Assembly: GCA_964187785.1 (NCBI GenBank)
Contig: OZ076421.1
Coordinates: 41,106,001-41,170,000 of the forward strand
Length of the DNA stretch: 64,000 nt
Source of the DNA: Amphiscolops sp. MND2022
Lineage: Eukaryota
Direction of reading: 5' to 3'
Below are positions 1 through 64,000 of this stretch, piece by piece. The position numbers and the translations under genes were made by a program. Each line of letters begins with the position of its first letter. Position 1 is the first letter of the stretch. The notes beneath the pieces are model-generated. The model was given only the letters and a program-made list of their open reading frames with translations. It did no database searches and was not told the origin of the DNA.

Positions 1-3000
1 GCAACTATTCATCTCCAAAATAGATCTAGACTACTCATACGGCCAAATGAAGTTATCCGAAGAAACTCGCCGGCAATGCGTAATTGCATTAACCGGAAAG
101 AAAATTAGCAGCAACTATAGATTCAAAAAAGGTTTTACAGACTTGCTGATATACCCACAAAATTCCGCGAAAAAAGTGACCGAACACTCGGCTATAGCAC
201 CCCAGCATGGCTAGTCTATATAATAATAGTAACACGCGGAAAAACACCGGACCACAAAAAGAAACTATTTGACGTCGTAAACAAGTTAGAGAAAGCCGGT
301 TATCGAGCTAGCAAGAAAAAATCAGAGTTCTTCATGGAACAAACAAAATAGTTGGGCCACGGAACTGATGAGAACGGAAAAAAACCGAACGAAGAAACAG
401 TAGAAGTCATATTAAAACTGAATCCATCGAAGAACACAAACGAACTGGAATCATTTCTCGGAGCGATACAATATATGGGAAAACTCCTACCTAAACTCTC
501 GAAAAGAACGGATTGGCTCCGGAAACTGTTGAAAAAAAAAACGAAACATGGAATTATGGAACCGAGCAAGATGAAGATTTCAAGAAAATAAAGCAGATGC
601 TAACTGAAGGCTGATGTTTAGCACACTACGCGAAGGACAAAGATCATATTGTAAAAACCGATGCACGCACAACCGGATTGGGATTTACATTATGTCAAAA
701 ACAAGACAACGGAAACACAAAACCGATAGCTTACGGCAGTAGAAATTTGGACGATACCAAAAAGAAATATTCAATCGATGAATTAGAACTCCGGTAGTAG
801 TGTGGGGATTAGCGAAATTCTGATTTTATCTCTACGGAAAAAATTCACCTATTCACTAATCACGAAGCTTTAGAACCGTTAATCAAAAGAAACCGGAGGA
901 ATAAACTAACAGTGCGAGTTTAACGAGTTGTTTAGATCGCCTAAAGCATTTTGATATATCAATACAGCATATTGCCAGTAACAATTTGCAGTTTACCGAT
1001 TACCTCAGCAGAAATCCGGTAGGGGGAGCCATGCCGTAAGAGAATTACGATGAAGAATACGTAATTAACATATTGGCCGAACAAGCCGAATTGAATCTAA
1101 AATACGGACAATTGTTCAGGGACCAATCACAATGCAACAACTGCAGCACTGAAAGAATAAAGAACGATTCCGAACACAAAACTGAGCATAAAACGGACCA
1201 ATCACAATCAAATGGATTGTTCAAGAACAAAAACCAGGTGAACGAAACTGAACAAAATAAAAGAGCAACATCCGGGCAGTCCGAAATTAGCACTTTGAAA
1301 GACAGTCAAACATCAAAAGCTGAAAACTTTGTCAAAATTGATCGCGGAAACTTTTACCATTGGGAGCTACCTGAGAAATAATGGATAAAAATAGAAGGAG
1401 AAACAACATCTCGGAGACAAGAAGATTAGTAGATTCTAACTATGCACTATCTCGGCCTGGTACATTGAGACGCCGGTGTGATCACCAGACGCAACGTACG
1501 GTTTTTGATCCGTCACGGCCAAACAAGCCCAGTAGAAAAGAGATTGATGATATTGACGCCGAATTGATCCGGAGAGCAAATAGACTGGGGGCTGTTATCA
1601 ACCGATACTCGAAGAGCAAGAAGAACAACCGGACGAAATACGGGAAGAAGGAGAGCTCGAACAAGAAAACAACGAGACGGAAGAAGACAGTATAATCATG
1701 CGGGGCGATAATTTACCGATCGTGGTTTTGACTAAATACAATACAGACGGTAAAGAAGCGAAGTATATTCAGATTATTCATATCGTTGGAAAACTAACCG
1801 CAAACAAGTAGGCCACAGAAGAGCACATCAAAAGTGCAGAATTTGAATTCATGATGAATTTGAAAACGCTGATATCAAAAACAGCAATCGACCCGGAACT
1901 AACCCGAGTGAGAAATAGCATGCGCACGCGAAGACAAAGAAACTATCCCGGACGGCTATCGTACAGCATTCGACAAACTGTCGATCAGATGGGGCCTATT
2001 ATTCGTCGACGAATAAATCGTCGTTCCCATTGATCTCACGCGGCGACTACTAGACACTTCGGTCACTCCGGCATCACGAAAATGACGTCCGAAGCCAAAA
2101 AAATTCTGGTGGTCGAATATGAAGCAAGACATTGAAAGAAAAGTCAATGACTGCACAGCATGTCTGGCATCAGGTAAAAACCTTAAATACAAATTACCAA
2201 AAAAAACATTACCGAAAACTAGAAAAACTATCCGAACCCGGACAAGAAATACAAATTGATTTCACCGGAAAATTACACAACACAATTCGAAGCGGAGAAA
2301 CACAAATAATCATTGCGTAGATAGATTTATCAAGTGGCCGACAGCGAAAGTTTGCAAAATTTCGATACAAAAGAAGTAACAAATTTTCTGTCTAGTAATT
2401 TTAATTTGTACGGAATACCGCCTAAGATAAAATCCGGCAAAAGGGGGCATTCATTTCAAAAGAATACCGACAATTTTGCAAAAACCGGAATATAGAAAAA
2501 GAATATTGTACACCCCGAATGCATACCGGAAACCATATGTCAAAAACAAGACAACGGAAACACAAAACCGATAGCTTACGGCAGTAGAAATTTGGACGAT
2601 ACCAAAAAGAAATATTCAATCGATGAATTAAAACTCTGGTAGTAGTGTGGGGGTTAGCGAAATTCTGATTTTATCTCTACGGAAAAAATTCACCTATTCA
2701 CTAATCACGAAGCTTTAGAACCGTTAATCAAAAGAAACCGGAGGAATAAACTAACAGTGCGAGTTTAACGAGTTGTTCAGATCGCCTAAAGCATTTTGAT
2801 ATATCAATACAGCATATTGCCAGTAGCTATTTGCAGTTTACCGATTACCTCAGCAGAAATCCGGTAGGGGGAGCCATGTCGGAAGAGAATTACGATGAAG
2901 AATACGTAATTAACATATTGGCCGAACAAGCCGAATTGAATCTAAAATACGGACAATTGTTCAGGGACCAATCACAATGCAACAACTGCAGCACTGAAAG

Positions 3001-5300
3001 AATAAAGAACGATTCCGAACACAAAACTGAGCATAAAACGGACCAATCGCAATCAAATGGATTGTTCAAGAACAAAAACCAGGTGAACGAAACTGAACAA
3101 AATAAAAAAGAGCAACATCCGGGCGGTCCGAAATTAGCACTTTGAAAGACAGTCAAACATCAAAAGCTGAAAACTTTGACAAAATTGATCGCGGAAACTT
3201 TTACCATTGGGAGCTACCTGAGAAAGAATGGATAAAAATAGAAGGAGAAACAACATCTCGGAGACAAGAAGATTAGTAGATTCTAACTATGCACTATCTC
3301 GGCCTGGTACATTGAGACGCCGGTGTGATCACCAGACGCAACGTACGGTTTTTGATCCGTCACGGCCAAACAAGCCCAGTAGAGAAGAGATTGATGATAT
3401 TGACGCCGAATTGATCCGGAGAGCAAATAGACTGGAGGCTGTTATCAACCGATACTCGAAGAGCAAGAAGAACAACCGGACGAAATACGGGAAGTAGGAG
3501 AGCTCGAACAAGAAAACAACGAGACGGAAGAAGACAGTATAATCATGCGGGGCGATAATTTACCGATCGTGGTTTTGACTAAATACAATACAGACGGTAA
3601 AGAAGCGAAGTATATTCAGAATATTCATATCGTTGGAAAACTAACCGCAAACAAGTAGGCCACAGAAGAGCACATCAAAAGTGCAGAATTTGAATTCATG
3701 ATGAATTTGAAAACGCTGATATCAAAAACAGCAATCGACCCGGAGCTAACCCGAGTGAGAAATAGCATGCGCACGCGAAGACAAAGAAACTATCCCGGTC
3801 GGCTATCGTACAGCATTCGACAAACTGTCGATCAGAAGGGGCCTATTATTCGTCGACGAATAAATCGTCGTTCCCATTGATCTCACGCGGCGACTACTAG
3901 ACACTTCGGTCACTCCGGCATCACGAAAACGACGTCCGAAGTCAAAAAATTCTGGTGGTCGAATATGAAGCAAGACATTGAAAGAAAAGTCAATGACTGC
4001 ACAGCATGTCTGGCATCAGGTAAAAACCTTAAATACAAATTACCAAAAAAAAACATTACTGAAAACTAGAAAAACTATCCGAACCCGGACAAGAAATACA
4101 AATTGAGTTCACCGGAAAATGACACAACATAATTCGAAGCGGAGAAACACAAATACTCATTGCGTAGATAGATTTATCAAGTGGCCGACAGCGAAAGTTT
4201 GCAAAATTTCGATACAAAAGAAGTAACAAATTTTCTGTCTAGTAATTTTAATTTGTACGGAATACCGCCTAAGATAAAATCCGGCAAAAGGGGGCATTCA
4301 TTTCAAAAGAATACCGACAATTTTGCAAAAACCGGAATATAGAGAAAGAATATTGTACACCCCGAATGCATACCGGAAACGGAGTAGTGGAGAGAGCGAT
4401 CCAAACAATTGAAAATCTAATAATAGCAAATATGGAGGACGGACTTTTCCTAACCGAAAGCGTAAATCGGGCGCTACGGGTAACGCGTTTTACCATACAT
4501 ACGTGAATAAAAATAACACCTTTCGAGCTACACCACGGAAGAAAACCGAGAACCGAATTAACGAATATCGTTAAAGACGGTAAAACATACTTGTCTAATT
4601 GGTCGGAAATGACAGTTTCAGCTTCGGATAGACTGCAAATCCCAATCTTTGTAGGCCGAGATGCGGAAGGCGAAATATCCAACCACATCATAATGGCGAA
4701 GACAAAGAATGAAGAGAAACAGATGGATGAAAACGTAAAGTCACCGGAGAAGAAAAATTCGGTTAGATGTCCCTTTTCATTTGTCGAAAAGAAATATTAC
4801 ACAAAATCCCTAGAAGGGAGGTTCCAAACTAAAATACAAACCGCAATTGGCGGAACCGAGAGTACCGTAAAAACGGACACTGCAAAACATTTAACCGAAA
4901 ATTCATTTCGGGACCATTATTTCAGACCGAAAGGAAAACACGAAGAGAGCCGGCCATCAACACCAACGGTGAAATCAATCCAAAAAACAGGCACTGTCTC
5001 CGAGGTCTTGATGGCAAATACAGCAGATGGGACGAAATGCGCCGTGGCATCTTAAACGGAAAATTGAAGATTGTCCAAATTAGAAAACAAACGGGAAGCG
5101 ATACAGAGAAAGAAGATGATGAGAATGAAGAGATGCCGGAAGAAACCGGGACACCAACACCGAAAGTGTATGATAACTTCAAACAGTACGGACGATATGC
5201 GCCAATCCGGACAAACCCGGAAGAGGACGCATCATAAGACGGCCGGGCCGAGATAGTAAAAAACCGAATAGATACAGTATATAAGTACCATATACTGGAA
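1..5300 (+). mobile_element. Decayed Gypsy/Ty3 LTR retrotransposon (family 1): RT, RNase H, integrase and 3' region, frameshifted
   Basis: Frameshifted segments read as Gypsy RT (KIDLDYSYGQMKL at the start; ELESFLGAIQYMGK in ORF 352-591), RNase H (KTDA..GLG, KPIAYGSR, LQFTDYLSR) and integrase (QEIQIDFTG, GVVERAIQT). Many stops. Confidence 0.9.
691..4380 (+). repeat. Direct tandem duplication of ~1.84 kb inside Gypsy pol (691-2533 and 2536-4380)
   Basis: tatgtcaaaaacaagacaacgg starts at 691 and 2536; both copies end ...gcataccggaaac (2533, 4380); 2-nt 'ca' filler at the junction; duplicated ORFs 1381/3228 and 1851/3698 in the ORF track. Confidence 0.95.
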
Positions 5301-5478
5301 ATGTTTGGGGTTAAAAATAAAATGACTAAAAGAACACTGTGTTTGTTACAGGAAACCTGTGGACCCGAACAAAAGGAACACCACTGCCGGAAAAAATTCA
5401 GAAGCATGCGGATTTTCTGCCAGACGGAGGAACGCCTCAAGGACACTCAAATCAAAATCGAAAAGATAGAGGGGGAAT

Positions 5479-5712
5479 TGTTACATTCGGGTTCTTTCCG
5501 GTTCATGACCTTGCCGAGATTCGGTTCTTGAACTACAAGTTTTTATTTATGTGTCTAGAGTACCTGTTAGTGTTGATAAATACACGCTACAACCATACTA
5601 AATTAGATACATCATTTTCTATACTTTGGTATCTACAGTACAGACATATATAAAGAGATCCTCTTTTAGTAACTTTTCTTTTCTTAACTCCAGAGTTTGT
5701 TAAAATAGAACA
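5479..5712 (+). repeat. Gypsy family-1 LTR (234 bp), preceded by PPT (5461-5477) and followed by PBS (5713-~5729)
   Basis: aaaagatagagggggaa polypurine tract, then TGTTAC...AGAACA, then TGGCGCCGTCAGCC (TGG start complementary to tRNA CCA) and a gag-like ORF 55 nt later. Confidence 0.8.
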
Positions 5713-5767
5713 TGGCGCCGTCAGCCAACTTTTAAACAAATTGAAACCTTCTTAACAAACCGAAACC

Positions 5768-6062
5768 ATGACAGAAAAGAACATAGTACCAAACCTCGAA
5801 ACTAAAGCCACAGACGGAAATCCGCTATTTACACCGAGACAATGGCTAGAAAGATTCAAACAATTCACAAAACGGGAACATAAAATTGATATTACACCTT
5901 TACTAAAAGCAGAAGAAATAACTGACTCCGGTTGGGCTGCAAAAGAACAAGCAATACAAGAAGATTTTAACTGGGGAGTAGGACCAGAAGCACTTTTCCA
6001 GATAACCCGAGCAGAAAACAAGACAGATCTGGACAGTATAAAAATCAAAGACCTAATCCGGG
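5768..6062 (+). pseudogene. Gypsy gag N-terminal fragment of a second tandem copy, truncated
   Basis: ATG directly downstream of PBS (MTEKNIVPNLETK...WLERFKQFTKREHK...); cut at ~6062 by an LTR fragment. Confidence 0.65.
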
Positions 6063-6116
6063 TCCTCTTTTAGTAACCTTTCTTTTCTTAACCCCAGAGT
6101 TTGTTACAATGGTACA
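6063..6116 (+). repeat. 3' (U5) fragment of the family-1 LTR
   Basis: tcctcttttagtaacctttcttttcttaaccccagagtttgttacaatggtaca aligns to 5659-5712 and ends in ACA. Confidence 0.85.
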
Positions 6117-6386
6117 ATTAGAAGCTTTTATCTGTGAATCAGTGTGAAAAGTAGGACTATGTGTCAAGATCGAATATTTAATTGAAAAAAAATTCATCGA
6201 GAACGATTTAGACAAATTGTTATACGTGTTGAGCAATCAATTACAAATTTTGTTGAAAACAGTTTTGAAGCCCAACTCTCAAACTTTTATTGCTTTCGTT
6301 TTCTAAGAACATGAATGCTTGGCATCCACACCTAAAAAAGACACTTTTGGAAAGGTGTTGTGCCTTGAGCAATGTGGATGCAACTG

Positions 6387-6853
6387 TTTTTAGTCGGCGC
6401 CTTTTCCCTTAAGGAAAAAAGCCCGACTCTTACAGTGAGTAGTTTTTTTTTTGTTTTTTTCAGTTGACAATCTCACTCTGAGTGGTCCACTTTTCTTACA
6501 ATTCTTACAATTTTCAAAATCTTACAATTATTACTTAGCAAAATTAAAATACTGGCGCAAAAGTAGTTTTTATATCATCTAAGGGTCCCCAAAGGGTATT
6601 TTCGGCACTGTGCGACTTTTTTTCGAAAAAATTTTTATTGTTCCAAAAGGGTCCCCCCTTCGAGTTTTTTCATATTTTGCAACTGAATGTATGTTAATAC
6701 ATCACAAAGGGTCCCCCCTTTTACATTTTTCGGCACTATGCGACTTTTTTTGAAAGAATTTTTTTTTCAAAAATTCATGTTTTTTTCCAAAAAATTTTTT
6801 TGCGCTTTTTGAGCCTTAGATATGGCGCCGACTTTGGACGTTCTCGTCTTGTT
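6387..6853 (+). mobile_element. Non-autonomous Helentron-associated (HINE/DINE-1-like) element, copy 1
   Basis: 5' subterminal IR AGTCGGCGCC (6392-6401) with partial IR CCGACT (6423-6428); 3' subTIR GGCGCCGACT (6824-6833); terminal hairpin GACG-ttct-CGTC; T-rich ends; internal aagggtccccc minisatellite. Confidence 0.7.
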
Positions 6854-8188
6854 CATGTTTAGCAAAGCAGCTCGAAATGCAAAGAACCAAAATGTTAGCC
6901 TGGTGTCTTGTCATTACCTAGTCATCGTGCCGATGGTTCCCGAAAATCTGAAAAGTTCCCATTTTGTTCAAGAGTATCAGTTTTGTTCAAGAAGCTATCA
7001 ACAAATCCTGAAGTGTATTTAAAGTTGCCAATCGACACCGTGTTCGCAGCCGAGCGCAAACATGAACTAAATGTAATTCAACTCTATATCCTGTTTGACC
7101 GCTTGTCAGCGACAACTTAGCGTTTAGCAACCACACATACTAGCAAGGGTCGTTTCCTGCATCAACTATCTTCAGCACTACTGCCTTTGTCAAAAAACGA
7201 TCATCAAATTTGTTACTATGGCCAAGTATTTCATGCCAATGTTTAATTCTTGCAGATGTGCCATGCAGAGTTTACATGAGCTTTATCAATAAGACTTCAG
7301 CAGAAAACATCTACCATTCTATCATAGAGATCTATGTGAGGAATCTTATCACAGTGTGGAGGCTCCTCTTTGGTTTGTTCAACCTTTTGATTAAAACTAT
7401 CACATCTGACCTCTCATTTCGAATAGTACGTTCGACTCCTTTTTTGCAAACGTCCAAGTCTCTGATCAATTCAGCGGTCTGTGTCAAGTGACTCTTCCAA
7501 CCACTGTTCTCAAAAACATTAGATTCCTAGATGAGAACTAGTTGAATGGTTCGAAAGGAAACTTTGTATTTCAAGGGTAGTGTCAACGCCACTTCGTTCC
7601 TTTTAAAAACGTTTATTTTGATGAGCGGACTCACGCCCAGTTCTTTTCCGACCTATTTATTTTTGGGTGTTCATTTGCCATTTGATCTTATTGGCCACAT
7701 TCGCAACACACAACGCCAGAGTTTTTGCTCTGCTTTCGCTTTGTTGGTTGTCAGGTTTCCCACTATTGGATCATTTCACGCGCTCAGTGGAACGAACTTA
7801 GACGTACATTGGTTTGAAACTACACTTTTCACTAACAGAATTAAAGAGATTTCGTGTTAGACATGCGAATGCTTCAACTACATGTGAAAACCTTAAAACC
7901 GTTACAAAAGAGGCAAAGCTGGTCTGCAAACTAGGGAGCGTGGCATTTGCTCTCGTACTTCTGTCGGAAATTGATTAGATTAAGCTGAACTTCCTCAACT
8001 CTCATTAAAAAATGGGAATCCTTTCATTTGATTTCGTTTCCGGTTTCATTACTTTATTCAAAATTGAGAGCTACGAGGATGTTCATTACATTTGAAACTG
8101 TCTTGCACTATTTTCAAAACTTGAGCATCTTCGCAGTTTCAAGTAAACCTACTGATTTTTTAAATCTACACATTGCACTAGCTGAGTA

Positions 8189-8889
8189 TTTTTAGTCGGC
8201 GCTTCATGAAGTGAAACGCGACTATTATAGTGACTCTTTTTTTCTCAATCCACACGAACTGACCAAAATAGTTCTATAAAGTTCTACGAATTTTTATGGT
8301 GTCAAATTGAACCACTTGGCCCAGCGAACCTAACCAGGAAGGGTTTTCGTTTTTTCCCGCGTAACATACAATACCGGGCGAGACTGAAGGGTCCCCCTTT
8401 CAGTTTTTTTCGGCACTAGGAGACATTTTTGTTCGAAAGAAAAATTTTCCTCAAAGAGTCCCCCCTTCAATTTGTCTTGATGTTTTGCGACAGAATGGAT
8501 AATGAAAATCCCAAAGGGTCCCCCGTTCAGTTTTTTCCAGCATTTCGAGATTTTTCCCGAAAATAAAAATTTTTCACCCATTCACTTTTTTGATGTTTTG
8601 CGACACAGTGGATGTTGAAAAACCCCGAAGGTTCCCCCTAATTAGTTTTTCGGCCTCCTCAGACTTTTTTCGAACGTTTTTTCTCCAAGGGGGCCCCTCT
8701 TCAACTGCGACAAAAATGTTGACAGTGTCGAAAGGGTTCTCTATTCGCGGTAGCGGGCCCTGGCGCTTAATTCGGTCCATTTGTTTTGTTTTTTGAGTAC
8801 TGTAAAAGACAATACTTGACACTTTGAAGGTCGTTTTGTTATTTTTGAGCCTTGGATATGTCGCCAATTTATGCCGCTCCCGGCTTGTT
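8189..8889 (+). mobile_element. HINE-like element, copy 2 (diverged)
   Basis: tttttAGTCGGCGC at 8189-8202 with 5' hairpin; same aagggtccccc internal repeats; 3' end gagccttggatatgtcgcc followed by hairpin GCCG-ctcc-CGGC and ttgtt. Confidence 0.65.
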
Positions 8890-9394
8890 TCTGAAGCACT
8901 TCAGGATGGACATTTTTAGTAAATTCTGGCATCATGATTTCTGAGCAATTTTTCTGAAATGTCTCAATTAGACGATAAGTCTGTTAGTACTTCTTTGGTG
9001 AGTATTTTCATTCACATCGTTTCAGCAGAGATTTTCAAAGCGTTTTTCGAGCGCAGATTTGGTGTGAGAGTTTGGAAAATTAGGGCGTTTTGCACTTCTA
9101 CCGAAAACGCTCCCTGAAGAAGCTTCCATCGGGAATCCGTTACTGGTCTTGAATAAAATCCCGAATGTCGGCAGACCACGGGTTCAATTGCTGATGATCG
9201 GACTGGCTCAATGTCTGGCCTTTTTTTCATTTCTAGGTCGGTGCATGGATGATAGCTTGTGGTCGCAGCATTCCGTCTTTTGACGATGTTTCCTTTAACC
9301 ATGAAATACCCGGCTTATTCTGTCTAGTTATCGGATTACTCTTACTGATTTTTTGATCGACATAAACAATTTATTCTAATTTTAGCATCGATCT

Positions 9395-12303
9395 CTGTAC
9401 TTGAGCTCAATATATTTGGACAAAGTCATCAAAGCAGACCAATGCGCCCAATATGTTGATGACATTGGCATCGCAGCCAATAATGCCGAACAACTCATTA
9501 ACAACCTTAGGGCCACATTTCAGTGCATTCAGCAAGCTGGTCTCAAACTTACAATGCACAAATGCCACTTTGGAGCAACAGAGATCAGTTTTCTGGGACG
9601 TACCATCACTCCTGCTGGAGTGAAGCCGCAAAGACCACGGGTCCAAAACTTCCCAGAAAATACGAAAATCCCGAAATCAAAAAAGGCAACCATACTTGGG
9701 AACGTTACTTGGGATTCCTCAAGTACTATCGGATTTACATCCCGAGGCTCTCGGAAAAACTAACGCCATTTTTCAAACTACTTACTAATGATGAAAAAGT
9801 CCTAGTAACACCGGACTTATTGGAAAAATTCACTGAAATCAATAAGGCTCTTGACCGATGTTGTGAACTAGCGCTCAAACAACCCTAACCGAACAAGCAA
9901 ATAGCCCTCATGACTGGCGCTGGCTTTTCGGCCGCAGGGTACGCAGTTATCATCGAAGATGACCCCCTCGAGAAGTATACTTCAACGAGGAAAACCTTCG
10001 CGCCAGTAGTTTACGGTTCCAAGACCTTTAGCCCTGCCCAACTGAAAATGTCCATCTACGCGAAGGAGTTCCTGGCAATTTTCTTTGCCTTCAAGGAATT
10101 CGGACAAATCGTTTGGGGAACCCGGAAACCGGTGATCATACTGACCGACAAAAAATCTGTCACACAATTTTTTCAAACAAAAATCATTCCTCCAACACTC
10201 TGGAACGCATGTGACTAGGACATACAGTTCAACTTCACAATTGCCCACATTCCAGGCAAAAACAATACAGCTGCTGACTACTTGTCCCGTCTCAAAAACT
10301 CTCCAAGAGAAAAATTGATCCTCAGAATTAGAGAAGATATCCCAACAACACCGATTGAACTTCACGTCCAATCAGCAGGTGTGTCAGAAGAGGAACAAAT
10401 TTTTTACACGGAGGACGACGATGAAACAGAAGAACAAATTTTGCAATGCAAAAAGGAAGCTAGGGAACATCCAGCAAATCAACTTCCTGACATTTCGTTC
10501 GAAAAATTTACTACACACAAGAGCGATTACCACAAACTCTCTACACTACAAAAACGATCATACACAAATTCTATAGCAGTAGAGCAACACAATGACGTCA
10601 TTCTGCAACAACTGCGCCTTAAAATTTTGAAATAAAGCTACCCTGAGACCATCTTATTGCAAGATACTCGTTACCAACATTACTGTCGCCAAATGGACCG
10701 ACTGTCCGTTTCGGAGGAAATTATCACCAGACAGTATTTTGATGAAACGGGATCTGTCAAATACAATCAAGAGCTATTACCAAAACTTCTGGTCCAAGAA
10801 CTACTTGCATCCCTACACGGAAAGGCTAATAAACACCCGGGAATATCCAAGATGCTCGTAGAAAATCGTCACAAATATTACTATCTTGGCATCGCAAAAA
10901 TTGTTTAAAAATGGGTACAATGATGTGAAATAAAAGACAAAAGTATTCCAAACTCATCCGTAACGACCGAACTGCCTAATCTGCCCGAATGGGACTTAGG
11001 TCCCGAAGATGCAATGCAAATCGATTTATTACCAAACCTACCTCCAAGTGGCGGATACGAAAACATCATAACTACAAAGGACGTGTTTTCAAGATATCTT
11101 TTTGCATACCCAGTTACCGACGCCTAGGCCACGAATACGGTTAAGGTCATTATTGACATAATGACAAAACATACATCTTTGCCCACTACTTTGATCACGG
11201 ACAAGGGAACGGCCTTTACGTCCAAATTGGTAGCAGAACATGCTCAAGTTTTGGGAATTCAAATGAAATGCGCAACTACAAAACATCCGCCAACAATTGG
11301 CAAACTGGAGCGTACTCATGCTAGTCTCAAAACGAATCTCAAGATGGCCTCAGGGGACTACCGGCGACATTGGCATAATTATTTTCCTCTAGCAGTATTA
11401 AACTATAATACGACCTATCACGCCACCCTAGGATGCGAGCCATCCAAAATTTTTTATGGACGAATCCCATACAACATCCTAGATCACAAATTGGGCTTTA
11501 ATCCAAACCCGAAGGTCTTTGCGACTACAGATTTTGCAGACGAATTTCAGCGCCGCAGGCAAAAATTACTAGATTGCACAAAGAAAAACAATATGCAATC
11601 CTATTTGTAGTACCAGGAATATTATGACCGAAGGCCAAAGCGGCTCCTTTGAAACAAAACGACTATTGTTTTATACTACAACCTATTGCCGACCACCAGG
11701 GATCGAAAATTCCGTTCCGTGAATACCGATGGAAAGGACCCTATATTGTGGAAAAGTCTCACCAAGAGAATATACATAGTTAGAAAACTAAACTCCAACA
11801 AAACGCAAATCCTACATCGCATCAGATTATGTAAATACGAACCGAACACCGTCCTACAAGACATTAGGCCGGAAGGCAATTTGCAACCGGGTGATTAAAT
11901 TATTATTCCGCAAGATCATCTATATGTCATCACGTGGGAACCCAATTTTAGAGAATTCCCCCACTCAATTCAAGAAGTCACAATTCCTACACGTCTAGAT
12001 AATACCGACACTTCTAATGGCATTGCCGACAACGACAGCCCACCAGACGCAATTTTCACAGATGTGGACTTAGGTCCACCGGGCTACAGGAAGATGACAA
12101 CTTCGAATTGCCTGAAATGAGACGCACCGAACGCTTAAACGACACGCATGATGACCTACAATCATCAGGAGGGAGCGATACTATCGTGTCCGAAGTATTA
12201 GATGATGATATGATTGTAGAAAACGAAACGAAAGCCTAGGGGAGGAAGATATAACCTTCGACCTAACCCCACCCCCAACTTTACTGAAGAATACAGATAC
12301 TAG
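9395..12303 (+). pseudogene. Gypsy pol (RT-RNase H-integrase), frameshifted
   Basis: AQYVDDIGI (RT), AGFSAAGYAV..KEFLAIFFAFKEFG (RNase H), integrase HHCC region (LHGKANKHPGI), MQIDLLP, LITDKGTAFTS, GKLERTHASLK; ends GRYNLRPNPTPNFTEEYRY-stop at 12301-12303. Confidence 0.92.
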
Positions 12304-13992
12304 TCAAACTTGTAAACTGCAACACTGACTTTGAGCAGAGTATTTTATACAGAGCTCATTTGACTTTGACTCGACACTGAATAATAACAATAATATCAGA
12401 ACTAGAAATATTTACAGAAGAAGTCCAGATTACAATTGTACATATAGTACAATTAATCCTTACTGCAACTGGCAATCAATCGGGAAGCGGACTCAGAGAG
12501 TTCCTCTCCACAAAGCAAATGACTGTGTCGTTTTCCTGGTTCCGGAACACGAAACGGCTGTAGGGGAGCATTCTCTCCTGGCGCATCGTCTTGAAGACAG
12601 GCTTCGCCACTTGTACGTGTGGGCTCTAAGTTCTCCCTTATCTGAACTCTATCAAAATGTCTGACACTGTCCCAGGGACTATATACATCGCTAAGTCCTG
12701 AATTGCCGAAGGACTGCTCTAGAGGCAGAAATTGAGATGCTGACAAATCAGATGTAAGGACATCCAATCCGCGGCTAACGTAACTGGGGTACGACTGTAT
12801 GGGGCAATGACGTCAAACATGGGACTGAGGGGATCGTCAGCCCGATGAGAACCGAACTTTACAGGAGTGAAGGACATTCGAGGCTCATCTAAGCATAAAC
12901 AGCTCAAACGAAATATCCAGCGCAAATGAGGCCTAGCCTCAAGGGATGTCTGACTAGAGACAAACTCTACGGCATCAGCGATAAGGAGCTTTGGCTGTTG
13001 GATTCCTGGGTGAGCAGCACGGGACGACATCGAGAAAGGACATATTCCTCGGTATAAATTGACTCCTCTTCGAATTGAAATACCCCTCGTAGCCGGAAAC
13101 TAGTGAATAATTGCATGAAACAATAGGCAGCATTTTCTAGGGGATCCACAAGTAAAAGACCGAGGTCAAAAGAACCAAGTCCCTTGACAATATCAGTAGT
13201 GAAGCGAGTTAGTCCTTGAGTCCCTTTAAAAAGGAAAATGACGTAACTTCGGGCGTTACGTCCAAACTCTTCTTTATAATTGCTGGTGATTGTTTCTAGA
13301 GTCAACCCTTCGTTCATCTTTCCTCCATTTTCTGCTTCAGCTCTTGCCTTGCAAATAGAGTTGAGTCGAGAATCTAACTTCGATCGCCAAAAGAAATCCG
13401 CTATACTGAGGACCTTAACATCGGTAATTTACAAATTAAAAATTCCTTGGTGATCATTCTCGCCCAGAAAGTTGATTGATCGAATGCACCTCCTGCCCAC
13501 TTTGAATAGAAATTGGCCCAGTTCTTGGTAAACATGGAACCCTCGGTCCCTTAGATGCTTCGTGTTCAGGACGAAACTCGTGGTAAAATCCCGAATCAGG
13601 CGGTAGAATAGATCCAGTCGGACTGGGAAGAAGTCGTCGTATACTAGGGCCCAGTCAAGGCTCTGTGGCTACAACAAAACACCTTGGTGACGCCCTAGCA
13701 TAACACAATACGTCAAGGCAAAAGCATGCAAATTTTGTAATCCAATGCGAACAATTAGGAAAATTGGACTGAAGGTCCACTTGCCTACAAAACTATCTGA
13801 GCGACACAACGTACTACACCCTAAATATAACACCTTGAAGGCGATATTATACTAAACCTGCTTCCGGACTCCTTGCATTCTTTGTGTCACAGAGTGAGAC
13901 GAGAGGTATTCGATCACTTTAGGCTAATACTTCAACAATTCTTGACACAAGGTAGGCAAACTGTTGATGTCCAACTGACAGGATTTGATGGC

Positions 13993-14087
13993 CTGCAATG
14001 CAATGTATTATTGAAATCAGGACCCGAAACAACTTAGCAGAAACCAAGAATGATTGTAACCCTGGACAGCTCAGGAGAAAGCATCAC
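13993..14087 (-). other. Predicted phase-0 intron (95 nt) in the antisense gene
   Basis: Donor GTGATG at 14087 after a TAG that is probably a mutated CAG; acceptor ttgcattgcag at 13993; joins LGLELE(Q) to AIKSCQLDINSLPTLCQELLKY. Confidence 0.5.
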
Positions 14088-14545
14088 CTATTCCAGTTCT
14101 AATCCCAATCCGAGGGAGACGATCAGATGCTGCAATACACAAAAGAAATCGATATGTCCGAAAACGCTAGAATTTTTTTTATGCATCAGCGAGCGTAGTT
14201 GAAGTTCCTCGAAGCGGTGCGGACTTTGTACTGAATATTTCCCATACGGACTGTCATCCAATAGCTGTACTGTCCTGGCAGTACAGCCGGTAACGCTGAC
14301 AATCTCAGGCCCTGTTGAGATGGCTCCCATCACAGTTGAAATTAAGGAGATTTCTGCTTGGGTCTGGCCATGCGCCCTCCCAGTGCATTTAGGAACACTC
14401 GGCATAATTTGTCATCCATCCAAAATCACACGAAGATTAGGAGGAAGATCCCGTCATTGGCAAACTCAAGTGAATATTCGCCATTCGCTACTATGTGATG
14501 ACCGATGTCATTCAGGTTTTCGAGGAACATGTGGTGAAACAGGAC

Positions 14546-14691
14546 CTGTAACATAGAACAACAATCAATTCAATGGATGTAGGAATGTGGACCGAAAGAC
14601 CAAACATTAGGTGTTTTGCTGTACTCAACGCCTAGTTTTAATTGAGTAGTGCGACCGATTGAGATTTACTATCAAAAAAAGGAATATTTAC
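14546..14691 (-). other. Predicted phase-0 intron (146 nt) in the antisense gene
   Basis: Donor ACT|GTAAAT at 14691, acceptor ttacag|GTC at 14546; splicing joins ...WTKERLT to VLFHHMFLENLNDIGH... in frame and removes a stop. Confidence 0.7.
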
Positions 14692-16123
14692 AGTGAGGCG
14701 TTCCTTCGTCCAGTTAAAGTCGGTGATGAGGGACTGGTGGTTCACGACAACCCCAATGTCCCGCCAGAAATTTCGCAAAATGTCTATGTCGCCATAAGTT
14801 GGCAAGAAGCGGCCCAACATTGATATTTGGATACGGGCACGATTTTTTGATGAAGAAGACATGTGATCGGCTCCGGCAATGTACTTGTCATAAAGTGGGC
14901 GTATTTCCTCTATATCGACCAACTCCACATCTTTGAACTTTTGGTAACTCAAGGGCCAGTTGGAATGGAGTTAGCAGCTTTCCATCCTTACCCCGGACTT
15001 GAGGAATGCGGGCCTGGGTGTAAGGGTCTATTTTGTAAAGGTACTCGTACCTCCAACGCTGGTCCTTCCTAAGGTGCTTTTCGGTCGAATGGTGCCGGAG
15101 GATCTCTCGGGCCCCTTTCGAGTATATTGAAATGTTTGCCTCACAAATTTGGCCCTGACACGAAAGTCCTCGTCTATTCCATTTCACGGGAGTAAGCCTC
15201 TTTCATGACTTTACAAGTCCGGGACACCGTCCTGCGTTTGATCGTACTACTAGTACCTTGTGTCTTCTTCCACAAATTCGAGGATATACTTCGTTGCTGG
15301 CGATGGCTTCCTGTTTTTAGGCAGCCAGTGTTTGCAATCCGGGACTATCTGCTGTAAAAGAAGTGAGTTGGGACCCTGGGTCCGCCCGGCTACAACTGGG
15401 GATGGAAGAAGTTCGGGGAAGATCAGGATAAGCTCCAGATTCCGAGTGCTCAAACGAGTAGCCTATGCTGTCAAGATCCTCGTCACTCCTTAGAGCGCCA
15501 CTGGTGTCACTATATCCTCCAGATGAAGGTATTTGATCCCTGCCAGAACTGGTCGCCACGGAAGTGCCCCTTTGCGAGGAACTCTTCCTGCTTGAGTGAG
15601 TCCCACTGGGCCGTGCAGCTAGAGATAAACGGCTGGCACGAAATACCTAATTCTCGAGCATGTCGTATGATGCCCGGGCAGTCTCATCGGCCACAACTCT
15701 CATTACAGTGGAAATTTGACTTTCCGTGGAAGCCACGATTGGGTGGCCAGGGGGAAGCCGAAAGCGTTCACTCTACTCAAAGTGCTCTTTGATCATTGCT
15801 CGACTCCTTCCTCCGAGGGAAGCGTCCTTGGGCTCGACTGGACGATTGACGGGGTAGCAACAATCGACTGATCGCTACTATCAGGTAAGGTGTAGTTGGG
15901 TGCAGTCTTCAATGCATCGGCCAATGTTGAACCAGCATTGTGTCCGGATTCAGAGTCCGAGGCGCGTTCGAACTCCGATTCACTCAGCTCAGTGAATGGA
16001 GGAAGAATCGTAACAGGGGTGTCGTCTCCATCTTGTTCATCGCGTTGAGGTTGTAAAACTGTGGTTAAAGTTTGGTCACCGGAAGTGAGCCGAATTGCGG
16101 AACTGGATGAAGGAAGGGAACTC

Positions 16124-16369
16124 TGTTTGAGTTCCAAGTCAATGATAGCTTGTATTTTAAGAGTCGAAACGTGTGAACAAAAAATTTTCTAGTTTTCATT
16201 GCCGAAAATTGCCAGCAGTTAATCAACCGCCATTAATGTTATCAAACAAGTTGTGATTTCTGCAATTCTTGACCAAAGAACTCGTTGTATTTGTTCTGCC
16301 GGTCCGAAATTAATCTCTTTGAAGAATATTATTCCTTTTCAAGACGAATTTATCAAACGAGGCGAAACA
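16124..16369 (+). repeat. BEL-1 5' LTR
   Basis: Starts TGTTTgag, ends gAAACA; aligns to 23018-23264. Confidence 0.9.
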
Positions 16370-16372
16370 ACG

Positions 16373-16388
16373 TGGCGCCCAAATTGTG
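16373..16388 (+). promoter_or_regulatory. BEL-1 primer-binding site, tRNA-Lys(CUU)-like
   Basis: TGGCGCCCAA 3 nt after the LTR matches the first 10 nt of the canonical Lys(CUU) PBS TGGCGCCCAACGTGGGGC. Confidence 0.75.
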
Positions 16389-17599
16389 CAACAGCTCACC
16401 CCTTGAACAACTTCGCAACAGAGATTTTGAAAAGAGAAAAAACTTTTCAAAACTCAAGAAACCGAAAAACTTTTAAACATTTGAACCTTTAAACTTCTTG
16501 TACTTTTCACTTAATTTTTTGAATTAATTTCATGTTGCCCCTAGTGCAGTGCGCTTACTTGAAAAACAAATAGTACCAAATTTCGGCAAAGAACCCCTTC
16601 AAAAAAACTGTCCCTCCAGGTAATGGTTTTTATTCTTGGCGCGAGTAATATCGACCGCACGCTATGAAATCTCGACGGTCACACTAGGCGTCGTCTCCGT
16701 CTTGACGTACTAGGCGTTCGGAGTTTATCGTTCAACGGAAACAACAGCAAGCCGGAGAAAACAGTTCAGTATCAAATAAACAAACTCCCAGTAAGTCGTC
16801 GCGAGGACATTGTCATTTTGCACGACGTTATAAAAAACTCCCTTAGTGCCCACAAAAGTAACGGCAATCAACCTTTAGCTGTCCAACAGTTACTGAACGA
16901 GATCATTCTCATTCGCCACCGTATCGTTGCAATAGTCTACGTGCAACGTGACGGAACTCCTTCTGTCTTCTGCCGCCTGCTAGCTGAAACTGGCCTGCTA
17001 GTCTTGCATATAATTGATGACATTCATTCTACACAGCAACGCAAGCGAGGACTAGACATGAATTTGTATCGATTGGTACATCCAGGTTTTTCTGTTGAAA
17101 GGAAAACTGTTTCACTTGTTCGCTGGTCTTCAAATAATCTTCGTCGATTGATTGCATGTCCTCAGCGACCAAGCAACAAAACTCGCAAATCATTGAGGTA
17201 AAAGTGGCCATTGCTGAAACTAGAAAAAATCGCCAAGCATCGAAACAGTTTGAAAAAAAGCTGAAAGGCAGCCGAGCCTGAATCGAAAAAATTCTCGTGT
17301 AGAGAATCGTACCGCACCGTTCGATCCGTAAGCTGCCATGTTCGCGTCCTCTGCCCCTAGCATACATTTATTGCCTGAAACATAATCAACAGTTGCGCTC
17401 GCAGGTTGCTACTCTATCAGTTCACTCGAGGACTTCAATTCGAGTGGATTGGGTTGTTGGTTGATTCGAGATACCTGATTTTGCAGTAGCACCTTCTTTC
17501 TGTTCGTTAAGGTGTTTTTTTGTTTTCATCGAGTTTTTGTTTCTGGGCACGAGTTGCCGCTCTAATCGGCGGACTCGAGGACTTCGACCCGAGTAGCGT

Positions 17600-20500
17600 A
17601 GGTCGTGCGGTGATTTGAGTTGCCACCTACAGCGGCCACTCGTCTCCCGGACACATTAGTTTCCGGATTTGAAAACGCATCGTTCTGGCCTGGGAGCACC
17701 TCTTGAAAAGCAGAACGAGGCAGAGATGCAGAGATGCGTCTAGCGTTGCAAGGAAAACAACAGGAATTAGAAGAGCTTGCCGAAAAGAACCGGCAACGTC
17801 TCGTTTTAGCCAAAAATGATGAAGTCGAACTTCGCGATGATGAATTGGCTGTAGAGGAAGAAAATATTCTCCCTGATGTCTTCTCCGCAGATGCCAGCCC
17901 TGCACACGAGGAACGTCATGGGTAAACGCCGTACCCACCGGTGGTTTGACAGGTTTCGCAACTTTTGACCCGCAAAATGTGTTCTGTTCCCCATTGGATC
18001 AAGTTACTGATCATCATCGAACATCTGTTTCTGTTCAGGGGCCATCGTGTACTAGATTAGACAGAAATTTCCTATGCACATCCACTGCGTTCAATCCATC
18101 ACGTGTTTTCGATCCATCGGCTCAACCCAACGCTGTTGCCAATGCACCAATAGCTGTGCCAACCGACGATGAGCGTTTTTTGAAAAATACAACGCTAGCT
18201 AACTTGAAACTATCACAAACGTCGAACCCACCGACTGGGCGCATTACTGTTAAGGATCCACTTGGTGGCAGTAAGGAGCCAGTTACTATCAAAGACCTTG
18301 CCGAATTGTTCACTTCGAGTCGCAAAGATGTCCTGCCCGAATGGAACCTTTCTGAGTTTGACGGCGATCCTTTGAATTGGCCTGAATGGTTTTGTCAATT
18401 CAATAGCACTGTAAATTCCGCTGCAATCTCTGACGATGCAAAGATGAATTACTTGAAGACATATGTCAAAGGCGAGGCTGCTCCAGAGATAGCTCATCTA
18501 GCGTATTGCGGGACGATGTATAAGGAAGCACTCGAAGCTCTGCAACGACAATTCGGTCAACCCCACAGCATTGTAGCTGCGCACCTTGAGAGACTAAATA
18601 ACTATCTCTAGGTCAAAATGCAAAACTTTGAAGCAATCATTGCTTTCACTGGAATTGTTGCAAGTTCGGTGGGGGTGTTCCGATCGCTTTTGTACGACTC
18701 CGACTTGAAAAGTACTACGCTCTTGAATCAAGTAGTTTCAAAGTTACCACCAAACATGAAAGAAGGTTAGTCACCACATGTAGTTCGAAAGCGTTTTGTC
18801 CGTCCTTCTCTGATCGATTTCAAGGATTGGCTACAAGAAAAAGGTTACGCTCACTACCGAATGCGCACACTTCAGTCTTCAACTCAACCAAAACTGGACT
18901 CCAAGAGTTAGGTAGTGAAATCAAAAACCTTCTCGCGTTCGTTTCAAGCCAGTTTGACCGATCCAGTGCGCAAAAATGCGACCAGCCCCCCAAAATGCGT
19001 TGCTTGCAACGAAGCACATTTTCTTTGGCGTTGTACAAAGTTCAAGGAAAAAAACACCCACTGAAAATTATTAGCAGAAGGTAAACTTTCGAAATTGTAG
19101 CAGGTCACTGAAGTGTTCGAAAGAAGGATGTAACAGCTCACACAATACACTGTTACACGGTGCGGACAGAATTTTCCCGATTCGGGAAACAACGCAGGAA
19201 ACACAGAAGTCGAAAACGCACCTGAAACAGTCTGGCACAAAAAATGCTTCTTTTTCAGTGTCAGCAACTGGTGTCAAAGGTCTTTTGCAAATTTCACGAC
19301 TTTCCGTATCCACAAAAGAACGAAGTGTAAACACATTAGCACTCTGTGATTCTGCCTGTAGTCACTCCTGGATATCAGCTGACCTTTCGAAAATGCTGGG
19401 TTTGACTGGCAAACCCCTACGTTGGACCGTCTGTGGCATCATCACACAAGAAATTATCGACACGACACGAGTAAAAATTCGAATTGCATCATGCGGTAAA
19501 GAAAATGATTTCGCCTAAGAAAATGCGCCCTTTTTAAAGAACGACATCAACGTGGTAATCGATACTATTGATGTGAATCAGTTACAGCGGGAGTATCCTC
19601 ACCTGGCCCCTCTTTCATTGCCAAACTACACGTATTCGGACGTCCACGTTATTTTAGGTCAAGATGCTTCTGCTGCGATCCGCCCAATCGAATACTTCGA
19701 TTGTGAACAACCGAATACTCCAGTAGCCGTCCGACTCCTGATTGGTTGGGTACTAAGTGGCCCTGTGCCATCATCTACTTATCTGCTTTCGTTGTGTTTC
19801 AAAGTAAACAACAGCGACTTAGATTTGTCCGAGCAAATACGGTCTTGGTATGAAATGGACTCATTCGCTGCTTACAAACAAGTTGACCTGCGTTCGAAAT
19901 CCGACCAACGCGCGTTGGCAATGTTAAAGTCGTCTACTTGTTTCGACGGTTAGCGGTATTCTGTAGGCATGCTTCGGGCGGAAGACAACTTGACCCTGCC
20001 AGACAAATATTTTTCGTCCCTAGCACAACTGAAATCGCTCGAGAAACGCCTCGAGAAGGATAGCGATTTGCAAAAGCATTACTCTGAAACAATCAAAGTT
20101 GATCTCGAAAAAGGTTATATTGTCCGAGTTCCAGCTTACAGAAAAAACAGTCGAACGTCAAAAGAGTGGTATCTACCACACCACCCAGTATTGATTCCCA
20201 ACAAACCGGGTAAAGTCCGGAGGGTTCTAAATGGAGCGGCTAAGTTTCAGGGACAGTCACTGAACAATAACTTGCTCATTGGACCAGACCTTCTACAAAA
20301 TCTTGTGTGCGTTCTGTTACGATTTCGAGAACATCAATTCGCTGTTTCAGCAGACATTCAGGGTATGTTTTTACAAGTTGGCGTCCCAGTAGAAGATCAT
20401 CCCTCCCTTCGTTTTTTGTGGCGGGAGGATCCACGTGATGAGGTGTCAATTTTCCAATACTCGTCATATCTTTGGGGCAAAGGATTCCCCAACTTGTGCA

Positions 20501-22985
20501 AAATTTGCTCTTCAACAGACTGGTCGTGATAATCAGGCGCAATTCCCTGAAGTAGCAATGGCCATTGAGGAAAAATTCAATATGGACGAGTATCTGGACT
20601 CTGCTGAATCTGTAGATGTGATTCTTGAACGATGTGAAAGTTTAGTCAGAGTTTTCAAACAAGTCGGGTTCAAACTAACCAAGTTTGTCAGCAACGTGCC
20701 CACTATCGGCTTGAAACTAAATGATGATGAAAAAAGAGAAGAAGACCCCACCGATTCCAGGCAATTTCTATTGCAAACCGCTGAACCATCTTCCTCTCAT
20801 GTGCTTGGTCTCAAATGGGATCATAACGCAGATAGTCTCGTTGTCAGTAGAGGAGTGTGCAAGACGTATGACAACCACGTTACACAACGCGTAGTGCTGT
20901 CTGGTGTTTCGTCTATTTTCGACCCACTTGGTCTTGTCGCTCCGTTTACAGTCAAAGCAGGAATACTACTGAAGGACATTTGGCGCTCCCAAGGTCAAAA
21001 TTGGGACAACACCCTTCTGCTGAATTTCCAACGTGCCTATAAAGAATGGTCCTTGGAACTGTCCCAGTTATCCAAAATAACCATCAAACGAAGTTACTTC
21101 AGAAACATGACTGAAATCCCAGAACTTCATTTTTTGGTGATGCGTCTCAAGAAGCCTTTAGCGCAGTAGCATTTCTCCGTTGTAGAGTAGTCCAACCCGA
21201 TGGAAACCACGAAACCAAATTGTCGTTTTGGGAAAGCACGTGTAGCCCCAATGAAAGCACTTTCAATACCAAAACTTGAGCTTCAAGCGGCTTTATTGCC
21301 TGCTAGACTGAAAGAACTGATTTGTAAAGCACCAACTTTTGAAATCTCTTCTATTTTTGTTTGGACAGATAGTACTACAGTTTTACAGTGGTTACAATCA
21401 ACTCAACGCCAACCGGCGTTCATTGCACACCATGTAGGTGAAATCTTAGATAACACTACCTCCGATCAGTGGAACTACGTTCCTATGTCTAACAACCCCG
21501 CTGACTCAGGAACCCGTGGGCTCTCAACTCATGATTTGAATTCCAATCACTGGATTTGCGGCCCTCCTTTCCTGAAAACGGATCAATGGCATTTCCAACC
21601 CTGGTTGTTTCCTTCCAAGTAAAATTACGGAGGAGGCAACAACGAAAGATGCGCTGAACGTGGAAAGCATGACTTCCACTTGTGAAACAAATTTGATTGA
21701 CTGGTCAAAATTCAGTTCCTTCACAAAAGTACGCCGCGTCATGGCCTATGTGCTGCGATTACTTACAAAACATCACCACTTCCGCTCTGGGAAGCAAATT
21801 GTCGATCCTGATGAGTTAGCCAGAGCCGAAGAGAAACTTTTCTATCTGTCACAGGTCGAAACCTTCCCATCAGAACACAAATTTCTAAAATTGAAACAAA
21901 ACTGTAGTGCTTCTAGTCGAATTGCAACCCTGACTCCGTTTTGTGGTCCTAATTTGGTAATACGGTCCCGAGGTCGACTTCGCCGTCTCATGGATTACGA
22001 TTTCCAGTCAAAGCACCCAATAATTTTAGATTCCCGCCACCCGTTAGTACGTCTACTTCTCGAGTCCTCACATCGGGAAAATTTTCATCAGGGCATAGAT
22101 TACCTGCCAGTTTTTGTTCAGTCGCGTTTCCATGTGTTGCGATTGCAAACTACACTACGTAGTATTCAATTATCCTGTGTTGTTTGTCGAAAACGCAGAG
22201 TTAAACCTTCGCCTCCTATCATGGCTGATCTTCCGACCGAACGACTAGGAGTTGATAGCGCCACTTTCAGCTACATCGGCGTAGACTACTTCGGTCCCTT
22301 CTTTGGCAACATTCGCAGGACAACCGAAAAGCGATGGGGCTTCATGTTCACCTGCCTGACTACCAGAGCTATTCTTTTAGAAGTTGTTGCATCCATGGAT
22401 ACAAGCTCTTGCGTCATGGCTATCGAACACTTCATAGCTCGCCGGGGCATGCCCAAAACGTTATGGTCTGACAATGACACTAATTTTGTTGGTGCCGAAA
22501 AGGAGTTAACCCAATTTTTTTAAAAACTTGAGTTACAACTCCATCAGCTCAACTCTCGCTGGAAAGGGGATTCGGTGGAAGTTTAACCCACCAGGCACGC
22601 CATATCAAGGTGGCAGTTGGGAAAGAGTTGTCCGAAGTTGTGAACAGGTCTTATAGGTAATCTTGAATAACCGTCGATTGACTGAAGAGGTCTTGACTAC
22701 TGCGCTGTGTCTCGTAGAACAGGCCGCAAATGCTCGTCCGCTCACTTCGTCGGTAAGTAGCAAAATCACCGACATGGAAGCGCTGACTCCAAACCATTTT
22801 TTGCTAGGTCGTAACCCGGTCGAAACCCGGAGACCTAGTCTGGATCCTGGACCCAATTGTCCTCGGGGCTATTACACGATGGCTAGAAAACACAATTGCA
22901 ATATGGTGATGACGGACTATCTCGCTCCGCTGAGCTCAAGACTCCTACCGGCACAATCGTTCGTCCAGTTATTAAACTAATAGCA
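17600..22985 (+). pseudogene. BEL-1 gag-pol (Pao gag, Zn knuckle, protease, RT, RNase H, integrase), many stops and frameshifts
   Basis: LSEFDGDPLNWPEW..KMNYLK (Pao gag); ALCDSACSHSWI (protease); WYLPHHPV, ADIQGMFLQV (RT); KARVAPMK..IPKLELQAA (RNase H); GVDYFGPF, SDNDTNF, GGSWERVV (integrase). Start position approximate. Confidence 0.92.
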
Positions 22986-23017
22986 GTTCTCGACACACCG
23001 ATTTCCGGGGCGGAGGG

Positions 23018-23264
23018 TGTTTCAGTTCCAAGTCAATGATAGCTTGGTTTTTTGAAGTCGAAACGTGTGAACAAAAAACTATCTAGTTTTCATTGCCGAA
23101 ATTTGCCAGCAGTTAATCAACCGCCATTAATGTTATCAAACAAGTTGTGATTTCTGCAATTCTTGACCAATGAACTCGTTATATTTATTCTGCCGTTCCG
23201 AAATTAATGTCTTTGAAGAGTAATGTTTCTTTTCAACACGAATTTTTCAAACGAGGAGAAATCA
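23018..23264 (+). repeat. BEL-1 3' LTR, preceded by PPT ggggcggaggg (23007-23017)
   Basis: PPT immediately followed by TGTTTcagttcc; aligns to the 5' LTR; right end altered (see findings). Confidence 0.88.
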
Positions 23265-23751
23265 AACGAGGAACTGGATGAAGGAAGGGAACTCCGAGGG
23301 CGTTTGAGTGAAGTATTGGATTGCTCTGGCTCAGGAGCCTCTTGGACGGAATCTGGGGGATCGAGGAATACGACCTTTGGATGGCTGATAACCCGTGCGC
23401 TGCTAAGCTCGTGCTGTTGTACCTCAGGAGTTGATTCCGTCGCTTCACTGACGCTTTCGCGTTGGGCCATTTCAGTTACCTCTGCAAAGTCTGTTGCGGC
23501 AGCCTCCTCCATTTGGATCATCTTACAAGTAATGTAAGTTCCGCAGCTTTCATTGGACCCACTGCTATCCTTTCCGAAAAATCGAGAAACGAGGGACTGA
23601 CTAGGACAACGCTGTAGCTGCGGAGTCCCTTGGTCCATTGGCTGTTAACGGAGGGGATTAACAAAAATGACCTCTTCAGTACGCTCAACACTGGATTGGA
23701 GTGACGCAGTAGCAGATTCAACACTGTCAGGCTCCTGTGTGGGTTGGCCAT
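23265..23751 (-). pseudogene. N-terminal low-complexity part of the Gypsy antisense gene
   Basis: ATG at 23751; reads (one frameshift, one stop) into ORF 23204-23638 ...SNTSLKRPRSSLPSSSS, which continues in frame at 16123 (SSLPSSSSAIRLT) once BEL-1 is removed. Confidence 0.7.
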
Positions 23752-23883
23752 TCTTTTCTTTGCCCTTAACGGAAAGAAATAAATTTGCGCGGTTCACTTT
23801 CTGAATATGAATCCATTTTGCCGCGTTTCAAAATCTTCCGGAAGTAAGATAGGACTAATGTTTCAACACGAAAACATTTCACG

Positions 23884-24235
23884 ATGGAGGAAGTAACATG
23901 AGTCGACGCTAAACCCTGATCAAGTTTACGCTAAGACAAAATTAAACGAACCAACCTGATGCCGTTTTCATATCGAATAGGCAGAATTAGACATACGGGA
24001 GCAAGTTTTCTCTTCGGGGCAGTTGAGGAAATCCTTTCTGAGCTGATAGGCAAAAAGATAGCTGCTAGTTTGATGAGGCCAGAAGGACTGGAGGTCGGAC
24101 CCAGACAAATTGTGAAGAATTTCAATTCAAAAGAAGATCAATTGGAATTGTGAATTAGTATTTGGAGAATGAATTGCTGGAAGGACAGTATCACCGTAGG
24201 AACAGCAATACGAACCTTATTACAAACACAGAATT
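23884..24235 (+). pseudogene. Short, heavily decayed sense ORF of unknown function in the Gypsy accessory region
   Basis: One frame reads ESTLNPDQVYAKTKLNEPT*CRFHIE...DWRSDPDKL*RISIQKKINWNCELVFGE...EQQYEPYY with many stops; divergent from the antisense gene start. Confidence 0.3.
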
Positions 24236-24757
24236 ATCATACTGGTTGAATGGACACTTTTACTGACATAACTTAACTGATGAACTGAACACTAGAATAC
24301 ACTAAAAATTAAACCAACTCATACTACGAGTTGGCACATAAAACTATCTAACATGTCGTGGCTGAAATCATATCTTTTTAGCATTAACTTATATAACCTC
24401 AGAGTAATCTCACGCTTTCATGTTTGTGACCTACCAGAAGCACTCATGAATCTATTTCTTTCTTTTTCTACTTAAACCATTCCTCTCACCTGTTAGAGCA
24501 TCAAAAATTTAACTTCGCCATCTTAATTCTTTTTATTAAAGACTTTATTCATCACAGTCATCTAATTGATCAGCGTATTGAGTGTAGCCACTCGGACCGG
24601 TGGTCTTTGATGCTGTAATTGTTTACCACTAGTTATCACTAGTCAACACTTCCATTGATAATTACCTACTCACTAGTTATTGAACAAATAATTGGAGTGA
24701 CCCTCGAGAATCAATTAAGAGGTGTTACAAACTCATTCATGAAGTTTACCAAATATT

Positions 24758-25777
24758 ATGGCCTTACTTAAAAAGAAAGTTAGGAAAAACTTGAGGAGGC
24801 TCGCGGCTATATAATCCCGCGAACCTGCTTCCCGCAAAACCGAAGAAGACCCAAGGTCTATTCGGCTACATAAAGTCATTCTACCCATTTCTGAAGTTAG
24901 GATTCAGTTCAAACCGCAATCATTGCCAAGAAAATCTTATTGTTACGATTTCAGAGCGAAATGTCTTTGCAATTCGACGTTGAAGAATTCATTAGACCCT
25001 TAGTCAGACTCAGAAGAGGACATGGAAGTCGACTCCGACTCAGTAACTTTTATAGAGCAAGAACAGGATGCGGATAGCGACATAGAAGTGATCGCCTGTT
25101 ACAGGGAAGCTCCAGTTTACCAACCACAGCTGGCAGGACGGCGAGCATTGACCTTTGATCTCGGCACATGTGGTGAGGAAGAAACTCATCATACATATGG
25201 ACCGTCGGGATCAATCAGTTCAACGTTTGATCCATCGGACAGCCTGGTTAACTGGCTCGTTGGGAGCCCCCCTTTTCGTACGCATACAACAAATGATCCT
25301 AATCATCGTATGGCGAATTGCAGCCATTTGGAGCCAAGACCCTACTCACCAATGTCACCTCCGCTAATCGATCAGGGACCAGCCGGAAACAATAGTCATG
25401 ACCAATGGTCGGAAGAGCTACAGCAAGTCAATTCGTGGATGTCCAACCCGCATGTTACTGGGCTTGCGATAAGCGCTAGCGGCCTCTGCGGAGAGCCGAA
25501 TTACTTCCAGCGAGGCGATTGTACAGTGTGCGGCAAATCATTTGCGACTATACAAGAAGAGATCATCCTTGGATATTTAATAAAGACACATGTTCCGTAA
25601 GAAACTTATGTGCAGCGAATACGTAGAAGGAAATCCTTATTAGCCGGAATGAGCGCAGGCAGTGTCATTCTAGTCCCTGGGGGAGTGTCGCAGGCTACCG
25701 CCTGCGATGGCATTTTGTACCAAATACCAGCAGAAGACAACGCATCCAACCCTGCACCAGGAGTGCTGCCAATATGA
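24758..25777 (+). pseudogene. 340-codon sense accessory ORF of unknown function with three in-frame stops
   Basis: ATG 24758 is in frame with ORF 25022-25600 and with TGA 25775-25777; basic N-terminus (MALLKKKVRKNLRR), acidic stretch, LCG...DCTVCGK cysteine cluster. Confidence 0.6.
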
Positions 25778-26630
25778 AACGTAAAGACCTTGAGTACAAC
25801 GGACTACAGACGACACAGCATAATGGTAAACTATCATGAATTTTATCCGTAAAACACCTTAGGTCGATTTGACTACAATAAACTTTTGAATTCAATTTGA
25901 TAATTGCATGCATTATAAAATATTTTAATAACATTTGTTTGCTATCTGTGTTTGCAATACCTGTTCTCAGTTACTAGTGATGTGATAATTCAACGATTAA
26001 TCAAGGTGATTTGATAACAATGTGTTAACGTAAGCTCAGCATTTAAATTAGAAAGCGAGTAAGCACAAAACAAGAAACGAGTTCAAATGATCGTTTCCTG
26101 TAGCTAGCTGTACACGCGGTCCAACGATGCATCAACCAATCATAGTGCAGTACAAATGCAAATTCAGTCTAGCCGCGTGGACCACGAGTCCACATTGGTA
26201 TTACTTAGCTTTGCTCTATTACTAAGGAATGACGTACTGTAGCTGCGCGGACCAAAGGTCCGCTGTAAATTACTAGCGCAAATGATAATTTAGGTGTATT
26301 GTCATATGAACATTTAGCCTGTGTGTATGTTATTTAGTTTGGTTGTAATATTACCTGGTAATATATTTGAATGGAAGGTAGAGTTTGAAGTGCATGTATT
26401 TGTACTATTATGCGGACTCACATCCATATTCTTACCCAACACAGACCTTAAGGCTATGCCGCCTTGCTCCCCCCAAAGTCACTTTGATGCTTTTTTTACC
26501 AATGATCACTTTATGACGTAATGTTGATGTAACTGCTGTTTACTATTTTTAGCTCAATCAATACCTATTTTAAGTAACATGACACCCTAAATTTAACAAG
26601 TCATGCCGTACAATGTATAAATAGGAGGGA

Positions 26631-26738
26631 CGTCAGGTCCCGAGGATCATTCTTGCAATACTTGATGTAACTGCTACACTCACTAATTCATCACATATTG
26701 TTTTGTCATATGATTGATTGAAATTTGTTACAATAACG
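26631..26738 (+). repeat. Putative short LTR of Gypsy family 2, after PPT (26619-26630) and before a PBS-like motif
   Basis: aaataggaggga then CGTcagg...aataACG, then ttgtcaagccaa and a gag-like ATG at 26779. No second LTR in the window to confirm the boundaries. Confidence 0.45.
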
Positions 26739-26778
26739 TTTGTCAAGCCAATACATTGTTGAATCAATCAGTTCTTCG

Positions 26779-27060
26779 ATGCCGTCAACTAGAAAGCAAA
26801 ATGCAAAGGAGCGTCGCTCTAGACAGTTGGACATGTTGTCCGACGTTGAAAACGTTGATATATTGCTAGGGAGTTACTCTAGAGATGATGAGGAGAACAA
26901 TGCTAGTGGAAATGAAGTAAATTTGGACTCAGGGTCCAGTCGGTCACAGCAGAATTCAAATGTGATAGAGGAGGATCTTTGCTCAATACAAAAAGTAGGG
27001 AAAACCGTGGAATCACGATTTAAACCACTAGGATGATTAGTGAAGAAATTTGTCCGAAGC
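26779..27060 (+). pseudogene. gag-like N-terminal fragment
   Basis: MPSTRKQNAKERRSRQLDMLSDVENVDILLG... starts 40 nt after the putative LTR; truncated. Confidence 0.55.
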
Positions 27061-27259
27061 TGAAAACACTCAGAAAACATGGGAAAACCACCCAAGAAAG
27101 TGTTTTCTACAGGAAAAGAGTAGACTAACGTCTCGTCAGAGTTCAGTAGACTCTGATAATAGCGAACAAAATCGCGACAGGCAGATGGACCCGTCGCTTC
27201 AAGATCGTCCATTGGAAATTTATTGATCTTGTGACTCTAAAAAAATGACGTGACTGTAT

Positions 27260-29050
27260 TGTGCGGTACTAAGGCAATCAATGGCAGTTTGTTCGCGCGT
27301 TTTAGTTGACATTGGTTGGGTGTTGGTTTTGCGCGACTTTGTGTTTCTTATCGTGGTCTCCGATTAGTCAGTGTGGTTGCTAAAGTAGCTGTTCTTGGAT
27401 TGGAGATATAATTGTAGTCCAGTCCTATGCTCTTAACTATGTGTTCTTGTCGTTTGCGTCATCCGCTCGGGGAGGATAGAGACAAATTTCTATTTATGTA
27501 GTCCCTGAGTGCTAAGTGTTTGCCAGCTATACAGTTTACTTACTTTTCTTTAATATTGTGCTAATCGGTCCATTCATCTTGTTAACAGCTCGTTATGTTT
27601 CATTAGATCGATTCCGTTCAAACAATGGTGACTCCTGTGCTTGATGATCCGTTATTATATGTTTTCATTTTTTCGTAAATGTATAAACGGAAATAATATA
27701 ATCCCCAGACTACTGCTACTAGTTTGAGTTTGTTCATTGCGCAATTCTTCCCGTATCAAAAAGGATACCGTTGTAAATCCAATCGGTTTTAGGTTACCGG
27801 TGGTTCCAATTAGACTCATTAATTTTAAATAGCTTCCGTTTTCTTCCCGTTTGGGCTGAAATCTTCTCGACGTTTTTGGGCTAATACTGGATTGCCCTGA
27901 AGAGGAATTGATCTATCGTATGAACTATACATTGAACTTCTTTTTGGAGAACTTGGATTTCTTTCCATTCAACCTATATCATTTTTTTTCTAAACTTGAC
28001 GAAACATCCACAAACTAATTGGTTGGTGTTTTTCTTTTGGAAACTATGTTACCACAATATCAAGGCCTCACGGATATTAGTTCTCGAGCGTCTGATCGGT
28101 TTTTTCTTGGAATGTGATTTGCATTTCGGCCATCCGCAATATTTTTGAAAATGCGGGAGAGTAATTCTTTCTAGTGCCATTCTTTTTACAGTATTTTCTT
28201 TCAGCTCACGTGAGTCAAGTTCAATATTTGCGATGCTTTTTTCGATTGTAAAGGCTGGGCTTACGGAGCAGTTCTCATTTCTAGTTTTGGACATGCTATT
28301 ATGGGCTTGTATTTTCAGTTTTCTTGGCCTATTTTCCTATTCAGGGTTTTATTTGGCTGAGGATCGGTCCAAAGGTATTTCAGCTTTCCTGCAATCAGGT
28401 TCGAAAATGGTTTGTACTTTTCCTTGTGATTGGGATCTTCAGTTGTTTGTTTTTAACGTCCATTCGCCTTACATTGGTCTTTGTTTTACTTTCGAATTTT
28501 GCGTTGTAATAGTTCACATCCCGACATTCTTTTGTGAGTGGAATATTGGTGTCATATTGTCGATTTCTGACTTCGGAAGTAAACTAACTATTGAGCAGCT
28601 GTCGATAATGTATTTGGTTGTTCAGTATAACTAACCAATGCAAATATAGTATTAAACAGTGGTCCGTGTCTGCTATCCTTTTCATTTTCTTGAACCGAAT
28701 GGATTACGTCTAGTGTCCTATCAACTTCTTCCCCACACGTTCTTCTTCCGTTATGTGGTTAACCTCCCAAGGTGATCGGCAACATTTTTCGGAAAGGCCG
28801 GGTTTTCCGCATTTTCCTATTGCAGGGCATTAAGGTTGTTTTGTCCACTTTGGTGCACCACTTCTGATGCAGGACATCCTGTCGGATTTTTTTTCTGGTG
28901 ACTCGTTTAGCTCTTAGTGCATATATTCATGTATAGCGTCTACCGACAAACCGCTTTTTCCGATCCGGGATAGAAAGTTTGCTCTACTATACTATACGTT
29001 TCTTCCCTGGGGTAAAGTGTAGTCGGAATCAGGCATATACTATGTGCAAC
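27260..29050 (-). mobile_element. Patchwork of decayed minus-strand Gypsy (family-1-like) gag/RT/RNase H/3' fragments
   Basis: Minus strand shows NLKPIG... and LA..LxxY..RN segments similar to the RNase H region at 700-1050, plus gag-like pieces; no long ORF. Confidence 0.55.
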
Positions 29051-29081
29051 GGCAAAGAACTCGGTTCCCATTCGTGAACTG

Positions 29082-29520
29082 TTTTTAGTCGGCGCATTTT
29101 AGTAGAAAATGTACCCGACTCTTACAGTGGGTAGTTTTTTTAGACGCATAAGGTCCACTTTTTTGTTCATTCGTTCAACAACGTCAAACCTCAACAACTT
29201 CAAACCACAACTCCAACCTCAGAAGCGCGTCCAAAACGAAAAGAAAAAACAAAACAGACGTCCAGAACCTCGAAAACACACTAAGAATCCCCACATAGCC
29301 CCACTTTTTTCGGCACTATGAGAATTTTTGAAACTTTTTGGATTGCACCAATGGGTCACCCCTTCATTTGTTTCGATATTTTGCAACACAATGGATGTCG
29401 AAAAATCGCAAAGGGTCCCCCCTTTTACATTTTTCGGCACTGTGACACTGTTCAAAAATCTCATTTTTAAAATTTTTTTGGGAAATTTTTTCATGTCCCC
29501 AAAGGCTTGTTTTTCAATTC
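29082..29520 (+). mobile_element. HINE-like element, copy 3 (3' end missing)
   Basis: gtttttAGTCGGCGC...CCCGACTcttacagtg same as at 6387-6436; aagggtcccc internal repeats; no 3' subTIR found. Confidence 0.65.
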
Positions 29521-29715
29521 CGTGATGGCATTTTGGCCAATGGCCCAAGGAACATGTCATTTACTCCTTTAGTTGTTCACGGTGTTGTGGCAGTATTCCG
29601 CGCGTGTGTATTCGTCCTTGTTGAAATGCCGATGTCTTTGAACTGGGGCTGTTGTGCTTTTTCAGGCTTGAAATAGTCAATAGGTTTGCATGTAGTGACA
29701 CCTGTGTTTCGTTAG

Positions 29716-29785
29716 ATAATAACTTTCTACTTGTGTTCCCCATAGCTTATAATAACTTCCTACTTGTCGTGTTCCCCATAGCTTG
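29716..29785. repeat. Two-copy ~35-38 bp tandem repeat within a Gypsy gag-like relic (29560-29990, minus)
   Basis: ataataactttctacttgtgttccccatagctt followed by ataataacttcctacttgtcgtgttccccatagctt. Confidence 0.8.
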
Positions 29786-30727
29786 TGAAGATGATCTTTT
29801 GCGCTGCGGTGTGGTTTCGATTTCCTTCCATTTCTGGTGTAACTGGTTCTATTAAATAGTTCTTGCTAACCGTGGGTTAGCTTGACTGCGCCATATTGTA
29901 ACTCGTGTCTTCACAACATAGTTTTTCAAGACTGTCCTTTTGCTGTTCAACGTTCATTTCAATAAACTTGTAGAATATGTTCTAGTATAAGAACTAGAAA
30001 AATTTTTGAAAATTTTTAAACCAGACCTTGCTAGCTCGAATATGAAATGTTCATACGACACTAAAACTTATCAACCTGGAGCAATTTTCTTGACCCAATT
30101 TTTCATACAAATTTGACTCTTTGGACCTTTTCGGAAAGTCGTAGGTGGTTTCCGGAGCAAATAACTCGAAAACAGTCGGAAAATATTCACCCACTGGAAA
30201 AATGACGAGAAACGAACTTATGTTCCATAAGAATATACGTAGTTTTTCGTTCAACTTTTTTACAAACTCAGAATAAAGACTCAAACAGTGGACAAATGTA
30301 AAAGTTTTAGCTCGATAACGACTTCTTCATAATATGTTTTTAAAACGAGCTTTTCAAACAGCAAAAATGGAGACAGCTAATACCCTCACACCACTCATGT
30401 CATCTCAATTTGCTTTCTGTATACTGAGACTGCATTGATAACAGGGAACATAATTAATTCTAGACTATTCAATGGAAATACGTCATCTTCCCTTTTTGTT
30501 GGTCTTACAAGAAATTCGGAATGTTTTTCAAATTGAAGTTGAGCATAATCTTTCATTCCAAACATTTGGTACAGAGCAATCGACAAGTGTCCCTTCAGGG
30601 ACGAATTTAGAAGCCACACGCTGAACTACGTTTTTTAGTGTGGCAGTTGTTCTGTCCTGTAATCATTTAGTGATTGTACAACAACCTGGTTTTTGTAACT
30701 AAATGTTTCCTTTATTTTAGATACAAT

Positions 30728-30771
30728 GTTAACTGATGATGAATGATGTTACATTCGAAAAGCTTTTTAAT
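30728..30771 (+). ncRNA. Minimal type I hammerhead ribozyme motif in the left terminal repeat
   Basis: Stem I GTTAA/TTAAT; core CTGATGA; extra T; stem II GAATG-atgtta-CATTC; GAAA; palindromic stem III AAGCTT; putative UUU cleavage triplet. Confidence 0.65.
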
Positions 30772-33189
30772 TCAACACTTGTCTTTCTATTCCTCAATTT
30801 TACAATATCAAGTGTGTTACCCCGAAGATTCTTATACTGGGAATTGGCAAGGCGTGATGTACTGAAGCAATACCGCGCCTATGAAAAGAAATACATTCAG
30901 TTACAACTTTCGATACAACGGATACGTTTTTTGGAGTCATGTGTTTCTCTTCGTCTTATCCCGAGGTTCTTGAAGTTCAGGGTCCCGGCCAATGGATGTT
31001 TTAACGAATCGACTGTCCTGAGCTTCCAAAGAAAACTATTGCAACAAGAGCTGAAGAAGGTAAAGGACGATCAGAAACGTGTTGAAGTAGAGCTGAAAGG
31101 ACGAAGGGATGCGGTGAAATTTGACGTGCCTAAAAAATTACATCCTTCATTGTGGTTTCATTTGAAAGAAGTGTGCAAAAAACGCGTACAGGAGGCTAAA
31201 GCAAGGCACCAACGAAAAATTGAAAATGTCAGTGCTATGCAAGATAAGCCCCTTTTGAACACAACCGGCTATCTGACAATCCTAGACGACATTAAAGTAC
31301 CTGATTATGTACGTGAGTTGCTCAGATATGGACCCAAACACCCATGTCGGACCTCTTTTCAAGAAGAACAGTTTTTGGCCAACATAGACCTACTGTTGGA
31401 GAGAGCTTCCAAAGAAAAATTACATCAGGATGCTCTCAATAAAATCAATGCCCTCACTGTGGGGTATGTAATGAATTGCAAGTATAAAAAGCCTGATAAA
31501 AACATCAAAAGTACCAGACAGTGGTTGAAAGACCAGGGCATCTTGGCAGTGCCGTATGACAAGGGTACCGGTTTTTGCCTTATGAAAGCTGAGACATACA
31601 ATCATAAGGTCAAGAAATTGTTTGAAGGCCCCCAGTTTGTCCCTTTGGCACCAAAGAAAAAAGATCTGACGTTAACCGAGGAAGATCGTGTTTGCAATGT
31701 GCTTAAAACGCTTCAGTCTGATGGGAAGATCGACAAAGAACTGTTTCAAGCAGTTAAACCCATTGGATCACAGCCTGCACGTTTCTATGGTCTCGCGAAG
31801 GTCCACAAGAAGGATATTCCGCTGCGACCGATCGTCTCAATGCCCGGATCAGCATACCACCCATTGGCAAAGCAGTTGGCAAAATGGATATCAAAGCTAC
31901 CGGAGGCCTCAATTTCTTGCAACGTTGGTCAGGTCATGCGACAACTCTCGGACATCCAACTTCAATCGGATGAACAGTTAGTTAGCTTGGATGTAGAGGG
32001 CCTTTTCACCAATGTCCCTGTCAACGAGGCCATCGCATACACAACCGAGCTTATGTATTCGCCTAACCACGACTTTGCACCACCAATTGATCAAGATACC
32101 TTTGCGAAGCTGCTGAAACTTGTATGTGTTGATGTGGTGTTCTCTAACCATCAAGGTTACTTCAAACAAGTGGACGGTGTAGCTATGGGCAGCCCCTTAG
32201 GTCCCCTTCTCGCAAATGTGTTCATGTCAAAATTTGACAAGGATCTAGGCCTCTTCAGTCCCTTCTATTATAGATATGTGGACGACATTCTGAGAACTAT
32301 GTTGAAAGGAGGAGAAGAGTACCTGCTGAATTTTGTGAACACAATGCATCCAAATCTCAAGTTTACATTGGAAAGTGAGGATAATGAAGGTGGACTATCA
32401 TTTTTGGACATGCGCGTGGAGCATGTTGGGAACAAAATCGAAGCCTCATGGTACACCAAAAAAACGGACACTGGTGTTGTTCTTAACTATAACAGCGAAG
32501 CACCAAACATTTTCAAGTCTGGCATCGTATCAGGTTTCGTACATCGCATTTTCAATACATGCTCTTCGTGGTCTAGATTTCACGATGGACTGATGAAAGC
32601 ACAGAAGATTTTACGTGACAATCAATATCCCACTGGTTTTATTGAAAAAATTACCAGTCACACCTTGGACAACATTTTGGCACCGGTGAAGCGTGGTCTT
32701 CCTGTGAAGCCGAATCGTCCGAAGGCTGATTTGAACATCGGTTTAAAGTTAATGTACAATGGGCCGTCATCCATTACCTTTGCCAAGAATCTGAAGAAGA
32801 CCCTAGAACCATTGGCATCACTCAATGTCTACTTTACCACCACGAAATTGATGTCGAACTTGCCTAGCCTGAAAGCAATTGTTCCTAAACCTATTCGGAG
32901 TCATCTTGTATACGAAATAAGTTGTTCTGCTTGCTGTGGAACCTATGTTGGACAAACCATCCGACATTTAGACGTCCGAATACGTGAACACAAGAACAAA
33001 AGCACGCCAGTGGGCCAACACTTCTCCAATTGTGGATTGAATTTGAGCTTGGAAGACGTGCGAATACTGGCAACTGAACAGCATCCCAAAACCCTATTGG
33101 CACTTGAAGCTGTACTCATTCGTAGAAAGAAGCCCAACCTCAACACGCGCGACGAATTTAGAAGCCACAAGCTGAACTACGTTTTTTAG
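30736..33189 (+). CDS. Penelope-like reverse transcriptase plus GIY-YIG endonuclease (817 aa, uninterrupted)
   Basis: YGLAKVHK, LVSLDVEGLFTNVP, GVAMGSPLGP, YYRYVDDI (PLE RT); VYEISCSACCGTYVGQTIR..RIREH and LEA..I...KPNLN (GIY-YIG). Confidence 0.95.
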   Translation: MMNDVTFEKLFNSTLVFLFLNFTISSVLPRRFLYWELARRDVLKQYRAYEKKYIQLQLSIQRIRFLESCVSLRLIPRFLKFRVPANGCFNESTVLSFQRKLLQQELKKVKDDQKRVEVELKGRRDAVKFDVPKKLHPSLWFHLKEVCKKRVQEAKARHQRKIENVSAMQDKPLLNTTGYLTILDDIKVPDYVRELLRYGPKHPCRTSFQEEQFLANIDLLLERASKEKLHQDALNKINALTVGYVMNCKYKKPDKNIKSTRQWLKDQGILAVPYDKGTGFCLMKAETYNHKVKKLFEGPQFVPLAPKKKDLTLTEEDRVCNVLKTLQSDGKIDKELFQAVKPIGSQPARFYGLAKVHKKDIPLRPIVSMPGSAYHPLAKQLAKWISKLPEASISCNVGQVMRQLSDIQLQSDEQLVSLDVEGLFTNVPVNEAIAYTTELMYSPNHDFAPPIDQDTFAKLLKLVCVDVVFSNHQGYFKQVDGVAMGSPLGPLLANVFMSKFDKDLGLFSPFYYRYVDDILRTMLKGGEEYLLNFVNTMHPNLKFTLESEDNEGGLSFLDMRVEHVGNKIEASWYTKKTDTGVVLNYNSEAPNIFKSGIVSGFVHRIFNTCSSWSRFHDGLMKAQKILRDNQYPTGFIEKITSHTLDNILAPVKRGLPVKPNRPKADLNIGLKLMYNGPSSITFAKNLKKTLEPLASLNVYFTTTKLMSNLPSLKAIVPKPIRSHLVYEISCSACCGTYVGQTIRHLDVRIREHKNKSTPVGQHFSNCGLNLSLEDVRILATEQHPKTLLALEAVLIRRKKPNLNTRDEFRSHKLNYVF

Positions 33190-33278
33190 TGTGGCAGTTG
33201 TTCTGTCCTGTAATCATTTAGTGATTGTACAACAACCTGGTTTTTGTAACTAAATGTTTCCTTTATTTTAGATACAAT

Positions 33279-33322
33279 GTTAACTGATGATGAATGATGT
33301 TACATTCGAAAAGCTTTTCAAT
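33279..33322 (+). ncRNA. Hammerhead ribozyme motif in the right terminal repeat
   Basis: Same motif; one T>C change weakens stem I and creates the perfect palindrome GAAAAGCTTTTC. Confidence 0.55.
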
Positions 33323-33696
33323 TCAACACTTGTCTTTCTATTCCTCAATCCCTTCAGGGACTTTCAAAAAACCATGTGTATTATTTTGTCCTAAGTTCTA
33401 TATTTCCTGAGGAAAAAACATGAAAGGGAAATATGAATTTCAGAAATCAATCATTTCAAAATTTGTATATTCGTGTCGCTGATAGAGATAATATACTTAT
33501 AAGAGTAAAGGCGCATTGATAGAACAAATCACTGAATTTCGTGGAACTTGCGAAGATCCTTAGAATCTATTCATCAGCAATACCAATAAATATGGAAATA
33601 ATGATGAGGATTATTACAGAGTGTAACAGTTGAGAATTTGCAAAGAATTCAGGTTCAATTCCACCTGTTCACTTAGAAGAAAAATATTTCAAAAAA

Positions 33697-35244
33697 TCAA
33701 TCAAAAACAGTTCCCGGCAAAGTAGTCAAAGCTGATTTCAATTGATGGGTAGTGAACTCATGGGACCACTGAGTTGAAAAAACAACCGTTGAAGCGTCTA
33801 CACGATCTTTGCTCGGCATTTGACTTCCAATTCGTTTCAAAATTTCATCTTCTGGAACTTCAGGGTTGCGAACTTTAACTCTTTGAGCTGCAACTTTCTC
33901 AGGAACAATACAAGTCCAGACTTCATGACAATATTTATTCCAACCTGCTTCCAGAAGCAGAGCTGCGTCAATAAAAATCAACTTCGAACCTTGTTGAGCT
34001 GTCGACTTTATGATGTCTTCAATTTTATCAGCAATAACTGGCCACACTATAGAATTCAATTTCTCTAACTTCGCCTTGTCACTGAAAACTAAACTGCCTA
34101 GAACTCTACGATTAACTTCTTCACCTCCATTGGCATTTAGAGAGATGACAGATTCGCCGAATGCATTTCTAATTTCTTCTAGCGCTGTGGAACCACTTTG
34201 ATAAGCTTCGTGACCCAGTTTGTCACAATTTATAATGTGGGTTCTGTCTCCCAGGGTATTCATGATTTTTTCAGCCAATGAGGTCTTTCCACAAGCAATG
34301 CCACCAGTTAACCCAACAACATACAGTCCCAAATCCTTGTCCGGTTTTAATGGACCAGCTATTCGTGTACCCAACATATGTTTACGAAAGTTAGATGATG
34401 AAAACTTGTTTTCAAGCTCTAAAAATTCATCCTGTTTTCGATTGTCTCCGACTAGATCAATTGTTTCTATCTGCAAAGAACTCATTCCAAGATCCAATCG
34501 TTTCTTGATAACAGCTTCTCCTCCTTTGATGGTTTCAACTGACACAACAATTGCGTCAAGATCAGTTTCACGTATTGAAGGACCAAACGCATCAGGCATT
34601 GCTTCAATAACTCTGGTTAAAGAAGGTTTCACTGATTCAATATATTCATCAACTGCAGCCACCCGGGTGAAAGCTGGATGGATCAGTTCCCAAAGGGTTT
34701 TCCGGTTTCTCACATAGCTGTCATCTGTTACACCAATTACAATTTTATTAAGCGCTAGAAAGGATGATATTGTTAATAAAATATCGTGGCCATAATGCAT
34801 ACGATCGAAGGTTCCGCCAAGGACAACTCCGTGATAACTCAAAGAAGAGACATCGGTTTTCTCAAGAACAGGCTCTTCGTTCAAGGATAAGTTAATCAGT
34901 TCCAGTGGTCGTTCGTCGTGCTTCAATTCATCGACAGCTCGAGGTGTTTGATCCACAGAATTAACAAATACAGTTGAAAAAGTACAGAAATTTGGCGATG
35001 TTTTCAACAAATCGAAGTCCTCCAAGAAAAACCGAAAACTGGCTGTGGCGGGTGATTTCGATCTGTAAGAATAAAAGTTATGAACTACTTTCTTGAAATC
35101 ATTGAAACAAATTTGGCGAGAGCAAACATCATCACACAAAAAGAACAGTTGATTGTGTCCCTTTCTTTTCACGGCGTCAAAAATGATCGCACAGTTTTCT
35201 TGTGTCAACTGTCGAGCTGTTCTAAGAAAACAAACAGCTTTCAT
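33697..35244 (-). CDS. COASY: Bifunctional coenzyme A synthase (PPAT plus dephospho-CoA kinase), 515 aa, uninterrupted CDS
   Basis: GGTFDRMHYGHDILL (HxGH nucleotidyltransferase), DAFGPSI, IVVSVETIKGG..., SSSNFR; GLTGGIACGKT P-loop, NCDKLGH..Y, NRRVLGSLVF, DAALLLEAGW, SQM (DPCK). Genuine ATG at 35244. Confidence 0.96.
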   Translation of the reverse strand: MKAVCFLRTARQLTQENCAIIFDAVKRKGHNQLFFLCDDVCSRQICFNDFKKVVHNFYSYRSKSPATASFRFFLEDFDLLKTSPNFCTFSTVFVNSVDQTPRAVDELKHDERPLELINLSLNEEPVLEKTDVSSLSYHGVVLGGTFDRMHYGHDILLTISSFLALNKIVIGVTDDSYVRNRKTLWELIHPAFTRVAAVDEYIESVKPSLTRVIEAMPDAFGPSIRETDLDAIVVSVETIKGGEAVIKKRLDLGMSSLQIETIDLVGDNRKQDEFLELENKFSSSNFRKHMLGTRIAGPLKPDKDLGLYVVGLTGGIACGKTSLAEKIMNTLGDRTHIINCDKLGHEAYQSGSTALEEIRNAFGESVISLNANGGEEVNRRVLGSLVFSDKAKLEKLNSIVWPVIADKIEDIIKSTAQQGSKLIFIDAALLLEAGWNKYCHEVWTCIVPEKVAAQRVKVRNPEVPEDEILKRIGSQMPSKDRVDASTVVFSTQWSHEFTTHQLKSALTTLPGTVFD

Positions 35245-35313
35245 GTTGCTACTGCAAAAAGTTCCGGAGATGTCCTCGCAATTTGGCTTTGTTGAGCATC
35301 TACAGAGTCCAAT

Positions 35314-35801
35314 CTGAAAACCAATTTTTTCTCCACTATGATTTCATGAATCTTCATCAATCAAGTGCCATGTGTGTCATCATGTTGGGTGGAGAAAGAA
35401 GAATTTGAATTTACTCTGATGCGTATGTATAAAATAGGCCCCTCCGGGGCTCAGTACTATTTCTGCTTTAATCTTTATTTTTTTAAAACAAAAAATCATT
35501 AATAAAAGAATCATATCTGGAATACCAATACACTCCTGTTTAATCATTACTTAGAGCACAATTAATCACTGTACAAGTTTACACCGCCTTTAATTCTTCT
35601 CGGACTAAAGAAAATATAACTAAGCGTAGACGAAGTTTCGCATTCGCATTTGAATGCAGGCGAAGCTCTCAACGAACGAATAATTAACACTCATTCGCTT
35701 CATCTCAATGACGTCAGCATACGAATGGATAATTACCACTCGCTCGTTCTATCGCACTAGAATTGAATTGTTGTCGGCAGCTTTCCCACGCTTACACTCA
35801 C
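35314..35801 (-). other. Candidate 5'-UTR intron of COASY
   Basis: Donor GTGAGT at 35801 and acceptor ggttttcag at 35314, 70 nt upstream of the ATG; signal-only prediction. Confidence 0.35.
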
Positions 35802-35980
35802 TGCCGAACAAAATATCTGAATTATTCAGTAGGACGAAATTTGACGACTGAAAAAAAAAGGACCAACTTTGAGGTTACAATAACATTCCTGCTAAAGCAG
35901 AAATATTAATAAATGAAAGTATACAAAACATTCGAACAACTAAATAAACACACAGCACCAGATGGGACACTCCAAAGGTA

Positions 35981-36680
35981 TTGTTGTTGTTGTTGTTGTA
36001 GTGGCTTTACAGCTAGGCTGAAGGGACTTCTCCCCGACGGTTATTATCAGAATATCCTAGTTGTGTTTCGGCAGTTTTGACAGTCACAGTATATTTGGTA
36101 GGTGCACAATTGATCTTCAAGATAGAGCTGGTGAAAGTATTGCCACATGAAGTCCAGAATTCTATTTTTGAGCCCCAAAGGTTCGAAGAATGCCACTCTC
36201 TCCGGAAGTTTGTTCGCAAGTCGACACGTCCTGAAACAGAACTCAGCGCGAGATTTCTCAGTACGGGCAGTTTTTATATCGAACATCATTCTGCCCTTTT
36301 TAGACATTGTCGTTGTGATATTCAAATCAACCCCCGTGAAGCGCAATTCGTGAAAATATTTTGAGAGGAATAGTAGGTTCTTTAGTTGGAAGAACATAGG
36401 CACTGGTAGAAGATTGCATTTTAAGAGAAGCTCTTTGTGAGTCGAATGATAGTCACGACATACCAATTTGAGGACTCTTTTCTGGAAATTTTCAAGTAAT
36501 TTTAAACTGGTTCTGGAAAGGCTGAAGCAGCAACAAGCAAATGACAGAATTGGCAGTAGCATAGATTTATACAAATTTAGTCTGACTCGTATTTGTGTAG
36601 CGGAGGTGTTCCTTTTGATAAAGAAGAAAACTGTGTTGGCTTTACGAATTTTGCTTTCAATATGGGGTATTCCTAAACGG
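35981..36680 (-). mobile_element. 5'-truncated non-LTR retrotransposon (CR1/L2/Jockey-type ORF2 C-terminus) with (CAA)n tail
   Basis: KANTVFFFIKRN...LYKSMLLPILSF...LENFQKRVLK..F..RT..L.N.LP typical of the RT C-terminal region; tail (gtt)7 on plus at 35981-36000. Confidence 0.8.
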
Positions 36681-36951
36681 AGGAGGACCCTCCAAACACA
36701 AGGGCATCAGCAAAAGACTATGTCTGCTAGACGTTCGCAATTTAAGTTGTTTTTAAATTTTAAGATCACCTTTTCGTCTCATTTTCACCGATAGATTTAT
36801 TATTGCAAGGTAACATCTTCGTTTTTTGGGGGTGGGCGGAAATAGGTCGAAGGAACGGGATCGAAAATCAGAGATAGTCCTCAGGTTGACATACCAAACT
36901 TTTGAATGGATAGAAACAACTCGGATCGAAATTTTTATAACGTAGTCAGAT

Positions 36952-37684
36952 AGGTTACCAGTCCCTTGGCTTAATACCATTTGGCTTAATTTTTTCGTAG
37001 AGTCATTCGGCTTAAAAATTTTAAGCCAAGTGACCACAAAACTAAGCCAACTCCATTCGAACTCAATGAATAAAGAAGTCAACTCCCAGAAATATCAAAA
37101 TGTGGGGCATATGCGGTGTATGCACGCTCGCCCTCACCGTCGCAAAGACCAGCTCCCACTACGATCGCTTCGCGATCTTCGTTCCCGCTAGGTCTTTGCT
37201 CCTGTTCGACCTCGCTTAGCAAGATGGGAATATAAGCGGCCCCAAGGGGCCACAGGGCACTAGAGGAAATGGGGACATATCCGAGGGGTACTTGATATGA
37301 CATGTTATGATAATACGCTGACTACGTTATAAAGATAAATTTGACAAAATCTGCCACGTGTTTTCATCTGAATATGGGACAGTTTGCCGAAACCCATTTT
37401 GCCGAAGTGTCCCTACCTTGCCCATTTTGCCGAATTTTTTTTCGGCAAAGTGGGCATCCGTATTCGGCAAAATGTCCCATGCATTCGGCAAAGTGGGATT
37501 CGGCAAAATGGGATTCGGCAAAAAGGGCATATACCTTTCAACTAAGTGGTTTTAAGTCAAATGACTTTAAGCCAAGTGACCAATACCCGAGACACTTAGC
37601 TTTAAAAAAGTAAGCCAAGTGACCAATTGTATTAAGCCAAATGACTTTAAGCCAAATGGCATTAAGCCAAGTGACCATTTACCG
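36952..37684. mobile_element. MITE family A, copy 1 (CGGT...ACCG termini, ttaagccaa(g/a)tg subterminal repeats, ~6-bp TSD)
   Basis: aggttaccagtcccttgg...ccaagtgaccatttaccg; flanks tcagat/tcagaa; same organisation as 38731-39194. Confidence 0.75.
37367..37535. mobile_element. 169-bp palindromic MITE (tttgccgaa/ttcggcaaa repeats) nested in MITE A copy 1
   Basis: tttca duplicated at 37362-37366 and 37536-37540; the empty site cacgtgttttcaactaag is present in copy 2 (~39134-39151). Confidence 0.8.
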
Positions 37685-37861
37685 TCAGAAATGTTCACAT
37701 ACCCCTAGTGCGCTGAATGCAGGAGCGAAGCGGAGCGACGTGCCATATGGCCATGCCTCAATGTTGCTACTTGGCTGAAGGAGCGAAGCGACCGAGCCAT
37801 ACAACAAATACGATAAAATTTGACCGCATTCAATTCGATCCCTGCAATTCGATCAAAAGGT

Positions 37862-38366
37862 TCGGCTTCAGGCAATAAGTTCGATTTACTAAGTTCGAAT
37901 GTGAACTAGTGGAATAAGTTCGAATAGGAATAGTTTCGAGACACCAAGTTCGAATTTTCATATCGGGATGTCCGGTATGTCAAGAATAAAATATTACCTT
38001 TCGTAAATGTCTCAGAAAATTTTCAATACTTTTCCTCTTTAATGTGGGGCAAATCCGGTGTATGCACGCTCGCCCTCACCGTCACAAAGACCAGCTCCCA
38101 CTACGATCGCTTCGCGATCTCCGTTCCCGCTAGGTCTTTGCTCCTGTTCGACCTCGCTTAGCAAGATGGGAACATAAGAGGCCCCAAGGGGCCGCGGGGC
38201 ACTAGATGAATTGGGGAAATATCAGAGGCACGTTTTATACTTACGGCGGTTTGTTCAAAATTCGAACACAGTGATTCGAACTTGTTCCAATTTTTGGAAA
38301 ATTCGAACTTAGTCCATTCGAAATTGAAACTCGTACTTATGCGTTCGAACTTAATACCGTGCCCTA
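37862..38366. mobile_element. MITE family B, copy 1 (ttcgaa repeats, hAT-like right end)
   Basis: ggcaataagttcga...tcgaacttaataccgtgcccta; homologous to 56285-56748 and 60797-61299. Confidence 0.7.
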
Positions 38367-38646
38367 AAGGTTTGACCTCTGTCCTTTCGACCAGAAAATT
38401 TCGACCTATTTACAGCCACCCGTTTTTTGGATGATTCAGTAACAGAGTTCCGCAAAATTCAAGTGATTGTCGACTGTCTTCTGTTCGGACTGCAGGTACA
38501 TGGAACATATTGGAACAAAATCCGCAAAATCCGTGTATCCCAGTCGACCGTTAGAACTGTGGTTGTATAAAATGTTGTTTTTATGAAATGATTGAATTAA
38601 ATTTGATAATGACAAGTCAGTTTTTATTCAGTGAGAAGAGTAGAAC

Positions 38647-39271
38647 GAACTTGACTCTTGAAATAAAGTGGGGGAAGTGTGAAGAAACGTGGCAGAAAAT
38701 AAACAGTTCAAACTTGTTCATACGTAATTTCGGTTACCAGTCACTTGGTTTATTACCATTTGGCTTAATTTTTTCGTCGAGTCTTTTGGCTTAAAAATTT
38801 TAAGCCAAGTGACCACAAAATTAAACCAACTCCATTCCAACTCAAGGAATAACTATATCAACTCCCGGAAATGTCATAATGTGGGGCATATGCGGTGTAT
38901 GCACGCTCGCCCTCACCGTCGCAAAGACCAGCTCCCACTGCGATCGCTTCGCGTTTTTCGTTCCCGCTAGGTCTTTGCTCCTGTTCGACCTCGCTTAGCA
39001 AGATGGGAATATAAGCGGCCCCAAGGGGCCGCAGGGCACTAGAGGAAATGGGGACATACCCGAGGAGTACTTGATATGACATGTTATAATAATACGCTGA
39101 CTACGTTATAAAGATAAATTCGACAAAATCTACCACGTGTTTTCAACTAAGTGGTTTTAAGCCAAATGGCATTAAGCAAAGAGACAATTTACCGTAATTT
39201 CATGTGTTGAATTCTGATTGATTAATGCAAAAGTTAGCATCACAAACGAATATTTTGAGAAAGCATCAACA
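38647..39271 (-). repeat. BEL-2 3' LTR (interrupted by MITE A)
   Basis: Begins TGTTGATGC on minus at 39271; aligns to 55745-55898 after removing 38731-39200. Confidence 0.85.
38731..39194. mobile_element. MITE family A, copy 2, inserted in the BEL-2 3' LTR
   Basis: CGGTtacc...tttACCG flanked by a perfect TAATTT duplication (38725-38730, 39195-39200); absent from the BEL-2 5' LTR. Confidence 0.88.
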
Positions 39272-39329
39272 TAAGTCGCCCGGTTTGAAGTCCTCCAATA
39301 AAAATTGGAGTTCTATTTTCAGATACTTC

Positions 39330-40123
39330 ATGGCACAATTCGTTGATACCGACAATGAGAGGGAGAGAAGTGGGAGGAAACGGCGCATAGATCCCTTCAA
39401 ACAGAGCCACGGATATGGTCTGCGAGCCAATGATTCTGCGAAGTTGCCGGAGTTTGAGATCTTCCTCAAGTAGCTTAAGTCGTCATACTTGACTCCAGTG
39501 CCTCTAAAGACGCTCCAGCAGGTGCTTGAAGATCCTCGAGAGTTGGCGGTCATTCAGGAGCGAGTGGCAACACTTTCTTCAGAAGATGAAGAGACTCTAC
39601 GGAAGTTGCATTCGTTGGATGATCTTCCAGAGACTTGGAAGGGAGGTGTGCTGTTGTCAAATAGTGTTGTCAACCCCTTCTAGAGTCGTGGAGAAGTATA
39701 GTTTCAGAGGCTTCCATGTTGAAGTTGATGAGGAAGGATATTCTTTTTCTTTAACGAGATACTCTCGTTACTGGGAGAAAGATTTGGATGTACTGTCTGC
39801 CTTCACCAACAGGGAAGAAGCTGGATGCGGCTGCACGAGATTGTAGAAAGTCCATTTCTGAGACTATCAATCTTGTGCAAGGTCTCTCTAGGATGCAGGC
39901 CCGTCAGGTGTCTTGGACTCTTCTGGAGCCTGGATGCACCATGTACTTCCCGTACCTCTTCTTGCACTCTGTTTGGACGGACGTACAGTCTGGGTCAGTG
40001 TGCACGATGTACAGCTGCGAAAGGACGTTCGAAGAAGGATGGCGTACTGAGCAGATGAGGCGACCTGACCAGTACTTGGCTCTCGGGTGCCGGAGGGGTG
40101 AAGAGTTTGGCTCCAGTTCCTGA
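39330..40123 (+). pseudogene. JmjC-like (2-oxoglutarate/Fe(II) oxygenase, cupin fold) ORF of ~264 codons, antisense to BEL-2; 1 stop and 2 frameshifts
   Basis: SFRGFHVE (His 39715-39717, Glu 39721-39723), LVTGRKIWMYCLPSPT (Lys 39779-39781), LLEPGCTMYFPYLFLHSVWT (His 39965-39967); N-terminal GRKRR; AATAAA at ~40202. Confidence 0.75.
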
Positions 40124-40519
40124 TAGAGGTAGGTATATCAGTCTTCTTCATTTCTCTTGAAAAACTAGGTGATCAGTAACCATTTAAAGCTACAAGACCG
40201 AAATAAAAGCGGTAAAATGCATCTTGTGATAAGTTGAAATGGTATATGAAGTAGTCAGCAGTCTAGTAAAAGGCATAATTTTTGATCATTAGATAACAAT
40301 GACTTGAACTAGGATGATGAATTGAAAATTTCCATAAGCTAGAGGCTAATAGGGGGCGAATACCCAATTTCCCGTGGTCCGTATCCTAAACGGGTCATGA
40401 GGGGTACTTTTTGCGACTGTGGGTTGACAGAAAAAAAATTATAACGAAATTAACCAAAGTTTTCTGTCCCTTTCTCACCTCAAGGACCACTGGAGGATCT
40501 GTCTACCAATGATTCAGCT

Positions 40520-42100
40520 AGCGGTAGCTTTCTGAGTTTCATTATAGGTCGATTGAAGTTTTCTTTGACGTTTTGATCTCTGCTACCCTCGGAATTTCAT
40601 CATTCCTTTTATATAGTTTCGAGATTCTGGCAAGTTTCCACACCAGTGGGGCTTCGATGACTTCAGCAACCAGAACAAGGTCGCCCACGTTTATACAAGG
40701 TCCAATGGGGAACCATTTCTTTCGTATTTGAAGTTCCACGAGGTAGTCTCTGCTCCAAGAGATCTTGTTGCTTCCAGAAATCTTGTTGAATTCGTTGAAG
40801 GAGTTTTAGTCTCTGTCCGGCAGGTACATCTATAACTTCTCTGGCTATTGAAAGTAGCGACTCTTCAATAATGAAGTGTGCGGGCGTTTTAGCTCGGCAG
40901 TCATTGGGGTCATTGGACATTGGAAAGAGTGACCTTGAGTTTATGATTGCTTCAATTTGCTGAAGAATTGTCAGGAGTTATTCATATTTTAAAGTTTGAT
41001 GTCCGAGTATGCGTCTCAGAAGTCTCTTCATACTCTTTACAGCGGCTTCCCATATACCACCGAAGTGTGGCGCTCGAGGCGGAATCGTAACCCATTCAGT
41101 GCCTTGACTTGTCAAGTGTCTCAGAAGTTGTTTACCATCAGCGGTTTCTTTATTAAGAAGTGCTTGAATTCGTAGGAAATCATTTCTGGCCCCAATGAAG
41201 TTGCTTCCATTGTCTGTTATAATCTTCTTAGGTGCTCCTCTTCTTGAAGTGAAGCGTTTAAGAGCCATTATGCAGTCCTCCTTGGTTAGTTTTGAAACGA
41301 ACTCCAAATGAATGGGTTCTGTGACTAGGCAAATGAATACAGCTATATAGATCTTGGGATTTTTCTTGGCCTTGTCCTTGAAATGTCCAGCGAAATCTAT
41401 TATGCAGGTGAAAACGCCCTAGCCGGGGTCACGCGTTCGCTAGGTAGGTCAGCCATTAGTTGAGGAGTAGACGTGAAAAAGGAAACATTTGAAACAATTC
41501 TTGTTGAAACTATTTACCGTTTTTCTGCCGTTAACCAGTCAGAATTGTATTGAGAGTCAATATGCCTCCCCCATGAAGTGTAACTTCATGGCAGTGACGA
41601 ATTAGAAGCTCCTTTAGAGGTGATTCCTTGGCAATCAGGTAGGGAAACTTCTTGTCTTCAAGCAAACTTGTTTGTGCGAGACGACCTCCGACACGAATGA
41701 CATAAATTTCTGAATGCCATGAAAGGGTGACAGGTTGAGGAGAGAGTATATTTGTGTCATTTCATTATGCATTTCAGAATTGCGTACTCTTCTGGGAATG
41801 TTTGTATCTGATCTTGTCTAATGATGTTTGCAGTTGCAATTCTACGAGTTTCGGTTTCTGCTAGTTGTGGAGTATGACAGTCGATTCTTGTTCTCAGCGC
41901 ATTGATGGACCGTATGACGTTGCTGACGATGTTGTTGAGCTTATTGAAGCTGCTGAATTTTTCAATCGGCAGAACTTGAGTACTTGAATTGAATCTCTGG
42001 ATGCTTGTGAGTGTCGTATCTTCACAGGAGTAAATGTTCTGTTTTTGGTCTTGGAAGTTTCCTTCAGCTCATGTTTCTCTGGTAGACAGATGAAGAGTGT
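40520..42100 (-). pseudogene. BEL-2 integrase region
   Basis: DFAGHF, ALKRFTSRRG..ITDNGSNFIGA, PPRAPHFGGIWEAAVKSMK, VGDLVLV..WKLARI. Confidence 0.92.
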
Positions 42101-45100
42101 TCATCTAGTTGAAGCCAATAAGATTTTGGGTGTGGTAACCATTCAGGGCCAGACGACCAAAGGCGAAAGTTAACGGTATCTTCAACTGAGAGCCCCCTGA
42201 GGCCAGACCTGCAGTGTTGTCATTTGTTGGAACATGATTCCAGCTATCTTTTTTGATAATTTCTTTTTTGGAAGAAACTCTGTTTGCTACAAAGGTGGTC
42301 AAAGTTCGCGGGAGTTGCGATAACCACTGGAGAGTGATGATGGAGTCTCTCCATGCGTGAAAAGATTGTTTACGACCAGTTATATGAAGAGTTGACATGG
42401 TAGCTTCAAACAGTTTTGCGGCTAAGTGTGCACCACAAAACTAAAGACAAGGCATTGAGACAACTTTCACTGGGGCAACCTTCGTTTTAGAAAAGATCAA
42501 ATACCGAACTCACATTTCCAAAGACATCAGTGGTACGAGCATAGATGACGGCAGCATATGCCTTCAAGGCATCGCAGAAAACATAGAGTTGAAAGTCTTG
42601 AATTGCATTTTTTACAAGTGCACGCGGCATTGTGATTTGGGCGAACTATTTCAGCTCAGAATAGTACTGTAAAAACTGATGCTTGATCGGTTCCAGAACC
42701 AGCTCGTCCCGCTTGACTCCAGTCAACCAAATTTGCTGAAGTAGAATTTTGAAGACGATGATGATGGGAGATAGCCAACCCATTGGATCATACACTTCGG
42801 CTGTAGCTGAAAATAGACTGCCTTTGGTGAGCACTGTCACAGCAGGTAGATCCGTTTTGAAACATATGATGTCCAGGTTTGGTTTCCAAATCATTCCTAC
42901 AGCCTTTATTTAGTAGTCGTCTGACAAGATTTCACATTCGTTAGCTGTTTCTCGCAGCTCATCGGGTAATTCCTTAATCAATGAAGAACAGCTTGATACC
43001 CATTTACGCACTGGGAATCCATATTTGAGGAGTTCGGAATGAAGATCTGCAATCAGTTTTCGTGCATCTTCAACAGAATTTTCTCCGTCGAGTAAGTCAT
43101 CCACATAGAAAGACTGCTCCAAGTGATATTGGACCTGTGAGTTGCAAGTTCGCTTGGCAGCTTCTTTTTGACAGCTCGTGGAATGAAAGGATGATTATGC
43201 AATGCCGTATGTCACTATTGTTATGCGAAAAAAATGCACAGGTATGTCCTTTCTTTCACGCCAAATGATCCGATGAAAATCCTTGTCTGATACGTCTAAA
43301 GCAACCTGTCTGTACATTTTCTCTATATTAGCTGACAAAGCAACAAGTACCACTCAAAAGCGCAAAATGATGGAACAAAGATCGTCCTGTATTGTTGGAC
43401 CAATCATCAGAGTGTCATTCAAAGACTTTCCAGTGGAAGTCTTCGCAGATCCATCGAAGACAACACGAAGTTTTGTAGTGGTCGAATCGTCTTTGAATAC
43501 GCAATGGTGGGGTAGGTAGAAGCTTTTGCTGTCCTCGCAGCGTGTCTCGTTCGCTGGAACCTCCTCTATATGCCCATTTCCCACAAATTGATCGATGAAT
43601 GACTCGTAGCGTGATTTGAGCTCTGGATCTGAATCTTGACGTTTTTCGTGTGACTTGAACTTTATGTTTGCTTGATCTAAACTTTCTCCCAACTGACAAT
43701 CTTACTTGAAGGGTAAAGTTACAGTGAAACAATTGTCTTGATTTTTGTCGTGTTAACAAAATGTTGTTCACAGGCTTCTTCTTCCTTGGAGAACTGACGA
43801 CCTTTTGGAATTTCCTCCAATTCCCAAAATTGCTTTATTCTCTTTTGATAAATTCTTGTTTGTAGGAAACTCTGTTTGCTACAAAAGTGGTCCAAGTTCA
43901 CGGGAGTTGCGATAACCACTGGAGAGTGATGGTGGAGTCTGTCCATGCGTGGAAAAGTTGTTCAAGACCAGGTATAGGAAGAGTTGACATGGTAGCTTCA
44001 AGCAGTTTTGCGGCTAAGTGTGCACCACAAAACTAAAGACAAGGCATTGAGACAACTTTCACTGGGGCAACCTTCATTTTAGAAGTGATCAAATGCGAAC
44101 TCACAATTCCTAAGACATCAGTGGTACGAGCATAGATGACGGCAGCATATACCTTCTCTGAGGCATCGCAGAAAACATGGAGTTGAAAGTCTTGAATTGC
44201 ATTTTTTACAAGTGCACGCGGCATTGTGATTTGGGCGAACTATTTCAGCTCAGAATAGTACTGTAAAAACTGCTGCTTGATCGGTTCCAGAACGAGCTCG
44301 TCCCATTTGACTCCAGTCAACCAAATTTGCTGAAGTAGAATTTTGAACACGATGATGATGGGAGATAGCCAACCCATTGGATCATACAATTTGGCTGTAG
44401 CTGGAAAAAGACTGCCTTTGGTGAGTACTGTCACAGCAGGTAGATCCGTTATGAAACAAATGATGTCCAGGTTTGGTTTCCAAATCATTCCTACAGCCTT
44501 AAATTAGTAGTCGTCTGACAAGATTTCGCATTCGTTAGCTGTTTCTCGCAGCTCATCGGGTAATTCCTTAATCAATGAAGAACAGCTTGATACCCATTTA
44601 CGCACTGGGAATCCATATTTGAGGAGTTCGGAATGATGATCTGCAATTAGTTTTCGTGCATCTTCAACAAAATTTTCTCCGCCAAGTAAATCATCCACAT
44701 AGAAGGACTGCTCCAAGTGATATTTGACCTGTGAGTTGCAAGTTCGGTTGGCAATTTCTTTCAGACATCTCGTGGAACGAAAGGATGAATATGCAATGCG
44801 TTATGTCACTATTGTTATGCGAAAAAAATGCACAGGTACGTCCTTTCTTTCACGCCAAATGATCCGATGAAAATCCTTGTCTGGTACGTCTAAAGCAACC
44901 TGTCTGTACATTTTCTCTATATCAGCTGACAAAGCAACAAGTACCACTCGAAAGCGCAAAATGATTGTAGAAAGATCTTCCTGTACTGTTGGACCAACCA
45001 TCAGAGTGTCATTCAAAGACTTTCCAGTGGAAGTTTTCGCAGATCCATCGAAGACAACACGAAGTTTTGTAGTGGTCCAATCCTCTTTGAATACGCAATG

Positions 45101-48100
45101 GTGGGGTAGGTAGAAGCTTTTGCTGTCCTCGCAGCGTGTCTCGTTCGCTGGAACCTCCTCCATATGCCCAGTTTCCACAAATTGATCGATGGATGACTCG
45201 TAGCGTGATTTGCGCTATGGATCTGAATCTAGACGTTTTTCAAGTGACTTGAACCTTCTGTTTGCTTGATCTAAACTTTCTCCCAACTGACAATCTTACT
45301 TGAATGGTAAAGTTACAGTGAAGCGGTTGTCTTGGTTTTTTGTCGTGTTAACAAAACGTTGTTCACAGGCTTCTTCTTCCTTGGAGAACTGACGACCTTT
45401 TGGAATTTCCTCCAATTCCCAAAATTGCTTGAGTCTCTTTTGATAAATTCTTGTTTGTAGGAAACTCTGTTTGCTACAAAAGTGGTCCAAGTTCACGGGA
45501 GTTGCGATAACCACTGGAGAGTGATGGTGGAGTCTGTCCATGCGTGGAAAAGTTGTTCAAGACCAGGTATAGGAAGAGTTGACATGGTAGCTTCAAGCAG
45601 TTTTGCGGCTAAGTGTGCACCACAAAACTAAAGACAAGGCATTGAGACAACTTTCACTGGGGCAACCTTTGTTTTAGAAGTGATCAAATGCGAACTCACA
45701 TTTCCAAAGACATCAGTGGTACGAGCATAGATGACGGCAGCATACACCTTCTCTGAGGCATCGCAGAAAACATCGGGTTGAAAGTCTTGAATTGCATTTT
45801 TTACAAATGCACGCGGCATTGTGATTTGGGCGAACTATTTCAGCTCAGAATAGTACTGTAAAAACTGCTGCTTGATCGGTTCCAGAACGAGCTCGTCCCA
45901 CTTGACTCCAGTCAACCAAATTTACTGAAGTAGAATTTTGAACACGCTGATGATGGGAGATAGCCAACCCATTGGATCATACAATTTGGCTGTAGCTGGA
46001 AATAGACTGCCTTTGGTGAGTACTGTCACAGCAGGTAGATCCGTTATGAAACAAATGATGTCCAGGTTTGGTTTCCAAATCATTCCTACAGCCTTAATTT
46101 AGTAGTCGTCTGACAAGTTTTCACATTCGTTAGCTGTTTCTCGCAGCTCATCGGGTAATTCCTTAATCAATAGAACAGCTTGATACCCATTTACGCACTG
46201 GGAATCCATATTTGAGGAGTTCGGAATGATGATCTGCAATCAATTTTCGTGCATCTTCAACAGAATTTTCTCCGCCAAGTAAATCATCCACCTAGAAGGA
46301 CTGCTCCAAGTGATATTGGACCTCTGACTTGCAAGTTCGCTTGGCAACTTCTTTCAGACATCTCGTGGAATGAAAGGATGATTATGCAATGCCGTATGTC
46401 ACTATTGTTATGCGAAAAAATGCACAGGTACGTCCTTTCTTTCACGCCAAATGATCCGATGAAAATCCTTGTCTGGTACGTCTAAAGCAACCTGTCTGTA
46501 CATTTTCTCTATATCAGCTGACAAAGCAACAAGTACCACTCGAAAGCGCAAAATGATGGAACAAAGATCGTTTTGTACTGTTGCACCAACCATCAGAGGG
46601 TCATTCAAAGACTTTCCAGTTGAAGTCTTCGCAGATCCATCGAAGACAACACGAAGTTTTGTAGTGGTCGAATCGTCTTTGATTACGCAATGGTGGGGTA
46701 GGTAGAAGCTTTTGCTGTCCTCGCATCGTGTCTCGTTCGCTTAAACCTCCTCCATATGCCCAGTTTCCACAAATTGATCGATGAATGAGTGGTAGCGTGA
46801 TTTGAGCTCTGGATCTGAATCTAGACGTTTTTCAAGTGACTTGAACCTTCTGTTTGCTTGATCTAAACTTTCTCCCAACTGACAATCTTACTTGAATGAT
46901 TAAGTTACAGTGAAGCGGTTGTCTTGGTTTTTTGTCGTGTTAACAAAATGTTGTTCACAGGCTTCTTCTTCCTTGGAGAACTGACGACCTTTTGGAATTT
47001 CCTCCAATTCCCAAAATTGCTTTAATCTCTTTTGATAAATTCTTGTTTGTAGGAAACTCTGTTTGCTACAAAAGTGGTCCAAGTTCACGGGAGTTGCGAT
47101 AACCACTGGAGAGTGATGATGGAGTCTGTCCATGCGTGGAAAAGTTGTTCAAGACCAGTCTATTGAAGAGTTGACATGGTAGCTTCAAGCAGTTTTGCGG
47201 CTAAGTGTGCACCACAAAACTAAAGACAAGGCATTGAGACAACTTTCACTGGGGCAACCTTCGTTTTAGAAGTGATCAAATGCGAACTCACAATTCCTAA
47301 GACATCAGTGGTACGAGCATAGATGACGGCAGCATATACCTTCTCTGCGGCATCGCAGAAAACATTTAGTTGAAAATCTTGAATTGCATTTTTTACAAGT
47401 GCACGCGGCATTGTGATTTGGGCGACCTATTTCAGCTCAGAATAGTACTATAAAAACTGCTGCTTGATCGGTTCCAGAACGGGCTCGTCCCACTTGACTC
47501 CAGTCAGCCAAATTTGTTGAAGTAGAATTTTGAACACGATGATGATGGGAGATAGCCAACCCATTGGATCATACAATTTGGCTGTAGCTGGAAGTAGACT
47601 GCCTTTGGTGAGTACTGTCACAGCAGGTAGATCCGTTTTAAAACATATGATGTCGAGGTTTGGTTTCCAAATCATTCCTACAGCCTTAATTTAGTAGTCG
47701 TCTGACAAGATTTCACATTCGTTAGCTGTTTCTCGCAGCTCATCGGGTAATTCCTTAATCAATGGAACAGCTTGATACCCATTTACGCACTGAGAATCCA
47801 TATTTGAGGAGTTCGGAATGATGATCTCCAATCAATTTTTGTGCATCTTCAACAGAATTTTCTCCGCCAAGTAAATCATCCACATAGAAGGACTGCTCCA
47901 AGTGATATTGGACCTGTGAGTTGCAAGTTCGCTTGGCAACTTCTTTCAGACATCTCGTGAAATGAAAGGATGATTATGCAATGCCGTATGTCACTATTGT
48001 CATGCGAAAAAAATGCACAAGTACGTCCTCTCTTTCACTCCAAATGATCCGATGAAAATGATCCGATCATTGTCTGGTACGTCTAAAGCAACCTGTCTGT

Positions 48101-51100
48101 ACATTTTCTCTATATGAGCTGACAAAGCAACAGGTACCACTCCAAAGCGCAAAATGATGGAGTAAAGGTCGTCCTGTACTGTTGGACCAACCATCAGAGT
48201 GTCATTCAAAGACTTTCCAGTGGAAGTCTTCGCAGATCCATCGAAGACAACACGAAGTTCTGTAGTGGTCGAATCATCTTTGAATACGCAAGGGTGGGGT
48301 AAGTAGAAGCTTTTGCTGTCCTCGCAGCGTGTCTCGTTCGCTGGAACCTCCTCCATATGCCCAGATTCCACAAATTGATCGATGAAAGACTCGTAGCGTG
48401 ATTTGAGCTCTGGATCTGAATCTAGAGGTTTTTCAAGTGCCTTGAACCTTCTGTTTGCTTGATCTAAACGTTCTCCCAACTGACAATCTTGCTTGAAGGG
48501 TAATGATACAGTGAAACGGTTGTCTTGGTTTTTTGTCGTGTTAACAAAATGTTGTTCACAGGCTTCTTCTTCCTTGGAGAACTGACGACCTTTTGGAATT
48601 TCCTTCAATTCCCAAAATTGCTTTAAATCAAAGTCGACTGATGATGGGAAGGAACTAACGCATGTCACTGATTTGCCAGGATTTGATCCACAGATTGTCC
48701 ACCCGAATACTGTTTTGCGTGCATAGATACCATCACACACTTTGGTTCTTTCGTTTCCAATGACTTGTTCATAAAGATCAATTCCGATGATGATATCAAT
48801 ATTGGAAGGTTTTGCGAAATTTGGGTCAGAAAGCTAACGGTATCTTCAACTGAGAGCCCCCTTGAGGCCAGATCTGCTGGGTTGTCATTTTTTGGAACAT
48901 GATTCCAGCTATCTCTTTTGATAATTTCTGGTTTGTAGGAAACTCTGTTTGCTACAAAGGTGATCCAAGTTCGTGGGAGTTGCGATAACCACTGGAGAGT
49001 GATGGTGGAGTCTGTCCATGCGTGGAACGATTGTTCAAGACCAGTTATATGAAGAGTTGACATGGTAGCTTCAAGCAGTTTTGCGGCTAAGTGTGCACCA
49101 CAAAACCAAGTCAAGGCATTGAGACAACTTTCACTGGGGCAACCTTCGTTTTAGAAGTGATCAAATGCGAACTCACATTTTCAAAGGCATCAGTGGTACG
49201 AGCAAAGATGACGGCAGCATATACCTTCTCTGAGGCATCGCACAAATCATGGAGTTGAAACGAACTATTTCAGCTCAGAATAGTACTGTAAAAACTGCTG
49301 CTTGATCGGTTCCGGAACAAACTCGTCCCACTTGACTCCAGTCAACCAAATTTGCTGAAGTAGATTTTTGAACACGATGATGATGGGAGATAGCCAACCC
49401 AATGGATCATACAATTTGGCTGTAGCTGAATTAGGACTGCCTTTGGTGAGTATTGTCACAGCCGGTAGATCCCTTTTGAAACATATGATGTCCAGGTTTG
49501 ATTTCCAAATCATTCCTACAGCCTTTATTTAGTAGTCGTCTGACAAGATTTCACATTCTTTAGCTGTTTCTCGCAGCTCATCGGGTAATTCCTTAATCAA
49601 TAGAACAGCTTGATACCCCTTTACGCACTGGGAATCCATATTTGAGGAGTTCCCAATGATGATCTGCAATCAGTTTTCGTGCATCTTCAACAGAACTTTC
49701 TCCACCAAGTTAATGATCCACATAGAAGGACTGCTCCAAGTGATATTGGACCTGTGAGTAGCAAGTTCGCTTGGCAACTTCTTTCAGACATCTCTTGGAA
49801 TGAAAGGATGATTATGCAATGCCGTATGTCACTATTGTCATGCAAAAAAAATGCACAGGTACGTTCTTTCTTTCACGCCAAATGATCCGATGAAAATGAT
49901 CCGATCATTGTCTGGTACGTCTAAAGCAACCTGTCTGTACATTTTCTCTATATCAGCTGACAAAGCAACAAGTACCACTCAAAAGCCCAAAATGATGGAA
50001 CAAAGATCGTCCTGTATTGTTGGACCAACCATCAGAGTGTCATTCAAAGACTTTTCAGTGGAAGTCTTCGCAGATCCATCGAAGACAACACGGAGTTTTG
50101 TAAAGGTCGAATCGTCTTTGAATACGCAATGGTGGGGTAGGTAGAAGCTTTTGCTGTCCTCGCAGCGTGTCTCGTTCGCTGGAATCTCCTCCATATGCCC
50201 AGTTTCCACAAATTGATCGATGGATGACTCGTAGCGTGATTTGAGCTATGGATCTGAATCTAGACGTTTTTCAAGTGACTCGAACCTTATGTTTGCTTGA
50301 TCTAAACTTTCTCCCAACTGAAGATCTTACTTGAAGGGTAATGTTACAGTGAAACGGTTGTCTTGGTTTTTTGTCGTGTTAACAAAATGTTGTTCACAGG
50401 CTTCTTCTTCCTTGGAGAACTGACGACCTTTTGGAATTTCCTCCAATTCCCAAAATTGCTTGAGTCTCTTTTGATAAATTCTTGTTTGTAGGAAACTCTG
50501 TTTGCTACAAAAGTGGTCCAAGTTCACGGGAGTTGCGATAACCACTGGAGAGTGATGGTGGAGTCTGTCCATGCGTGGAAAAGTTGTTCAAGACCAGTTA
50601 TATGAAGAGTTGACATGGTAGCTTCAAGCAGTTTTGCGGCTAAGTGTGCACCACAAAACTAAAGACAAGGCATTGAGACAACTTTCACTGGGGCAACCTT
50701 TGTTTTAGAAGTGATCAAATGCGAACTCACATTTCCAAAGACATCAGTGGTACGAGCATAGATGACGGTAGCATATACCTTCTCTGAGGCATCGCAGAAA
50801 ACATCGAGTTGAAAGTCTTGAAATGCATTTTTTACAAGTGCACGCGGCATTGTGATTTGGGCGAACTATTTCAGCTCAGAATAGTACTGTAAAAACTGCT
50901 GCTTGATCGGTTCCAGAACGAGCTCGTCCCACTTGACTCCAGTCAGCCAAATTTGTTGAAGTAGAATTTTGAACACGATGATGATGGGAGATAGCCAACC
51001 CATTGGATCATACAATTTGGCTGTAGCTGGAAATAGACTGCCTTTGGTGAGTACTGTCACAGCAGGTAGATCCGTTATGAAACAAATGATGTCCAGGTTT

Positions 51101-54095
51101 GGTTTCTAAATCATTCCTACAGCCTTAATTTAGTAGTCGTCTGACAAGATTTCACATTCGTTAGCTGTTTCTCGCAGCTCATCGGGTAATTCCTCAATCA
51201 ATGGAACAGCTTGATACCCATTTACGCACTGGGAATCCATATTTGAGGAGTTCGGAATGATGATCTCCAATCAATTTTTGTGCATCTTCAACAGAATTTT
51301 CTCCGCTAAGTAAATCATCCACATAGAAGGACTGCTCCAAGTGATATTGGACCTGTGAGTTGCAAGTTCGCTTGGCAACTTCTTTCAGACATCTCGTGAA
51401 ATGAAAGGATGATTATGCAATGCCGTATGTCACTATTGTCATGCGAAAAAAATGCACAAGTACGTCCTCTCTTTCACGCCAAATGATCCGATGAAAATGA
51501 TCCGATCATTGTCTGGTACGTCTAAAGCAACCTGTCTGTACATTTTCTCTATATGAGCTGACAAAGCAACAGGTACCACTCCAAAGCGCAAAATGATGGA
51601 GTAAAGGTCGTCCTGTACTGTTGGACCAACCATCAGAGTGTCATTCAAAGACTTTCCAGTGGAAGTCTTCGCAGATCCATCGAAGACAACACGAAGTTCT
51701 GTAGAGTTCGAATCATCTTTGAATACGCAATGGTGGGGTAAGTAGAAGCTTTTGCTGTCCTCGCAGCGTGTCTCGTTCGCTGGAACCTCCTCCATATGCC
51801 CAGTTTCCACAAATTGATCGATGAAAGACTCGTAGCGTGATTTGAGCTCTGGATCTGAATCTAGACGTTTTTCAAGTGCCTTGAACCTTCTGTTTGCTTG
51901 ATCTAAACGTTCTCCCAACTGACAATCTTGCTTGAAGGGTAATGATACAGTGAAACGGTTGTGTTGGTGTTTTGTCGTGTTAACAAAATGTTGTTCACAG
52001 GCTTCTTCTTCCTTGGAGAACTGACGAACTTTTGGAATTTCCTTCAATTCCCAAAATTGCTTTAAATCAAAGTCGACTGATGATGGGAAGGAACTAACGG
52101 TTGTCACTGATTTGCCAGGATTTGATCCACAGATTGTCCACCCGAATACTGTTTTGCGTGCATAGATACCATCACACACTTTGGTTCTTTCGTTTCCAAT
52201 GACTTGTTCATAAAGATCAATTCCGATGATGATATCAATATTGGAAGGTTTTGCGAAATTTGGGTCAGAAAGCTAACGGTATCTTCAACTGAGAGCCCCC
52301 TTGAGGCCAGATCTGCTGGGTTGTCATTTGTTGGAACATGATTCCAGCTATCTCTTTTGATAATTTCTTGTTTGTAGGAAACTCTGTTTGCTACAAAGGT
52401 GATCCAAGTTCGTGGGAGTTGCGATAACCACTGGAGAGTGATGGTGGAGTCTGTCCATGCGTGGAAAGATTGTTCAAGACCAGTTATATGAAGAGTTGAC
52501 ATGGTAGCTTCAAGCAGTTTTGCGGCTAAGTGTGCACCACAAAACCAAAGTCAAGGCATTGAGACAACTTTCACTGGGGCAACCTTCGTTTTAGAAGTGA
52601 TCAAATGCGAACTCACATTTCCAAAGGCATCAGTGGTACGAGCATAGATGACGGCAGCATATACCTTCTCTGAGGCATCGCACAAAACATGGAGTTGAAA
52701 CGAACTATTTCAGCTCAGAATAGTACTGTAAAAACTGCTGCTTGATCGGTTCCGGAACAAGCTCGTCCCACGTGACTCCAGTCAACCAAAGTTGCTGAAG
52801 TAGATTTTTGAACACGATGATGATGGGAGATAGCCAACCCAATGGATCATACAATTTGGCTGTAGCTGAATTAAGACTGCCTTTGGTGAGTATTGTCACA
52901 GCAGGTAGATCCCTTTTGAAACATATGATGTCCAGGTTTGATTTCCAAATCATTCCTACAGCCTTTATTTAGTAGTCGTCTGACAAGATTTCACATTCTT
53001 TAGCTGTTTCTCGCAGCTCATCGGGTAATTCCTTAATCAATAGAACAGCTTGATACCCATTTACGCACTGGGATGCCATATTTGAGGAGTTCCCAATGAT
53101 GATCTGCATTCAGTTTTCGTGCATCTTCAGAATTTTCTCCGCCAAGTAAATGATCCACATAGAAGGACTGCTCCAAGTGATATTGGACCTGTGAGTAGCA
53201 AGTTCGCTTGGCAACTTCTTTCAGACATCTCTTGGAATGAAAGGATGATTATGCAATGCCGTATGTCACTATTGTCATGCAAAAAAATGCACAGGTACGT
53301 CCTTTCTTTCACGCCAAATGATCCGATGAAAATGATCCGATCATTGTCTGGTACGTCTAAAGCAACCTGTCTGTACATTTTCTCTATATGAGCTGACAAA
53401 GCAACTGGTACCACTCCAAAGCGCAAAATGATGGAGTAAAGGTCTTCCTGTACTGTTGGACCAACCATCAGAGAGTCATTCAAAGACTTTCCAGTGGCAG
53501 ATCCATCGAAGACAACGCGAAGTTTTGTAGTGGTCGAATCGTCTTTGAATACGCAATGGTGGGGTAGGTAGAAGCTTTTGCTGTCCTCGCATCGTGTCTC
53601 GTTTGCTGGAACCTCCTCCATATGCCCAGTTTCCACAAGTTGATGGATGAATGACTTGTAGCGTGATTTGAGCTCTGGATCTGAACCTAGACGTTTTTCA
53701 AGTGCCTTGAACCTTCTGTTTGCTTGATCTAAACGTTCTCCCAACTGACAATCTTGCTTGAAGGGTAATGATACAATGAAAAGGTTGTCTTGGTGTTTTG
53801 TCGTGTTAACAAAATGTTGTTCACAGGCTTCTTCTTCCTTGGAGAACTGACGACCTTTTGGAATTTCCTTCAATTCCCAAAATTGCTTTAAACCAAAGTC
53901 GACTGATGATGGGAAGGAACTAACGGTTGTCCCTGATTTGCCAGGTTTTGATCCACAGATTGTCCACCCGAATACTGTTTTGCGTGCGTAGATACCATCA
54001 CACACTTTGGTTCTTTCGTTTCCAATGACTTGTTCAAAAAGATCAAATCCGATGATGATATCAATATTGGAAGGTTGTGCGAAATTTGGGTCAAA
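42100..54095 (-). repeat. Tandem array of seven decayed BEL RT-RNase H segments (junctions ~43838, 45433, 47025, 48831, 50464, 52270)
   Basis: Repeating ORFs at 1592-1595-bp spacing (44033/45628/47220; 42646/44240) and 3439-bp spacing (48000/51439; 48665/52104). Motifs QFWEL, YLPHH, ADIEKMYRQ, FYVDD, KLYDP, DASEK, SKTKVAP in most units. Confidence 0.95.
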
Positions 54096-54099
54096 AAGC

Positions 54100-55668
54100 T
54101 TGATCTTTGGAAACTTGGTTAGCTCTGGTATTTTTAGCGGACTGGAAGGAATAACAGCTGGCAGTCGTGGTAAAACGAATGCTGAAACATTGTAGGGGAT
54201 GGAATTTTCATTAAAAATTGTCCGATCAGTCTTTCCACGGGTAGTTGATTTTGATGTACATCCAATGCCATTGATAATTATCTCGGATTTGAGTCGTTTC
54301 TGTTGGAAACGTTGCACACAGTCCTCGCTAATAAAGCTCAATTCCGATCCACTATCCAGAAGTGCTCGACACTTGTGTGCAATGCCAGTTTTCGAAAAGA
54401 CTGACACTTCCACTGTAGGGAGGAAGTGTTTCGCAAAAAATATCCCCTCGTAACGAAAATGCCAATTGACCACGGGGCTCTGTACAGTTTGCTCACCAGG
54501 GGTACGGAGCAGGGTATGTGCAGTTTGTGACACTTCTGACACCTTGATTTGAAGGTCTTAGAATTAGGACCTGGTCGTAAACAGTTGAAACACAACTTCT
54601 TCGTCTTGATAAATTTCTGTTTGTCGTCATAACTCATAATCTTGAATTGATCACACTGGTGTAGTTTATATCCCTCGGAGCAGTTGATGCAGGAAACGCT
54701 AGCAGTAGAGCCTTAGTAACCTTGAACCTTCTTTGAATTTTCTTGACTAACTTGCTTGCTGATGCTGAGGCTTCGGGCCCTATTCTCAAGAAATTGCTTT
54801 AGGCTGTCCATGCTCTGAGCATCATCACTCTTGCTGTGAAGTTCCCATCTTCTGCGTCTCTGGGTGTCCAACTTTTTTGCTATGATGTGAACCGAGATGA
54901 AATCTGATGTCCGACATCTAATCTCATTCCTTGTAGGGCCATCGTGTTTTCCATGAAATTGCTAATCAATTTCCGAAGCTGATCAGGTGATTCTTCTTTG
55001 ATCGGACGAAAATCAAAGATGGCTTCTAGATTCGTTTGTTCGAATACCTGTCTTGGAGAAGTTTTTTGGCAACTTCGTAATTCGCACTGGAAGTAGGTAA
55101 ATGCAATAGAAGACGAGCAGGCTCATCTTTCAGTGGAGACTTAAGTTAGTGGAGAGTTTCTGAATGTTGCTAAGCGTACGATTGCTGTCCACGGTGCTGT
55201 TGAATGTCTCTGAAAATGGTGTCCACACAGAGTTTTTCCCAGTGAATATAGGAAGACTGAGTTTTGGCAGCTTTAGTCCAGAAGTGAATGTTTGTTGATT
55301 ATCTTCAGTCAGAGTCTGTGGTTGTCTCGGGGCGGCTTGAGCACCCTCTTCGATCCGTTCTTTGGCCATTTCAAGCGCTTTGATCGTTGTTTTGATCCTG
55401 AGATCATTATCATCACTTCTAGACTTTTCAGTTTCGATCTCTTCCGAGATTGTGTCACTTTCAGTCAGTTCGTTGATGATGCGTTTGTTTAGTTCTTCAA
55501 TCTTGGATACTTGCTCCTTGCACCTTTCAAGAAAACACTTGATCTTTGAGATTTCCAGCAGCGTTAGTGTCCTAGGTTCCTTCTTAAGGATTTCTTTCAT
55601 TGAGTTTTCTGTCCTGGTAATTGTTCCGAGATGGCCAGATCTTGTTCTTTTCAAAGCTTCAGCCATTT
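54100..55668 (-). pseudogene. BEL-2 gag and protease
   Basis: MAEALKRTRSGHLGTITR; LPKLSLPIFTG..WTPFSETF (Pao gag); KLCFNCLRPG, CQKCHKLH (Zn knuckles); ALLDSGSELSFIS (protease). Confidence 0.9.
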
Positions 55669-55727
55669 CAAATTTAATAATCCTTCTGTTCAGTAGATTG
55701 AATTTCCAAGTTTCGAACTTCCTGGGT

Positions 55728-55898
55728 AATCGGTGCACCAAAACAAACTTGAGTCTTGAAATAAAGTGGGAAAGTGTGAATAAACGTGGCAGAAAATCAA
55801 CAGTTCAAACTTGCTCATTTGTAAAATCATGTGTTGATTTCTGATTGGTTAATTCAAAAATTAGCATCACAAACGAATATTTTTAGAAAGCATCAACA
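55728..55898 (-). repeat. BEL-2 5' LTR (55745-55898) and PBS (TGGTGCAccgat, tRNA-Gly-like, 55728-55740)
   Basis: TGTTGATGC start; TGGTGCA 4 nt after the aligned LTR end; gag ATG ~60 nt downstream. Confidence 0.8.
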
Positions 55899-55944
55899 AG
55901 AACCAAGGTTTTTAAAAAGATGCGATAATATACAGCTTCAAAAA

Positions 55945-56140
55945 TTACTTATATATAAAATACTTGAAACGCATCTATCGCTCACAGATCCTAACACACA
56001 GGCCACATTGCCGGTCTGAGGAGCCATTGAGATCAGTTGCTTCAAAATGCTGCCAGCATGTTGATCGTCGTGCGATCGACAGAGACGCGTAACAAAATAT
56101 TTTACTGCTCTCGCCTAAAGAACCCTGTACTTCCATCATT
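55945..56140 (-). mobile_element. 3' fragment of a CRE-like RLE non-LTR element
   Basis: MEVQGSLGESSKIF..TRLC..HDDQ..GS.LKQ.ISMA.Q.GN.ACVLG aligns to 57720-57929. Confidence 0.75.
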
Positions 56141-56284
56141 GCATATTCAAATTTTTGCAATAATTGGGGGCAAATACTTGATTGCAGTTGTTACAAATTC
56201 CGATCAATTGATTGACACATGCTAATAATTGCAAAAATTGGGTACCAGATCAATTACACCAAAGAAAGATGAACTTATCATTCT

Positions 56285-56748
56285 GGCTTCGGGCAATAAG
56301 TTCAGTTTACTAGGTTCGAATTTGATCTTGTGCAATGAGTTCAAATGGAATAGTTTCCAGACACCACGTTCAATTTTCCTTATTGGGCAAATCCGGTGTA
56401 AACTGGACATCCTTCACACAATATCTTGAGAGCTCCACCGCCTAGGATCTAAAGGAATCTAAAAACTGAAATGTGGGGCATATCCGGTGTATGCACGCTC
56501 GCGCTCACCGTCGCAAAGACCAATGATTTCCGTTCGCGATTTCCGTTCCCGCTAGGTTTTTGCTCCTGTTCGACCTCGCTTAGCAAGGGGCTGCGGGCAC
56601 TAGCTGAAATGGGGAAAATATCAGAGGCACGTTAGTTCAAAATTCGAACACAGTGATTTAAACTTGTTCCGGTTTTTGGAAAATTCGAACTTAGTCCATT
56701 CCAAAATGGATATCGAGCTTATGCGTTCGAACTTATTATCTTGCCCCA
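56285..56748. mobile_element. MITE family B, copy 2
   Basis: gggcaataagttc...tcgaacttattatcttgcccc; contains the shared core module with an internal deletion. Confidence 0.72.
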
Positions 56749-56759
56749 TCATTCTTGGT

Positions 56760-57972
56760 TAACCGCGCGAACCGAAATTACAAGTAGACTTATTGGAGAA
56801 AAAAATTAATGAACTGGAACAAGGTAACGGGATTGTTGAAAAACTAGATGCGCACTATGGTTTTTTGATGTTAAAAAAATGCTTCAGTTTGCCAAAGTTG
56901 TTGTACTTCCTGGAAACCAGTACTTGTTTTAATCATCCAGCTCTCTTAGAGAAATATGACAAAACCGTGCGCGACGGAATTTCCAAAGTGTGTAATGTGA
57001 ACTTCGACGATATTTCGAGTACTCAGCTGACTCTGCCTGCTGAGATGGGTGGTCTTTGGGTTTCATCCGCATCACTATTAGCACTTCCTCTTTCTTGACG
57101 CTTTCTGGACTCAGCTTTTGGTGCGAGTGATTTCCTCACGACGAATTTTTTGTGAAGAATCGAAATTGTTTCGTTTGCAAAAGCGCTTGAGAAGTGGTTG
57201 AGTTTGACGAATGAACAAGAAAGTCCTCTCGATGGAACTCCAGAAAAAGGCAAATTCGGAACTCAATGGCTGAACGTCGTTCCTTGCAAGAACCTAGGCC
57301 TGAAACTTGATGATCAGCAACTTCGAATTTCAATTGGTTTGCGTCTCGGTGCCAACATCTGCGTTGCGCATACGTGCCATTTTGATAAAATAGGTTAAGG
57401 GGACGGTTTACACGGTCTTTCTTGCACCAAAAATGCTGGTCGCTTCTCACGTCATGCTATTCTCAATTCTCTCATAAAGCAGACGTTGGGATCTGTCGAC
57501 TTGCCTTCAATGCTCGAACCGCGTGGACTGTACCGAACTGAATTGCAAACGCCCAGACGGTGTTACCATGATCCTTAGGGAAATGGTTAAACAGCTCTTG
57601 CACCCAGTCGCCTGAATCAAGGCTCTTTATGCAACCCGGCAACCACCGCCACCGAGACTGAAGCGCGTAAAATTGAGAAGTATTGCGAATTAAAAGACAA
57701 TGGATACATTTTTCAGCCGGTGGCCTTGGAAGTTCAGGGTTCTTCAGACGAGAGCAGTGAAATTTTCACAACGCGTCTCTGTGAAATGCTCTGTCGTTTG
57801 CACGATGACCAAAGAATTGGCAGCTTTTTGAAGCAACGGATTTCAATGGCTCTTCAGATCGGCAATGCGGCCTGTGTTCTAGGAACTAAAAGCGGCAGAG
57901 ATGCCATCGAAGAAATTTATTACATATAGCCTATATTGTTTTGAACTTTATATTATAGCAGCTTTAAAAAAA
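56760..57972 (+). mobile_element. 5'-truncated CRE-clade-like non-LTR retrotransposon (RT C-terminus, Zn knuckle, restriction-like endonuclease)
   Basis: SLPKLLYFL, QLTLPAEMGGL, QWLNVVPCKNLGL..LRLG, HTCH..LHGLSC..GRFSRH, RPDG, EARKIEKY, FQPVALEVQG; short A-rich tail. Confidence 0.82.
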
Positions 57973-58179
57973 TTTCTACCGGTCGACTGCATAGTCGCTG
58001 GCTTGAGTAGTTTTTTGGTTGCTTTTGGTTACTGGTCTACTGGTATAGTGGCTGGTACGGGGTTCTCTACGTTCGTTGCAGATCACGGCTGTGTGTCTTC
58101 GCCTCTCAACATGATGATACACATGGCACTTGATTGATGACAAAGATCCATGATATCTGACTAGTGGAAAAAAATTCAA

Positions 58180-58470
58180 TTACCAATTTTGCTGATAAAG
58201 TGTTGTTTGTTTCGATAAATAGTTTCAGAGACGTTACTGATTGGACTGATTGTTCACCATTCACTGGAATCAGGCTCTGGACAATCGAAACACTATGTCT
58301 CTGGGACTGCTCTGCGGGTTTGTCCCAGAGAATACAAACGTTTAGTATTTGGGTTTGAGTTTAAACAAGATGCCCACTAGGCACCGGAAATTTGCCGCCA
58401 AAAAATAACGCTTAAGCACGGATTCGAACCCACGATCTCCTGTTTGACAAGCAGACGCACTACCTAATTC
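58180..58470 (-). mobile_element. tRNA-derived SINE-like element (3' part of tRNA head plus body); 5' end lies at 60507-60517 beyond the MULE
   Basis: Minus strand TAGGTAGTGCGTCTGCTTGTCAAACAGGAGATCGTGGGTTCGAATCC has a perfect B box and resembles tRNA-Thr; rejoining gives GTCACCGTGACGAATTAGG (A-box-like). Downstream boundary approximate. Confidence 0.65.
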
Positions 58471-60498
58471 GGATTTTGGACGTTTCAGTGACAGACGTTT
58501 CGGAGACGGTATGGCAGCAGACGTTTCGGGGACAAAAGTGTCGCCGAAAAGTCCTCTAAAAAGCTAAAAACTAAAACGAAATACGAATTAGTATTGGATT
58601 ATGTTAACAGGATGGAGTGTATTAAAATTCAAAAGGAATGGTTATCAACAAGATTATCAAACATCAACAAATCATCATCAACATTTATCAACAAAATCAA
58701 CATATATTAAATTACTCGAATCGATGTATACAGAACGAAATGTCTTTCAATAACTGAGTAGCTGTAATGAAACCTTCCTCATAGGATGGATCTCCGCAAA
58801 GTGATGACTTCAGATTGAACTTCCTTCGATTCTTTACGTTGATATCGGTACACATTCCTTTTGTTAACAATTCCGCCGTTATCGTAACCAACTTTGCCTC
58901 TTCAGCAAAAAGCTGCAGGGTTTTCAATCAATTGACAATTCGAGGGTTGAGAATTGAAAATATCACATTTTAGGGAATTCAAATTACTTGCCAAATAGTA
59001 TTGGATTATATCTGCATCAGCATCAACGACTTGCGCCATCAATTTACTGAAAAGTTGTTATTTTATGAGTGAAATACGATGTTTTAACGAATGAATTGTT
59101 TTTTTTTAAAAAAAGGACACAAGAAATTGAAGAATTGAATTAGGAATTGAGGTCCCGAAAAATATAGATCTGGAATTGGGATTGGAATTGAAAAAAAGTA
59201 ATTGGAATTGGGATTGAATTGCCTAGAATTGGAATTGACCCCCTGGAATTGGAATTGGCATTGAAAACCCGTAGAAGCTGTACCAAAAGGTAGAACTGCA
59301 CTGAGTTGCGTCCCCCGGTTTTTGATCTCAAACGTCTGTGTTATCCTTTGCTATCATTGTTGGTTCGTATGGGGCGATCATACACATTAATATCAATAAT
59401 ACTTCAAACAGATTGCGATAACCAGGTACTACTATAGTATTCAAACAAAACAGAAAGAAGTGGATCAGCATTAAACGATTTCCAAAAAGTTTCAAACTCG
59501 GCTTGGACGCGCACAACAGGGAGAAATATTAGGCTCAATAGTTTCTGGCATATATCTTGTGTCCCAGTATCATTCTGAAAGCGAATTCCCAAACCAAGAT
59601 CTGTAATTTTTGATAAATAGCCTGACAAGGGTGAAATGCACAACCTTTCATTTGAATGCTAGGGTATACAGCACGAGAAGCAGTCCATAATGCCGCTTCA
59701 AAGTCGGAAATAATCTCCAGTGGAGAAAATTCAGGTACTAAATCACTTGTTTTCCACAGAATTGCCAGAAAACCGAATTAATGCTGATGGTGTAGTTAAA
59801 GTTAAACTTTCCTTCGCTATTGCAGACTCGGCAATGGATCCGGGTGGCTCAAAGACGTTCCGCTTTCCTCTGACTTGATTTGAACGATACACAATTATTT
59901 TTTGATGCTAGTTCAAAATCAAGTGGGTGAATGTGTGGACTTGGTCCATGCTTGAGTTCACGTCCGTCCGGCACAAATGTTGCCTTGCAATAACATTTTG
60001 CGCTCCTTACTGCACAAGGCCAATACATTTTCTCACCAGATTTATTATCTGACCAGGGCGCAGCTTCCTATAACAATGCCCGTCACTGGATGTTAACATA
60101 TCAGATTGCCTTTCAGTACCATGTTCCAGAATTTGTACTTGACATCTTCGGGTTCCGTGATAGTGCGCGGAGCGGGATCTTGTAACTGGGCAAAAACATT
60201 TAGTTGTTGGAGCACTGGATTGGTTACACTTTCCGTCGGGTCCTCCTCGCTACTGCTTGGATAATATTCCTCATATACGAATATCGGTTCCATGCCATTT
60301 TCCATCATCTGAAATACATAATTTTGAGTTTTTGGATGAAAAAAATATAAAAACAGGACAACAATAATAATTTCGAGCACGTTTACGCCACAAAGTAGCA
60401 AACGTATCTATGAGGAGACGTTTCGGCGACACTTTTGTCCCCTAAACGTCAGACGCCATAGTGTCGCTGAAACGTCTGTCGCCGGAACGTCTTGTTCC
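58471..60498 (-). mobile_element. Decayed Mutator-like (MULE) DNA transposon with ~90-bp TIRs and 8-9-bp TSD
   Basis: Inverted arms 58471-58557 and 60413-60498; CCTAATTC(G) at 58463-58470 and 60499-60506; minus strand reads IISDFEAALWTASRAVYPSIQMKGCAFH.CQAIYQKL (MULE DDE and C-x2-H signature). Confidence 0.88.
59131..59262. repeat. Degenerate (GGAATT)n simple-repeat tract inserted in the MULE
   Basis: Multiple ggaatt/ggaattg units interrupting the transposase relic. Confidence 0.75.
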
Positions 60499-60796
60499 CC
60501 TAATTCGTCACGGTGACTAAAATACCCAAAAGAACTATTTACTGAGTGGAGTTTTGAGAAGAGTAATAAAGTGAAGATTTGGCAGAATTTGTATAAAAAC
60601 CAACACAGATTATGATTTCCTCCCCCATTATGTGTGGACGGAAATAAATAAGCATATTTCAAGGTAAATCATAAAAAATTAGCCCTTTTCACTAATAAAA
60701 AATAAACAAAAAATTAGAAACCAATGAATAAGTTGTTCCAATGGAAAATTCATTAACCTCTCTGGTAGTAACAAAGTGAAATAACACATTGAAAAG

Positions 60797-61299
60797 CGGC
60801 TTCGGGCAATAAGTTCGATTTACTAAGTTCGAATTTGAACTAGTGCGAAAAGTTCGAATGGAATAGTTTCGAGACACCAATTCCGAATTTTCATATCGGG
60901 CAAATCCGGTGTAAACTGGACATCCTTCACACAAGATCCTGAGAGCTCCACCGCCTAAGATCTAAAGGAATCTAAAAACTGAAATGTGGGGCATATCCGG
61001 TGTATGCACGCTCGCCTTAACCGTCGTAAAGACCAGCTCCCACTACGATCGCTTCGCGATCTCCGTTCCCGCTAGGTCTTTGCTCCTGTTCGACATCGCT
61101 TAGCAAGATGGGAACATAAGCGGCCCCAAGGGGCCGCGGGGCACTAGATGAAATGGAGAAATATCAGAGGCACGTTTTATACGTAGTTCAAAAATCGAAC
61201 ACAGTGATTCGAACTGTTCCTGTTTTTGGAAAATTCGAACTTAGTCCATTCGAAATTGAAGTTCGAACTTATGCGTTCGAACTTATTACCATGCCCCTG
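60797..61299. mobile_element. MITE family B, copy 3
   Basis: gggcaataagttcga...tcgaacttattaccatgcccctg; contains the full core module. Confidence 0.75.
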
Positions 61300-61490
61300 A
61301 AAAGCTAGACATTTCTAACACACGATGTTTGCATTCAAGTGGAAACACAAGTGTTGAATATGAATTTTCGATTATTCGTGTATAAGAAAAATCAAAATCG
61401 CATATACATTTTATTTTTCATGCACTAATCTTTTCTCCTCTCTATATCGGCATAGCTTCTACAATTTCCGTAAAACCGAGTTAAAAAACA

Positions 61491-62051
61491 ATGAATTATG
61501 CTCCTCGCAAGAATTTTTCTTCTCTGTTGGATGAAACCATCTTATCTGCGCAAAACCATGTTGATTTCATAGTCGAAACGATTAGTCTCTACGATAAGAC
61601 TCAAAATGATTTCCTTGTTCTTATATGCGACAATTGTGAAACTACTAAAGCTGTTTCGGATATTCTCAAACTTCCCATGGTTGGTTGCCCCTCACATCGT
61701 TTCAATTTGGCTGTGAACGATATTCTGGAAAAAAAAACAGGCAATTATTGCGAAAATCAAAAACCTAATGACTAAATTGAAGACATGAAAAATGTGGGGA
61801 AAATTGCGATTGTATACTTCTTTGCGACCAGTGAGGCAGAATGTTACCAAGTGGACTAGTGTTTCCTCAATGGTAAATAGGTATTTTGATTTGAAGTCTA
61901 TCTTGGAAGAGCATTTTAGACATAAATTCGTTCTACTGGATCAGTTTTTGTCTGCTCAAGAAGATATTTGTTTTTTGAAAAAAGATTGCGATACTTTCAA
62001 TTCTGTGGCGAAAGCATTGCAAAAAATGACATCAACATCGCCGAAGTTGTT
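61491..62051 (+). pseudogene. hAT-type transposase fragment, cut by the Copia LTR
   Basis: LICDNCETTK..LPMVGCPSHRFNLAV (second Asp plus C-x2-H) and QNVTKWTSVSSMVNRY (N.TRW.S motif). Confidence 0.8.
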
Positions 62052-62282
62052 TGTTAGAGACCGATGAAATGCAAAGGACCATTAAAGGTCAACCAACTCA
62101 GACTATACCAGATTGAACTAATTTAGTTTCTTATTGTCGTTTGTAATTATGTACCTGTTATTTTTATCTTCACTTTACTGAATCTTTTTCTCAACATACA
62201 TCTCAAAATAAAGTAATGATAATAACCAATCTTCATCAACCCGAGAACCCAGCTGCAACCAGAAGGAGCTCAGGCCCTAATA
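62052..62282 (+). repeat. Copia 5' LTR (231 bp), with PBS at 62283-62296
   Basis: TGTTAG...CTAATA near-inverted ends, AATAAA inside, then gtttatggaccagc resembling the Drosophila copia PBS GGTTATGGGCCCAG. Confidence 0.7.
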
Positions 62283-62542
62283 GTTTATGGACCAGCAATT
62301 TGGTGAGTTTATCTTATAAAAAACCTTTTTCTGCTTACTCTCACTATGCTCGTCTGATCTTGTTTTTCGCTCTCCATTTTTGCTTTTTGCGTCTCGGATA
62401 TCCACAACTTTTGCTACTGATGCCGTCCGTTACCACCGTTTCGCTTCCATCAACTTTGTAGCTTATCTTCGTGGGAATTCCTGTTTTGCTGCCCCATTCT
62501 TGGCTTCTGCCAGTTTCGGGATTATGTTGGAGTTTGTGATGG

Positions 62543-64000
62543 ATGGATCGACCTTCGCAGTATCTCCAGTTCTCTGGCAAGGAAGAAGTCTTCGCTGTGG
62601 GGCAGGAGCGATTCCAGGGGTTCTGTTTCACAAAGAAGCTGCTGAACGTGCTTAATGGAACAGATGCTGGCACGAATGACAAGAAGTACGAAATGTGGGC
62701 TTACTTGGTACAGTGTCTCGACAGCTGCAGTATCCTGATGCTGAGGAACGACTGCAAGGGTGATGGTCCGAAGGCATGGCAACTACTGTGGGACCACTTC
62801 AACAGCAACGGAACACCTAGTTTGATGAACCTATTGGAGAAGTTCACAACCCTGCGATTGGAGCCCACGGAGAGCATGGTTGACTACCTGACTCGCGCGG
62901 AGTATGTGAGTAAGCAGTTGGAGCTCGCTGGTGAGAAAGTTCCTGAAAACATGTTAACTTCGATAGTTCTTAGGGGTTCGCCTTCCGAATATGACAATTT
63001 CAAATTGTGCGTAATTTTTTGAAAGATAAGGCGTCCTCTGCGGAAGTAATGGAAGCATTGAAAAACTTCGAAAGTTCTCGTAACCTACAAACTGCGACAG
63101 CTAGAAATGAAAAAGTTGCTTTGTTATCCGAAGGAACTGTTGCAAAAAGTTCCGCGTGTAAACCTGAAAACTTCACTGGGAAGTGTAGACGTTGCGGTAA
63201 AAGTGGACACAAACAAGCCACTTGTAGAGTATCCCAGTGCAAATCTTGCAGGCGTTTTGATTTTTCAAGAAAAACCCTCTTTTGAACCCTAGGCCAAGTG
63301 CTGAGACAGGAGACTCAAACCTAGCTGAGGATTTAGTTGTTTTTTGCGATGGTATGAGACTGCACTCACTAGCCAAAAATGCGAGGTGAAGGAGCACACT
63401 TTGGTCGTCGAATATGGTGCTTCCTCGTATATATTTTTTGACCGTTCTCTGTTCTTCGACTTTACCGAAGAAACACAACGCAAAGTAAAAAATGCGAATG
63501 AGACTTTTTAGCAAGTTGAGGGTGTTGGAAAAGTTTCTCTTTCACGTTTTGACAAAGAAGGGAGCGAACGTTTTGTGACATTTTCCGATTGTCTTTTTCT
63601 TCCAGATCATTCTCATAACTTGATCAGCGTTAGCAAGTTGAGACAAAAGGGGGCTCAAGTGAACTTCGAACAATCTCTGAGCATTTCCGTCAATGGAAGA
63701 GCAACTATTGCTTTTGACGAGCACGCTAATCTTTACGTTTTGAAAGGAAAGATATTTGATCTTTGTTCTTTTTCAGGCGAGAACGAAGAAGCGGTGCTGT
63801 GGCATCATCGCCTTGGTCACAACTAATTCAAAAATGTGAAACGTTTGGCTCGCCATGTTTCGGGAATGATCTTGAAGCACAGTGCTTTTGATAAACTTTG
63901 TTATAAAGTCACGACGACAACCAGTATTGCAAAAAATGGAGAAAAGAAAATCTTTGAAACTTCATCTCGTTTTCACTGACATTTTGGGACCAATGCCAAC
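62543..64000 (+). pseudogene. Ty1/Copia gag-protease-integrase start, decayed, runs off the window
   Basis: DGPKAWQLL..LTSIVLRG.PSEY (Copia gag), CRRCGKSGHKQATC knuckle, degenerate protease (VEYGASSY), NLISVSKL, LWHHRLGH, FTDILGPMP. Confidence 0.88.

Follow-up and report, generated by a model that had tools for sequence, protein, structure and literature searches.

A predicted JmjC-fold oxygenase gene carried antisense to gag-pol by a family of BEL/Pao retrotransposons

Can an LTR retrotransposon carry its own JmjC oxygenase? The question is raised by a plus-strand open reading frame (ORF) at one end of a retrotransposon in the window, by which we mean the whole stretch of 64,000 nucleotides of Amphiscolops sp. 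MND2022 DNA analysed here. From the motifs of this ORF, the initial annotation had proposed that a BEL/Pao element encodes, antisense to its pol, a JmjC-like demethylase or hydroxylase, plausibly an anti-silencing factor. We are highly confident that a real, selected, transposon-borne gene for a JmjC-fold protein exists. In this BEL/Pao family, a gene of ~290 codons lies on the opposite strand between the end of the integrase and the 3' LTR, and its intact copies are predicted, from motifs and structural models, to encode a minimal JmjC-fold Fe(II)/2-oxoglutarate oxygenase. What the enzyme would act on is discussed with graded confidence below.

The window element and the gene family to which its ORF belongs

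By mapping a related element of the same genome onto the window, we found that positions 38558-55898 of the minus strand are an old, degraded BEL/Pao LTR retrotransposon (Table 1). Elements were assigned to BEL/Pao by a gag with DUF1759, a pol with Peptidase_A17, RT, RNase H and integrase (H2C2, rve, DUF5641), LTRs of the form TG...CA and a short target-site duplication (TSD). The window element has DUF5641, rve and Peptidase_A17 on the minus strand, LTRs with TG...CA termini (the LTR is 243 bp long in the family) and a 5-bp TSD, and complete domain sets were found in related loci. The BEL/Pao identity first proposed is borne out by the three pol domains, and the TSD boundaries and the inner edge of the 3' LTR proved correct. 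The element is an old, dead copy.

Two further features of the window element were noted. The 461-bp MITE-like insertion that splits its 3' LTR is without counterpart in all 19 other copies of the element, and a related sequence is present in locus L042 of the same genome (C8:31.64 Mb). An RT/RNase H block of 1.6-1.8 kb occurs in seven tandem copies (window 40413-55743), one of which lies inside 40413-43837; the units correspond to element positions ~2900-4500/4700 and are 88-92% identical to the reference element.

Table 1. Features of the BEL/Pao element and its antisense gene, in window positions (strand + or -; a dot where no strand applies)
Feature	Position	Strand	Remarks
TSD AGAAC, 5 bp	38553-38557 (left) and 55899-55903 (right)	.	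Identical five bases on both sides
3' LTR (relative to gag-pol), outer part, starts TG	38558-38731	-	91% identity to LTR positions 3-175 of a related element
MITE-like insertion, 461 bp, splitting the 3' LTR	38732-39192	.	9-bp TSD CGTAATTTC; imperfect terminal inverted repeats of ~37 bp
3' LTR, inner part, ends ...CAACA	39193-39271	-	Inner edge at 39271
Splice-acceptor-like pyrimidine tract and CAG directly 5' of the ATG	39312-39323	+	Putative function, from sequence
Degraded JmjC-like gene, antisense to gag-pol	39330-40123	+	ATG 39330, stop 40121-40123
AATAAA, candidate poly(A) signal of the antisense gene	40202-40207	+	
BEL/Pao pol, 3' part (DUF5641, rve, RNase H/RT and Peptidase_A17 pieces)	40545-43837	-	Many frame breaks
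DUF5641 of pol	40545-40739	-	Pfam domain
rve of pol	40981-41307	-	Pfam domain
Peptidase_A17 of pol	42649-42894	-	Pfam domain
Remaining internal region: six more tandem RT/RNase H blocks, then upstream pol and gag	43839-55741	-	
5' LTR, partial (without ~86 bp)	55742-55898	-	86% identity to the 3' LTR

The JmjC-like ORF lies on the plus strand, with the end of the integrase on one side and the inner edge of the 3' LTR on the other, and converges on the minus-strand pol, with the location and orientation originally reported. Comparison with another copy identified it as a degraded version of a 291-codon gene. It is damaged by a stop in frame (39471-39473), by additions of one base near 39670 and of ten near 39750, and by the loss of ~93 bases at ~39685, upstream of the H-x-D motif. 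We considered whether the 91-93 extra bases of other copies could be an intron and rejected this: they are in-frame coding sequence there, so that ~31 codons have been lost from the window copy by deletion. The initial annotation, which had repaired one stop and two frameshifts, was near the mark but underestimated the damage to the frame. The three motifs it quoted are all present, namely FHVEV (with its H-x-E at ~39714-39722, where the family has H-x-D), the lysine motif GRKIW (~39770-39784) and LFLHSVW (~39958-39978), which contains the second histidine. The window copy cannot make the protein and is a dead example of its family.

Taken by itself, this broken copy, whose C-terminal piece matches the Pfam model JmjC_2 weakly (E=0.11; 12.5 bits against a cut-off of 22), would fit a host JmjC gene that was captured once or left a processed pseudogene, or else an antisense ORF that arose by chance, in either case with no role for the element. 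The copies elsewhere in the genome argue strongly against such an origin. Searching the 1.07-Gb genome from which the window comes gave 60 matches at the DNA level and, with a profile of the protein family, at least 151, many of them without stops. All 19 loci retrieved by DNA similarity have the ORF region joined without a break to the integrase region and the LTR, and four of the 19 copies retain the uninterrupted 291-codon frame; both the intact copies and the linkage to BEL elements that had been proposed as checks were thus found.

Another 15 loci of more distant relationship were also retrieved, three of them sister copies of one lineage. In 11 divergent lineages of this genome, the JmjC-like ORF faces a converging long gag-pol ORF at a distance of 70-500 bp, and the lineages with an adjacent pol are only 21-48% identical in the JmjC-like protein. 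Wherever a pol adjoins the gene (these 11 lineages and one metagenome contig), it is of BEL/Pao type and convergent, with Pfam confirmation of the BEL/Pao domains among the divergent lineages in L051 and L053 only. The metagenome contig (L031) bears a 31%-identical copy converging on a BEL-type integrase. A contig of another assembly (L021) bears an intact copy with 66% identity, whose neighbours are two ORFs recognised by eye only, one resembling an integrase C-terminus and one resembling gag. In ERZ25074608, a Pfam-annotated Pao pol lies beside three divergent versions of the gene (three loci); we rejected these contigs as independent support, as they come from the same or a near-identical species (the pol of L032 is that of L035). 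The P0010 contigs from ocean metagenomes showed no recognisable pol within ~1.2 kb of the gene.

Phylogenies were built of the JmjC core and of the neighbouring C-terminal part of the integrase; the groups with strong support, (L051,L053) and (L038,L039,L041), are the same in both. The trees disagree once, with moderate support, over where L035 belongs, which would allow for some exchange between lineages, and the branches of the JmjC-like gene are about twice as long as those of the integrase. The broad congruence of the trees indicates that, for the most part, gene and element have been passed on together from a time before these lineages diverged. Together with the purifying selection and the distance from all cellular proteins described below, the number of copies, the invariably convergent BEL/Pao pol and the congruent trees make a one-off pseudogene or chance ORF extremely improbable; the ORF belongs stably to the element family.

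In L021, gag closely follows the ORF, and we therefore suspected that the ORF of the window family might lie within the LTR. This was rejected, since the LTR is only 243 bp long in a tandem pair of the same genome (L022+L025, C10:40044934-40057936), which consists of three such LTRs and two internal regions flanked by the TSD ATTAA; the ORF is internal to the element and starts ~60 bp inward of the 3' LTR. The middle LTR of this pair is common to both window-family elements, the units are 99.9% identical, and both lack the 3' end of the JmjC-like ORF through an identical deletion of 407 bp. In one very divergent lineage, the ORF may sit in a long LTR. Here, L054:3551-5655 (C7:47.11 Mb) and L055:4429-6669 (C11:17.02 Mb) have in common a 2.1-kb block containing an ORF with the motifs WHVDF...GWKLW...AHCV; the block adjoins the gag start of a BEL/Pao element in L054 and has no element nearby in L055. 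Near the latter block, L055:8159-9304 is a host gene for a SPOUT1/C9orf114-type RNA methyltransferase. The named homologues nearest to it come from two acoels, Symsagittifera roscoffensis and Convolutriloba macropyga (52-54% identity), and this single gene points to an acoel-like marine worm as the probable host.

A divergent, predicted JmjC fold with conserved candidate catalytic motifs

Residues are numbered here as in the copy in L004. Across an alignment of 17 family members (down to 21% identity), D162, G176 and K178 are invariant and H160, W180, H240 and V242 nearly so. The most conserved positions of the family are thus those of a predicted iron triad H-x-D...H (H160, D162 and H240) and of a putative 2-oxoglutarate lysine (K178). 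The two histidines are 80 residues apart and K178 follows H160 by 18 residues, a spacing typical of JmjC enzymes. When the family profile was compared with the PDB, PHF8 was the best match (E=0.006), followed by NO66 and KDM7, and the alignment placed F-H-x-D on FHID, G-R-K on GEK and L-H-S-V on IHAV, PHF8 positions established as its iron ligands and 2-oxoglutarate lysine. The four positions first picked out in the damaged window copy are therefore conserved family-wide. A single-sequence search of the PDB had returned an aminotransferase only, which we dismissed as a chance match.

Sequence relatives are few. An exhaustive search of 1.84 billion representatives gave only 36, and a profile search of a word-indexed protein collection gave nothing beyond the relatives of the single-sequence searches, 17 word-indexed and 36 exhaustive; such collections hold few eukaryotic repeat ORFs. 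None of the tested members reached the threshold of the curated Pfam models considered (JmjC PF02373, JmjC_2 PF08007 and Cupin_8 PF13621). Sub-threshold matches were obtained among the 17 family members to Cupin_8 (seven), JmjC_2 (eight) and JmjC (two), with a best E-value of 8e-6 for Cupin_8 among the relatives and a score of 19.7 bits for L051 against a cut-off of 27.4. The intact window-family proteins (four copies) matched no Pfam model even at E<=10.

An AlphaFold2 model of the family protein (pLDDT 78, pTM 0.77) shows 291 residues that form a JmjC fold, with a double-stranded beta-helix core, and a disordered N-terminus. Foldseek found 415 matches in the PDB at E<=0.001, led by KDM7A, FIH, PHF2 and KDM2A, and the best 50 are all JmjC enzymes. 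JmjC proteins only were also returned by structure searches of Swiss-Prot models and AFDB clusters, and the ESM Atlas gave a TM of 0.63 to a JHDM1 cluster. With VIA-align, 232 residues were aligned to KDM7A (Z 14.5, rmsd 4.0) and 441 chains scored at Z>=8, among them PHF2 (14.4), KDM2A (13.7), PHF8 (13.6), FIH (13.5) and JMJD6 (13.0). Language-model features pointed to JmjC/Cupin_8 clusters (score 0.95). The proposal of a JmjC protein therefore holds at the level of fold and family profile but not at that of Pfam, whose thresholds the window-family protein does not reach. We conclude that, as judged by its predicted fold and motifs, the protein belongs to the JmjC superfamily and not to a curated family. 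Because no structure match, cellular proteins included, exceeds ~15% identity, the models point to a divergent JmjC family of its own rather than a recent copy of a host demethylase.

The disordered N-terminus includes a conserved basic motif, S-G-R-x-x-R-x-P. Four of the divergent lineages (L036, L038, L039 and L041) share little else in their N-terminal 100 residues, and in them the motif is encoded ~60 bp inward of the 3' LTR. A role in nuclear import or in docking is possible.

Which class of substrate does this fold suggest? The KDM2/KDM7 group ranks best in profile search, Z and TM, with FIH and JMJD6 within ~1.5 Z units, all at 9-15% identity. The JHD helical domain and the reader modules (PHD, CXXC, F-box/LRR) of the KDM2/KDM7 type are absent from the 291-residue protein, and a Pfam search of the intact copies found no PHD, CXXC or Tudor reader domain. 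Demethylases and protein hydroxylases are nearly tied in Z, and the fold would suit either class of substrate. The enzyme could be a protein or RNA hydroxylase of the FIH/JMJD6/TYW5 type acting on a host factor or on the element's own Gag or integrase. Consistent with this, FIH, JMJD6, JMJD5 and TYW5 score almost like the demethylases, the hydroxylase-type models Cupin_8 and JmjC_2 are matched more often than JmjC, and a chromatin reader domain is lacking. We nevertheless consider a hydroxylase unlikely, given that the best profile matches are PHF8 and KDM7, that the KDM7, PHF2 and KDM2 groups lead by both Z and TM, and that nothing points to a target.

Candidate signals of antisense expression, selection and possible roles

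The sequence TTTTCAG lies a few bases before the ATG in all lineages examined, four very different ones, so that the acceptor-like sequence first seen in the window is a conserved feature; it resembles a splice acceptor to which a 5' exon, located in the LTR or beyond it, could be joined. The AATAAA noted after the window stop likewise has a counterpart (AATAAA or ATTAAA) in six of seven other lineages. In L038 and L041, GT-AG introns of 108 and 109 nt interrupt the gene at one conserved position and separate an N-terminal exon from the JmjC core; in L041, the two exons do not share a reading frame, and only splicing brings them into one. The same GT-AG signals stand at that position in L036 and L039, where the first exon is frameshifted, and the intron is missing from the window family and its nearest relatives. 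Such an intron can persist in a retroelement only where it is antisense to the genomic RNA, which then cannot splice it. Its retention is thus an indirect sign of expression from the opposite strand, and it is a natural counterpart of the intron-marked reporter cassettes with which retrotransposition is scored.

Transcript data were scarce. A seawater metatranscriptome contained a few short contigs at 95-98% identity, which give neither strand nor level, and three other runs that match the gene behave like genomic DNA. One 95-nt contig of the metatranscriptome joins position 2703 of L004 directly to position 1406 (segments 1406-1451 and 2655-2703). This backward joint encloses the whole JmjC-like ORF and may reflect a tandem arrangement, a related but rearranged sequence or a chimera.

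Selection, whose measurement had been recommended at the outset, was estimated against the foreign copy with 66% identity. Differences at codon positions 1, 2 and 3 number 84, 61 and 134, and dN/dS is 0.23 at a dS of ~1.2 (Nei-Gojobori), which indicates that the gene is under purifying selection and that the protein sequence, not the RNA alone, is constrained. Comparisons between very young copies give a dN/dS of ~1, which decay after insertion would predict and which adds no support.

These observations bear on whether the protein is a catalyst at all. It could instead bind methylated chromatin or regulate the element's own transcription without catalysis, or the antisense transcript itself could be what matters. 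PHF2-like JmjC proteins can be weakly active. Plant Retand elements have antisense ORFs, possibly regulatory, in the same place (PMC11963269). We regard a non-catalytic protein or a functional RNA as quite improbable: the dN/dS value speaks against a role of the RNA alone, and the conservation of the positions aligned to the PHF8 iron ligands and 2-oxoglutarate lysine above all others argues for catalysis.

The overall explanation that we prefer, by a small measure, is an element-borne antisense JmjC oxygenase that has its own transcript and is nuclear, with demethylation as its leading role. Transcription of the gene would run against that of gag-pol, starting in the 3' LTR or reading through it, and the transcript would use its own splice and poly(A) signals. 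The protein would be imported into the nucleus, where it could act in trans for all copies of the element. There, Fe/2-oxoglutarate-dependent removal of repressive lysine methylation, of the KDM7/PHF8/KDM2 kind, would take place over the element copies, and the loss of this methylation would counter host silencing. The histone-demethylase, anti-silencing role taken separately is a tentative proposal from fold and motifs. A fuller version is doubtful at present, namely that an animal BEL/Pao clade encodes an active histone lysine demethylase, made from an antisense spliced 3' LTR transcript, that erases H3K9 or H3K27 methylation on its copies.

Comparison with known systems

The element protein resembles the KDM7/PHF8/PHF2 and KDM2 (JHDM1) demethylases, its best structural and profile matches, in its modelled double-stranded beta-helix with JmjC-type flanks, in the H-x-D...H triad with 80-residue spacing and in the lysine 18 residues after the first histidine. 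It differs from them in being retrotransposon-encoded, 9-15% identical and below Pfam thresholds, and in consisting of 291 residues without PHD, CXXC, F-box or JHD. With the hydroxylases FIH, JMJD6, JMJD5 and TYW5 (Z 12.7-13.5), it shares the architecture of a small stand-alone JmjC/Cupin_8 protein, and among Pfam models its family comes near to Cupin_8 and JmjC_2; the sequence relationship to these enzymes does not extend detectably beyond the motifs, and the element protein is carried by a transposon.

The position and orientation of the gene have precedents. In HTLV-1, transcription of HBZ starts in the 3' LTR and a splice lies immediately before the coding exon, a layout that the conserved TTTTCAG before the ATG of the JmjC-like gene would fit. 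Plant Retand/Tat Gypsy elements also have antisense ORFs between pol and the 3' LTR (PMC11963269). The products of HBZ and of the Retand/Tat ORFs are DNA-binding or regulatory (bZIP and TRP28, respectively), whereas the JmjC-like product is predicted to be an enzyme, and a start in the LTR is here a prediction.

Mobile elements with enzymes acting on epigenetic marks are rare, and full-text literature searches found no LTR retrotransposon with a JmjC cargo, in agreement with the initial annotation, which knew of none. A selected JmjC oxygenase in many BEL/Pao lineages of one animal would offer a directly testable case of a retrotransposon countering chromatin silencing with its own enzyme. If the demethylase reading is true, it would be a transposon-encoded enzymatic anti-silencing factor in an animal, and this BEL/Pao family may bring its own tool against chromatin silencing.

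The known cases are VANC, the TET/JBP enzymes and an orchid AlkB. In orchids, Ty3/Gypsy elements have a fixed extra ORF for an AlkB-type 2-oxoglutarate oxygenase, proposed to counter host control (PMC9289625). There too an LTR retrotransposon lineage bears an additional Fe/2-oxoglutarate oxygenase ORF; that cargo, however, has the AlkB fold, is an m6A RNA demethylase and was acquired recently by a plant Gypsy lineage (PMC9289625), whereas the gene described here has a predicted JmjC fold, belongs to animal BEL/Pao elements, is antisense, and is old and spread over many lineages. VANC of the Arabidopsis VANDAL elements is a transposon-encoded anti-silencing factor (PMC5735166), and TET/JBP dioxygenases are carried by fungal DNA transposons (PMC12730594). 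Both are alike in concept, as mobile elements with a factor that removes repressive epigenetic marks, and TET/JBP enzymes are in addition Fe/2-oxoglutarate dioxygenases, as is predicted for the JmjC-like protein. They differ in belonging to plant and fungal DNA transposons, in targeting DNA methylation and in their folds and families.
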